From Anolis carolinensis (Eukaryota): DNA of 64,000 nt. The stretch covers positions 364,735,252 to 364,799,251 of the forward strand of contig NC_085841.1 of assembly GCF_035594765.1 (NCBI RefSeq), written 5' to 3'. The position numbers were made by a program, and so were the translations under genes. The notes under the pieces were generated by a model, which saw only the letters and a list, made by a program, of their open reading frames with translations, was not told the DNA's origin and made no database searches. Shown here piece by piece: positions 1 to 64,000 of the stretch; positions within the stretch are counted from its first letter, which is position 1, and each line of letters opens with the position of its first letter.

Positions 1-502
1 CAACTTTGTAGGGCCAGGGTTGAGGGTAAAGTGCTGAGTCCCTCTATGAACCATCTTGGAGTTTAAGATTGTCTGGAGAGAGTCTGCTCTCGGCTCTGCC
101 TTCTTTGCAGGCACGATTGGCGGAGACGAAACACAGAGCCTTCTTGGTGGTGGCCCCTCAGCTATGAAACTCCCCCCCCCCGGGAAATCCCCCGCCCTCC
201 TGATCTTGCGCAAAAAAGTAAAGATGTAGCTCTTTGATCAAGCCTTTGAAAATTTGTACAATAATTAGATATGAAAGATGTGTAATTAATTGACTTATGG
301 AAGGGCTCAAGACTATGCCTATGGATCATGTGATTTAACTTGTTATATGGATTCAAATGCTTCTAAATGTTTTAATGGTTGGTGCGGATGTTTTTATTGT
401 ACTATGCTTTAAAAGGCATTGCCTATGTTGTGAAGCCGCCTTGAGTCCCTTCCGGGGTTGAGAAAGGCGGGATAAAAGTGCCGTAAATAAATAAATAAAA
501 TA

Positions 503-825
503 TAGTAGAGTCTCACTTGTCCAACACTCACTTATCCAACGTTCTGGATTATCCAACGCATTTTTGGAGTCAATGTTTTCAATATATCGTGATATTTTGG
601 TGCTAAATTCGTAGATACAGTAATTACTACATAGTATTACTGTGTATTGAACTACTTTTTCTGTCAAATTTGTTGTATAACATGATGCTTTGGTGCTTAA
701 TTTGTAAAATCATAACCTAATTTGATGTTTAATAGGCTTTTCCTTAATGCCTCCTTATTATCCAACACATTCGCTTATCCAACATTCTGCTGGCCCGTTT
801 ATGTTGGATAAGTGAGACTCTACTG
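503..825. mobile_element. Tc1/mariner (pogo/Tigger-like) MITE
   Basis: TIR (C)AGTAGAGTCTCACTTATCCAA...TTGGATAAGTGAGACTCTACTG with TA flanks. Further copies lie at 1822-2129, 2143-2437, 12255-12577, 26031-26466, 28134-28439, 29649-29971, 35341-35569, 44977-45299, ~47424-47737, 47835-48157 and a fragment at ~62000-62165. Confidence 0.85.
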
Positions 826-938
826 TACATAAAATAGTTCAATCTAACAGTTGGGCAATCAGAGACATTTGCAAATGCGCACGGGGATATATCCATGTTC
901 GCAGTTCCGGAAAGGGGCCCGAGCGGGTGGGTGCTAAC

Positions 939-1552
939 CTAAGCAGCGAGGCCTGCGGGACGCCCTTGTACTTGACTCCGCGGAGGACCCTGGCGTTGGC
1001 CCTGTCCAGGCCTTGGGGCGCGAAGTGCTTCTCCACGGCCTCGAGCGCGGTCTGGTGCAGCACTTCCCGGAAGCGGGGCTCCCTCCGTGCGCGGCGGAGG
1101 GCCTCCGGGTGGAAGAGCACGTCGTAGACCAGGCAGCGGCGCGGCTCTCCTCCGGGAGGCCTTCCCCGGCCGAGCTCCTCCCTCCCGGGAGACAGGCAGT
1201 GCGGCAGGCGCCACGTGCAGCCCCTGCGGCCTACCTCCGCCTCCGCCTCGGGCTTGCCTACTAAAGCGTTGGCGCAGATGTTGAGGTAGCACTTCCGCGC
1301 GCCGCCCAGGCTCGTCCTCAGGGCCCAGCCGGGCTCCGGGTGCAGGAAGCGGGCCTCCACGCCGCGCTCCCGCTCCAAGGCGCACACCTCCGCCTCGTAA
1401 GTCGCGCGCTGGGCCGGGTCCGACAGCTCCGCCGCGTACTCCGCGAACAGGCGCTTGAACTCCTCGTCCTGGAAGGCCTTCGCCAGGCGCGCCGCCTCCT
1501 CCCCCGTCAAGTCCAGGTCTTCTAAGGACGAGCCCGGCCTCGACGAAGACAT
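939..1552 (-). CDS. DNAAF2: Dynein axonemal assembly factor 2 (kintoun), first coding exon (PIH1 N-terminal domain); the rest of the gene lies left of the window
   Basis: ORF 839..1552 MSSSRPGSSLEDLDLTGEEAARLAKAFQDEEFKRLFAEYAAELSDP...EPGWALRTSLGGARKCYLNICAN...WRLPHCLSPGRE...VYDVLFHP...KYKG matches the kintoun N-terminus. It lies in a CpG island and is syntenic with POLE2. Similarity appears to end near a putative donor AG|GTTAGC at 939/938, so that exon end is less certain. Confidence 0.9.
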
Positions 1553-1608
1553 CTTTCCTTTCCCACGGAGGAGGACGAAAGGCCCGTCGCCAAGGAGACT
1601 GGAGGAAG

Positions 1609-1776
1609 CAAAATGGCGGCGCCTAGAAGCGTTGCTATGGTTACGTTCCTAACAAGATGGCGGCAGCGCGAGGAGCCTGTGGCGTTGCTATGGTTACGCG
1701 CACAACAAGATGGCGCCCGAACGCAGTTCAAGGAGATCAATGGCGTTGCTATGGTTACTCTGCTAACAAGATGGCG
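1609..1776. promoter_or_regulatory. DNAAF2 promoter: three RFX X-boxes alternating with four YY1-type motifs
   Basis: GTTGCTATGGTTAC at 1631-1644, 1684-1697 and 1745-1758; CAA(A/G)ATGGCG at 1609, 1653, 1706 and 1767. Confidence 0.75.
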
Positions 1777-1821
1777 ACTGGTGGCTGCTGATGGTAGAGT
1801 AGAACTTAGCAGTTGCTATTA

Positions 1822-2437
1822 CAGTAGAGTCTCACTTATCCAAGGTAAACGGGCCAGCAGAATCTTGGATAAGCGAATATCTTGGATAATAAGGAAGGAT
1901 TAAGGAAAAGCCTATTAAACGTCAAATTAAGTTATGATTTTACAAATTAAGCACCAAAACTTCATGTTATACAACAAATTTGACAGAAAAAGTAGTTCAA
2001 TACGCAGTAATGTTATGTTGTAATTACTGTATTTACGAATGTAGCACCAAAATATCATGATATATTGAAAACATTGACTACAAAAATGGCTTGGATTATC
2101 CAGAGACTTGGATAAGTGAGACTCTACTGCATTATATTTATACAGTAGAATCTCACTTATCCAACATTCGGATTATCCAACACATTTTTGTAGTCAATGT
2201 TTTCAATATATCGTGATATTTTGGTGCTAAATTCGTAAATACAGTAATTACTACATAGCATTACTGCGTATTGAACTACTTTTGTTGTCTAACATGATGT
2301 TTTGGTGCTTAATTTGTAAAATCATAACCTAATTTGATGTTTAATAGACTTTTCCTTGATCCCTCCTTATTATCCAACATAATCGCTTATCCAACGTTCT
2401 GCCAGCCTGTTTATGTTGGATAAGTGAGAGTCTACTG
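1822..2437. mobile_element. Two adjacent Tc1/mariner MITEs in opposite orientation
   Basis: Copies at 1822-2129 and 2143-2437, each with CAGTAGA..CTACTG TIRs. Confidence 0.85.
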
Positions 2438-3124
2438 TAGTTATAATTCATATAATATATAATAATAATTGATACATAACTGCTTTATCTTCCCCAAAGG
2501 CAGGCCTGGGCAGACTTGGGCCTTCAGGTGTTTTGGATTTCAACTCCTATTCCTAACAGCCCATGCCTGATATAGAGATGTGCCAGGTGAGCTGGAGCTA
2601 ATGAGAACCAGAAACTAACATGCTTTCTTAAATGTTTTGCTTCCCCAAATTTGCTTGTTTTTAGGGAATTTGCCTCAGGCCCTTTCCATTCCCCTCAGCC
2701 AATGGGAAAGGGCATGTGGCGACAGCTGATTGGCTGAGCCACTCAGGAACCAGAATTCAGATTGGCTGCTTCCTCTAGCTTGGTTTTAACTGCCACTTTA
2801 ATCTTGGAGAGGGAGGAGAGCAGCTGACTGAAAATGGTCAGGAAGAAAATGGCTGCCATACTCTCCAAAGCCTGATTATTTATAAGGCAAATGAGGCATA
2901 TTTAAAGGGACTGTTTATCTCTGTGTGAATTCAGAAAGACTGTTATATATATATTGTTGCCCTGTTTGAACTTCTGAACTGAAGTAAAGATATTGTTGCT
3001 TGTTGCGCAAGCCAGAGTGACATTTTATTATACTGCAGGGTTTATCTTGATTCAGAAACTGTGGTAAAGCTTCTATTTATTTCTACAACCATCAATGCAC
3101 TCTAACCTGAGGTCAGCTGTGACC

Positions 3125-3365
3125 AACAGTGCTGTGGAATTCAAAGAGGCACAAATGGAAGGCGAAAGGGAGAAATGTGTCAAGGGGAAGGCGTGTCAAG
3201 CCAATCCTGACCGGGACCGCCTTCTGTCTAGAATCTGACGCCCTCACTGCGGAAGAACATGCCAGTCGAGAATAGGACTCCACAGTCACCTACATACCCA
3301 CCAGACACTACACTTGGAGGACCATAATACTTGGACAACGAAGGATCGCCTAACTAAATAGGTAA
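3125..3365 (+). mobile_element. RTE-type LINE 3' end fragment
   Basis: Degenerate C-terminal zinc-finger-like coding (RQANPDRDRL...PHCGRTCQSRIGLHSHLHTH) followed by a short tail. Confidence 0.6.
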
Positions 3366-3664
3366 GTCAGCCGTTTAAGTGGAAAAGGAAAAGGCCTGCA
3401 GCTGTTAGGAATTGTGGGAGTTGAAGTCCAAAACACCTGGAGGGCCCAAGTTTGCCCATGCCTGATATAGAGAGATGAGCCAGGTGAGTTGAGGATACTG
3501 AAAACTGGGAACCAACATGGTTTCTTAAATGTTTAGTTTCCCCAAATTTGCTTGTTTTGGGGGAATTTGGTTCTGCAGCGGAAGAGACAGAACAGGTGAC
3601 ACACAAAACACTGCTATTTGAAATGTTAAGAAGCCACCATTCCAAGCCCTTAAACTGTAAACAC

Positions 3665-3670
3665 TTTATT
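3665..3670 (-). terminator. Putative POLE2 polyadenylation signal AATAAA
   Basis: TTTATT on the plus strand about 780 nt past the stop codon, followed on the minus strand by GT/T-rich sequence. Confidence 0.5.
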
Positions 3671-4448
3671 GCAATTATTACATAAAATATTGTACATACA
3701 CTGAAAAAAATATTATCAATTTTATAAATTAAGAACATGAAGGTTGCTTAAAATCCTGATAATTTAATCAAATTAAACTGACAAGTTCTGGCACCACATT
3801 CACTGTCATACTTCAGTGCCGTGGAATGCTGGGAGTTGTAGTTTTGTGAGACATTTATCCTTTTGTGTGGGAGAGCTCTAATGCTACAAGCTACAAATCT
3901 CAGATGGCGCCAAGGCAGTTAAAAGTGGTGTGAAACTGCTGTAATATGGCAGTGTGGATGGTGTATGTGTGGCCAATCACAGCAGCAGCCATAATGGACC
4001 ACAGACTTATAGCACTGGGCCTTCTGCACATGAGACTGAAGAGGAAACACATGAGCCTCTGCAGCAGCAAGGAATTCAGTCTCATTGTCCTTTTTTAGCT
4101 CTTCCATTCATTCCATCTACTCCTATTTCTCTCCCAGGTTTCAGCTCAAATTTGTGTAGCTTGCGATGGTATTCATTTCAATGATGCTTGAGGGCAGATG
4201 GGAAGAAAGAAGCCTGAAATCCCATTCTTCCAGGGCTTCTCCTTTTCGGTTTAAATGTAAGTCCATTGAGAGCTTGGTCTTTTGTGGGATCTTCAATTCC
4301 CAGGATGCAAATACACCGCATCCACATTTCATCCCTTCATTTGAAGATTTGCACTCAAAATGTCCCACATGTTGTAATAATCCGTGGTCCACAGAAGTGG
4401 GACTTAAACAGTATCGAAACTGGGACGTTGATTTGCTCCTCCTTGTCT

Positions 4449-7400
4449 TCAAAGGCCCTGAAGTTTGCTGGAAATAATAAAAAGTAACGTTAAGAACCAT
4501 ATTTGTGTTTTCCTCAAAACCAAGTTATTATCCCCATCTCCTTGGTGCTTAACTGAAAGCTAGGGAATAGGACTAATGACTTTCAAAGGATTGGTGTGTA
4601 TTTTCCGGGCTGTATGTCCATGTTCCAGAAGTATTATCTCCTGACGTTTCACCCACATCTATGGCAGGCATCCTCGGAGGTTGTGAGGCATATCCTCACA
4701 AGCTCTGAGGATGCCTGCCGTAGATGTGGGCGAAACGTCAGGAGAAAATACTTCTGGAACATGGCTGTACAGCCCGGAAAACGCACAGCAACCCTGTGAT
4801 TCCAGCCATGAAAGCCTTCAACTTCAAAGGAGATTATTATTGTTGTTGTTGTTATTATTAAATGTTCACATGGCTTTAATTGTGTTTGCAGTTTCAAAAA
4901 TGTTGGAAATTACAACCTTCTTCAAGCCACCTCTAGTAATTGGTTAATCTATGATTCTGTTTGCTTACTGTTTAGTATGTATGTTCTGCAATGTAGGTTC
5001 TTTTGCTCTATGTTTCCCGAGAGGTTGTGGCATGATCTGATCTGAGATTGCTCAGACCTTAGACTCCATTAGACATTGGGACTGCTCAGACCAACACATG
5101 CCTGTTGTTGTTTAGGAAAGATGCCCTGTGCCATCTGCACACAGAGATTATCACAAACATATCCTGGACTGATAAGCTATGTACCTGTGTTATGCTAAAC
5201 ACATGAAAGTTGTGAGTAAACCAAGTATGTTATTTTTATCAAAGTCTACTTCTTTTTGTCTTGAGTGCATAATATAAAACAAGTTGTTTTATGGGAGAGC
5301 AGATGTATTTTTGGGCAACTGAAAAATACTTTTGAAGCACTGCTGTTTTTATGCATTGGTATATTCTCTGTTTTCTAACAGATCCGAAACAATAGGTTCA
5401 GTCTAACAAATGAAGCCAATTGCCTTGCATATTACATTTGGTTGTATAACACCTGTGAAGATTCTACTCAAACAGGCTTTTGGTTCTTCTCTGAAAGGTC
5501 ATGCTTTTCCAAAAGGTTATGATCTCCAAATACCATTTTGGAGGAAAAATTACGTTTTAATAGGTTGTTTTAACTTGAGTATTGCGTGTTTTATTCTGTT
5601 TTAACCGCCTTGGGTCTGTGCTCAGAGAAAGGCGGGATATAAATTTATCAAATAAATAAATAAATAATAGTATATTTATTTATACCCCGCTTTATCTTTC
5701 CTGAAGGAGACTCAAAGCAGTTTAACACAAAAGTATTAGCATACAATTTAAAATACACAAATATGCAAACATTAAAACAGGATTAAAAATAAACAGTATT
5801 TAAAAATTCCCAGTTAAAAACCATTAAAACATATTCAGAGCCTCTGAGATAACTGTTCCTATGGCTACAGGGAAACAATTTCCCCATTTTATTAAAGGTA
5901 TCAGAATATTTCAGCTCATTTTCCTTGACTGAGGCTCAAAGGGACCCCTTCACATGGATTTGTGATGCCTTGTCTTATTAAGTGAGGATTACTTTCTGTT
6001 TAATTAAGGAAAAAAAGGTTCCATTCACATACAAATCTATTGAGATTGCCTCACATCAAGCAAGACCTTAATACTTGGAGATTTAATTATCTTAAGATTC
6101 AAGTTGGCAGTTTCCCAAATGTTTGGGGTCACCAGGAGTTTACTTAGTTTATAGTTAATTTAAAAAGGATTAAAAATAGAAACTATAGCTTGGTCAGAAC
6201 ATTAAATACAAAAATGAAACTACAAGAACTGAACTTTTGACAAATGCTTTAAACTGCTGATGGTAAGATGAAAGTGGGAAATACAGTAAAGATGTTAAAT
6301 TGGAAAAAAGTTGGAATATAGTAAAATTATATAATGAAAAAAATAGAGGGGATTATATGCGATTAATCTGAAATTGGCAACGGCCGACAGGGAGGTCTGG
6401 TGTAGGCTGGTCCATGAGGTCACAAAAAGTCGGAAGCGACTGAACGAATAAACAACAACCTCAACAAATCTGAAATTATTTACATTAAAAGGGAATAAAA
6501 TTGGGGAAAATAATTATTAAGGTAATTATCCAAAGAAGAATTTACAAAACAAATCATAGGAATTGGAATTCTAGTCAAAATGGATAAAATGATGACACAA
6601 TTATTGCTTGCACTTATGCATTAATTTTAAATATAGTGGCTTATATTTAGCAGAAGCTGAAATATGATCAAAGAGAACAAAAAAGATATGTAATAGTTTG
6701 ATAGTTGACTTTGCTTGAGGAGAGGAATTGTGTTTTTATTTTATTGGTGTTTTTATTATTTTACGGTTTTATTTTTTAATAAAAAAATAAAATTACATGT
6801 AAATTATACCGAGTGACATGAAATACTTCTCCCAATAAAATGGAAGAATGACATCGGAAATACAGAAATATAGATTTCATAATGCATATTTGCAACACTG
6901 CACAACTTCCAGGGCAGCTAAAGTGGTATCAAAGTGCTGTAATTGCATAGTGTGACGCTTCATTTTCTTCTCTTCCTCCTAACAACGTTCTGTGTCATTT
7001 TGAAGCTTGCCTGGTGCTTCTGGCTGCAGGCGGCAGCTCAATAAAATGGCCTTTTGTATTTAAAAGGAGAAGCTTGGAAATACTCAGGCATTCATTATTA
7101 TTTGAAAGCAAAAATCAAGATCTTACCTGTCTTCAACTGTTTTGTTTGATGGGTAGTATACTTTAAATGAAAAGCCACTCTTTGAAAAAGACCCCTAGTA
7201 TAAATGGAGAAAAAAAAGAATTCCACTTTTAAAATCTGTATCATTTTTTTCAGCAAATGCTATTCATCTTATTGCCATTTTCAAGTATTTATTTCTATCA
7301 GACACAAACACCTTTGAGTATCACCGGGAGGTGCTATTTTCTAGAATAGTGCAGTTAAATACAAAGTTGACATTACTCAAATGATGTTAACTAGCTTATA

Positions 7401-10400
7401 CACACACACACACACACACGTCATTACCATCCATGGACCCACAGCTGTTAAGTTGATAACATACAGGAGTTTACAAAACATTCAAAACTGGGGAAATGTG
7501 CTAAACAGATACATACTACACCCTGTTCAGAGACTAGGCTGTATGAACAAGCACAGGGGGAAAAAACACCTACACATCCTGCAATAAGGACTGTTATAAT
7601 AATCTGCTATAGTCTAGCAATGCCTTGCTTTTATTTCCTGTATGCCACGAAGCAAAACTGTATATAAAAAGTGTATAATTGCATAGTTATTTGTAATACC
7701 TTGCTAGGGGCAGTTTATGTGACTGAATGTAAATAAATGTAAACACTGAGAAGGCCCTCTTTGAAATACAATGCTCCATGAAGGCAAAATAGAAATGCAA
7801 ACTGCCCCCCAGTTCTCCATAGCTGTAAAATTGCCATGAGGGGCACCTAAACAGTGCAAACAGGGGAAATGTATGGTACTATACTTAGGCAGAAAGAATG
7901 AACTGTAGAGATGGAGGAAAAGTGACACATGGTTCAAATAGCAGGAAAAGAGATTCCACTTGAACATTAGGAAGAACTTCCTGACAGTGAAAGGTGCTTC
8001 ACAAGTAGAATGTTCTGCTGCCTGAGAGTCCAATTGAGTCTTCTTCTCTGGAGGTTTTAAGGAGAAGCTGGATGGCCATCTGCTGGGAATGCTTTGTGTG
8101 TTCCTGGCTGGCAGAAGAATGTGGACTGGATGTCCCTTTTGGTCTCTTCCCACTCTAGGATTCTATGAGTCCCAAAGGGCTTTGGTCATTCTCAAGGGAC
8201 AAAGGGAATACCAGTATGCACAACAAGTTTTTTTTTAAAGTACATACAAAAGGCATGTATTGCATTTCTGTTTGCACACATCACTGATAGGATGCCTGCC
8301 TAAAAAGCTTAAAAGATCTGGAGAGGAGTGAAGACAGCCCGGAAACTTCAGTTAAGACAAAGGGAAGAAAGAGAAAAGGACCTGAAGAGTTGGCTACTGG
8401 TTTCTGCCACTGATGGGATCCTCACAGCAGCAACAGAAGATAACTATGTCACAAAATTTGAAAAACAATGTTCTGTTCCTGGTTTGAAAGTGTTATTTCC
8501 TGTTGAAATGTGTTGTCCTTCCTTTGAAAGTCATTGTTCTAATCCAGAAACGTCATTGTTTTTCTGGCAAAATATGTTGAATTGGTTGAGACTCTATGAT
8601 AAGATATTCATTGAAAAACTATAGCAAAATATGCTGCAAGTTGTCCCTCCCGGAAGAACAAAGTTTGTGCAGTTTAGTAAACCTTTTCCATATTTGTATG
8701 ATAGAGAAACAATTAGGAAATGAATTTATACCCCAGGAACAAAAGTAATGTCAGTTCGGTCAAAGGTGTTTCCTTACGGGATTTATACAAAGGCAGTCGG
8801 TGTTTGTCACTGTGAACGGGTCATATTTGTCAGCGAAGACGATCACATCCGGCAGAGGATAGGTCCGTAAGGTGTAGTCGTAGGCCCAGAAGACGGGGCT
8901 GACGCTCAGAGGCAAGGGGCTCAGGTGACCCTGGGACAAAACCGTCTTGACAAACTGCAAGGCAAAGGACAATTGCATTTGGCTTCTATCTGTTCTACTC
9001 TTGTATGTTTGCCTAAGCCAGGCATGGGCCAACTTTGGTGGCTTTGGACTTCCAACACCCGAAGTCCAGGGCCTGAAGTCCAAAACACCTTGAGGGCCCA
9101 AGTAGGCCCATGCCTGGCCTAAAGTGTAGATTTTTCTGTCCCCTTTACATATATACAAAACACACCCCTATCCACATGCATAGAAGAGTACATGTATATA
9201 AATGTGTATCTTACTATATATCTTGCAGTGATTAATCAGTAGAAGCTATAGATCAGGCATGGGCAAACTTCGGCCCTCCAGGTGTTTTGGATGTCAACTC
9301 CCACAATTTCTAACAGCCTACCATCTGTTAGGAATTGTGGAAATTGAAGTTCAAAACACCTAGAAGGCCGAAGTTTACCTATGCCTGCTATAGATAATAA
9401 AAACATTTCAGCTTCTGCTCTTCTCAGCTGCTAAAAAGAAAAAGACAGGCCAGAGCTGAAACATTATTTTATGTTTATTTATACCCTGCTTTTTTCCTCC
9501 ACAAGGAGACTCAAAGCAGCTTACGTTGAAAGCCTTTCAATACAATTTAAAATATACAAACATTAAAACAGGATTAAATATCATTGGTATTAAACAATTC
9601 AGTTAAAATCCATAAAATATTCAAAACTAAAAACCACAAATATTTTGTTTACGAATTTAAACTGTGTTGTTTTTATTTTTGTGTCATGTATTTAAGTGGT
9701 TGCACTTTAATTATGTTTGAAAATGTCCTTTTACAGACTGTTTGACTTGTGTTGTGTCCCACCTTGAGCCAAAAGCAGAGGTGTGTAATAAATATATTAT
9801 TCCCTGTGTAAGACAGATAAATAGAAAGCTATAGATGTGTTGCGAAAGGCTTTTATGGCCATGTTCCAGAAGCATTTTCTCCTGACATTCTGCCCACATC
9901 TATGGCAGGCATCCTCCGAGTCTGTAGTGAGGTATGTTGGAACTAGGCAACTGTGTAATGTCCAGGGTGGGAGAAAGAACTCGTGTTTCACCTGGAACAT
10001 GGCCATACAGCCCGGAAAACTCACAGCAACCCAAGCTATAATTAATTAATTGCATCCTACTAGGATCCAAGACTAAGACTCCAGGGTTTGAAACCTGCAC
10101 TCCGTCACTGAAAAATTTCCTCAGCCTCAGAAGAAGGCAATAGCAAATCCATTCTGAACAAAATCTTACCAAGAAAAGCCTGTGACTGTGAACGAGAGAA
10201 TAGAAACTGAAATGTGTCGAAGGTTTGAGATTCTATATACATTTATGGTTTCTAGCTAGAAATAAGTTCAGAGTTTCAATTTCCTTCCCTCCTTGGCTCC
10301 CTCCAAACAATTTTGCATACAGGAAAGAAAGAGAGAAAAAACTGCACTCTGACTAATTGTAAAAAAAAAGTATGTTAACAAAATGTAGGAGAATGTTTCT

Positions 10401-13400
10401 TACATGGTTAGGAATATCCAAGTTGTTGCTAGGAAATCGGACACAGTTCCGGCACATCTTGTTTACCAAGTCTTCTCGGAAGATGATTATTTCCTGTGTG
10501 CAGTACTGGACCCTATGAGGAAAAAACAAGCACAGCTTTTATTTCCACAGGAATTTGTGCAAACCCTTCCCAGAAGACCAGTCCCTCACAAAAGGGACAC
10601 AACAGGCCTCGGCAACCCCCAGGTGTAAAATTGGGGCATTTACCTGCAAGGATTTGTTGAGAAAACCGAACCTGGCACTTGCTCCCGAAATTCCTGGGTG
10701 ATGCTCTCTGTGAGCGGAGGCCTGAAAAGGAATGCCAGAAGAGCATTTGCAAATAGCACCACATTCAGTAACAAAGCCTTCACCTGTAACTGCTATGATC
10801 CTACCTGGGCAAGATGGAGCCTGGGCCGGGATCTTCAGAGCCAGGAACGAACACAAATCGACTGCTACAAAGGGATGAATGCAGAAACCAAGGTTAAAGT
10901 GGAAGCTCTGGCAAAGCATTCAATAATGTTGTTCACATTGGTGAGTTATGACTACCTTTTAATAATTATATTTGGCAAAGTGAGGAGAGGGCAACATAAT
11001 GTTGTAGCCCAGCCTCCACCTGAGCTGTCAGGTGAGCCTGAGGTTGGGCCTGTTCAGCCTGTGATTGTCCCCGCACCTGCACCTGGCTTGTCAGAGCCTG
11101 AGATTCCTGTTTCTATGCAGACAGAGTTTGCTCCAGTTGATTCTGGGACCAGAGACATAATGGTTACAAGTACGCAATTTGAACCACATTCCTCAAAGCA
11201 GTCAAGGTTGGATCTCCCACATTCCTCAAAGCAGTCAAGGTCGGATTCTGGGAGTGATAGGGCTAATGAGCTTAACAGAAGGAAAGTGATAACTCAACAG
11301 AGAAAAGATAAGGAGTATGTCAGAAGGAATTTGAATGCAATTTCCTGCTTCTTAGCAGGGGGTTGGACTGGATGGCCCATGAGGTCTCTTCCAACTCTAC
11401 TATTCTATGATTCTATGAGTAAATGATTGCTTTTTAAACGAAATAATGAGCAAACTTCTCACGGGAAGGGACCTTGAATTTCTCTTAAGAAGGGCTGCTT
11501 TCTCTGACAGAGTCAGAGGTGGTAACTTTGCTTATCCAAGAGAGGAAGATCTCTGCTTCGTGTTCCTGTGAGTTCCTGCAGCTTTGTACCTTGATTTAAG
11601 GTCCAGCCTCGTTCTTGTTCCTGTGTATCCAGTTGAATGTGTCAGTAATTTTGGAGTTTGGATTTCTGTTGCAGCCAAGACCCTTGCCTTGTTTTCCAGC
11701 ATTGATCCTGTACCTTGGACGAAACTTGGAGTTTTGTTCCTGCATTCCAGTATTGCTTCCTGTGTTTCCAGCTTAACTCATACCTTGGATTAATCCTTGA
11801 TATCTTCTACAGACTGTTCATGATACCTTTCTTGGGGCTTACTATGTTATCTAGTTTGGAGTTTGTTCTTTGAGTGACTTTTCTAGACTCTTGCTTCAAG
11901 ATTTTCAAGTACTTTGTTCTTGTGGATTTAAACTTTGAACTTTGATTTGCTATTGCTTGCATATAATCTTCAATAAACAGCTTGTTGCTTATATCCTGGG
12001 GCTCCAGTGTGGTTTTGAGGTGCCTACGCAGCCTAGGGGTGCAACACATAAAACCTGAAAGGTATTTTGGGAAGGCTTTCCCGCTTGGAGCCAACTTTCT
12101 GTATATCTCTTTATAAAGTACTAGCTGTGCCCGGCCACGCGTTGCTGTGGCAAAGTGGTGGTGGTATTGGTTAAAAATTGTTGTGCAATTTTTATTTGAC
12201 ATTATTTGCAATTTTTTATTAATTTTATTGTAAGTTATATTTTTATTTATTATACAGTAGAGTCTCACTTATCCAACATAAACGGGCTGGCAGAACGTTG
12301 GATAAGCAAATATGTTGGATAATAAGGAGAGATTAAGAAGAAGCCTATTACACATCAAATTAAGTTATGATTTTACAAATTAAGCACCCAAACATCATGT
12401 TAGACAACAAATTGGACAGAAAAGGTACTTCAATATGCAGTAATGCTATGTAGTAATTACTGTATTTACTAATTTAGCACCCAAATATCACGATGTATTG
12501 AAAACATTGACTACAAAAATGCGTTGGATAATCCAGAACGTTGGATAAGCGAATGTTGGATAAGTGAGACTCTACTGTATTTTATTATTTTCTTGTATTA
12601 TTTTTAGTTATTTTCTGTTATTATAGTATTTTATTGTATTAATTTTTAGTGTTTTTTATTATTTTTGATTGGGTTGCTAGGAGACCAAGTTGGAGGAGCT
12701 TAGCCTTCTAACTGGCAGCAATTGGATAAAAGCAATTATTCCTCTCTCTCTAATTAGGACTTTATTTTTCTTTTCTTTTTGTTGTATCAACCTAGAGGCG
12801 TGGATGATGGGTTGTGTTGTCAAATTTCGAGGTTGGGGGGCCTGTAGTTTTGTTGTTTTGTGGGTCGCCGTGATGCCATCACTCTTTTATATATATAGAT
12901 GTCTGTTTTTCCTACAAAGACTCCTCCGTAGCTTGATGGATCTGGACTAAACTTGGCACACAGACCCATCATTACTCAAAATAACTGCTGGGTTTAACCT
13001 ACAAAACCCACTCCCATTTTGGAGTGAAGACCCCCAAAAATAAAAATGGCAGTATATGATCAGGCATGGGCCAACTTGGGCCCTCCATATGTTTTGGACA
13101 TCAACTCCCACATTTCCTAACAGCCTAGAAGGCCCCAGTTTGCCCATGCCTGATATAGAGGGGAAGGATTCGCTACTGGCCTACAGGAATCTTTGTATGC
13201 AGTGCTCAGATGCAAGATGAGGCAAGAAGACATCAATTCCATAAGGAAGCAAGCAACTTAATGAAGATTTGTACTTTGGAAGGAATATGTGTATGTCTGG
13301 GCCTTGCTCTGAGGCTGAGAGTGTGATTTCCAAGAATGGTCCAGGTGAAGGAAGGAAAACAAAAGGAGGGAGCTATGAGGAGAAGGAAGGGAAGAAAGAA

Positions 13401-16400
13401 AAAAGGGAAAAGGGACCAAAAAGGGAGGAAGGAAGGAAAAAGGGAAGATGAAGGAAGGAGGAGAAAGGAATGAAGGAAGAAAGGAGAAGGAAAGCAAGAA
13501 GAAAGAAAAGAGACGGGACAAGGTGTACGAGGTCAAGGGAGGAAGCAAAGAAAAAGCCACAGACAAAATGCAAATTCAGGCAGTGCCAGTTCAATATAAA
13601 CATGGGAAGGGGAGCTTAGGAGACCAACATTCAGCTTCCGTGTCTTATCCAGAGAAGGAGTCTCCTTGTGGAGAGAAAAGTGGGATATAAATAAACACCA
13701 CCACCACCACAACAATAACGGAGGACCCACAACTGCTTCGGAACAGTGCTGCTTGCAAAGAGTTTCCGACTAATACGAAGACAAGACTCTATCTATGGCT
13801 GAACAGCAAATTAAATAAAACAATATACCCAAACTTTCTGAACTCAACGTCCACCTAATATTCTCCCAAGTACAATATTTTCTAACTCACCGATGTAAAC
13901 AACATCTGTTGTGTCAATGTTTTGTTGCGCAAATAGTAACGCAGCACGTACCTCTCATGGATACTGGGAAACTCGCATATAATATCTGCAAGGGCTTTCA
14001 AAGAATCTGGAAGGGTGACAGGGAAAAAAAATGCCTGTGAAACAGTATAATGGTTCGTCGTTTCATCCACAGGACACTGAAAAACAGTGGTGCAGGGTTG
14101 CTAGTATTATGTTTCAGTCTACTTCGTTTTAAGGTTGTAAGCCTCTAAACTAGGCATGGGCCAACTTGGGCCCTCCAGGTGTTTTGGACTTCAACTCCCA
14201 TCATTCCTAACAGCCTCAGGCCCCTTCCTTTTCCCCCTCGGCCGCTTAAGCGGCCGAGGGGGAAAAGGAAGGGGCCTGAGGCTGTTAGGAATGATGGGAG
14301 TTGAAGTCCAAAACACCCGGAGGGCCCAAGTTGGCCCATTTCTGCTATAGTAGTTCAAAGATAAATAACAGGAAAATACTGACTGATGCAGCATTAATTC
14401 AGAAACAAAAACACAGTGCCTGATCTCAAGTACCTTTCAGCGATTGGACCTGGTTCTTCACATAAGGGGCCGAAGAGAAGTTGCCGCAGAAGAAAAAACA
14501 CGTTGGAGGCACAGCGGAGTAACCTGGGTGGCAAAACAAAGGCCGTTACTCCTATTTGGTTTGCATGGAAACCAGGCCATCTGCCTTAAGAGTGATGTGC
14601 AAACATTCAAGTATAAGAACCCCAGTGCATGCTTGCTTGACTTCTTTCTCTGACACATAACCAGATACTCATAGATGGGCGAGAAAGCTTGCCCGAGAGA
14701 ACACCTGTGCTCGACAGCCGAATCAGGCTTGATCTTAGGGAGGAATCAAGCAAACTGAGAAGGTCGAAAAGACTTTGTGAGAAAGAAGAGCATAAAAAGT
14801 CTCACAGGCAAGGTAGTCAATTTCACAGAAATGACTTCATGTTTTGCGGTCTTTAAATCAGGGAAGTGTCTCTTTGGGAATAATGTCATATAACAGTGAG
14901 GATCGCAAGCCTTGTTTCCAGTTCATGTTTTAGTTCAAGAACATGTCTCAGTTCAAGAACACAGTTAAAGACCTGGCTTTTCCGACAAGCCTTCAATCAT
15001 GTTTAGGCTCTCTAATAATACATATGAGGACCTTTATTAGCACTTTAAAATTTTGAGGTAAAATACTGCTGTTTTATCTACAGCAATAGCTGTATTGTAT
15101 TGTTTCTACCGGGGGGACTGTGGATTTAAGATGTTGTGTTGACTGTTTATGTTTTGTTTTGCACTGGTTGTATTTTGTATGTCACACCTTGAGTGTTCTT
15201 TGAGCCGCCGCGAGTCCCTCTGGGAGATGGAGGCAGGATATAAATGAAGTTTTTATTATTATTATTATTATTATTTTATTTTATTATGACACAGCAAACA
15301 AGATAGATATGCTGGATTTCATATCACAAAATCACAAGTCGAACACTTCCCAAGTATCTAGGACTGTGTGATATATTTTCGGATGATGCGTGCAGATCCC
15401 AGTAGGGTGGCCTTTTGCAGTTGGCAGATCGTAATTTTGTCAATGTCTATTGTTTCCAAATGCTGGCTGAGATCTTTTGGCACAGCACCCAATGTGTCCA
15501 TCACCACGGGGACCACCTGCACTGGTTCAATCTTGAGGTCCTGATAGCAGCTGAGTTTTTCCTGTTGTTTTTTGTCAATGCGACCGTCACCTGGGACAAC
15601 ATCAATGATCCAAACCTTTTTCTTTTCCACAACTGTGATGTCTGGTGTGTTGTGTTCCAGAACTTTGCCAGTCTGGATTCGGAAGTATTATCATTATTAT
15701 TATTATTACTATTATCATAATCATCATCTTGGGAGTGTGGATGCATAGTTTAAGAAGTTTTTATAGTCTGGCTTTTGGATTCATGTTCATGTTTTGGTCC
15801 TTGTTTCTCTGGATTTATGCTCATGTTGAATTTTGAGATTTCTGTACCTGGTTTATGAAACAGCTTCAAACTGTCTGAATTATTATCTTTGGAGTATTTT
15901 CCTATTGCCAGTTTGGTTTTGCTTACTACTTGTTTGACTATTTTTCGCCATTACCTCTTGGATTTTGCCTTTATTTCTTACAGCGAATTTTCCTTTTTAT
16001 ATGTGTTTTTATCAATAAACTATTTTACTGTTACTTTTGGTTTCCTGGTTGGTGTTGAGGGCAAGGTGAATTCTGCAACACTACACAACACTGTGCACCA
16101 AGGACACAAGATGCACACAGCAGAAAAGCCAAGGCCTTTAGAGGTGCTGCTGATCTACAACCCCAACTAACACAGTTAATGCTGGAGGATTATGGGAGCT
16201 GTAGATATTATTAATATTATTAATACTTTTAATTCATTATCTGCTTCTCCTTCCAACTGGAGGTGGGATACAACATAGCTAAAATACATCATAATACTGA
16301 AATACATTCAATATTGTGTTGTTTCTCAAGAATGACCCAATAGAATGGTCTTTAAAACTAGCCAATAGTTTCCTCTGAAAAGCCACAAGCAGAGAATAAA

Positions 16401-19400
16401 AGGCAGCCCTCCAATGTTTCTGGGCTATGGAATTAAATGTAAGCTGCTAAGAATTGTGGGAGTTGAAGCCCAAAATACCTGAAGGGAGGGTTGAATTTGC
16501 CCATGCCTGTTCTAGCGTAATGGTGAAATGTTTCCCTGCCTGCACCATTCCTTATTTTACAGACATAAAAATCTCTTAAGTTGCTGTTTGTCTGAACAGA
16601 ACCCTCACAGGCTTCCAAGATACGGATCAATGGAGGTACCTGAAAACATTAGGCGGAGCTTCTCCAAAACCTCCACCTGGTCCAGCCAGACATCCGAAAG
16701 GAACACAAACATGGTGTCTTCGTTCTCTTCTTCCAGTTGCTTCAACTTGGCCGAAGCCTTGACGGAGGTTGAGGAAGGGCCTCCAAAGAAGTTTGCGTTT
16801 CCATAATATGCCCTGCAGAGAAAAACAAGGAACGATGAGAAAAGCAAGCTCTCTATGGTCAGCCTTAGAGTTGAAGTCTTTTTAAAACAGAGTATTCTTT
16901 CGAAGTACAATTTAAGATCTAAATCCTTCATTACACTATGTAACAAAACCTGAAAAAAAATCTATTACTGGTTTGATAGTGTTATTTCCTGTTTAATTCT
17001 GTGATACTTACTTTGAAAGTAGTTGTTCTACTCCAGAAACTTTTTTTGAGGCTGAGGATAGTACTACTATTTTCTTCAGTCTAGGCACTTGGTTTGTAAT
17101 TGTTGTGACTGCGCCTTCGGGGATTATGGTTGATGGGGATGGAATTCGAAGAGGAAGAAAAAACCCTCGTGATGAGGGTTCACTGGAGGAGTTGCGCAGG
17201 AAGCGACTTAGAGAGCTATATGGGGATCTTCTGAGGAAGATTCAGATGGGGAGATGGATGCTGAGGAACAGGTGGTGGCTGGGGAAGCGGGCACTGAATG
17301 GGCACAGCCACCGGAGATGTCTGAGGATTTGGGGTCTATGGATACTTCTGAACCTGGGGTTTCTGCAGGAGCTGATCCCAATTGGGATGCTTGGAGAAGG
17401 GAGGATGGTTCTTTAAGTGTTCATGGGGCTAAGTGTGGGCAGGATGATTGGGACTCCAACGAATTGCTAGGTACTCCCGATCCACAAGCTCTAGCTGTGT
17501 GGAGCTCAGACTCTGAGTAGATTTGGGACACCTGGTGTTTGGGTGTGAGTGTTTGGTCACCCAGGAGGAAGGGGAATAAAATGGGAATGTTTGGCCACTG
17601 CACTTTGTGTGTGGCAAGGTGTTGCTGAGGCGCCATTGGGATCTCTGTGTTTCCATGAAGACTGGACTTGGACTATGATTTGAATCTGCTGTTATCACCT
17701 AGCTTGGCTCTCGCTGTGTCTTATCGTGGACCTGTTTTGGATGACTGCACCCTCTTCAGACCTTGGATCGGAATTTGACCTTGCTACTGCCTTCGCCCTG
17801 TGATTGATGACTACTATCGGCTTTTGACTCCTGGCTTGCTGTTATCTCCTGACCTGACCTTGGAATCCCGGACGACGTCTTTTCACCATCCTTTTGTAGC
17901 CTTCGGCTTTATCCACATTGTGGAAGCAGTCTACTGCATTCTTAGTTAGTTAGTTTGTTTCCTGACCAATTTAGTGTTTTCTTTTGGGAACTGTTCCTTT
18001 GAAAACTACAGAGCCGGCTGGCAGGGCTTGGACTCAGAAAGTGCAGTTTGCACTAAGTTTGTTTAGCTTTGTTTTTACCTGCTTGTGTTGCTGAATTATA
18101 TTTTTGTTTGAACTGCTCTTGAAGCACTGATAGTGAAGTGTTTCAAGGTTTTTTCTGTGTTAACATTACTTTTTGGCTTATCTGCTGAATAAACTCTATT
18201 TTTGTTCGCTAATTGGCGTCTGACTCTTGACAGTAATTTTCCTTAATGAAAATATGCCATTTTTAACCTTTCAATGTACAGATCACTACAAGGTTTTTGC
18301 AGTTTAATAAACCTTTTCTATGTTTTTATGATAGAACCAATTAGGAAATGACATTTATAACCCAGGAAGAAAAATTGTGTTACATAGTGTTATTTACCAC
18401 TAAGACCCTTACCAGCATTAACATTTCGGAAGTGCAGGTATTTTGGAATAACAGAAGTCATCTCAACAAAGGATTTTTCAAGGTTCAAAAATTATACAAT
18501 TATAACATTTTATATGTATTTTCATGTGTGTATTTTATAGAAATATGTTTTAATATATGTTTTTGTTGAATGTATTGTATGAAGAGGATATATTTTAACT
18601 GAGTTGTAACCCGCCTTGATTCGTAAGGAGAGGCAGGTAATAAATAAAAATGTATCATTGTTGTTTAGGCCTGCACAACATTATGCAGTGGACCCTTGTT
18701 ACCTGCACCTATTGTGCAATGAGTGGTAGGACAAGCAAAAAAGGCAGGGATTCCTGTTCAAGATTTGACCTTGGTTTAGGCATGATAATTACTATACTGT
18801 ACTGCAGGTATGAGCAAACTTTGGCCCTCCAGGTGTTTTGGACTTCAACTCCCACAATTCCTAACAGCTGGTAGGCTGTTAGGAATTGTGGGAGTTGAAG
18901 TCCAAAACACCTGGAGGGCCCAAGTTTGCCTATACCTCGTCAAACAGATCTTATAAGTCAAGAATATAAATACCTCGTTGTAGCAGAAGGCTCTGTTGGG
19001 GGGAACCCAAAAGCATTGACGTGAAAGACCTCGTCTTCATACCAGCCTAGGAAGTAAAATGAGAAGTGCCTCTGATTAAACAGGGAAACGTATGACATTT
19101 CTTACACCAAATGGTTCCCTATATTCTTAAGAGAGGCAGTAAATATGACACCCTACAACCAGAGCCTCAGGATCTTTGAATTTATATTCTAATCTACTTC
19201 CATGATCAAGAACATCATCGTTTTGAATTCTGTCATGACGTTTGAGAATTGTTCCCTGTCCCCTTGGCATGGGTAATGCTGCCAAAGGTTGCTTTCCAAC
19301 CTTAAAAATCATTCAATTACAGTAACATTTTTAATGCATAAAAATACTGAAACATTTTAAATTACTGTATAATGTAACTTCAAAAAATTAAAGAGAGATC

Positions 19401-22400
19401 CATACAAGTTGGCTGCTCCCAGAAGGGTGGCAGAACAGATTTTTCTGTGGTTTGTATCTCACAACAAAACCGCAACTGACACCTAAAATTATCTGGTTCA
19501 GAACAACAGCTCTCGGGTCAAGGGAAACAGCTCTGTTTGCAGCTTCTGATGAAAACACCAAATTCTTGTTCTCCTCATCCCGATACTATTCATAATTTTG
19601 GATATCTATCCGGGCTCTTTGCTATTGGAAGAGGACTGACCTATGAGTCAGCCTTAAGGATTCGTTGGGATCTCAAATATGAGTCAACCATCGTCATGAA
19701 AAGAAAACTGTCTGCCTTACCTTCTGTTAAAACGAAGCACGACTCTGTATATAAGCCGCTGTGGAACTGGTGCAAAGTGGTTAAGGGTGATAGGAACTAA
19801 GGCAGTGCAACAGAAACACACATTAGAAGCAAAGCAGGTAAACAGTCATGACATTCATTTCCATGTTCATTAATAGTTTAACAGTATGTCCGAATTCTAA
19901 AACAGCACTGGCTGTTAGGAATTGTGGGAGTTGAAGTCCAAAACACCTGGAGGGAGGGCCAAGGTTGGCCCATGCCTGCCCTAAAGTATCGGATGTGTTG
20001 CAATAGCAGCTTCCCAAATTAGTTTAGTGTTTACACCTTATTTTATTTTTATATTCAATAGCTCCTTTACTTAAGTGATATTTGTCTTTACTTTGATAAT
20101 GTAGCACAAATCCTATGTAAAATCATACAACGTATTTTTGACATTAATTTTGAAAATATATATAACAAGCAGGCATTTGGGGAAGGATAAGAGGCAGAGG
20201 TTGGTGGTGGCATTGAGGGGGAGCTGTGAGTTTTAAAGGCTACTTAAATGCTATTTTAAGTCTATTTATTATATTTTAATCTCCAGATGGTGGAGCTGGG
20301 GGACTCGACTACTTGGCCTATGGCTTATGGGATCAGTTTTGTCCCCATGCTATTCAATATTTACATGAAACCGATGGGACAGGTCGTCTGGAGTTTTGGA
20401 GTTTGGTGTCAAATTTATGCAGACAACACCCAACTCTATTACTCCTTTCCACCTAAAGCCAAGGATGCCGTTCTGCTCCCGAACCAGTATCTGTCATCAG
20501 TGATGGGCTTGTAAAGATTGCTAACTGGGACGCCATTCAGGGAGCAAATAACTCCTGTTACGGCAACTCCATTGGCTGCTGGTCTGCTTCTGAGCTAAAT
20601 ACAACGTGCTGGTTATTACCTATAAAGCTCTAAATGGTTTGGGCCAAAACTATTTGGGAACCCACATCCCGACTTACAATCCCATTCGGCCACTGTGATC
20701 ATCTGAGGGGGCCCTCCTCTCAATCATTATTCTTACTGGACACACATGGAAAGGATATTGCTTTACTGATGTCCAGCTGGACAACGCCGGTCGGGTCTTC
20801 CAAGAAAAACTTGCCCTTAAAAATACAGATACAAGCGAGTAAGATCAAACTATCCCATTTCAATATTCCCCTTGGAAGTGCAAATGAACCCAGCCTGTTC
20901 TTACTCTGGTTTCTTTCAACATCTAATTCACAAAGGATTTTGGAAAATCACCCTTTCCTCTCTCTTGGTGGATTGGCCACAAAATCATATGCGTTATCAT
21001 CACTCCGCCCAAAGAGCTCACCTCCTTCAGCTGTGTTATCATCCCAAGAACGATCACTTCCCCGACTCTGGATGAGCTGCCCAAGAGAGTCTCGATGGTT
21101 TTGAGCTGGAATCAAAGGCAATGAATACATTAAAGCTGATTGTACCAGGTTAAAAAAAATAGCTTCTATTTAACTTCATCTACAATCTTTAACATATTTC
21201 ACTATTAAATTGTAAGTATAAAGTGCACTTTTTTGCTGTTGCGCATTACATTCAGCAGCAAATACTTGTTTTGGTTTCAGGATTTTGAAAATTGAGGTAT
21301 GCATTAGGTTCAATGGTGCATGAGACTCGAGTCAATATGAGTAGCACATTGAGACCATGGAGGCTGTGGCCTCCATCTCCCACAGCCTCCAAATATGTTA
21401 CTTTGGTCCTTGGACTGATAAGAGCTCCTGCACCAGTCCCAAGGGATGAAATCCATCCCTTTTTGCATGATAGGAACAGGCTCTATTTACCTGGAATTTA
21501 CTCCTGCCTTCCTCTGGGAGAGCACCGATAGCGGACGGTGTGAACAATTCATGCCTGTGGGTTCTCTGTAAAGAGTGAATAGGAGTATTTTCTTTAAAAT
21601 TAAATTCAAATTTTATTTCAAAAACAAAAAAACATTTTAACGTGATACAACTGCATGATTACACCATGTATTCCAAGATATCCATGCCCCACCCTCATGA
21701 TTCACATGTGTTGTCAAAGGCTTTCATGGCCAGAATCACTGAGTTGTTGTGAGTCTTTCTGGGCTGCCTGGCCATGTTCCAGAAGCATTCTCTCCTGACA
21801 TTTCACCCACATCTGTGGCAGGCATCTTCAAAGTTTGTGAGGTCTGTTGGAAACTAGGTAAGAGGGGTTTATATATCTGTGGACAGTCCAGGGTGAGAGA
21901 AAGAACTCTTGTCTGTTTGAAGCAAATGTGAATGCAGCAATTGGCCACCTTGATTATCACTGAATGGCCTTGCAGCTTAAAGGACTGGCTGCTCACTCCC
22001 ATGTGAATGGCTTTATATTTGTATAAAGCCATTCACGTGACTTTATACAAATACAGCTCTGTCAGTTCTGTTATTTCTAATGATTCGAATTTCATCCATT
22101 ACACTATGTAACAAAATTTGAAAAAACTATGTTCCAGGTTTGAAAGTGATCTTTCCTGTTTAATTTGAAAGTAGTTGTTCTACTCTAGAAACTGTTGCTG
22201 CCACAAACCAGGCTGGATTGGTTGAGACTAAATGGTGAGATATTCATTGAAAAGCTAGAGCAAAATGCACTATAGCAGGATGTTCCTCCCACAAAAACAA
22301 AGCTTTTGCAGTTTAGTAAACTTTGACCATATTTTTATGATACAACTAATGGGGAAAAGACATTGATAATCCAGGAACAAAAACGGTGTTATTTATACAT

Positions 22401-25155
22401 AGTGTTATTTATGCCTATTTCCCCTGCGAGGGAGTCATAACTTTACATCCTGATTCCAAATTCTGTACATATTTTTCTGAATTCATGGAACTTTCTAAAA
22501 CTTTAAGTCAGATGTTGGAAAGCTTAGTTTTTTTCAGCTAAAGCAATGGGCTGCTGCACTGCTGTCTGGGGATGATTGGCGCTGTTGTCCAAAAATGTAA
22601 CTTTTCACAGCACTGTTTTAAGCACAAAATGGACTACATCTCCTTGGTATTTTTTTCCTCACCTGCTGCAAGATGATGTAACGCTCACGGAACACTTCTG
22701 CTTTATCCCTGGCAGAGCCTAACAGACAGGGCGGAGGGTGGTTGGTCATCGAGAGGCTGAAAGAAACGATACAGAGACTTGTGTAAATGTTGGGGAAGCT
22801 GATAAAATAGGTTTCCCACAAAAGCAGAAATGTAAAAATATTTGCTTTTTATTTCGGGGCTTCAACCTGAACCCAATTTACAGCAATCCCATCCCAGCAG
22901 AAATCAGCAAAAGTTATTCCAAGGAGGCTGGTTACTGCCTTCCTCTGAAGTTGAGAGAGTGCAACGCCCTTCTGCATGAAGGAAATAAAATCCAAACCCT
23001 CCTGTCAGATGGTCATCCAGCCTCTGTTAAAAAGCCTCCCGAGCAGGAGACTCCACCAGACTCTAAGGCAGTGGATTCTACTCTTAAACAGCTCTGGTCC
23101 CTTCCACACAGCTGTATAAAATCCACATTGAATTGGATTTTATGGCAGTGTAGACTCAGATAACTCAGTTCAAAGCAGGTATTGTGGATTTTCTGCCTTG
23201 ATATTCTGGGTTATATGGCTGTGTGGAAGGGCCCTGGGTCTCTTCCTCAATTTGTGGGAATTATGAACTAGTAGTATGGTATTAAATGTAGAAGTGTGAA
23301 TATACAATATTTCTAAAAGGGAGCAGATTAAGAATATAATCTGAGAGGTCTATAGATTGGTTTCTATGCTTGTTAGTTAATCCTGTTTTAATATATTATG
23401 TTCTGTGTGTTTCTGCATATTGGTTTGTGTCTTTTTGTGTGTGTTGTCATTTCTGGGAGCTATACCTAGCCTTACTGTAGCAGCATTTGTTAAAAAGTAG
23501 ATCAGTAGGCTTGTTTTTTTAAAAAAATGTATAACTTGATAATTTGTTTGGTCATCATTTTATTTATAGAGAGTAGCGTGGCATGTAAACTGGCCCGGTA
23601 TTCAAACTTACGGTAGAAATTTCTTTCTCTCAGAATTGTAAATGTACCGCGGGATATCAAAAGCTCCGATTATGTTGAAGATATGTTCCCTGTGGGAAAA
23701 TCATATTACGTGAAGAAACACATTTGAAAGCTTTCTTTGGAGACAAACAAATTATGAAAAATAAATTGCTACAGTATTCTGCTGTGCCAATTATCTTGTT
23801 TCTACATGTGTAATAACAATAACAAAACTATATTTATATACCGCCCTATCTCCTAATTGAATCATTTGAAAATACCGAGCAATAACATGAAAAATAATGT
23901 TCTAAGTTCTGAAAAAAAGCAGATGCAAGATATCATTAGCTGCATTTCCACATTACGACATACAGTAACAGGAACCTTGCCCTATTATATGACAATGTGA
24001 ACTCCTAGCATAACAATGCATGAAACACACTTATTCCTTTTCACTCTGCCATTCACGAAAAGAAATTAACACAGCAGGCAGAAACATGCCTATACCAGGA
24101 ATTACATTCAATGCTTGTTTCCACTTAGACCAGGATCACCAGCTAGCTTTAAACCTGAGATTATTGCTGAGTTACTACATCAGGAATTTTTGTGACATTA
24201 AAATCTGAAATATCAACCAAACAAAGCAATGGAAGTAAATAAAAAGCATCAAAAGCATCAACTGAATTAGACTGAATCAAAGCTCTTGCTCGTTTGAAGT
24301 AAACTAATGCATGCAAACATACATGGTTTCGTCTACAGACTGGCTGCACTCCAGGACAGCTGCTTCTACCATGGACTTTTCAATCATGTTACATGACACT
24401 GAAAAGAATATTGTGAAAATTAAAAACGGTTGCCTATGCATTGAGGAGCACACTTAAAAAGCGTATTACATAATTGCATTGAAAGTAAGTACTAACAAAG
24501 TGTTATTCCTGTTTAATTGTGCGGTCCTTACTTTGAAAGCAGTTGTTATACTCCAGAAACTTTGATGCTTTTGTGGCTGCCACATACTAGGTTGAATTGG
24601 TTGAGACTCGATTATGAGATAATCACTGAAAAACTAGAGCAAAATGTGCTACAGGATGTCCGTCCCATACAAACAAAGTTTTTGCAGTTTAATACACTTT
24701 TGCCATGTTTTTATGAAAGAAATAATTAGGAAATAACATTCATAACCCAGGAACAAAAATCATGTTACATAGTGTAATACTTCCATCTCTTTAACCCTTA
24801 TTCGAAAATCAAATATATTTGGTTTCATCATATATATGTCCCTATTTCACTTAAGTTATATTTGTCTTTACTGCTTTAATGTAGCACAAATCCTATGTAA
24901 AATCATACTATGTATTTTTGACATTAATATTGAAAACTTAAATATATACAGAAAGTCTTTACTTTCTGGCGCAACGGGTTAAACCCTTGTGCTGGCTGAA
25001 CTGCTGACTTGAGTTCAAATCCACCATCCTACCATCTGTCAGCCCTAGCTTCCCATGAGTGAAGCCCCCCACAGGATGGTAACACATCCGGGCATCCCCT
25101 GAGCAATATCTTTGAAGACTGCCGATTCTCTCACACTAGAATTTGCTTCTGACAC

Positions 25156-25204
<49 letters not shown>

Positions 25205-25272
25205 CCCTGTCATACTGGGCATATTTGATGGAGAAGTAGAACAAAGTTCTGAATATGAAAGAATTCAAATAC

Positions 25273-25311
<39 letters not shown>

Positions 25312-27749
25312 TTTTATTTGTATTCCGCCCTGTCTCCCCATAGCTGCATTAGTCTGGACTATTATGCATAAAGATCTTGTAACCCCAAGGTACCTTCTAC
25401 ACTGCCATATAATCCAGATTATCAAAGCAGAAAATCCACATGATCTGCTTTGAACTGGATTATCTGAGTCTGCACTGCCATATAATCCAGTTCAAAGCAG
25501 ATAATCTGGATTTTATATGGCAGTGTAGAAGGCGCCTAAATGAGACAAATAAATCAGTAACATAAGGTTTTGTAGTTTTAACAAAACATTCTCATATATC
25601 CATACCAGATCTATTTTCAAGAATATTGCCAGAAAAAGCCTTCCCATGGAAAACATACTCTTTCTATTGGTAATAGATGATGAGAGAGCGTGTCTGGCAC
25701 TGTTATCTATTATGAAAATAGATAGCATAATCCAGGAGTAACAACATCTTACAATCACAAATCCCGGCAGAAGCCACAGAAACGTTATCTCATTGTTTCC
25801 TTCTTTAACCATTGTAGAAAACAGAAGGTATTACTTACAAGGCTGTTTTTCAACAGCATCGATTATATTTTCTATCATGTCTTCCAACTCGACTTCATTA
25901 GCTGATTGAAGAGCTTCTGTGAGATATTTAGCAGCTTCACTAATGGAAGAGAAAAGAAAACTTAGCCAAAATTAGCGATGTGGATAACATGTTAGTCTGG
26001 AACTGGATTACGTGAGTACACTGCCATATACAGTAGAGTCTCGCTTATCCAACATAAACAGACCAGCAGAAAGTAGGATAATAAGGAGGGATTAAGGAAA
26101 TGTCTATTAAACGTCAAATTATGTTATGATTTTACAAATTAAGCACCAAAACATCATGTTTTACAACAAGTCAACAGAAAAAGCAGTTCAATACACAGTA
26201 ACATTATGTAGTAATTACTGTATTTATGAATTTAGCATCAAAACATCACAATGTATTGAAAACATTGACTACAAAAACATTGATTACTAAAACATTGACT
26301 ACAAATAAGGATAGAATTGCACAAAATGAATTTACAGTAACAACATTGTTGGAAGTTAAATCTGTAAAAAGTTCAGTCCTTGCTGTCTACAGAAATAGCT
26401 GTGGATCTGGGCGATATGGAGACTGCGTTGGATAATCCAGAACGTTGGATAAGCAATACTCTACTGTAATTCAGGTTATTAAACTAGATAATGACATGAT
26501 CTGCTTGGAACAGGATTACATGAGTTTACACTGCCGTATCATCCAGATTATTAAATGAAACAATCACACTATCTGCTTGAAACTGGATTACGTGGGTCTA
26601 CACTGCCATATAACCCAGATTATTGAACTAGATAATGACATGATCTTCTTGGAACTGGATTACGTGAGTCTACGATGCCATATAATCCAGAGTATTAAAC
26701 TAGATAATGACCTTCTCGGAACTGGATTACATGAGTTTACACTGCCGTATCATCCAGATTATTAAATGAAACAATCACACTATCTGCTTGAAACTGGATT
26801 ACGTGGGTCTACACTGCCATATAATCCTGATTATTAAACTAAATAATGACATTATCTGCTTGGAACTGGATAATGTGAGTCTACGCTGCCGTATAATCCA
26901 GATTATTAAACTAGATAACGTTATCTGCTCGGAAATTGATTACATTAGTCTACACTACCATAGAATCCAAATTAAACTACATAAAGACATTACCTGCTTG
27001 GAATTGGATTACATGTGTCTACACTGCCATATAATCCACATTATTACACTAAATAATGACATGATCTGCTTGGAACTGGATTATGTGAGTCTACACTGCT
27101 ATATAATCCATATTATTAAACTAAATAATGACATTATCTGCTTGGAACTGGATTACGTGAGTCTACACTGCCATACAATCCAGATTAGTAAACTAGATAA
27201 TGACATTATCTGCTTGGAACTGGATTACGTGAGTCTACACTGCCATACAATCGAGATTAGTAAACTAGATAATGACATTATCTGCTTGGAACTGGATTAC
27301 GTGAGTCTATACTGCTATATAACCCAGATTATTAAACTAGATAATGACATGATCTGCTTGGAACTGGATTACGTGAGTCTATACTGCTATATAACCCAGA
27401 TTATTAAACTAGATAATGACATGATCTGCTTGGAACTGGATTACGTGAGTCTACACTGCCTTTCTGCAGTGTTTCCGAAGCTCTGGCCTTCCAGGCGCTT
27501 TGGACTCCACTTCCCAGAATGCCTTCTCCTTAGCCAAGGTGGCAGAGGCTTCTGGGAAATGCAGTCCAAAAAAACACCTGAGGCCTAGGTTGTAGATGTT
27601 CTCTACACGAAGGCCTTCTTCACTTGCCACGGCCCTGAGCGAGCGGCCCTCCACTCGAACCTGAAGAAAAGAAATACTCACGCGCGGAGAATCAGGCCGT
27701 GCATCTTGAAAGCAGCGCTCACTTTGCCCTTCAGTTTCTCGGCCGCCAT
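4449..27749 (-). CDS. POLE2: DNA polymerase epsilon subunit 2 (accessory B subunit), 19 exons, 527 aa
   Basis: Exons (minus strand, 5'->3'): 27682-27749, 25839-25939, 24323-24398, 23612-23689, 22663-22756, 21491-21565, 21022-21105, 20759-20815, 19721-19769, 18974-19046, 16640-16812, 14434-14523, 13952-14006, 10805-10864, 10644-10721, 10404-10512, 8778-8954, 7127-7194, 4449-4467. They sum to 1584 nt in frame: [22 protein letters not shown]...[10 protein letters not shown]...[11 protein letters not shown]...[11 protein letters not shown]...SKLQGL*. All introns are GT-AG except intron 8 (AT-AC). Confidence 0.97.
9254..9387. mobile_element. hAT-type MITE with 8-bp TSD
   Basis: TIR CAGGCATGGGCAAACTT...AAGTTTACCTATGCCTG flanked by CTATAGAT on both sides (9246-9253, 9388-9395). 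Many relatives occur, e.g. ~2501, 3370, 9019, 13061, 18805, 19910, 29107, 34113, 35229, 38861, 39963, 48909, 50346, 52817, 60746. Confidence 0.88.
11000..12046 (+). mobile_element. Solo LTR (gypsy-like) with 5-bp TSD, containing a CR1 3' fragment (~11326-11417)
   Basis: TGTTG...CAACA ends; TSD CATAA at 10995-10999 and 12047-12051; AATAAA near the 3' end (~11972). Confidence 0.8.
12121..12899 (-). mobile_element. Non-autonomous Helitron with a nested Tc1 MITE (12255-12577)
   Basis: On the minus strand it begins TCTATATATATAAAA and ends with hairpin GCCACAGCAACGCGTGGC followed by CTAG; inserted between A and T with no TSD. Confidence 0.82.
14151..14344. mobile_element. Long near-perfect palindromic hAT MITE in POLE2 intron 12
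   Basis: Self-complementary around GGCCGCTTAAGCGGCC; forward and reverse ORF translations are nearly identical. Confidence 0.88.
15280..15686 (-). mobile_element. Dong/R4-clade non-LTR retrotransposon 3' fragment (restriction-like endonuclease)
   Basis: [33 protein letters not shown]...VVPVV..TLGAVPK...[17 protein letters not shown]; flanked on both sides by (TAA)n. Confidence 0.75.
17101..18232 (+). mobile_element. Solo LTR with 5-bp TSD, nested in a Harbinger-like MITE (~16933-18390)
   Basis: TGTTG...TGACA ends; TSD GTAAT at 17096-17100 and 18233-18237; AATAAA ~18188. The host element has ACACTATGTAAC...GTTACATAGTGT TIRs. Confidence 0.8.
19770..20758 (-). other. POLE2: U12-type (minor spliceosome) AT-AC intron, POLE2 intron 8
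   Basis: 5' splice site ATATCCTTT (complement 20750-20758); branch point CCTTAAC (complement 19780-19786) about 10 nt from a terminal AC (19770-19771); the frame is preserved (ISKA|QFHSG). Confidence 0.95.
22101..22405. mobile_element. PIF/Harbinger-like MITE
   Basis: ACACTATGTAAC / CATAGTGT termini in a TTA context; relatives at ~8440-8750, ~24498-24775 and ~34427-34580. Confidence 0.6.
26467..27460 (+). repeat. 72-bp minisatellite (~13-14 units) in POLE2 intron 1
   Basis: Unit CTGCTTGGAACTGGATTACGTGAGTCTACACTGCCATATAATCCAGATTATTAAACTAGATAATGACATTAT, seen as a 24-aa periodicity in ORF 26788..27588. Confidence 0.92.
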
Positions 27750-28777
27750 TTTTGAACCGTTGGCGCCAACGGTGAGGCCACGCCCCCTTTCCCTTCGCCC
27801 CTTTTCTTCCGGCCACGCCCCTGCCCCTCTGAGGCGATTAAAAGCGGGTTCTTAGTTTTGAAACTCCAACTCCCAGAAGCCTCCGCTGCCTTAACCAATG
27901 AGGAGGCATGCTGGGAATTGAAGTCCTAAGACCTGTAGTGAGAGTTTAGGGAAATTTTGGTTTTATTACCGTAATAACTTGTCAGTCTAGTTGTCATTGT
28001 TTATTATATTTCCATACAGTTATTTATTGGCAGTAACAGAAGGGTTATAGGTCTTAATAATAATAATAATAATAATAAAACTTTATTTATACCCCGCCAC
28101 CATCTCCCCAACGGGGACTCGGGGTCTTGGAAGGTAGAGTCTCACTTATCCAACATAAACGGGCTGGCAAAACGTTGGATAAGCGAATATCTTGGATAAT
28201 AAGGAGGGATTAAGGAAAAGCCTATTAAACATCAAATTAGGTTATGATTTTACAAATTAAGCACCAAAACATCATGTTATACAACAAATGTGACAGAAAA
28301 AGTAGTTCAGTACGCAGTAATGCTATGTAGTAATTACTGTATTTACGAATTTAGCACCAAAATATCACGATGTATTGAAAACATTGACTACAAAAATGCG
28401 TTGGATAATCCAGAACGTTGGATAAGTGAGACTCTACTGTAGCAGCATTCTATTTCCATACAACTATGATATTTATTTCCCACATTCTAAAACCTAGTGG
28501 AGAAGCTGGTTTGGTGTTTGTTTATAATAATAATCATCATCATAACCATAATAATATATTAGTATTATTAGTGACACAAAGATATACAGTAGTATGACTC
28601 AGCAAACGAGATATAATATATTATTAATAATTATTAATATATTATATTATTAATAATATATTATTATTATTTTATTTTATTGAAACCAAAAAAAAAGGAA
28701 AAAAGAATATTCTCGCCAGCCCGATCGTGGTGCGCATGCGTGCCGGGCGCGGTTGCCTAGGCGACGCTATTCCCAAA
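27750..28777. promoter_or_regulatory. POLE2/KLHDC1 divergent promoter region
   Basis: The start codons are about 1.03 kb apart, head-to-head. Motifs: E2F palindrome TTGGCGCCAA 27760-27769 next to CHR-like TTTGAA 27751-27756, CCAAT ~27895, NRF1-like GCGCATGCG ~28732, X-box-like GTTGCCTAGGCGAC ~28752-28765. A Tc1-type MITE and AT-rich DNA split the CpG island. Confidence 0.7.
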
Positions 28778-31700
28778 ATGGCGGCCGCCGCCGGTGCTGC
28801 TCCGCGACTGGAGCCGTTCTGTGTGGCCGAGGAGCGGAGCGGGCACTGCGCCGTGGCGGACGAGGGCTACCTCTACGTGTGGGGGGGATACGTGGTAAGG
28901 AAGAGAGGCAAAACAACAACACATAATTAAAATATTGTTATTTATTACGGCCTGTTCGCTGGCCGCCCGAGTTTACCTCAGGAGCAGAGTGCGCGGGCCA
29001 AGGCTCCAACTCGGTCGCTGATTGGCCCAGGGCTCCTGCCCAGTAGCCACACCCCCTTTATCTGTCTTAAAAGATTGAGCAGGCCTCTCAGGGTTGTGAC
29101 TACAATAGGCATAGGCCAACTTGAACCCTCCAGATGTTTTGGACTACAACTCTCACAATTCCTTGTAGAATTGTGGCAGTAAAAGTCCAAAACATCTGGA
29201 GGGCGCAAGTTGGGCCATGCCTGATCTACACTGTAGATTAGAAGGAATGCAGTTTGACACCGCTTTAAACTGCTCTGGCTCCATGTTATGGAATTGTGGG
29301 AGCTATAGTTTGACAAAAGACCTTAGCTTTCCCTGCCAAGAAGTGTTGATGCTTCACCAAAGAAGGAAAACATGGGTTCACGAAGAAAGGAATAATCAGT
29401 TAGAAGTATTTATTTATTTATTTTATTAATTGTATATTATGTTTATACCCTACTTTCTCTCTCCATATGGAGACTCACAACTGAAAGCATTACAATACAA
29501 CTTAAAATATACAGTTATACAAACAGTATTAAACATAATTAAAAGCCTATAAAATCACAGCAGCCCCTGACGATCTTAAAAGCCTTCTTCTTTAAAAGCC
29601 TGCCTGAATAAAAAGGTTTTAACCTTTCATATTTATATTTGTTACATACAGTAGAGTCTCACTTATCCAAGCCTCGCTTATCCAAGCTTCTGGATTATCC
29701 AAGCCATTTTTGTAGTCAATATTTTCATTACATTGTGATATTTTGGTGCGAAATTCGTAAATACAGTAATTACAACATAACATTACTGTGTATTGAACTA
29801 CTTTTTCTGTTAAATTTGTTGTATAACATGATGTTTTGGTGCTTAATTTGTAAAACCATAACCTAATTTGATGTTTAATAGGCTTTTCCTTAATTCCTCC
29901 TTATTATCCAAGATATTCGCTTATCCAAGCTTCTGTCGGCCTGTTTAGCTTGGATAAGTGAGACTCTACTGTACTTATTTATATTTATTAATAATTTATT
30001 ATTTATTATTTTATTTATTTATAAATATTTATATTTATTATATACTTATATTTATATATAATTATATCTATATATATTTATATTTTTATTTATATGTATA
30101 TGTATATATTAATAATATATTATATTTTAGTGATTTGTATTGTTTATTAATATATTTTCTGAATGTATTCATTAAAAATGTATTATTATTTATTATTATA
30201 TATATTATATGTATTATATACTTATTTATTTATGTATATTATATATTTATATTATATACTTATTTATTTATATTATATTTAGATAATTATATCTATATAT
30301 ATTTACAGTATATTGTATTTATATGTATATATGTATATATTATTAATAATATATTAGCATTTTTAGTTATTTATATTGTTTATTATTTAATTATTTATGT
30401 ATTTTAAATGTTTAAAAATAATATTTGTTGCCATCAGTCTGAAGTGGTGAAGATATACTTTTCCTATGGACAGGCCTGTCCCATCCCACTGATGGCTGTC
30501 TATTATGACAGGGCTTTCATATCACACTGTAACATTGTTTTTAATTGTTTTTTTAACTTTTGCATTGCACTTTTTAAACTTGACTAAAGTGTGGGGTTGT
30601 TAGTTACCTTGAGTCCCCACAGGGAGAAAGGTATAAATAAACTTAATAATAACAGTAATAATAATAATTCACTGGAAGAACTCACCAGTTACACAAACTT
30701 GGACTTGGCTGGCTTTTGCACAGCTCATTCCACTCCTTGATACAAACAGTATTGTGTGTTTTACTTTTGTGTTCTTCAGCAGTCCAGATCACTTGCTCAG
30801 CATTTAAAATTTTGAAATGTTAAATATGTTGCTAGGCTCCTAGAAAACGAATATTTACATCGAAACTAATTAAAATTTATGTGCCCTTTTTTGCTGCAGT
30901 CCGTAGAAGAAAATGAAGTTTATTTGCCCAATGATGAGCTCTGGATTTATGAAATTGACAGTGGATTATGGTAAATCTCATTATTTTCCTTTGTTGTTTG
31001 TATTGCAATGTTTACCACATTTGTAATATTGCAATGGCCAATTTCTGATCACAGATTGTATTGCGAATATCTGATAAAACACAGTGAACCCAGCAATGCT
31101 TATAAGCAACAACCCTGCTGAATGAGATGAATGGAATATATTAGAGTGGTGTATACTGTTCAGTACCTAGAAGAAAAAATATACAGGAAGCCAAGTAGAA
31201 ACCAATGTCTTACACCATTGTTATTGCCAAATTGAAAGATCAGTTAACCATATCTATACGTGTCAAATGCATTGCTTTTATTCATTTGGGTGACTTTTGG
31301 GGTTAGATACCTTCTAAAGTGGTTCTCAGTGGAAAATTGTGACTTGTGTTTGCTGAACTGCAGGTCGATGCACTTAATGGAAGGGGAGCTACCTCCATCC
31401 ATGTCTGGAAGCTGCGGGTCTTGCATTAAGGGAAACTTCTTCCTCTTTGGAGGATTTGACGACAAAGGCTACAGCAATCGGGTACTAGCCCCCTTTGTTT
31501 TTTTAAATCCCTAATAAAGATTAAATACACTCGGGGTACCATGTATATATCAATCTGTGTTTGAACTCATCCCATTGGTTTTAAATAGTTCTCCCTTTCA
31601 GCTGCAAGACCTTCCCCTTGAAATATCACAAAATTCCTTTTAAAGCTTTTGCCCAGTTTCCAAAATGGTTTGCCATGGATGCAGAGTGTGCTGATGCATG

Positions 31701-34700
31701 AAACGACCAGGATAATTCTTTGTATTCTGTCACCAATATATTCATTTTGTTGTAAACTGTGACCAATGCATCTCTTTCAGAATTAATTGCTGCAGGCTTT
31801 TGATGGCAGAAAGACCCTATTTCAGCCAATTTAGGCCTCAAACCTGTAACTAAATTATATGACCCTTTAAAAGGGCCCCCATAATAATTAATTTCTGTGT
31901 TGCTTGTGGCCTAAACAAAATCAAATGTGGCAGGTTTCCTGCTTTTTCATTTGGATCCGTAGAAGTCATTGGTCTTTTAAAATTGAATTTCTATTTATGT
32001 AATTTATTTATATTTTGCGTTTTGGAACTTTTTGTGGGGAGAAATTAGACATGCTGAACCTCATCAATTAAAAATTGGTATAAGAGATTTAGATTGCCTA
32101 GTACCTTTGAAATTAGTGGGAATGGACAGCTTGATACCTAGGACCTAGATGGCTTCTTGTTTCTTTGTCCTTTTTAAAATCAGCTTGAAATGGCAAGCAG
32201 TTTCACTTTAATAGGAACAGAAAGCAGTTGAAAATATATCAGCTTTTTCATGACAGTGAGCTGCCCTTTACCTTTATGCTGCAGGTCTAAATGCAGCACA
32301 AAAGTTCTCCATTGCAGAGGAGAGCTGTTACTGTACTTCATTTAGAGAGTAGAAGGAAAATGAGTTGAGCCTTTAGCTTTTAAAACAACAGAGAAGTGAA
32401 TGTTATTAATTGTTCTCTCCAGTCACCATTTTATGCCAATTAGCAGTTCATTTTTCTGGGATATTGCTGTCTGTTGAAAGTGTTCTAATTTCCTTTAAAG
32501 CTCTATTATGTTAATTTGCGATCAAGAAATGGAACCTATTTGTGGAAAAAAATCACAGACTTTAAAGGCCAGCCTCCTACACCACGGGACAAATTGGCCT
32601 GCTGGGTGTATAAAGACAGGTAATTGTCACGTGGGGCTCCTTCGCAATCGGGGAGGAGGTGGTGTTAGCGGGGGACAAGTCAATCTTTGGCGTTATAAGC
32701 ATTACCCTGCGCTCTTCATTTCCCCAAATTTCATTTCTTCCACTTATAAAATGGGAGTCCTGCCGATATCAACATCTTTAAGTTATATATGATACCCCAA
32801 AATTGCAATAAAATGCTCTTAAATGACAGTGGCTAACATTTTCATTCACTCACAAGGAATAAGTGATTCCAGTGCAAACTTGATTCTGCTTTAAAAAAAA
32901 AAAAACTCCACAGGAATATTAGCATATCGTGGACACAAGCTTCCTAGAATAAATTCTCTGATCAAGTAGCTCCTTGAACAATATTGGATAAGGGGTCATA
33001 GAACCCTAGAGTTGGAGGAGACCCCCAGGACCATCCAGTTCATCCCCCTTCTTTTGCCAGGCAGGAAGAAACACAATTGTAGCACCAACAACAGATGGCC
33101 ATCCAGCCTCTGCTTAACAACCTCCAAAGAAGGAGACTCTGATGCCCAAAGAGATGAAAAAGGTGATACAGGGACTGCCAAAGAACTATTGTCAAATCAG
33201 GCAAAAATAAATGGTGTCTTAGGTCGACCAGAAAAGAATTAATTGGTGGTTTTATTTCTGATCTTTTCAGACTAATCTATTTTGGAGGATATGGTTGTAG
33301 AAAACAGAGTGAGCTGAGTGACTGTTTTGATGTTCATGATGCGTTTTGGGTAAGAGATGCAATCTTATTGGTGCTTTTATTATTGTGTTGTGATAGATTA
33401 GTGTGTTGGCTGCAGTGTGTAAGTGTGTAAAATAAGCAATAAATATATTTTTATAAATATAAATGAAAGGTTTTATAAAATATGTTGTATCCCCATACAC
33501 TTATTTATTATAATTTATGTGGGTGTCTGTATCTCTTATCAGGAGTTGTTTTAACATCTGGTTTGATAGCAAAACTGAATTACTGTGTTGAAAAATGATG
33601 CATGTCTCTAAAAAGTGTGTCACCAACATGAAACATTTGGAATGCTGTGTTATAAGGGCACAAGAAGAGCTGGGCTGGAGTCACCAAAGGGTATAGAGAG
33701 CAAAGACTCCTCTGGCCCAACATTTACTTCCCACAGTCACGGAATTTCTGTGGGAAACCTACAGGTGCTCCCACCCATCTTCCCCAAAAACTTACTCAGA
33801 GACATGCTGTGTTATAAGACATCTAGCCTTTACGGTTAATGGTCTACAACTGCCTTATCTTCCATGTATTTTGCTATTCTTTCCATATCTGGCCACTCTG
33901 TTCCTGTTTTAGGAAGGCCAGATGTTCTGGGGTTGGCACAACGATGTACATGTTTTTGACACCACTAAAAAAACCTGGTATCAGCCAACAATTAAAGTAA
34001 GTTTGATTTGGTACATTCAACCTTTCTTGGTTGTTGTCTTTTTTACATTCCAGATATGTTTTTACGTTTCCTCTTGGAATGATAAGAATGTTAAAAAAAA
34101 ACCCTTAACAAGAGGCATGGGCAAACTTGGGACCTCCAGGTGTTTTGGACAGAAACTCCCACAATTCCTAACAGTCCAAAACACCTGGAGGGCCCAAGCT
34201 TGCCCATGCCTGGTCTACATCCTTCTATCTTTCCTTGCAGCATGGAGTCCCTCCTCAGCCACGAGCAGCGCATTCATGTGCCGTACTGGGAAATAAAGGC
34301 TACGTGTTTGGAGGACGGGTTCTGGTTTGTACTTGTCTAACATTCACTCCTTTACAAACAAAAAAAAGTGGGTGAAGTTGTTGATTTAGTACAGAAAAAG
34401 GAGTAGGCAGATCATTTTGAAACAATCTACTATGTAACACTATGATTTTTGTTCCTCGGTTATAAATGTCATTTCCTAAGTGGTTCTATCATCAAAACAT
34501 GGAAAAGGTTTGTTAAACTGCAAAATGTTGTTTTTGTGGGCCATGCTGCAGAACATTTTGCTATAGTTTTCCAATGAATATCTAGTTGGTGAAGTTAAAG
34601 GTTATAGGAAAAGAGGAAGACCACATTACAGGTGAATTGGCTCAGTTAAAGAAACTACAGTTGTGAACTTGCAGAGCCAGAGCAGTGAAGATGATGACTG

Positions 34701-35289
34701 GAACACTTGGGGGTCCCTCATTCGTGAAATTGCCATAAACCAGAATTGACCTAGAGGCAAATATTAGCATAAACAATCTTACTTAACAAGCACTTCTTAA
34801 CAAACACAAGCACTTCTTTTCCTATGCTTCCCTTCACCAAGGCCAAAGCAGCATGCCATTCAGTTTGCAGGTTATGTTTCAGTGTTCAGAAGTGGATCAG
34901 GCTGGATCTTGCATGTTGCTATCCTTTGAAAGAATCGTATGGTCACATTTGCCCTTTTTAATTTTTTTTAATAGCAAACACGGATGGACGATTTACATTC
35001 TCTAAATTTAGATAGCTGGGTGTGGTCTGGAAAGTAAGTTGTTTTGCCTTACGTCATTCTTTTTCTGGGTTGTTGTATGTTCGACAACACATTCTTTTTC
35101 TGCTTGACAAACCACATTAAATGTTATTTGCCATTGATTTTTGACTATGTAGTTCGCCAACCAGCTAACATTTGAGTAATGGGAGAAACATGATGATGAT
35201 GGAAAGGTTTTATCTAATGGCCATAGATCAGGCATGGGCAAACTTTGGCCCTCTAGGTGTTTTGGACTTCCACAATTCCTAACAGCCTG

Positions 35290-35342
<53 letters not shown>

Positions 35343-37342
35343 GTAGAGTCTCGCTTATCCAACATAAACGGACCGGTAGAATGTTGGATAAGCAAAAATG
35401 TTGGATAATAAGGAGAGATGTAGTAATTAATGTATTTATGAAATTAGCACCAAAACATCGCAATGTATTGAGAACATTGACTACAAAAACATTGATTACT
35501 AAAAGGCAAACTGCGTTGGATAATCCAGAATGTTGGATAAGCGAATGTTGGATAAGTGAGACTCTACTGTGTATGTATATCTATATATATCCCGATATAT
35601 ATGGTTGTGAATACCAGGGAGAATATCCAGGCAAATAGGCATTTTTCATGAGATGTTAAGGGCGCACCATCTGATTCAACAGAAAAGCAAGAAAGACATG
35701 AAAACTAGAGTGTTGTGCATTAACTTGTGACAGTATTTAGTGGTCAGACACATCTTTTCTTGAGCTGTAAATTAGGAAGCACTGTTTGCAGCCTACTGTT
35801 TGCCTTATTGTTCAGTGAAACTGCAGAACTGAAGGTCCTCTTACAGCTAGCTTCAAGCTAGCTCTCAAGGTGCATCTACGCTGTAGAATTTATCCAGTTT
35901 GATCTTACTTTCACTGCCGTGGCTCCATGCAGTGAAATCCTGGGAGTTGTAGTTTTATAAGGACTTTCAGGATTCTGTGCCATCGAGTACTAGTGCCGCT
36001 CCAAATTACAAATCCCAGGATTCCATAGCATTGAGCCATGGCAGTTAATGTGGTATCACACCGGATGAGTCCATGTATTAGAAGAAAGACAGGATAAAAG
36101 TAAATTAATACAAATGGAAATAAATAAGTGTGGGACCAGACTTTGTTGCCATCATGAGTAAGCAAGCACTCTGTTAGCTAACACTAAGCGGTGGCTTCAG
36201 AACATAGTTCATGGAATCATAGAGTTAGAAGCGACTACATGGGCCATCTAGTCCAACCCCCTGTCATGCAGGAAAAGCACTGTCAAAGTATTCCTGACAG
36301 ATGGCCATCCAGCCTCTGTTTAAAAGCCTCAAGGAAGGAGCTTCCACCAGTCTCCAAGGGAGACAGTTCTACTGCTAAACAGCTCTTCTTACAGTCAGGA
36401 AGTTCTTCCTCATGTTCAGGTGGAATCTCCATTCCGGTAATTTTGTCATTGATAAATGTGTTAATGCTACCGCAGTCATGGTTTTCTTTGTTTCCTGAAT
36501 GATGTCTATTTTGGGCTCTCTTTTTTTGTTACATAGAATTAATACGACTGGAGAGAAACCCAGAAGCAGATCATGGCACACGTTGACCCCTGTAACGGAT
36601 GACAGGCTTTTCCTGTTTGGTGGACTGAGTTCAGACAATGTGCCCTTAAGTAAGTACGTACGTAGTTTGTGCTCAGAATTATTCTTCCCATAAGTTTTTA
36701 TGATGCATTAGAATAATTCACACAAAAAAGGAGAACAAAGAACGGGATGATTTCTGGTTAGTTAATTAGAAACTAATTAACTTGCTCCCACCTCCGTCAC
36801 AAGCGCGGTTGGTGGGGACGAGAGAGAGGGCCTTCTCCGTGGTGGCCCCCCGGCTCTGGAACTCGCTCCCCAGGGAAATCAGGCAAGCCCCCACCCTGGT
36901 AGCATTCAGGAAGAGCTTGAAAACGTGGCTCTTTACTCAGGCCTTTAATTAAAGATTGCTCATCCCCATAGCAATCTGTATCTGTGACCATTCCTGTACT
37001 GGTTTGCACTTTTTACCTTTGTCAACTTGATAAAGACACAGGGTCTATTCCCATCCCAATTTGCACTTCCAAGAATTGGCAGCACTTTATCAGTCACCTC
37101 GTGTTTACAATATTTATATGGTGCACCTTACCCAGTCTACTTTTACAACCTCTCCATTTTAATCCATGTTTTTATTAGTTCTTGTCATTTGTTTTTATTG
37201 GCTAACGTTTAAATTTTTATAATTGTGCATGTTTTTTGTCTATTGTTGTGTTTTATATTGCTATTGTTTTGATTCAGGCTTGGCCCCATGTAAGCCGCCC
37301 TGAGTCCCCTTTGGGGAGATAGAGGCGGGGTATAAAAATAAA

Positions 37343-37399
<57 letters not shown>

Positions 37400-40300
37400 T
37401 AGAACTATATAAATGTCTACTATGTCACCGAGGAAGAGGAAGGGAATTGAGGGGGAAGAGAAACCTTATATTTGTTATAATTATTGCCATACATCTATAT
37501 CTTCAACTCAAGTACTGTTATACCCATTGTCTAAATTTTTGAAAGTTCCATATATCCTCTATAACATAAATCATTGAAGTTGTATTGCAAAGTGGGTGCA
37601 AGCTCTATCTGGTGTAATCCTTGGCCTAAAATGCTAATACCGTACTCTAGTTAATGGTTATACTCAGAGCTGAAGCAGAGTTGCTAAAGTTAGTCTTTCA
37701 GCCTATAACTCCCAGAGTCCTTGACACAACCTTTACAAGCTTTAGCCTGAACCTAATCTTCTGCCCAGTCAAACCCAGTCTTCAGCCAGCAAAAGGAGGA
37801 TTGTCAGAAACTGAGCTGGTATTCAATGAGGAAAGCATCACTGTGCCTTATGAAAGACACATCTCCCAGCCAAAAAGAGACGTCAACTCTGAAAGGCACA
37901 AGGCTTGCTTTCCTCAAGCAATATAAATGGTCACCACCTTGTGCTAAAACTTTTACTAAAATGGAGAAGAATTTTTCAAAAACGGGGAATATACGGGATG
38001 CAAACCAGGCTTTCAAAGGGGGAAAAGACAGAGCCCAGTGGTCAAGCACTAGCTGCTCCTGACTCCTGGACAGGATGGGCCTGCTTTTACCTACTCCTTT
38101 ACTTCTTTCATGTTCATCAGAAGATATCATGTGTTTTTCAGTAACTATTAATGATTTCAAAGCCAAAGAATTAGCATTAATCCAAGCATCTTTCTTTATT
38201 TACAGGTGATGGCTGGATTTATAGTGTCAAAAGCAACGAATGGCAACAACTGACATACTTACCAAAGAGTAGACCTAGGTATTAAAAAGCTTGTCAACAT
38301 TTGCTGAAGTTGAGGAAAGTATAAAGTGTATTGTTAGAACATAAGTGTATTGTGACCTTAGGCAGTGATTGGGGGGAGGGGTCCATTTATATGATCCAAA
38401 TCACTTATTTTTTGTAAAAACATTAACTGAATACACTTTTCAGTTTGTGTTTTATACAACTTTAGCCTGTATCTTTAATGGAATTATTAACATATTTTAA
38501 GTCCTTTCCCCCAGCAACATTGCACCAAAATTTATCTTTAACTCTTTTTGTGAAGAAATTTAGGGTATAATTTTTGTCTGCATTTGGACCTATTAGAAAC
38601 ATAAAGACAAAGGCTATTTGTTTAATGTCTAGACTTCCATCCTACCACTTTATTTATAGGAAAAGTCTCACAGTTTTTAGCAGAAATTACTTTTTTGTTA
38701 GATGTTTGTTAGGATGGCATTCTTAGAAGCCTCGGTTTAAATAAATATCCAAGAAGCCTGATTTAAATAATTATCTGTTTGTATGTGGATAATACAGACA
38801 ATGACAAAGGAGCGAGATTACATTTATGTTAGGTGTGTGTGTTTGTGTGTGGCCTCTTCTCAGATATGGGCAAATTTCAGCCCTTCAGGTGTTTTGGACT
38901 TCAACTCCCACAATTCCTAACAGCCTACTGGCTGTTATGAATTCTGGGAGTTGGAGTCCAAAACACTTGGTGGGCCCAAGTTTGCCCATGCCTGCAAATG
39001 TGGACTCAAAGGACGGGATGGATTGGAACCCTCAGGTGGGCACTACTCCATTCCCAAATCCAATTGTAGCTTCCAGGCTCACAGAAGTTTGTCCCAGTTG
39101 AGCCGCAGCAATTATTATTATCCCCCCTCTGCTTTTTAAGATCCTTTAAAATGTGAAATCCTTTAAAATGAAAATGTGGAGATTACAGGGCAGTGCATAG
39201 ATATGACTATACTTACCAAATCTTCTACTATTGTATCATTATTAGGTATAAAATTAATCTCCAGCAGGCTAAAACCTTTGTATTCATACAGGCCTTTAAA
39301 GAAGAAGGTTTTAAAGATCAATTCAGGGGGTGCTGTGGTTTTTAACTTTCAATATGTTTTAATGATTTTTAACTGGAATGTTTAATAGTATTTTAAATTG
39401 TATGCTGATGCCTTTATGTTAAGCCACTTTGAGTCTCCTTCTGGACTTGATCTTAAAAAACTTCTAGCTTGTCAATATTCTTCTTAGAATAGAGTTGTAA
39501 GAGACCATATAGGCCATCTAGTCCAGCCCCCTTCTGCCATGCAAGAAAAGCACAATCAAAGTACCCCTTTGCCCAGAACTGGACACAGGGCTATTATTCC
39601 AGGCTGTGATACACACACACAAACACACTGGTTTCCTAACCATGGTTAGCTGGTCAGGAACATTATGTCTTCACTGAGCTTGTTTGAGACAAATCAGGTG
39701 AAGAATTGACTGCTTCCATTGTGGAAGGTTCTTTCTAGAAAGACCTCCCTCTTGTCCTTTTGGTAATTAGATAAGACCCTGTTTTCCTGAGGGTTTTCCT
39801 CTCTGGATGTTCCCTCTCTGCAACCAGATTTTCCTACAGATATTATTTTCTCCCTTCTCCTCTGGTTTGCTGGGTTTTTCCTATCATCATCCAGAGACAA
39901 GCGTGCTGTGTCTTGAAAACCTAGCAATATCTAATGTAAACAAAACTGGATATGACTTCAGAGTAGGCATGGGCAAACTTTGGCCCTCCCTCCAGGTGTT
40001 TTGGACTTCAACTCCCACAATTCCTAACAGCCAGAGGACCAAAGTTTGGCCATTCCTGCTTCAGAGTATTTGAATTGCATCGGGTATTACCATTCTAGGT
40101 GGAGAGTTTGGTATTTTTGAAAAGATAAGTACATTGTTCCTTGAGCTGATTAACGATACCAATAACATGCTTTATTAGAATGTCTAGGTGCTAAGTTAGA
40201 GCAGCTGTGAGAGGACAGAAAACCCTGTGTCAGTCTGTAGCAAAAAGACCTCACTCAGGTTGCAAGCTAGGAGTCAAGGCAGAGGACAGAGTCCAGGCAG

Positions 40301-42242
40301 GAAAGGCTTTCCAGTGAGTCCCTCCCGCGAAGCTCCAGCGCAGGCCAGTTCCCCAAAGCAGAGATAAGACAGACAGACAGAGCTACCCTCAGGCAGGACG
40401 AGGAAGACGAGAACAGGTGGGATACAGCGGAGAGCAAGGAGTGTGGCGCATATATGTGTTCTGGAATGCAGTGAAGTAAGAAAGCACTCTTGAGCACTGA
40501 GTCATCCATCTCCTTGCCCATATTATTATTGGCAGTAATAAAATCAAAGGGAACACGTTATGTGCAAGTTGCAATCAGAAAATGTGACTCAGTGCAGGGA
40601 AGCGCTCCTAAAAGAATGTTTTGATTAGAAACGTGTTGAATTATTGTATGCTTTTGTGTATTGTGTATGTCTGTTTTGATTGTGCTGTTTGCAGAATGAC
40701 CAGATTTACATTTTCTTTGTGGCCCTTTTCTTCTTGTCTTGCTTTCTGTCATACACGTTCCTTCCTTCCTTCCTTCCTTCCTTCCTTCCTTCCTTCCTTC
40801 CTTCCTTCCTTTCTTTCTTTCTTTCTTTCTTTCTCTTTTTTGTTCTTCCCTCATTTAATCCCTTTTTTCTTCCTTTTTTTCCTTTTCACTTATTTTCCTT
40901 TCTTTCCTTCCTTCCTTTCCTTTTTCTACCTTCCTTCTTTCTTTCCTTCCTTCTCTCCCTCCTTTCTCTCTCTCTTTTTCCTTTATTTTCTCCCTCCCTC
41001 CCTCATACATGTCACTTATCAGCAGCCAATCTGCTTCATTCCTTTTCTTTCTCAGTCATGTGACAGAGGGCCACTTCACCCAGCCACAGCCAGTCAGCTT
41101 GGTTCCTCTTTTTTCCCTTCTGCTCTTGGCCCAAAAGGATGACATTTTTGGCTCAAACCCCAAAATTCATTTAAGTTGAATTATGAAAGTTCTGTGTGCC
41201 ATCAAGTTACAGAAAAGAAACCTTAGTGGTTTCAACCAACATAATATGTTGACTTTTATACACAGATTTATACCCTGCTTTCACGCAAAAGATTGGGATT
41301 CTTAACCAGAGTAGAGGTTCTCATGTATGTGAGCTGTGTTTAGCTTAAATATCGAATAAGCAGTCTCTTCAGATAAATAGGTTTTTAATGTTTGCTGTGC
41401 TCACCCTGAAGGTCTTGCCATTTTGATAGCCATGCCGGGATGATATTGGGAGTTGGCTAGGCCATTAGTGTGGGCCACAGGGATCAAGAAAAAAAAACCT
41501 TTTTGGCCAAGTGCATATTAAATTCTGATTTTTCAAGGAAGCACTCTTATCCTGAATGTGTCTCACTGAACCAGAGCTTTTGGGCTGGAGATAACATTGA
41601 ATACATGCATTGTAAATGTCTTAATACTTGAGTTTGGCTAAAAAGAGCAAGTCTAGTGAATACAAGGTTAGTATATTGGCATGTGACTTGAACATGCAAA
41701 TCTTAAGTCATGGCTGATGAGTCAAAACGTTTTTCCAACCCATTTGACTTGCCAGTTAATTCCTGCTAAGAAAGACTGCTCAGTTGCAATAAATCTCTTT
41801 TGGGACATTAAGGAGGGAACCTGACAACGTAAGTGTGAGGAATGCACTGCAACGCTAGAAATTAAAATAAAATGGATACTTAACAGTAATAATTATGGAG
41901 AAATTTTTAAAAAGGTACCTGAGAATTTAGTGTAACTGTAACCTGTTTTTTAGGTTGTGGCACACAGCTTGTCTTGGGAAAGAAGCGGAGGTGATGGTCT
42001 TTGGAGGGAGCAAAGATGACCTGCATTTCCTTGACACGGTCCGTATGCAGAACAATGTGGGTTAAATATGGTACCATTCCTGATAGAGCAAGCATGGGCC
42101 AACTTGGACCCTCCAGGAGACTCAGGGCAGATCACAGAACACATATACGGCAAACATTTAATGCCGTTTATACACTGACAAGACAGACAATTGTACATAG
42201 AGAGGTGTGTGTGTGTGTGTGTGTGTGTGTGTACACACACAC

Positions 42243-42277
<35 letters not shown>

Positions 42278-42746
42278 TATTTATTTCCCCGTCTTCCGCA
42301 TCTTAGAGACTTGTGCTTGGTTCTGGCTGGGGGAGGGGGGTGCTGTTGCTCCATCCCTCTGTCAAAGTTTTTGTTTATTTTCATAAACTTCCTCTTTTGA
42401 TGGAATCGCTAGCATTTTTCTGGCATTTCCTTATGGGTGGCTTAAAATACCTCGCTGCTTTTAAGCAGTACCTGTTTATCCACTCACATTTTGCTTTCGA
42501 ACTGCTATGTAGGTGTAAGCTGGGCTACAGCCAGGAGCTCACCCTGACCCAGGCTTTGAACTGTCAACCTTTTGGTTGACAAAGTTTATTGCAGCTGGTG
42601 GTTTAACCTGCTGTGCTAAAGCCTGGGCAATACAATGATATTTAATTCTGCTTTAATGTTTATACATTTGCAGATTTTATATTGTATTGAAATGCTTTTG
42701 AGTCTCCTTTGGGTCTCCTTGTACAGAGAAAAAGTGGGGTATAAAT

Positions 42747-42785
<39 letters not shown>

Positions 42786-43962
42786 CAGTGCAGGTGGTTC
42801 CGGTGGTGATGGGCACACTGGGTGCCGTGCCAAAAGATCTCAGCCGGCATTTGGAAACAATAGACATTGACAAAATTACGATCTGCCAACTGCAAAAGGC
42901 CACCCTACTGGGATCTGCGCGCATCATCCGAAAATACATCACATAGACACTTGGGAAGTGTTCGACTTATGATTTTGTAATACGAAATCCAGCATATCTA
43001 TCTTGTTTGCTGTGTCATAATAAAATAATAATAGTTTATATTATAATTATTATTACTACTACAACTACTACTCTTCAAGCCTATGGGAATAGCTGATAAC
43101 AAGCACATCTAGCCAAACATTGCTTTAATTTAATGGTAGCTGCTACACAAATTGCATTATTGAGTTTTCTTTTCATTTTTATTAACATTGTTAATATTAT
43201 TATACACAATCTATACTGGCTTGAAATATATACACACGCACACACACACACGCTCAGAGTAGAAGTGTAGACAACCATTCTTTGAAAAAAATCGCTTAAA
43301 TCGACAAATAACTTTTGTTTATTGTGTTCTTGCTCAGGGACACTGCAGTGATTTACTGATTTTTCAGACACAGCCATACTCGCTTCTCAGGTAAGTTGCA
43401 GATAGAGGATGGATGGCATTACATTTCAGTAGCACATCTTCTCCAGGAGGAAACAAGACCCATATGGCCTAGTTTACAGGCATGGGCCAACTTGGGCCCT
43501 CCCTCCAGGTGTTTTGGACTCCAACTCCCAGCATTCCTAACAGCCTCGGGCCCCTTCCTATTCCCCCTTGGCCGCTTAAGCGGCCAAGGGGGAAAAGGAA
43601 AGGGCCCGAGGCTGTTAGGAATGCTGGGAGTTGGAGTCCAAAACACCTGGAGGGAGGGCCCAAGTTGGCCTATGTCTGCTGTATCCCAAGACTGAGAGAA
43701 TAAGGGAAGGGGAGCATATATTTTGATATTTTTATGTTGTCAAAGTGATTTATCCCCCTGTTGTAATGCTGGTATTCTTCCTCCCAGACTTAGCCTCGAC
43801 TGCATTGGCCGAAATGCCATCCTCTTAGAGAGCCAAATGGCTCTCCTTCCACCTCGGCTCCTGGAGGAAGCGCTGGATAAAATCACTTTTTGGTCGGCTG
43901 CAAATTATCGCCAAGAAAAAAAGGCCAAAGCCGAATACCTGGAGGAGACCAGCGCCTCTTAG
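28778..43962 (+). CDS. KLHDC1: Kelch domain-containing protein 1 (CRL substrate receptor), 13 exons, 409 aa
   Basis: Exons: 28778-28894, 30900-30970, 31364-31481, 32501-32619, 33271-33349, 33913-33996, 34241-34324, 34975-35033, 36537-36649, 38206-38278, 41954-42038, 43338-43390, 43788-43962. They sum to 1230 nt in frame and all introns are GT-AG: FCVAEERSGHCAV...YVWGGYV...FWGWHNDVHVFD...RSWHTLTP...QTQPYSLLRLSLDCIG...KITFWSAANYR. Confidence 0.96.
29972..30425. repeat. AT-rich low-complexity tract
   Basis: Almost exclusively A/T with TATT/TATA repeats. Confidence 0.9.
40760..41003. repeat. (TTCC)n/(TTTC)n polypyrimidine tract
   Basis: Direct reading; a purine-rich counterpart lies at ~13345-13555. 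Confidence 0.9.
42785..43030 (+). mobile_element. Dong/R4-clade LINE 3' fragment
   Basis: Same sequence family as 15280-15686; sits within a (TAA)n run. Confidence 0.75.
43477..43678. mobile_element. Long near-perfect palindromic hAT MITE in KLHDC1 intron 12
   Basis: Same family and central GGCCGCTTAAGCGGCC as 14151-14344. Confidence 0.88.
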
Positions 43963-44194
43963 CAACCCTTTTGGATGGACTTGCACCACGGGACTGTTGT
44001 TTGAGGTTATTTAAAAGTGTTATTGTTCAACTCTTCGATGGGCCTGAATGCCTAAGGCTTGGAACGGCACTGCATTTTTTTGTTGTGTCACAAAGCAGGT
44101 CCCAACAACACAACAGTTCCACTTGGACGGCACAGAATAGCATTCTGGCGATCTTCTGAACCTGTTCCTAGATTGATGTGTTGATCAGATGGTT

Positions 44195-44200
44195 ATTAAA
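44195..44200 (+). terminator. Putative KLHDC1 polyadenylation signal ATTAAA
   Basis: Variant hexamer about 230 nt after the stop codon, just before repeats begin. Confidence 0.4.
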
Positions 44201-45909
44201 GCTAAATATTTAAATGAGGATCCAGAAGGGTTGCTGTGAATTTTTGGGGCTGTATCATCATGTTCCAGCAGCATTCTCTCTCCTAATGTTTCACCTGCAT
44301 ATGTGGCTGGCATTCTCAGAGGTTCTGTTGGCAGGGAGGCAAGTGGAGTGTATATATATCTGTGGAATGTCCTTTTGGAAAATGGAAATCTCCACAACCT
44401 TTTGGAGATTTTTTGACCTTTGGAAAGGCATGACCTTATTAGAAGTCACAACGTTTTGAAAAATGATGCCATAACTTTTTGGGAAAACGGCGTTTGTGCA
44501 AGGCAATTAGGTTTCTCAGCTGTCAAACTGATGTACCAAAATATAATAATAATAATAATAATAATAATAACTTTATTTTTATACCCCGCCCCATCTCCCC
44601 AATGGGGACTCGGAGCGGCTTACATGGGGACCAAGCCCGAAACATACAACAATAAAATGATAAAACAATTATTCCAACAGTAAAACATCAATATATCTCT
44701 TTGAAGTGTTAGGGACAAAGATATGCTAATGCACAAAACACACACACACACACATATATAGCAGAGTTTCAGAAGTGTTCTTTTAAGCTGGCCAAAAAGC
44801 ATCTACTCTCCCTTAAAACATCTTAGATTAAATCATGCTCTCAAGAGACCAAAATAAGCAGGCTTCTTCAAAAGTAACATAGTTGGTTTACTCACAAACT
44901 TCATGTATTCAGCATACAGGTACTTATCAATATAGTTACAGATAGGATTTGAAGTAGTTTTTCTGTAAAAATATTACAGTAGAGTCTGACTTATCCAAGC
45001 TAAACGTGTCAGCAGAAGCTTGGATAAGTGAATATGTTGGATAATAAGGAGGGATTAAGGAAACGCCTATTAAACATCAAATTAGGTTATGATTTTACAA
45101 ATTAAGCACCAAAACATCATGTTATACAACAAATTTGACAGAAAAAGTAATTCAATACGCAGTAATGTTATGTTGTAATTACTGTATTTACGAATTTAGC
45201 ACCAAAATATCATGATGTATTGAAAACATTGACTACAAAAATGGCTTGGATAATCCAGAAGCCTGGATAAGCGAGGCTTGGATAAGTGAGACTCTACTGT
45301 GTGTGTATGTATGTATGTATGTATGTGTGTATATAATGTATGTATACTTTTGCTTATATTTCGAACTCTGTATATATTTCATAACAAGCCATAGCAGACC
45401 GTAAAAAATATTATTCGTAAAGAAAGGTAAAGTCTCTTGATTTCTCCTTGGGCTGCATCCGCACTGTAGGATTAACACAGTCTGATGCCACTTTCAGTAG
45501 CTTGGCAGAAAGTTATGGAATTATTGTAGGAAGGAAAGGATTTTGCGAGGCCAAAAGGAAGGCGAAAGAGAAACTACCGTTTCCAAGATGCCATAATACT
45601 GAGGCATAGCAAGCAAAGCGGGGCTAAAGTGCGTTAATGTTAAAGTGTGGATGTAAAAGGGAGTAACTTGGCCCAGCTTGGATGTGCTTTCCTCGCTGAG
45701 CTCCCTACTTGCCGCCGTGGCGCAGCGCCTCCTGGCGTCGGCGGCGGGGAGAGGCTGTTTTTGGGCGCTGCAGTTGTGCGTCCGGCCGGGAGGAGTCGCT
45801 GCGGAGCGGAGGGAAAATGGCTTGAGGTGAATGGGAAAAGGGACTGAGAGGCGCCCCTATAGGCGCTCTCTCTCTGTTCCGAATGAAAAGGAAGCTCAGC
45901 CGAACGGGC

Positions 45910-46214
45910 AAAAGGTTTGAGGTCGGGTCTGGCTGTCTTGCCCAGGCTGCGCCGTGGCGGCTATTCACGGGCGCGGTCCCGCTACTGGTCGGCGCGGGAG
46001 TTTTGACCTGCTCCGTCTCCGGCCTGGGCCGGTTCACCCCTCCTGAGGCAACCTGGCGGCCCCCGGCTCCCCGCGGGCCCCCATATTGACGCCGGACTTA
46101 GCGCGGACACCCGATCGGCATAGCCCGCCGCGGCCCAGAACTCCTGAGCTCACGCCATCCGCCGCCCTCAGCCTCCGCGCAGCTGGATTACAGGCGCGCG
46201 CCACCGCGCCCGGC
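45910..46214 (-). ncRNA. RN7SL: 7SL / SRP RNA gene, copy A
   Basis: The reverse complement starts GCCGGGCGCGGTGGCGCGCGCCTGTAATCC and contains GGAGTTCTGGGC, CTATGCCGATCGGGTGTCCG, the helix 6 GGAG loop, CAGGTTGCC, GGGGTGAACCGGCCCAGG, helix 8 CCG-GAGA-CGGAGCAGGTCAAAACTCCCG and CAGCCTGGGCAA. It is ~300 nt and ends in a TTTT Pol III terminator. Confidence 0.97.
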
Positions 46215-46830
46215 TGACGGGAGAGCGGCACAAAAGCCTACTTCAGGCAGCAGAGCCGTGACGTCACGGCGAGGGGCGGGGACGGCAGTAAGAAGACACG
46301 CCCACCGCGCCCGGCTGAAGGGAATGGACACCAAGGGTACTGCAGGCGGGAGAAGGGTGACGTCACGGACGGGGGCGGGGACAGCAGTAAGAAGACACGC
46401 CCACCGCGCCCGGCTCAAGAGAAATGGACACAAAGGGTACTGCAGGCAGAAAGGGGTGACGTCACGGACGGGGGCGGGGACAGGAGAGGGAGACACGCCC
46501 ACCGCGCCCGGCTCAAGAGAAATGGACACAAAGGGTACTGCAGGCAGAAGGGGGTGACGTCAAGGACAGGGGCGGGGACAGGAGAGGAAGCCACGCCCAC
46601 CGCGCCCGGCTGAAGGGAATGGACACCAAGGGTACTGCAGGCAGGAGAAGGGTGACGTCACGGACGGGGGCGGGGACAGCAGTAAGAAGCCACGCCCACC
46701 GCGCCCGGCTCAAGAGAAATGGACACAAAGGGTACTGCAGGCAGAAGGGGGTGACGTCACGAGGTGGGAGGGGACAGGAGAGGGAGACACGCCCACCGCG
46801 CCCGGCTCAAGGGAATGGACAGAAAGCGTA
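46215..46830 (-). repeat. Tandem array (~98-bp period) of 7SL promoter modules, each with a CRE, a GC box and the 7SL 5' end
   Basis: Copies of GCCGGGCGCGGTGG (minus strand) start at 46315, 46414, 46512, 46610, 46709 and 46806. TGACGTCA occurs at 46259, 46358, 46457, 46555, 46653 and 46752. Most units also carry GGGGCGGGG. Confidence 0.9.
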
Positions 46831-46842
46831 CTGTAGCCACGC

Positions 46843-46903
<61 letters not shown>

Positions 46904-46940
46904 CCCCGTCTCCCTCGGAGCCTGCGCAGTGGAGACCTAG

Positions 46941-48775
<1,835 letters not shown>

Positions 48776-50063
48776 ATGCCCTCCTGCAGAGGCAGCGGCC
48801 AAGCCTTGTCCCCAGAAGCAGCAGCCGGTGGAGCTTCGGAGGAACCAGGCAAAACAGCGGCAGACTGGGAGCATTTGTCTTAATGAACTCTTGCTGTACA
48901 CGTTAATGCAGGCATGGGCCAACTTGGGCCCTCCCTCCAGATGTTTTGGACTTCAGCTCTCACAATTCCTAGCAGCCCAAGTTGGCCCATGCTTCTGTTA
49001 AGGTGTGCATTAAAAAACACAAAATATGGTTTGTTTTAACATGTTTTCAAATGCAATAATTGCTCTCTTTAATTTGACACAAAACAAGAATCCTACCAGG
49101 ATGTAATTGGTGTATTGCCACACTTCTGATTTCTGGAGAAAAACATTGTTTTCTATTTCCTTTCAAAAACAGCAGTTCTTAGATGTATTTTGTACAGAAA
49201 ACATTCCATTGTAAAAGCTGAAGAACACTTCAAAAAGGGCAAATGGAAATATTAAAACATCCATTGAGTTAATTATTGTGTTCTTTTGGAGTTACTCTGC
49301 CTTCAGTGCCAACACCATTGGTAAATTTCAAGTTAGCATTTTTTTTGTCTAGCAATGAATCTGACTTACAACAACTTGATTTCCTATTTAAATTGTGTGG
49401 AAGGGTTTCTAGAGAAATCTATAAATGGAGGAGATACCTGCCTCTGTATTTCAGGATTCCAAGGCTGTACTTGGTTGGTGGCTTCATTAAACAGGACGGT
49501 GAGATATTTGATCTAATTTGTTGCTTCAATTATATTGGGTTTCCTAAAATGATGGTTATTCTTCACACTGATTATTTGGGGAGGCAGGTTGTTCTGCTGT
49601 GGACGGTTCCACACTACAAGAAAAGATGCAGACGAAGAAAATAAATGTGTTTCCTAAAGAAGTTGGTGATTCCTATTTGGCAGGTGAGAGGCTGACCTTT
49701 CATCACCTTTTGTGCTTTTCACTTGACTGCTTGATCCAGGATGCCTAATGGCAACAGCTGCTAGTATTGGGCTGCAGTCGCAGTCAGGAATGCTGGGGAG
49801 TTCGTTTCCACAACATCTGCAGTTCCATGAGATTCCTGTCCTTGACTTCTCAATGTCGTGGTTTTGCTCTTCCGAAGTATAATCCAAGTTGGAAGAGACT
49901 GCAAGGTCATCCAATCCAACCCCCTTCTTTCTGCCAGGCAGGAAGACACAATCAAAGCCCTCCTGAGAGATGGCCATGCAGCCTCTGCTTAAAATACCTC
50001 TAGAGATGGAGACTCGACTGGAGTCCTAGGCAGCTCTCAGGCCATTCTAATGTTTAGCTTAGG

Positions 50064-50329
50064 TTAGGTAAAGGTTTTCCCCTGATGTTAAGTCTAGTCG
50101 CGTCTGATTCTGGGGGTTGGTGCTCATCTCCATTTCTAGGCTGAAGAGCCGGCGTTGTCCATAGACACCTCCAATGTCATTTTGCCAGCATGACTGCATG
50201 GAGCACCATTACCTTCCCGGCAGAGTGGTATCTATTGATCTACTCACATTTGCATGTTTTCCAACTGCAACCTTTTGGTCAGCAAGTTCAGAAGCTCAGC
50301 GGTTTAATCCGCTGTGCTATCAGGGGCTC
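50064..50329 (-). mobile_element. Sauria SINE (partly deleted)
   Basis: Characteristic AGGTAAAGGTTTTCCCCTGA tail complement, GGTGCTCATCTCCATTTC...GAAGAGCCGGCGTTGTCC core, and a tRNA-like head complement near 50300-50329. Confidence 0.75.
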
Positions 50330-52658
50330 TGATAATGTTTAGCTTAGGCCTGGGCAAACAATTGTGGGAGTTGAAGTCCAAAACACCTGGAGGGCTCAAC
50401 TTTGCCCAGACCTGCTTTAAAGGCACTGACCAAAGCACGGGGCCTATCTAGTTAGGGCTCATTCCCTTTACAGAAATGCTTTCATATGTATTTTTATGGA
50501 ATTTCATTTTAATGTGTGCTTGTAGAATTTTTATAGTATTTGTCTGTTTTTAACTGCTGTGACCCGCTTTGAGGCATGGGGAGAGGCAGGTAACAAAATT
50601 ATGATTTGGTGCCCCACTGATTGGGATGCCACCAATTGCCAACTACAGATATTGCAGCATCAAAGCTGGGCATGTGTTTCACTCAGGAAGTCAGTCCATG
50701 TCTGCCTTTTATGAAAGTAATAATCTTCTATGCAATAAGCATCCCATTATTGTTGTAACTTGAAACCCGCAGATACGACAGATCACAATTCAATTGCCTG
50801 ATTTTTTAGTCCCAACATGAGTTGCATTGAAGGGTCTAGTAAATTAATAGATAGAATTCCCTTCTAGAGAATCTGCAATTCACACCTAAATATTCCTGGA
50901 AGGAAACTTGTGTAGGAATTTACGAGAGCAACTCTGTGGTAATTTGCAAGTGATGCATACTATGGAATCATATAGCAAATTCCTAGATACCCCTTTTCTC
51001 CAGGTGAGTGATGAGCCGCTTGATGAGTGGGGTCATACTGTACTATTTTTATGTGACTCTTTCCCTACACATTTCTGGTTGTTCTACAGCAGTGGTTCCC
51101 AATCTTTTTTTTTGACCAGGGGCCACTCTTCAATGTTAGTACCAAAAGGGTTACTAATTGGTTTTTGGTCAACTTTAGATTCAGTTTGGTTATCTGGGGT
51201 GCCAATTCAGAAAACTGCATTGGATAGACAACATCAACTCTAGTTTACAATGCAGAACATATGCTATCCACTAGTCTCCATCTGCTTGTCCACAGAAACC
51301 CCTATTTAATCCTCTAGAGCTGATGTGGTCTATCCAATGTAATTTTCTGAATTGACACCCCAAATAACCCAGGAACAGGCCTAAAAACAAAGACACCAGG
51401 CGCTACTTGGAATGGCTCCGGTAGGCAGTCAGCCTCTCCTCTCCCGACATCTCCATTGTCTTGGCACTCTAAAAAGGTTTCGTGAGACCAGTCGCTCTCA
51501 TTGCAACGGTGTAGTAACGGTGAGGCCGTGGACCATATTTTAGTTCTTGGAGACCACTGGTGTTCCACAAACCAAAGGTTGGGAACCACTGTTCTACAGT
51601 GTAGACATTCCTCACGTTTGGAGAATGAGAGATGCATAGATAAAGACAAAGTTTGTAGAAACCCTGGGTTGATGATGAGGGAGAAAACAAAGAGCTGTGA
51701 GTATATAGTGTTATAGATACGCTTGAACAGACTGCAACTGAAAATAAGTTTTCCTAAATAATTTGGAACAAACAATTTGTGTGTGGCGTGTGTTCTAGCA
51801 GAGATCTTCCCAGATTACATAGAGGAGCTTGGATTCTTAGTACTGACTGCAAGGGAAAACTTCCAGGACTTTGCTAAGATAGCAGAGAATTCTGACACTA
51901 TATAGGCACGTCTAGGTCCTGCATGGTCAGTTCTGCGCTTGTGGATACAGAATTGTTAATCACTATTAATTATATCTGTGCCTTTCCCACTTTCATGGGG
52001 CTTCTGCACCCAGAATGCTGCAAATGAAGATAGACTAATGCATTCATTAGCTAGGTCTCCATTCCTGGTAGTTCTGCATTGACAGCACACTGGTACCTGC
52101 TTTTGTCTTTGGTTACTGCCCATCTACAGAGCCCCAAATGCCCAAATCAGAGCAACTGTCCACTCACACATCTACCTTCCCATAAAGGGGGTTCGTCAAA
52201 CAGTGAGTGCCTTCCTGCCAACTTTAGATGTTTAAAACTACCTTTTTGCACAATAATTATATTTCTCTCCCCACACCTTTATGTTCACATTGTCTAATAT
52301 TTAGGGATAAGAAGCTTCCTAACAGCACAGCAACAAGAACGCACCTATCCACTCCATGTCCAAAACACATTCAATTAATGTACAAATGCAGTAAGTGGCT
52401 CCAGCTTTACATCTTAAAAATGACGCACAAAAAGATTTAAGATTTATGTCCCCACACACTGCAAACCCAATGGAATTCACACCCAAAGGTGACAGGCTTA
52501 AAAGGTGTGGTCAAACAGAGATGATCGCAAAATGAACAAAATATTATTTATTTCCCATGTACATATGAGCATGTACAACCATAGATGTTCTTCTGTAGAA
52601 ATTCCTCAGGCTTTGCACATCCAACCGAGGCTTGGCCGCTGTCTCTGTAGACTGGCAT

Positions 52659-55129
<2,471 letters not shown>

Positions 55130-55434
55130 GCCGGGCGCGGTGGCGCGCGCCTGTAATCCAGCTGCGCGGAGGCTGAGGGCGGCGGATGGCGTGAGCTCAG
55201 GAGTTCTGGGCCGCGGCGGGCTATGCCGATCGGGTGTCCGCGCTAAGTCCGGCGTCAATATGGGGGCCCGCGGGGAGCCGGGGGCCGCCAGGTTGCCTCA
55301 GGAGGGGTGAACCGGCCCAGGCCGGAGACGGAGCAGGTCAAAACTCCCGCGCCGACCAGTAGCGGGACCGCGCCCGTGAATAGCCGCCACGGCGCAGCCT
55401 GGGCAAGACAGCCAGACCCGACCTCAAACCTTTT
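55130..55434 (+). ncRNA. RN7SL: 7SL / SRP RNA gene, copy B
   Basis: Mirror image of 45910-46214 (coordinate sum 101344); GCCGGGCGCGGTGG...CAGCCTGGGCAAGACAGCCAGACCCGACCTC followed by TTTT at 55431-55434. Confidence 0.97.
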
Positions 55435-55989
55435 GCCCGTTCGGCTGAGCTTCCTTTTCATTCGGAACAGAGAGAGAGCGCCTATAGGGGCGCCTCTCAG
55501 TCCCTTTTCCCATTCACCTCAAGCCATTTCCCCTCCGCTCCGCAGCGACTCCTCCCGGCCGGACGCACAACTGCAGCGCCCAAAAACAGCCTCTCCCCGC
55601 CGCCGACGCCAGGAGGCGCTGCGCCACGGCGGCAAGTAGGGAGCTCAGCGAGGAAAGCACATCCAAGCTGGGCCAAGTTACTCCCTTTTACATCCACACT
55701 TTAACATTAACGCACTTTAGCCCCGCTTTGCTTGCTATGCCTCAGTATTATGGCATCTTGGAAACGGTAGTTTCTCTTTCGCCTTCCTTTTGGCCTCGCA
55801 AAATCCTTTCCTTCCTACAATAATTCCATAACTTTCTGCCAAGCTACTGAAAGTGGCATCAAACTGTGTTAATCCTACAGTGCGGATGCAGCCCAAGGAG
55901 AAATCAAGAGACTTTATCTTTCTTTATGAATAATATGAATAATATTTTTAACGGTCTGCTATGGCTTGTATTATGATATATATACAGAG

Positions 55990-56146
55990 NNNNNNNNNNN
56001 NNNNNNNNNNNNNNNNNNNNNNNNNNNNNNNNNNNNNNNNNNNNNNNNNNNNNNNNNNNNNNNNNNNNNNNNNNNNNNNNNNNNNNNNNNNNNNNNNNNN
56101 NNNNNNNNNNNNNNNNNNNNNNNNNNNNNNNNNNNNNNNNNNNNNN
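55990..56146. other. Assembly gap (157 N)
   Basis: Run of N directly at the end of the right arm of the inverted repeat. Confidence 1.
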
Positions 56147-56358
56147 GTCTCACCAAACTACAACTCCCAGGTAGGTACAAATGTATCTAAATGGAAGCCA
56201 TGGATTTTTGTATCCATGGGACTGCATATTGGGTTGATGTGAGTTTTCTGGAATGTCTGGCCGTGCTCCAGCAGTATTCTCTCCTGACATTTCGCCTGCA
56301 TCTGTGGCTGTTGGCATCTTCAGACGTTCTGTTGGCAGTGAGGTAAGTGGAGCATATA

Positions 56359-57586
56359 CCGTATATACTCAAGTATAAGCTGACCCGAATATAAGCCGAG
56401 GCACTTAATTTTACTACAAAAAAACCTGGGAAAACATTGACTCCAGTATAAGCCAAGATACCAATAAAATTACATTAATTGAGGCATCAGTAGTTTAGAT
56501 GTTTTTGGATCTTTACATCAAACTGTAATTTAAGATATGACTGTTCAACTCTGATTAAATCATTATTTTCACCTTCTTCAATGTATCCTTTTAATAATAA
56601 TATAGTGAAATAATAAATGTAATAATAATAATAAATGCGGTGAAATAATAAATGTAATAATAAATGCAGTAAAATAATAAATATATTAATAATAATAAAA
56701 ACAGAGTAAAATAAATGTAATAGTAACAACAATAATAGAGTAAAATAATAACTGTAATAATAATAAATGCAGTAAAATAATATATGTATTAATAATAATA
56801 AAAACAGAGTAAAATAAATGTAAAAGTAACAACAATAATAGAGTAAAATAATAACTGTAATAATAATAAATGCAGTAAAATAATAAATGTATTAATAATA
56901 ATAAAAATAGAGTAAAATAAATGTAAAAGTAACAACAATAATAGAGTAAAATAATAACTGTAATAATAATAAATGCAGTAAAATAATAAATGTATTAATA
57001 ATAATAAAAATAGAGTAAAATAAATGTAAAAGTAACAACAATAATAGAGTAAAATAATAACTGTAATAATAATAAATGCAGTAAAATAATAAATGTATTA
57101 ATAATAATAAAAATAGAGTAAAATAAATGTAAAAGTAACAACAATAATAGAGTAAAATAATAACTGTAATAATAATAAATGCAGTAAAATAATAAATGTA
57201 TTAATAATAATAAAAATAGAGTAAAATAAATGTAATAGTAACAACAATAATATAGTAAAATAATAAATGTAATAATAATAATAATAATAATAATAAATGC
57301 AGTAAATAATAAATGTTATAATAAATAGAGTAAAATAATAAATGTATTATTAATAATAAAAATAGCGTAAAATAAATGTAAAAGTAACAACAATAATAGA
57401 ATAAAATAATAAATGTAACAATACCAATAATAATAGAGAAACATAATAAATATACCATATATGCTTGAGTATAAGCCGACCTGAATATAAGCCCACCAGG
57501 ACCCTCACCCGAGTATAAGCCGAGGAGGTTTTTTTTCAGTCCTAAAAAAGGGCTGAAAAACTAGGCTTATACTCGAGTATATACAG
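56359..57586. mobile_element. Tc1/pogo-like non-autonomous element with an internal 103-bp AT-rich tandem repeat
   Basis: TIRs CCGTATATACTC.AGTATAAGC / GCTTATACTCGAGTATATACAG flanked by TA; the internal unit repeats at 56761, 56864, 56967, 57070 and 57173. Confidence 0.8.
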
Positions 57587-57589
57587 TAT

Positions 57590-57995
57590 ATATCTCTGGA
57601 ATGTCCAGGGTGAAATCAAGTGTGAATGTTGCGGTTAGCAAGCCTGAATAGCATTGAATAGCTGTGAAGTTTGCAAAGTCAATCAGTGAGGGTATCTGCA
57701 TAGAGGTAGCCTGGCTGTTTTTGCCTGGAGGCATCCTCTGTTGAGGAGGTGTTAACTGGCACTTGGTTGTTTGCTGTGTGGAGTTCCCCTGTTTTGAATG
57801 TTGCTCATTATTTACTGTCTTGATTCTGGTGCTTTTTAATACTTGTCACCAGATTGTGCCCATTTTCATGGCTTCTGTTGAAATTGTCCACGTGCTTCTT
57901 GTGGATTTCAGTGGTGTCTCTGTGTCGTCTGAAATGACGTCTTGTGTTCTCAGATAATAATCTGTGTCCAGGTTGGTTCATCACATGCATTGCAA
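57590..57995 (-). mobile_element. Penelope-like element 3' region (GIY-YIG endonuclease C-terminal remnant)
   Basis: Minus ORF HVMNQPGHRLLSENT...TEIHKKHVDNFNR resembles the end of the Penelope/Poseidon endonuclease. Confidence 0.65.
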
Positions 57996-58185
57996 CCTCA
58001 TTGTTTTTAATTCGATGTTTTAATACCGTGTTGTGTTTTTTCGGCTGCTGTGTATATATTATTATTGGTTTTTATTATTGTTCTTTGATGTTTTATATTT
58101 TACTTTATCATTGTTTTGCATCTGATTTTGCTGTGAGCCGCCCCGAGTCCCCTTCGGGGGAGATGGAGGCGGGATATAAATAAAC

Positions 58186-58235
<50 letters not shown>

Positions 58236-58895
58236 GCTATAGCTGACTTCTCTGGTTGGATTAGTCTGCAGTGCTTTTGTGTTCTTTGATTAATATTTGT
58301 GTTTAGTGGTCCCTTTGTAGACTGTATCACGGCCAAGTAGCCACAGTCAGAACAGACCACGGAATAACAGACTGGTTCAGCCCCGTTTGGCCCTGCGATC
58401 TTGCAATACGGTGCTGTTTGCAAATTAATTTCATCAGTATTCAGCGCAGGGGAAATATGAACGGCGGGCTAATGGTCAAACCGCTATTTTAATTTAAATC
58501 AGGGCGGGGTTGCGGGAGAAGGGGAGATCTATTATCGCCGGCAATAAATATACGGCGCTCGACAACATGTGCCGGGTTAATCATCTTGCCGGGCTGGAAT
58601 CAAATGAGTTCGGCTGCAAAGGAACGGTTTCTGGATTCCTCTGTTTCTTGTTGCCTTTGGAAGCTAGGTGGCACCGTGGTCATGCGGATGGTTTTGTGTG
58701 TTTTAGGAAAATGGAGCATCTACATTGCCATAGAGTGCCATTTGGAAATGCATGATATGAAGCTTGCAAAATTGATGGCCTTCCAGATGTTTCGGACTCT
58801 AACTCTCAGCAGCCAGGGCTTCCCAGTGAGCTCTCTCTCGGTGTCTCTGCCACAGTTTTTAAGGGTGGCTTTAAGCCCATCTTTCAGTCTTTTAG

Positions 58896-60123
58896 TCATG
58901 CCAGACTAATCTGATCTCTTTTTTCGATAGAGTTACGAGTTGGGTCGATACAGGGAATGCCGTGGATGTAGCGTACCTGGATTTCAGTAAGGCCTTCGAC
59001 AAAGTCCCCCACGACCTTCTGGCAAACAAACTAGTAAAATGTGGGCTAGACAAAACTACGGTTAGGTGGATCTGTAATTGGCTAAGCGAACGAACCCAAA
59101 GGGTGCTCACCAATGCGTCGTCTTCATCATGGAAAGAAGCGACAAGTGGAGTGCCGCAGGGCTCCGTCCTGGGCCCGGTTCTGTTCAACATCTTTATTAA
59201 CGACTTAGACGAAGGGTTAGAAGGCACGATCATCAAGTTTGCAGACGACACAAAACTGGGAGGGATAGCTAACACTCCAGAAGACAGGAGCAGAATTCAA
59301 AACGATCTTGACAGACTAGAGAGATGGGCCGAAACTAACAAAATGAAGTTCAACAGGGACAAATGCAAGATACTTCACTTCGGCAGAAAAAATGGAAATC
59401 AAAGATACAGAATGGGGGACGATGCCTGGCTTGGAGACCTTGGAGTCCTCGTGGACAACAAGTTAAACATGAGCCAACAATGTGATGCGGCAGCTAAAAA
59501 AGCCAATGGGATTCTGGCCGGCATCAATAGGGGAATAGCGTCTAGATCCAGGGAAGTCCTGCTCCCCCTTATTCTATTCTGCCTTGGTCAGACCACATTT
59601 GGAATACTGTGTCCAATTTTGGGCATCACAGTTGAAGGGAGATGTTGACAAGCTGGAAAGCGTCCAGAGGAGGGCGACTCAAAGGATCATGGGTCTGGAG
59701 AACAAGCCCTATGAGGAGCGGCTTAAAGAGCTGGGCATGTTTAGCCTGCAGAAGAGAAGGCTGAGAGGAGACATGATGAGAGCCATGTGTAAATACGTGA
59801 AGGGAAGTCATAGGGAGGAGGGAGCAAGCTTGTTTTCTGCTGCCCTGCAGACTAGGACGCGGAACAACGGCTTCAAACTACAGGAAAGGAGATTCCACCT
59901 GAACATCAGGAAGAACTTCCTCACTGTGAGAAGGGCTGTTCTGCAGTGGAACTCTCTCCCCGGGGCCGTGGTGGAGGCTCCTTCTTTGGAGACTTTTAAG
60001 CAGAGGCTGGATGGCCATCTGTCGGGGGTGCTTTGAATGCGATTTCCTGCTTCTTGGCAGGGGGTTGGACTGGATGGCCCATGAGGTCTCTTCCAACTCT
60101 ACTATTCTATGATTCTATGATTC
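58896..60123 (+). mobile_element. CR1 LINE, 5'-truncated, with a frameshifted reverse transcriptase
   Basis: ORFs 58962..59648 and 59584..60036: YLDFSKAFDKVPH...SGVPQGSVLGPVLFNIFINDL...KFADDTKL...[12 protein letters not shown]...[14 protein letters not shown]; 3' tail (ATTCTATG)n. Confidence 0.95.
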
Positions 60124-60199
60124 TTTTGCTGTCAATTTTCCATCCTTGAGTTGAGAGTAGAGTAGCTGCTTCAGGAGGCACGGATCTTTGTGTTGTACC

Positions 60200-61860
60200 T
60201 CAGCGCTGGTTCACCTTGCTCTTTACACACACCACCACCACATCAGACTTGGTTTAAACAGTTTATTGATAAAAGATAGCAAAGTCTGAATAAAAAGCAG
60301 TAAAGAAAGCAATAATCCAAATGTAAACGCAGTCAGTAGAAGGCAATAATGCAATGCAATGGCAGTCTGTAGAATATAGTTCAAAGTCTCTAATATCACA
60401 AATCAATCCTGAAAACAAGGCAGCATGAACTTCAAAACTGTCTTTCGGGGCTGCATAGGTCAACAGCATGCCGGTGCTATTAATGGTCAGAGGCTTAACC
60501 CGACCCGGGCTTCGAACTCATGACCTCTCAGTCAGTAGTGATTTATAGCAGCTGGTTACTAGCCAGCTGCGCCACTTACCTCTTTCCTCTACCTCTTGCA
60601 ATGCCTTTCATGCATCAGAGAGAATGAAATGCAAGTCGGTGATTACTTTGGCCCATAATTATTCTTGCAACCAAGTTGAAATGCATTGCTAGTAGGGGAG
60701 ATGTGTGCTCACCCCATTCCACACTAACATTTGCTCACTCAACCCAGTCATGAGCAAACTTTAGCTCTCTAGGTGTTTTGGACTTCAACTCCCACTGTTC
60801 CTAACAGCCTCAGGCCCTTTCCTTTTCACTTAAGCGGACAAGGGGAAAAAGGAAAGGGCCTGAGGATGTTAGGAATGGTGGGAGTTGAAGTCCAAAACAT
60901 CTGGAGAGTTAGTTTGCACATGCCTGGTCTAGCCAATGCCCTCCCAGTTCCACCTCCAGTCTCAGCTCTTGTCCCTCCCTTAAGTCCACCTTCCTTGTTC
61001 ATTCCCCTCCCAGTGAAGTCACTGTTTTCCAGTTCCGCTATCATAATTTTTTGGCCACTTTTGCAGGCCAAAACCTGGGTCAAAGTGTCCTGTTGCTGTG
61101 GAAACCTATCTCTTTGTTGTACCTCTGGGCTGGTTCACCATGCTCTTACACACCACCACAGCAAGCTTGGTTTAAATAGTTTATTGGTAAAAGATAGCAA
61201 AATCTGGATAAAAAGCAGTAAAGAAAGCAATAATCCACATGTAAAGGCAGTCAGTAGAAGGCAATAATCCAGTGCAAAGGCAGTCTGAAGAATATAGTTC
61301 AAAGTCTCTAATAAAAAGATCAATCCAGAAAACAAGACAGCATAAGCTTTAAAACATCGTCCAAAATGCAAGATCCAGGCATGAACAACAGCAAGATTAC
61401 TTTTCCAAGAGCATAGACAAGACAGGAACTCTGCTTCCAAAACTAGTGTTGCTTCGTCTGAAATCTTTCCCTGTTTCTCCCTTATTTAACCATGCTTACA
61501 AGCCAAGAAAGCATTCCTTTGTCCTTGGGTTCCCACACATTTACCAGCTATCCTAAGAGAACATCTGGGACGATGAACTTTTAACCTTAACCTTGTATCC
61601 CTATCTGAGGAAGACTCCTCTGACTCGCTGTCAGAGACACCTGGGACTTGTTGATGTTCTGAACTCTGTTGATGTTCTGAATCCTGTGAAAGGTCACCCT
61701 TATCACTGGCTTCTGCTTCACTGCTAGCCTGCGGCCTCTCTAACAATTCAGAGCCTTCAACATTTCCCTCATCAACATTTCCATGGTCAGCCTGCATAAA
61801 CCCAAATTCCCCTTTATCATCAGACTGAACTACAACACTTTGGGCATTTGGACAAACTAG
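60200..61860 (-). mobile_element. LTR-like fragments related to the 11000-12046 LTR class, with nested SINE/MITE pieces
   Basis: A duplicated LTR 3' part (60200-60440 ~ 61110-61350) with AATAAA on the minus strand; acidic GA-rich LTR body at 61500-61860. Confidence 0.5.
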
Positions 61861-64000
61861 CATTCAGTCCAGCGGAGTTGATAGCAGAGGTTCATTGCTT
61901 GAATGCTGGTGGTTTTTGCTTCTTCTTCTTCCAGAGTGCTGACATTTGTCCACCTTTCTTCTTCCCAAGAGATTTGCAGGATTTTTCAGAGGCAAAGCGT
62001 ATTAAACATCAAATTACATTGTGATTTTAGAAATTAAGCACCAAAACATCATGTTTTACAACAAATCGACATAAAAAGCAGTTCAATACATGGTAATGTT
62101 ATCTAGTAATTACTGTATTTACGAATTTAGCACCAAAACATCACAATGTATTGAAAACATTGACTGTTTGAACTGTTAAGATTGTAAGAAAGATTCCCTG
62201 TGTTACCTGCACAGAAAAACTACTTCAAATCTTATCTGTAACTGGACTGATAAGCAATCTACCTGTATGCTGAATACATGACGTTTGTGAGTAAACCAAC
62301 TATGTTACTTTAAAGACGTCTCCTTGTTTTTGGTTTCTTGAGAGCATGAGTTAAACCAAGATGTTTTAAGGGAGAGTTGATGTTTTTTGGGCAATTGAAA
62401 AGAACACTTATGAAACTCTGCTATATGTGTGTGTGTGTTTTTTTTTATGTACTGGCATATCTTTGTCCCTAACAGTTCAAAGATATACCGAGGTATGGTG
62501 ATGTGGCAGGAAGGAATCTTTCTATCCCACCGCTGCTACCAATTTGCGGAGATGTGGGGTAGAGGAGGAATCTTTTTATTAATTATATTATTATATATTT
62601 AACTATATCCGCTGCCACCAATATAAATATGTTTTATTTAACCGCGGCCACCAATTGTGGAGATGTCAGGCAGAGGGGAATTTATCTTCTTTTTTCTTCT
62701 TATTTACTTTAGATGGTATCGTAACTTAGTTTTGAATATATATGACAGAGACTTGGATATGGAAAGAATAATAAGTTTATTTCAGGCACAGAGCTTAGTG
62801 GTTACAGTAACTTCTTTAGAGGCACTTAGATAATGGTTTCAAAGTTATGGACTGATCACTTTGCATCTAACTGGGACTTCTTCCCCCTTACTACTCAGAC
62901 TCTACAAATAAACCTAAACAAGTCACCTAACTTGTTTAATTTAACACAACTAGAGATCTGAGTTTCCCTGGTTTCCCTAACTTGGAACCAGTGTCTTCCC
63001 TGTGACTAAAAATCACAGACTAAAATTTGAACTTCCCTGGTTTCCCTAAACCTGGAACCAGTCTATTTCCTGTGACTCTCAGATCACAGACTAAACTGTT
63101 TTTTAAAACATTCCCTCCTTTTCCTTCAAACGGCGGTTGGCTCCACTCTCGTTACTATGGTAACCTGCCTCAGAATGCTGAGCTGGTTACCATCCCCCTC
63201 GCACTGGTAACTAATACTTACCCTTTTAAACATGACTTTTAAAACGAAATTAAACATGACATCTATAAATCAAAATAAAAACACACTTCTTTACACTAGG
63301 CATATCAGTATAACAGCTGAGAAACGTGATTGCTTTGCATGAATACTGGTGGATATTTACCACAAAGGAGAAGGTTGACTCAGGTGAGATTTTAACTGTC
63401 AGTTCTTGAAAGCTATAGGACTCAAGCAGGCTCACGCAGGCAGTTACGTGGAAACGCTTTATTGAGGACCTTCTTTACAAGATGAAAACGAAGCTAGAAC
63501 TGACGTATTTCCGCCAAACCCTGAGTATATCTACCTCCTACCTTCCCCCCTCCCCACATTCACACGTATTTGTTATATAGTCCTTTCCCAGGTTTGAGAA
63601 ACCAGAGCTGGCCATAAAACCCATCCCTGGCCAGACGGCTCTTATCATTTAGATTATCTCTCACCCCCCATTGCTCTGGCAGGATGTGGAGAGTACAGTT
63701 GTTATGAATGCTGGGCTTTCACATCCTGACATTAACTCTTTTCAGGAAGATCCCTGATTTTCCCAAATGGTAATGAATGCCATTTTCTGAAAGGTATGGA
63801 AATTTCCATTTCCCAAAAGGTTATGATTTCTAACAAGGTTATGCCTTTCCAAAGATCATTATTCTCCAAAAGGAAGGAATCACTCTAATTAGCATTGGAA
63901 AGCTTTGTCTCTTGCCTGGGGGGCATCCTTTTTCCAGAGTCATTAGTAATCCCTGGAGCTCCTTTGCCCTCAGAGTGTTGCTTCCCATCTACTGTTCTGA

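Follow-up and report, generated by a model that had tools for sequence, protein, structure and literature searches.

The window analysed here, a 64,000-nucleotide stretch of Anolis carolinensis DNA (contig NC_085841.1 of assembly GCF_035594765.1), holds two mirrored copies, or arms, of a gene pair in which a 7SL (SRP RNA) gene and RPS29 are transcribed away from one another (Table 1). 7SL RNA is among the most abundant of Pol III transcripts, and the 7SL promoter serves as the textbook example of Pol II activators being used by a Pol III gene. In both arms under 1 kb separates the divergent genes, and the interval is a CpG island with a GC content of 0.67 and a CpG o/e of 0.81–0.82. Exons 1 and 2 of RPS29 translate as expected, the protein search having been made with a query of exon 2 (33 aa) extended by seven in-frame intron codons. 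The distance from 7SL +1 to the RPS29 ATG is 864 bp in the left arm and 652 bp in the right. An early idea that the arms stand apart by exactly four units of the repeat described below was dropped, since the intergenic lengths differ by 212 bp and the right arm contains long units.

Table 1. Genes, promoter units and related features of the two arms (positions are those of the window)
Feature	Position	Strand	Remarks
7SL (SRP RNA) gene, left arm	45917–46214	minus	+1 = 46214; Rfam RF00017 (Metazoa_SRP) full length, 237.7 bits, model 1–299
7SL gene, right arm	55130–55427	plus	+1 = 55130; Rfam RF00017 full length, 237.7 bits
T4 terminator of left 7SL	45910–45913	minus	A-run on plus strand
TTTT at -18..-21 of left 7SL	46232–46235	minus	7SL-sense strand
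TTTT at -18..-21 of right 7SL	55109–55112	plus	7SL-sense strand; lies in R1
Left pseudo-starts (+1)	46315, 46414, 46512, 46610, 46709, 46806	minus	six copies of the 7SL start
RPS29 exon 1 coding part, left	47079–47140	plus	ATG 47079; GT at 47141
RPS29 exon 2, left	47247–47346	plus	RPS29 protein matches, E ~1e-16
RPS29 exon 1, right	54416–54477	minus	start at 54477
RPS29 exon 2, right	54210–54309	minus	
Candidate RPS29 exon 3 coding part, left	48767–48775	plus	Leu-Asp-stop; inside inverted repeat I5
Candidate RPS29 exon 3, right	52659–52667	minus	inverted-repeat mirror of 48767–48775
L1, working 7SL upstream promoter	46215–46315	minus	101 bp; CRE 46259–46266, GC box 46273–46281; ends in pseudo-start 1 (46302–46315)
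L2–L6	46316–46806	minus	99, 98, 98, 99, 97 bp; each with CTGCAGTA, CRE, GC box (degenerate in L6), CACGCCC box, 14-nt 7SL start
L7, old long unit	46807–46952		146 bp; CRE/GC part deleted, (CT)24 inserted, RPS29-start-like piece retained
L8, true left RPS29 core promoter and 5'UTR	46953–47078	plus	GC box, GCGCCTGCGC palindrome-like site, polypyrimidine start region
R1	55029–55129	plus	full pseudo-start 55029–55042
R2, long form	54883–55028		146 bp; TATA-like box, CRE, GGGAGGGG, CACGCCC, RPS29-start-like piece, 9-nt partial 7SL start
R3 and R4	54645–54882		115 and 123 bp; older, more diverged; perfect CRE in each; R4 ends in a degenerate 7SL-start remnant
R5, true right RPS29 promoter	54478–54644	minus	

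Near-identity and dissimilarity alternate along the two arms. From beyond the 3' end of 7SL through the CRE of the second unit (45408–46367 against 54977–55936) they are 99% identical, and across RPS29 exon 1, intron 1 and exon 2 the identity is complete (inverted repeat I3, 100% over 281 nt). Between these tracts the arms are structurally unlike, and they diverge also in intron 2 and in transposon content. Because tracts of 99–100% identity alternate with a diverged array, a diverged intron 2 and different transposons, the arms evidently go back to a genuine, old inverted duplication that gene conversion has evened out in patches, and do not reflect an assembly fold-back. The same pattern weighs against a more general worry, namely that the number of units or the inverted duplication itself is a product of mis-assembly. 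Tandem arrays and palindromes are indeed error-prone in assemblies, and a run of Ns (55990–56146) begins only 54 nt outside the end of the right arm; on the other hand, the repeat units are distinguishable mosaics of two subtypes rather than identical copies, and we regard an artefact as very improbable. Looking up a spurious 218-aa ORF that runs across the array, for independent assemblies of the same allele, found none on record.

Several other repeats lie in or near the arms. Beyond the N run comes an AT-rich tandem array of 6.4 copies of a 103-bp unit (56655–57312, 97% matches). Inverted copies (88%) of a CTTATCCAAC-rich repeat, at 44968–45308 / 47826–48166 and at 47523–47742, flank the left block of 7SL and RPS29 exons 1–2, and intron 2 of the right arm holds a different, reverse-transcriptase-like insertion. 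Elsewhere in the window are a 72-bp x 14 tandem array (26467–27460, 84% matches), a palindrome with 101-nt arms that are 96% complementary and have no spacer (43477–43678, within transposon-like sequence), and, on the minus strand at 839–1552, a DNAAF2-like ORF with a PIH1 N-terminal domain (E = 5.7e-42).

The intergenic region of the left arm is occupied for most of its length by a single tandem array (TRF: 46201–46833, period 98, 6.4 copies, 87% matches, score 856), whose head-to-tail units are of minisatellite size (10–100+ bp). A preliminary description of this DNA had placed 98-bp units carrying the 7SL start between 7SL and RPS29, and TRF and Rfam agree on that arrangement; its further statement that the arms are unequal in module number holds at the level of sequence, TRF giving 2.1 copies on the right. 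This gap in copy number between paralogous arms is a record of instability over evolutionary time only. GCCGGGCGCGGTGG, the opening 14 nt of 7SL, has seven copies on the left arm's minus strand (one real start and six pseudo-starts) and two in the right arm (the real start and a pseudo-start at 55029), as compared with zero in 100 shuffles. A 14-mer with one mismatch at 28742 was rejected as a chance match within another CpG-island promoter; that promoter (28700–28860) has a start codon, and a kelch-type, KLHDC1/2-like exon lies further on (36499–36693).

The motifs upstream of these starts repeat with them. The CRE octamer TGACGTCA is present six times in the left arm and four times in the right, and nowhere else in the 64 kb, where 0.31 would be expected. 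Relative to the real starts it lies at -52/-45, and relative to five left pseudo-starts and the one on the right it lies at -50/-43; the sixth on the left (46806) has none. Five of the six left CREs are adjoined by the GC box GGGGCGGGG; L6, R2 and R3 have a degenerate form of this box (GGGAGGGG), and R4 lacks it. A TATA-like box reads CTGAAGTA at -32/-25 of the real starts and CTGCAGTA at -30/-23 in the units, matching the mammalian consensus CTCTAGTA at 6/8 positions; this block is identical in all nine distinct units, and its distance from the CRE is the same in the units as in the real promoter. The order and spacing of GC box, CRE, TATA-like box and start thus stay within 2 nt of those of the real promoter, in keeping with the earlier view that the array derives from this very promoter. 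On the right, the count is one full pseudo-start, a partial one of 9 nt (GCCGGGCGC, at the end of R2) and four CREs. Motif by motif, these positions reproduce the counts first reported for both arms, including the six left pseudo-starts, five of them with a perfect CRE upstream and mostly a GC box. The high CpG o/e of the promoter islands (~0.8 in both, as against 0.32 in the flank) further argues that the CREs sit in DNA that is unmethylated in the germline.

When both intergenic regions are cut at the real and pseudo-starts, the resulting units fall into short and long forms. L1 and R1 are identical in sequence. The short left units belong to two subtypes, A (L2 and L5, 98% alike) and B (L3, L4 and L6, 95–96% alike), which follow one another from L2 to L6 as A-B-B-A-B and have mosaic variants in common, an arrangement that points to several rounds of unequal exchange. 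The long units tell of an earlier stage that the preliminary description had missed. R2, R4 and L7 carry an extra ~47 nt absent from the short units, made up of a polypyrimidine run followed by a GGAGCCTGCGCAG-type segment, and this piece resembles the real RPS29 start region; L7 is identical to right-arm positions 54701–54671 at 30 of 31 letters. The presence of an RPS29-start-like piece in the long units implies that the whole bidirectional promoter was duplicated. Consistent with this, R2 is collinear from end to end with the entire 7SL–RPS29 intergenic region of Crotalus horridus and of Lacerta agilis, from which it follows that the original duplicated unit was that whole promoter, and the 98-bp units are shortened forms of an older unit of ~146 bp. 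Dinucleotide runs of opposite polarity are seen at different places in the two promoters, (CT)24 in L7 (46853–46901) and a GA run in R5 (54600–54630), both given in the RPS29 sense.

What the units have kept, and what they have lost, is best judged against the known 7SL promoter. In mammals it combines a TATA-like box at -31/-24 with a CRE at -51/-44 and Sp1 sites at -90/-52 (PMC7279448; architecture in PMC8362101), and has within the gene a box A at about +12 to +22, together with a box B (PMC7279448). TFIIIC bound to boxes A and B recruits TFIIIB (PMC7279448, PMC8362101). These internal boxes are weak and depend strongly on the 5' flank (PMC7279448). This is the hybrid architecture that the preliminary description had invoked, correctly (PMC7279448, PMC8362101), and the real anole 7SL promoter appears to be an ordinary member of the class. 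The same description had called the units complete modules of promoter and start site. Its upstream elements and its start are indeed there; completeness is not, for likeness to 7SL ends at +14 in the units, and box A and all that lies downstream are absent. RF00017 follows the real starts, while the six left pseudo-starts and the one on the right match 14 nt of the gene only. Across positions +12 to +22 the units have 4/11 letters in common with the real box A, the junction leaving only the first three bases of that box, and downstream of the unit starts nothing corresponds to the 7SL box B. The repeat units accordingly lack two defining features of the hybrid class, the gene and the internal boxes, and stand outside it.

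By the TFIIIC-dependent mechanism described for 7SL, the units are to be seen as upstream half-promoters, not complete ones. This assignment is made because 7SL similarity is lost after +14, and not from a scan with tRNA-type box A/B consensus sequences, in which the real 7SL boxes themselves show 2–4 mismatches, so that the scan does not discriminate. The poor match of the real boxes also means that such a scan leaves room for internal-promoter activity in the units, which counts against the explanation that we favour below. With everything past +14 missing, boxes A and B included, the units are most likely not independent Pol III genes.

A reading in which the pseudo-starts are nonetheless live Pol III starts would have TFIIIB and Pol III brought in by the upstream elements alone, boxes A and B playing no part, with the production of short RNAs or the handing of polymerase to 7SL, in the manner of the spacer promoters of frog rDNA. 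In the case of short RNAs it predicts a ladder of ~84, 183, 281... nt ending at the TTTT at -18..-21 of 7SL. This T4 is found in both arms and is the sole one between the pseudo-starts and 7SL on that strand, just before the real start; Crotalus, Lacerta and the birds show none at the corresponding position. It could serve to stop Pol III arriving from upstream, or could be there by chance, and a T4 within ~100 nt of such composition is not very improbable by chance. (A bacterial promoter/terminator scan also returned a weak hairpin and T-run at 46248–46236; the bacterial model is irrelevant here.) Live starts would suit the spacing of CRE, TATA-like box and start, which departs from that of the real promoter by no more than 2 nt, and also the weakness of the 7SL internal boxes and their reliance on the 5' flank. 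The end of 7SL similarity at +14 and the need for TFIIIC on boxes A and B to recruit TFIIIB speak against them, and we consider live pseudo-starts unlikely.

We compared annotated RPS29 loci reached through RPS29 protein matches, none of them taken for human, the squamates with an informative promoter being Crotalus horridus and Lacerta agilis; Thamnophis, with an N gap at the promoter, and Python, whose contig begins at the gene, were left out of the promoter comparison. The rattlesnake has 183 bp between 7SL +1 and the ATG, holding one module with one perfect CRE at -52/-45 and an exact CTCTAGTA at -31/-24, and no tandem repeat; the lacertid has 177 bp and likewise one module, with no perfect CRE and one imperfect one. 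In three birds (L014:2687–3004 of GCA_013399295.1, L015:2718–3004 of GCA_013397725.1 and L016:2738–3004 of GCA_013396775.1) the interval is ~266–317 bp, and each has four perfect CREs within 190 bp of 7SL, where 0.02 would be expected per locus. These CREs, spaced ~35–58 bp apart, align across the three species amid spacers that have diverged, which suggests selection for several CREs at the 7SL/RPS29 promoter. A fourth bird has 191 bp, with one perfect CRE, one near-CRE and no repeat noted. Finally, a mammal-like locus (L008, from CM036950.1 of GCA_020826845.1), judged non-human from its V-variant RPS29 and its different TATA-like box, has 404 bp with two perfect CREs and an 84-bp x 2.4 tandem repeat (L008:3621–3826), the units of which contain a TATA-like box, a CRE or near-CRE, and GC boxes, and no second 7SL start.

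The pairing of 7SL with RPS29 is thus common to the sauropsid loci and the one mammal-like locus examined. No 7SL was found beside RPS29 in six fish- or frog-like loci, which for this reason were unusable as promoter outgroups. The repeated 7SL 14-mer was found in no other locus of the comparison set (Crotalus, Lacerta, the birds and the mammal-like assembly), and among the loci compared a start site inside the repeat unit is confined to the anole. In this comparison the multiplied module is not ancestral, and CREs have been multiplied independently, with unit lengths that differ. The multi-CRE arrangements of the birds and of the mammal-like locus, conserved or recurrent, lend plausibility to a role for the number of CREs; the copy-number rheostat suggested in the preliminary description, in which output would follow the number of units, goes further than these arrangements show.

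Taken together, these results lead us to an explanation that we hold to be slightly better than evenly probable, namely a lineage-specific tandem amplification by unequal exchange, the units of which would supply both real promoters with additional CREB/ATF and Sp1/KLF sites. The ancestral state is one module of ~180 bp, as in the rattlesnake and the lacertid. In the anole lineage the whole module was first duplicated, the copied stretch running from around +9 of 7SL to a point shortly beyond the RPS29 start, to give ~146-bp units, and a derivative shortened by a 47-nt deletion (98 bp) was then multiplied on the left side; the mechanism in this account is unequal exchange or replication slippage at the bidirectional CpG-island promoter. 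Removal of the 47 nt joins the G-run of the GGGGGCGTG box to GCCGGGCGC and so yields 13/14 letters of the 7SL start; the perfect 14-mer would presumably have come from one further substitution or by conversion from the real gene. The units would most likely form a homotypic cluster of unmethylated CREB/ATF and Sp1/KLF sites feeding both real promoters, with the left gene pair receiving more sites than the right. The sequences themselves show how the array is built and how it arose, which motifs it has, that the internal elements are missing, that the array is specific to its lineage and that multi-CRE promoters recur in other amniotes. We infer factor binding and an effect on output from the integrity of the motifs in R3 and R4, the CpG-island state and the multi-CRE promoters found elsewhere.

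A neutral origin has to be weighed against this on the same observations. Here the GC-rich, recombination-prone CpG island would simply have stuttered, the motifs being harmless passengers with no measurable effect on 7SL or RPS29, a reading that we hold to be possible but doubtful. The left units are young, being 95–98% alike within subtypes, so that their retained motifs need no selection; set against this, the old and diverged R3 and R4 still have perfect 8/8 CREs. Similarly, Crotalus and Lacerta manage with one module, and that an imperfect CRE suffices in the lacertid counts against our favoured explanation; yet multiplied CREs arose independently and were kept across three birds despite diverged spacers. 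The 7SL genes and RPS29 exons 1–2 are identical in the two arms despite their unlike arrays, as a neutral array would allow. Palindromic CREs in unmethylated islands are as a rule occupied, which is hard to square with motifs as mere passengers. The motif-specific test of conservation is a weak one: columns invariant among the nine distinct units form three blocks (TATA-like, CRE and CACGCCC), which speaks for the proposed extra sites; their clustering is only weakly significant (P = 0.016 for the sum of squared run lengths, 0.12 for the longest run) and could also have been produced by recent common descent of the units, which tells against those sites. Finally, mutation of the CRE lowers human 7SL transcription only 2.5-fold in vitro (PMC7279448), and extra distal CREs may therefore add little, which favours the neutral reading and counts against the amplified sites that we propose.

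Under either reading a single anole genome contains, at this locus, a natural allelic series, in which an identical pair of 7SL genes and a pair of RPS29 genes with identical exons 1–2 are combined with different numbers of half-promoters. It makes testable the question of whether the dosage of CRE and Sp1 sites governs how strongly a Pol III gene and the Pol II gene divergent from it are expressed, and also that of whether the external half of the promoter can act alone. Live pseudo-starts, if they were real, would correspond, for Pol III, to the spacer promoters of rDNA, and would amount to a natural experiment on how much of the 7SL promoter is external. More broadly, the single module of the snake and the lacertid, the four CREs of birds, the 84-bp repeat of the mammal-like locus and the 98–146-bp repeats of the anole suggest that CRE multiplication at the 7SL/RPS29 promoter is a recurrent evolutionary outcome. 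In the literature searched, coverage of which is incomplete, we found no description of repeated 7SL promoter modules or of the multi-CRE arrangement of birds.

How, then, does this locus compare with known systems? The real anole promoter resembles the mammalian 7SL hybrid promoter in its CRE at -52/-45, its xxxAAGTA box at -32/-25, its GC box at about -60/-68 and the conserved 7SL sequence from +1. It departs from mammalian descriptions, which give one module (PMC7279448), in that the upstream part together with +1 to +14 has six repeats in the left arm and about one in the right; these keep the upstream part of the mammalian promoter with the same spacing and are without box A, box B and the gene. 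With the multi-CRE promoters of the birds and the mammal-like assembly the anole has in common the gene pair and the set of CRE and GC boxes multiplied upstream of 7SL, while their units are shorter (~35–58 bp and 84 bp), never include the 7SL start and arose separately. In function the array would appear closest to promoter minisatellites and, in frog rDNA, to spacer promoters and enhancer repeats. Like promoter minisatellites (VNTRs), the anole units are ~100 bp long, run head to tail, carry putative factor sites and differ in number between paralogous arms; the defining feature of VNTRs is polymorphism among individuals, whereas the anole array is known from one assembly. In the rDNA intergenic spacers of Xenopus, which are transcribed by Pol I, tandem promoter copies that include the start site precede the real promoter and are thought to concentrate factors or polymerase. 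The anole copies are likewise in tandem, upstream of their own gene's promoter and inclusive of its start site; they differ in being copies, of putative activity, of a bidirectional Pol III/Pol II promoter shared with a protein-coding gene.
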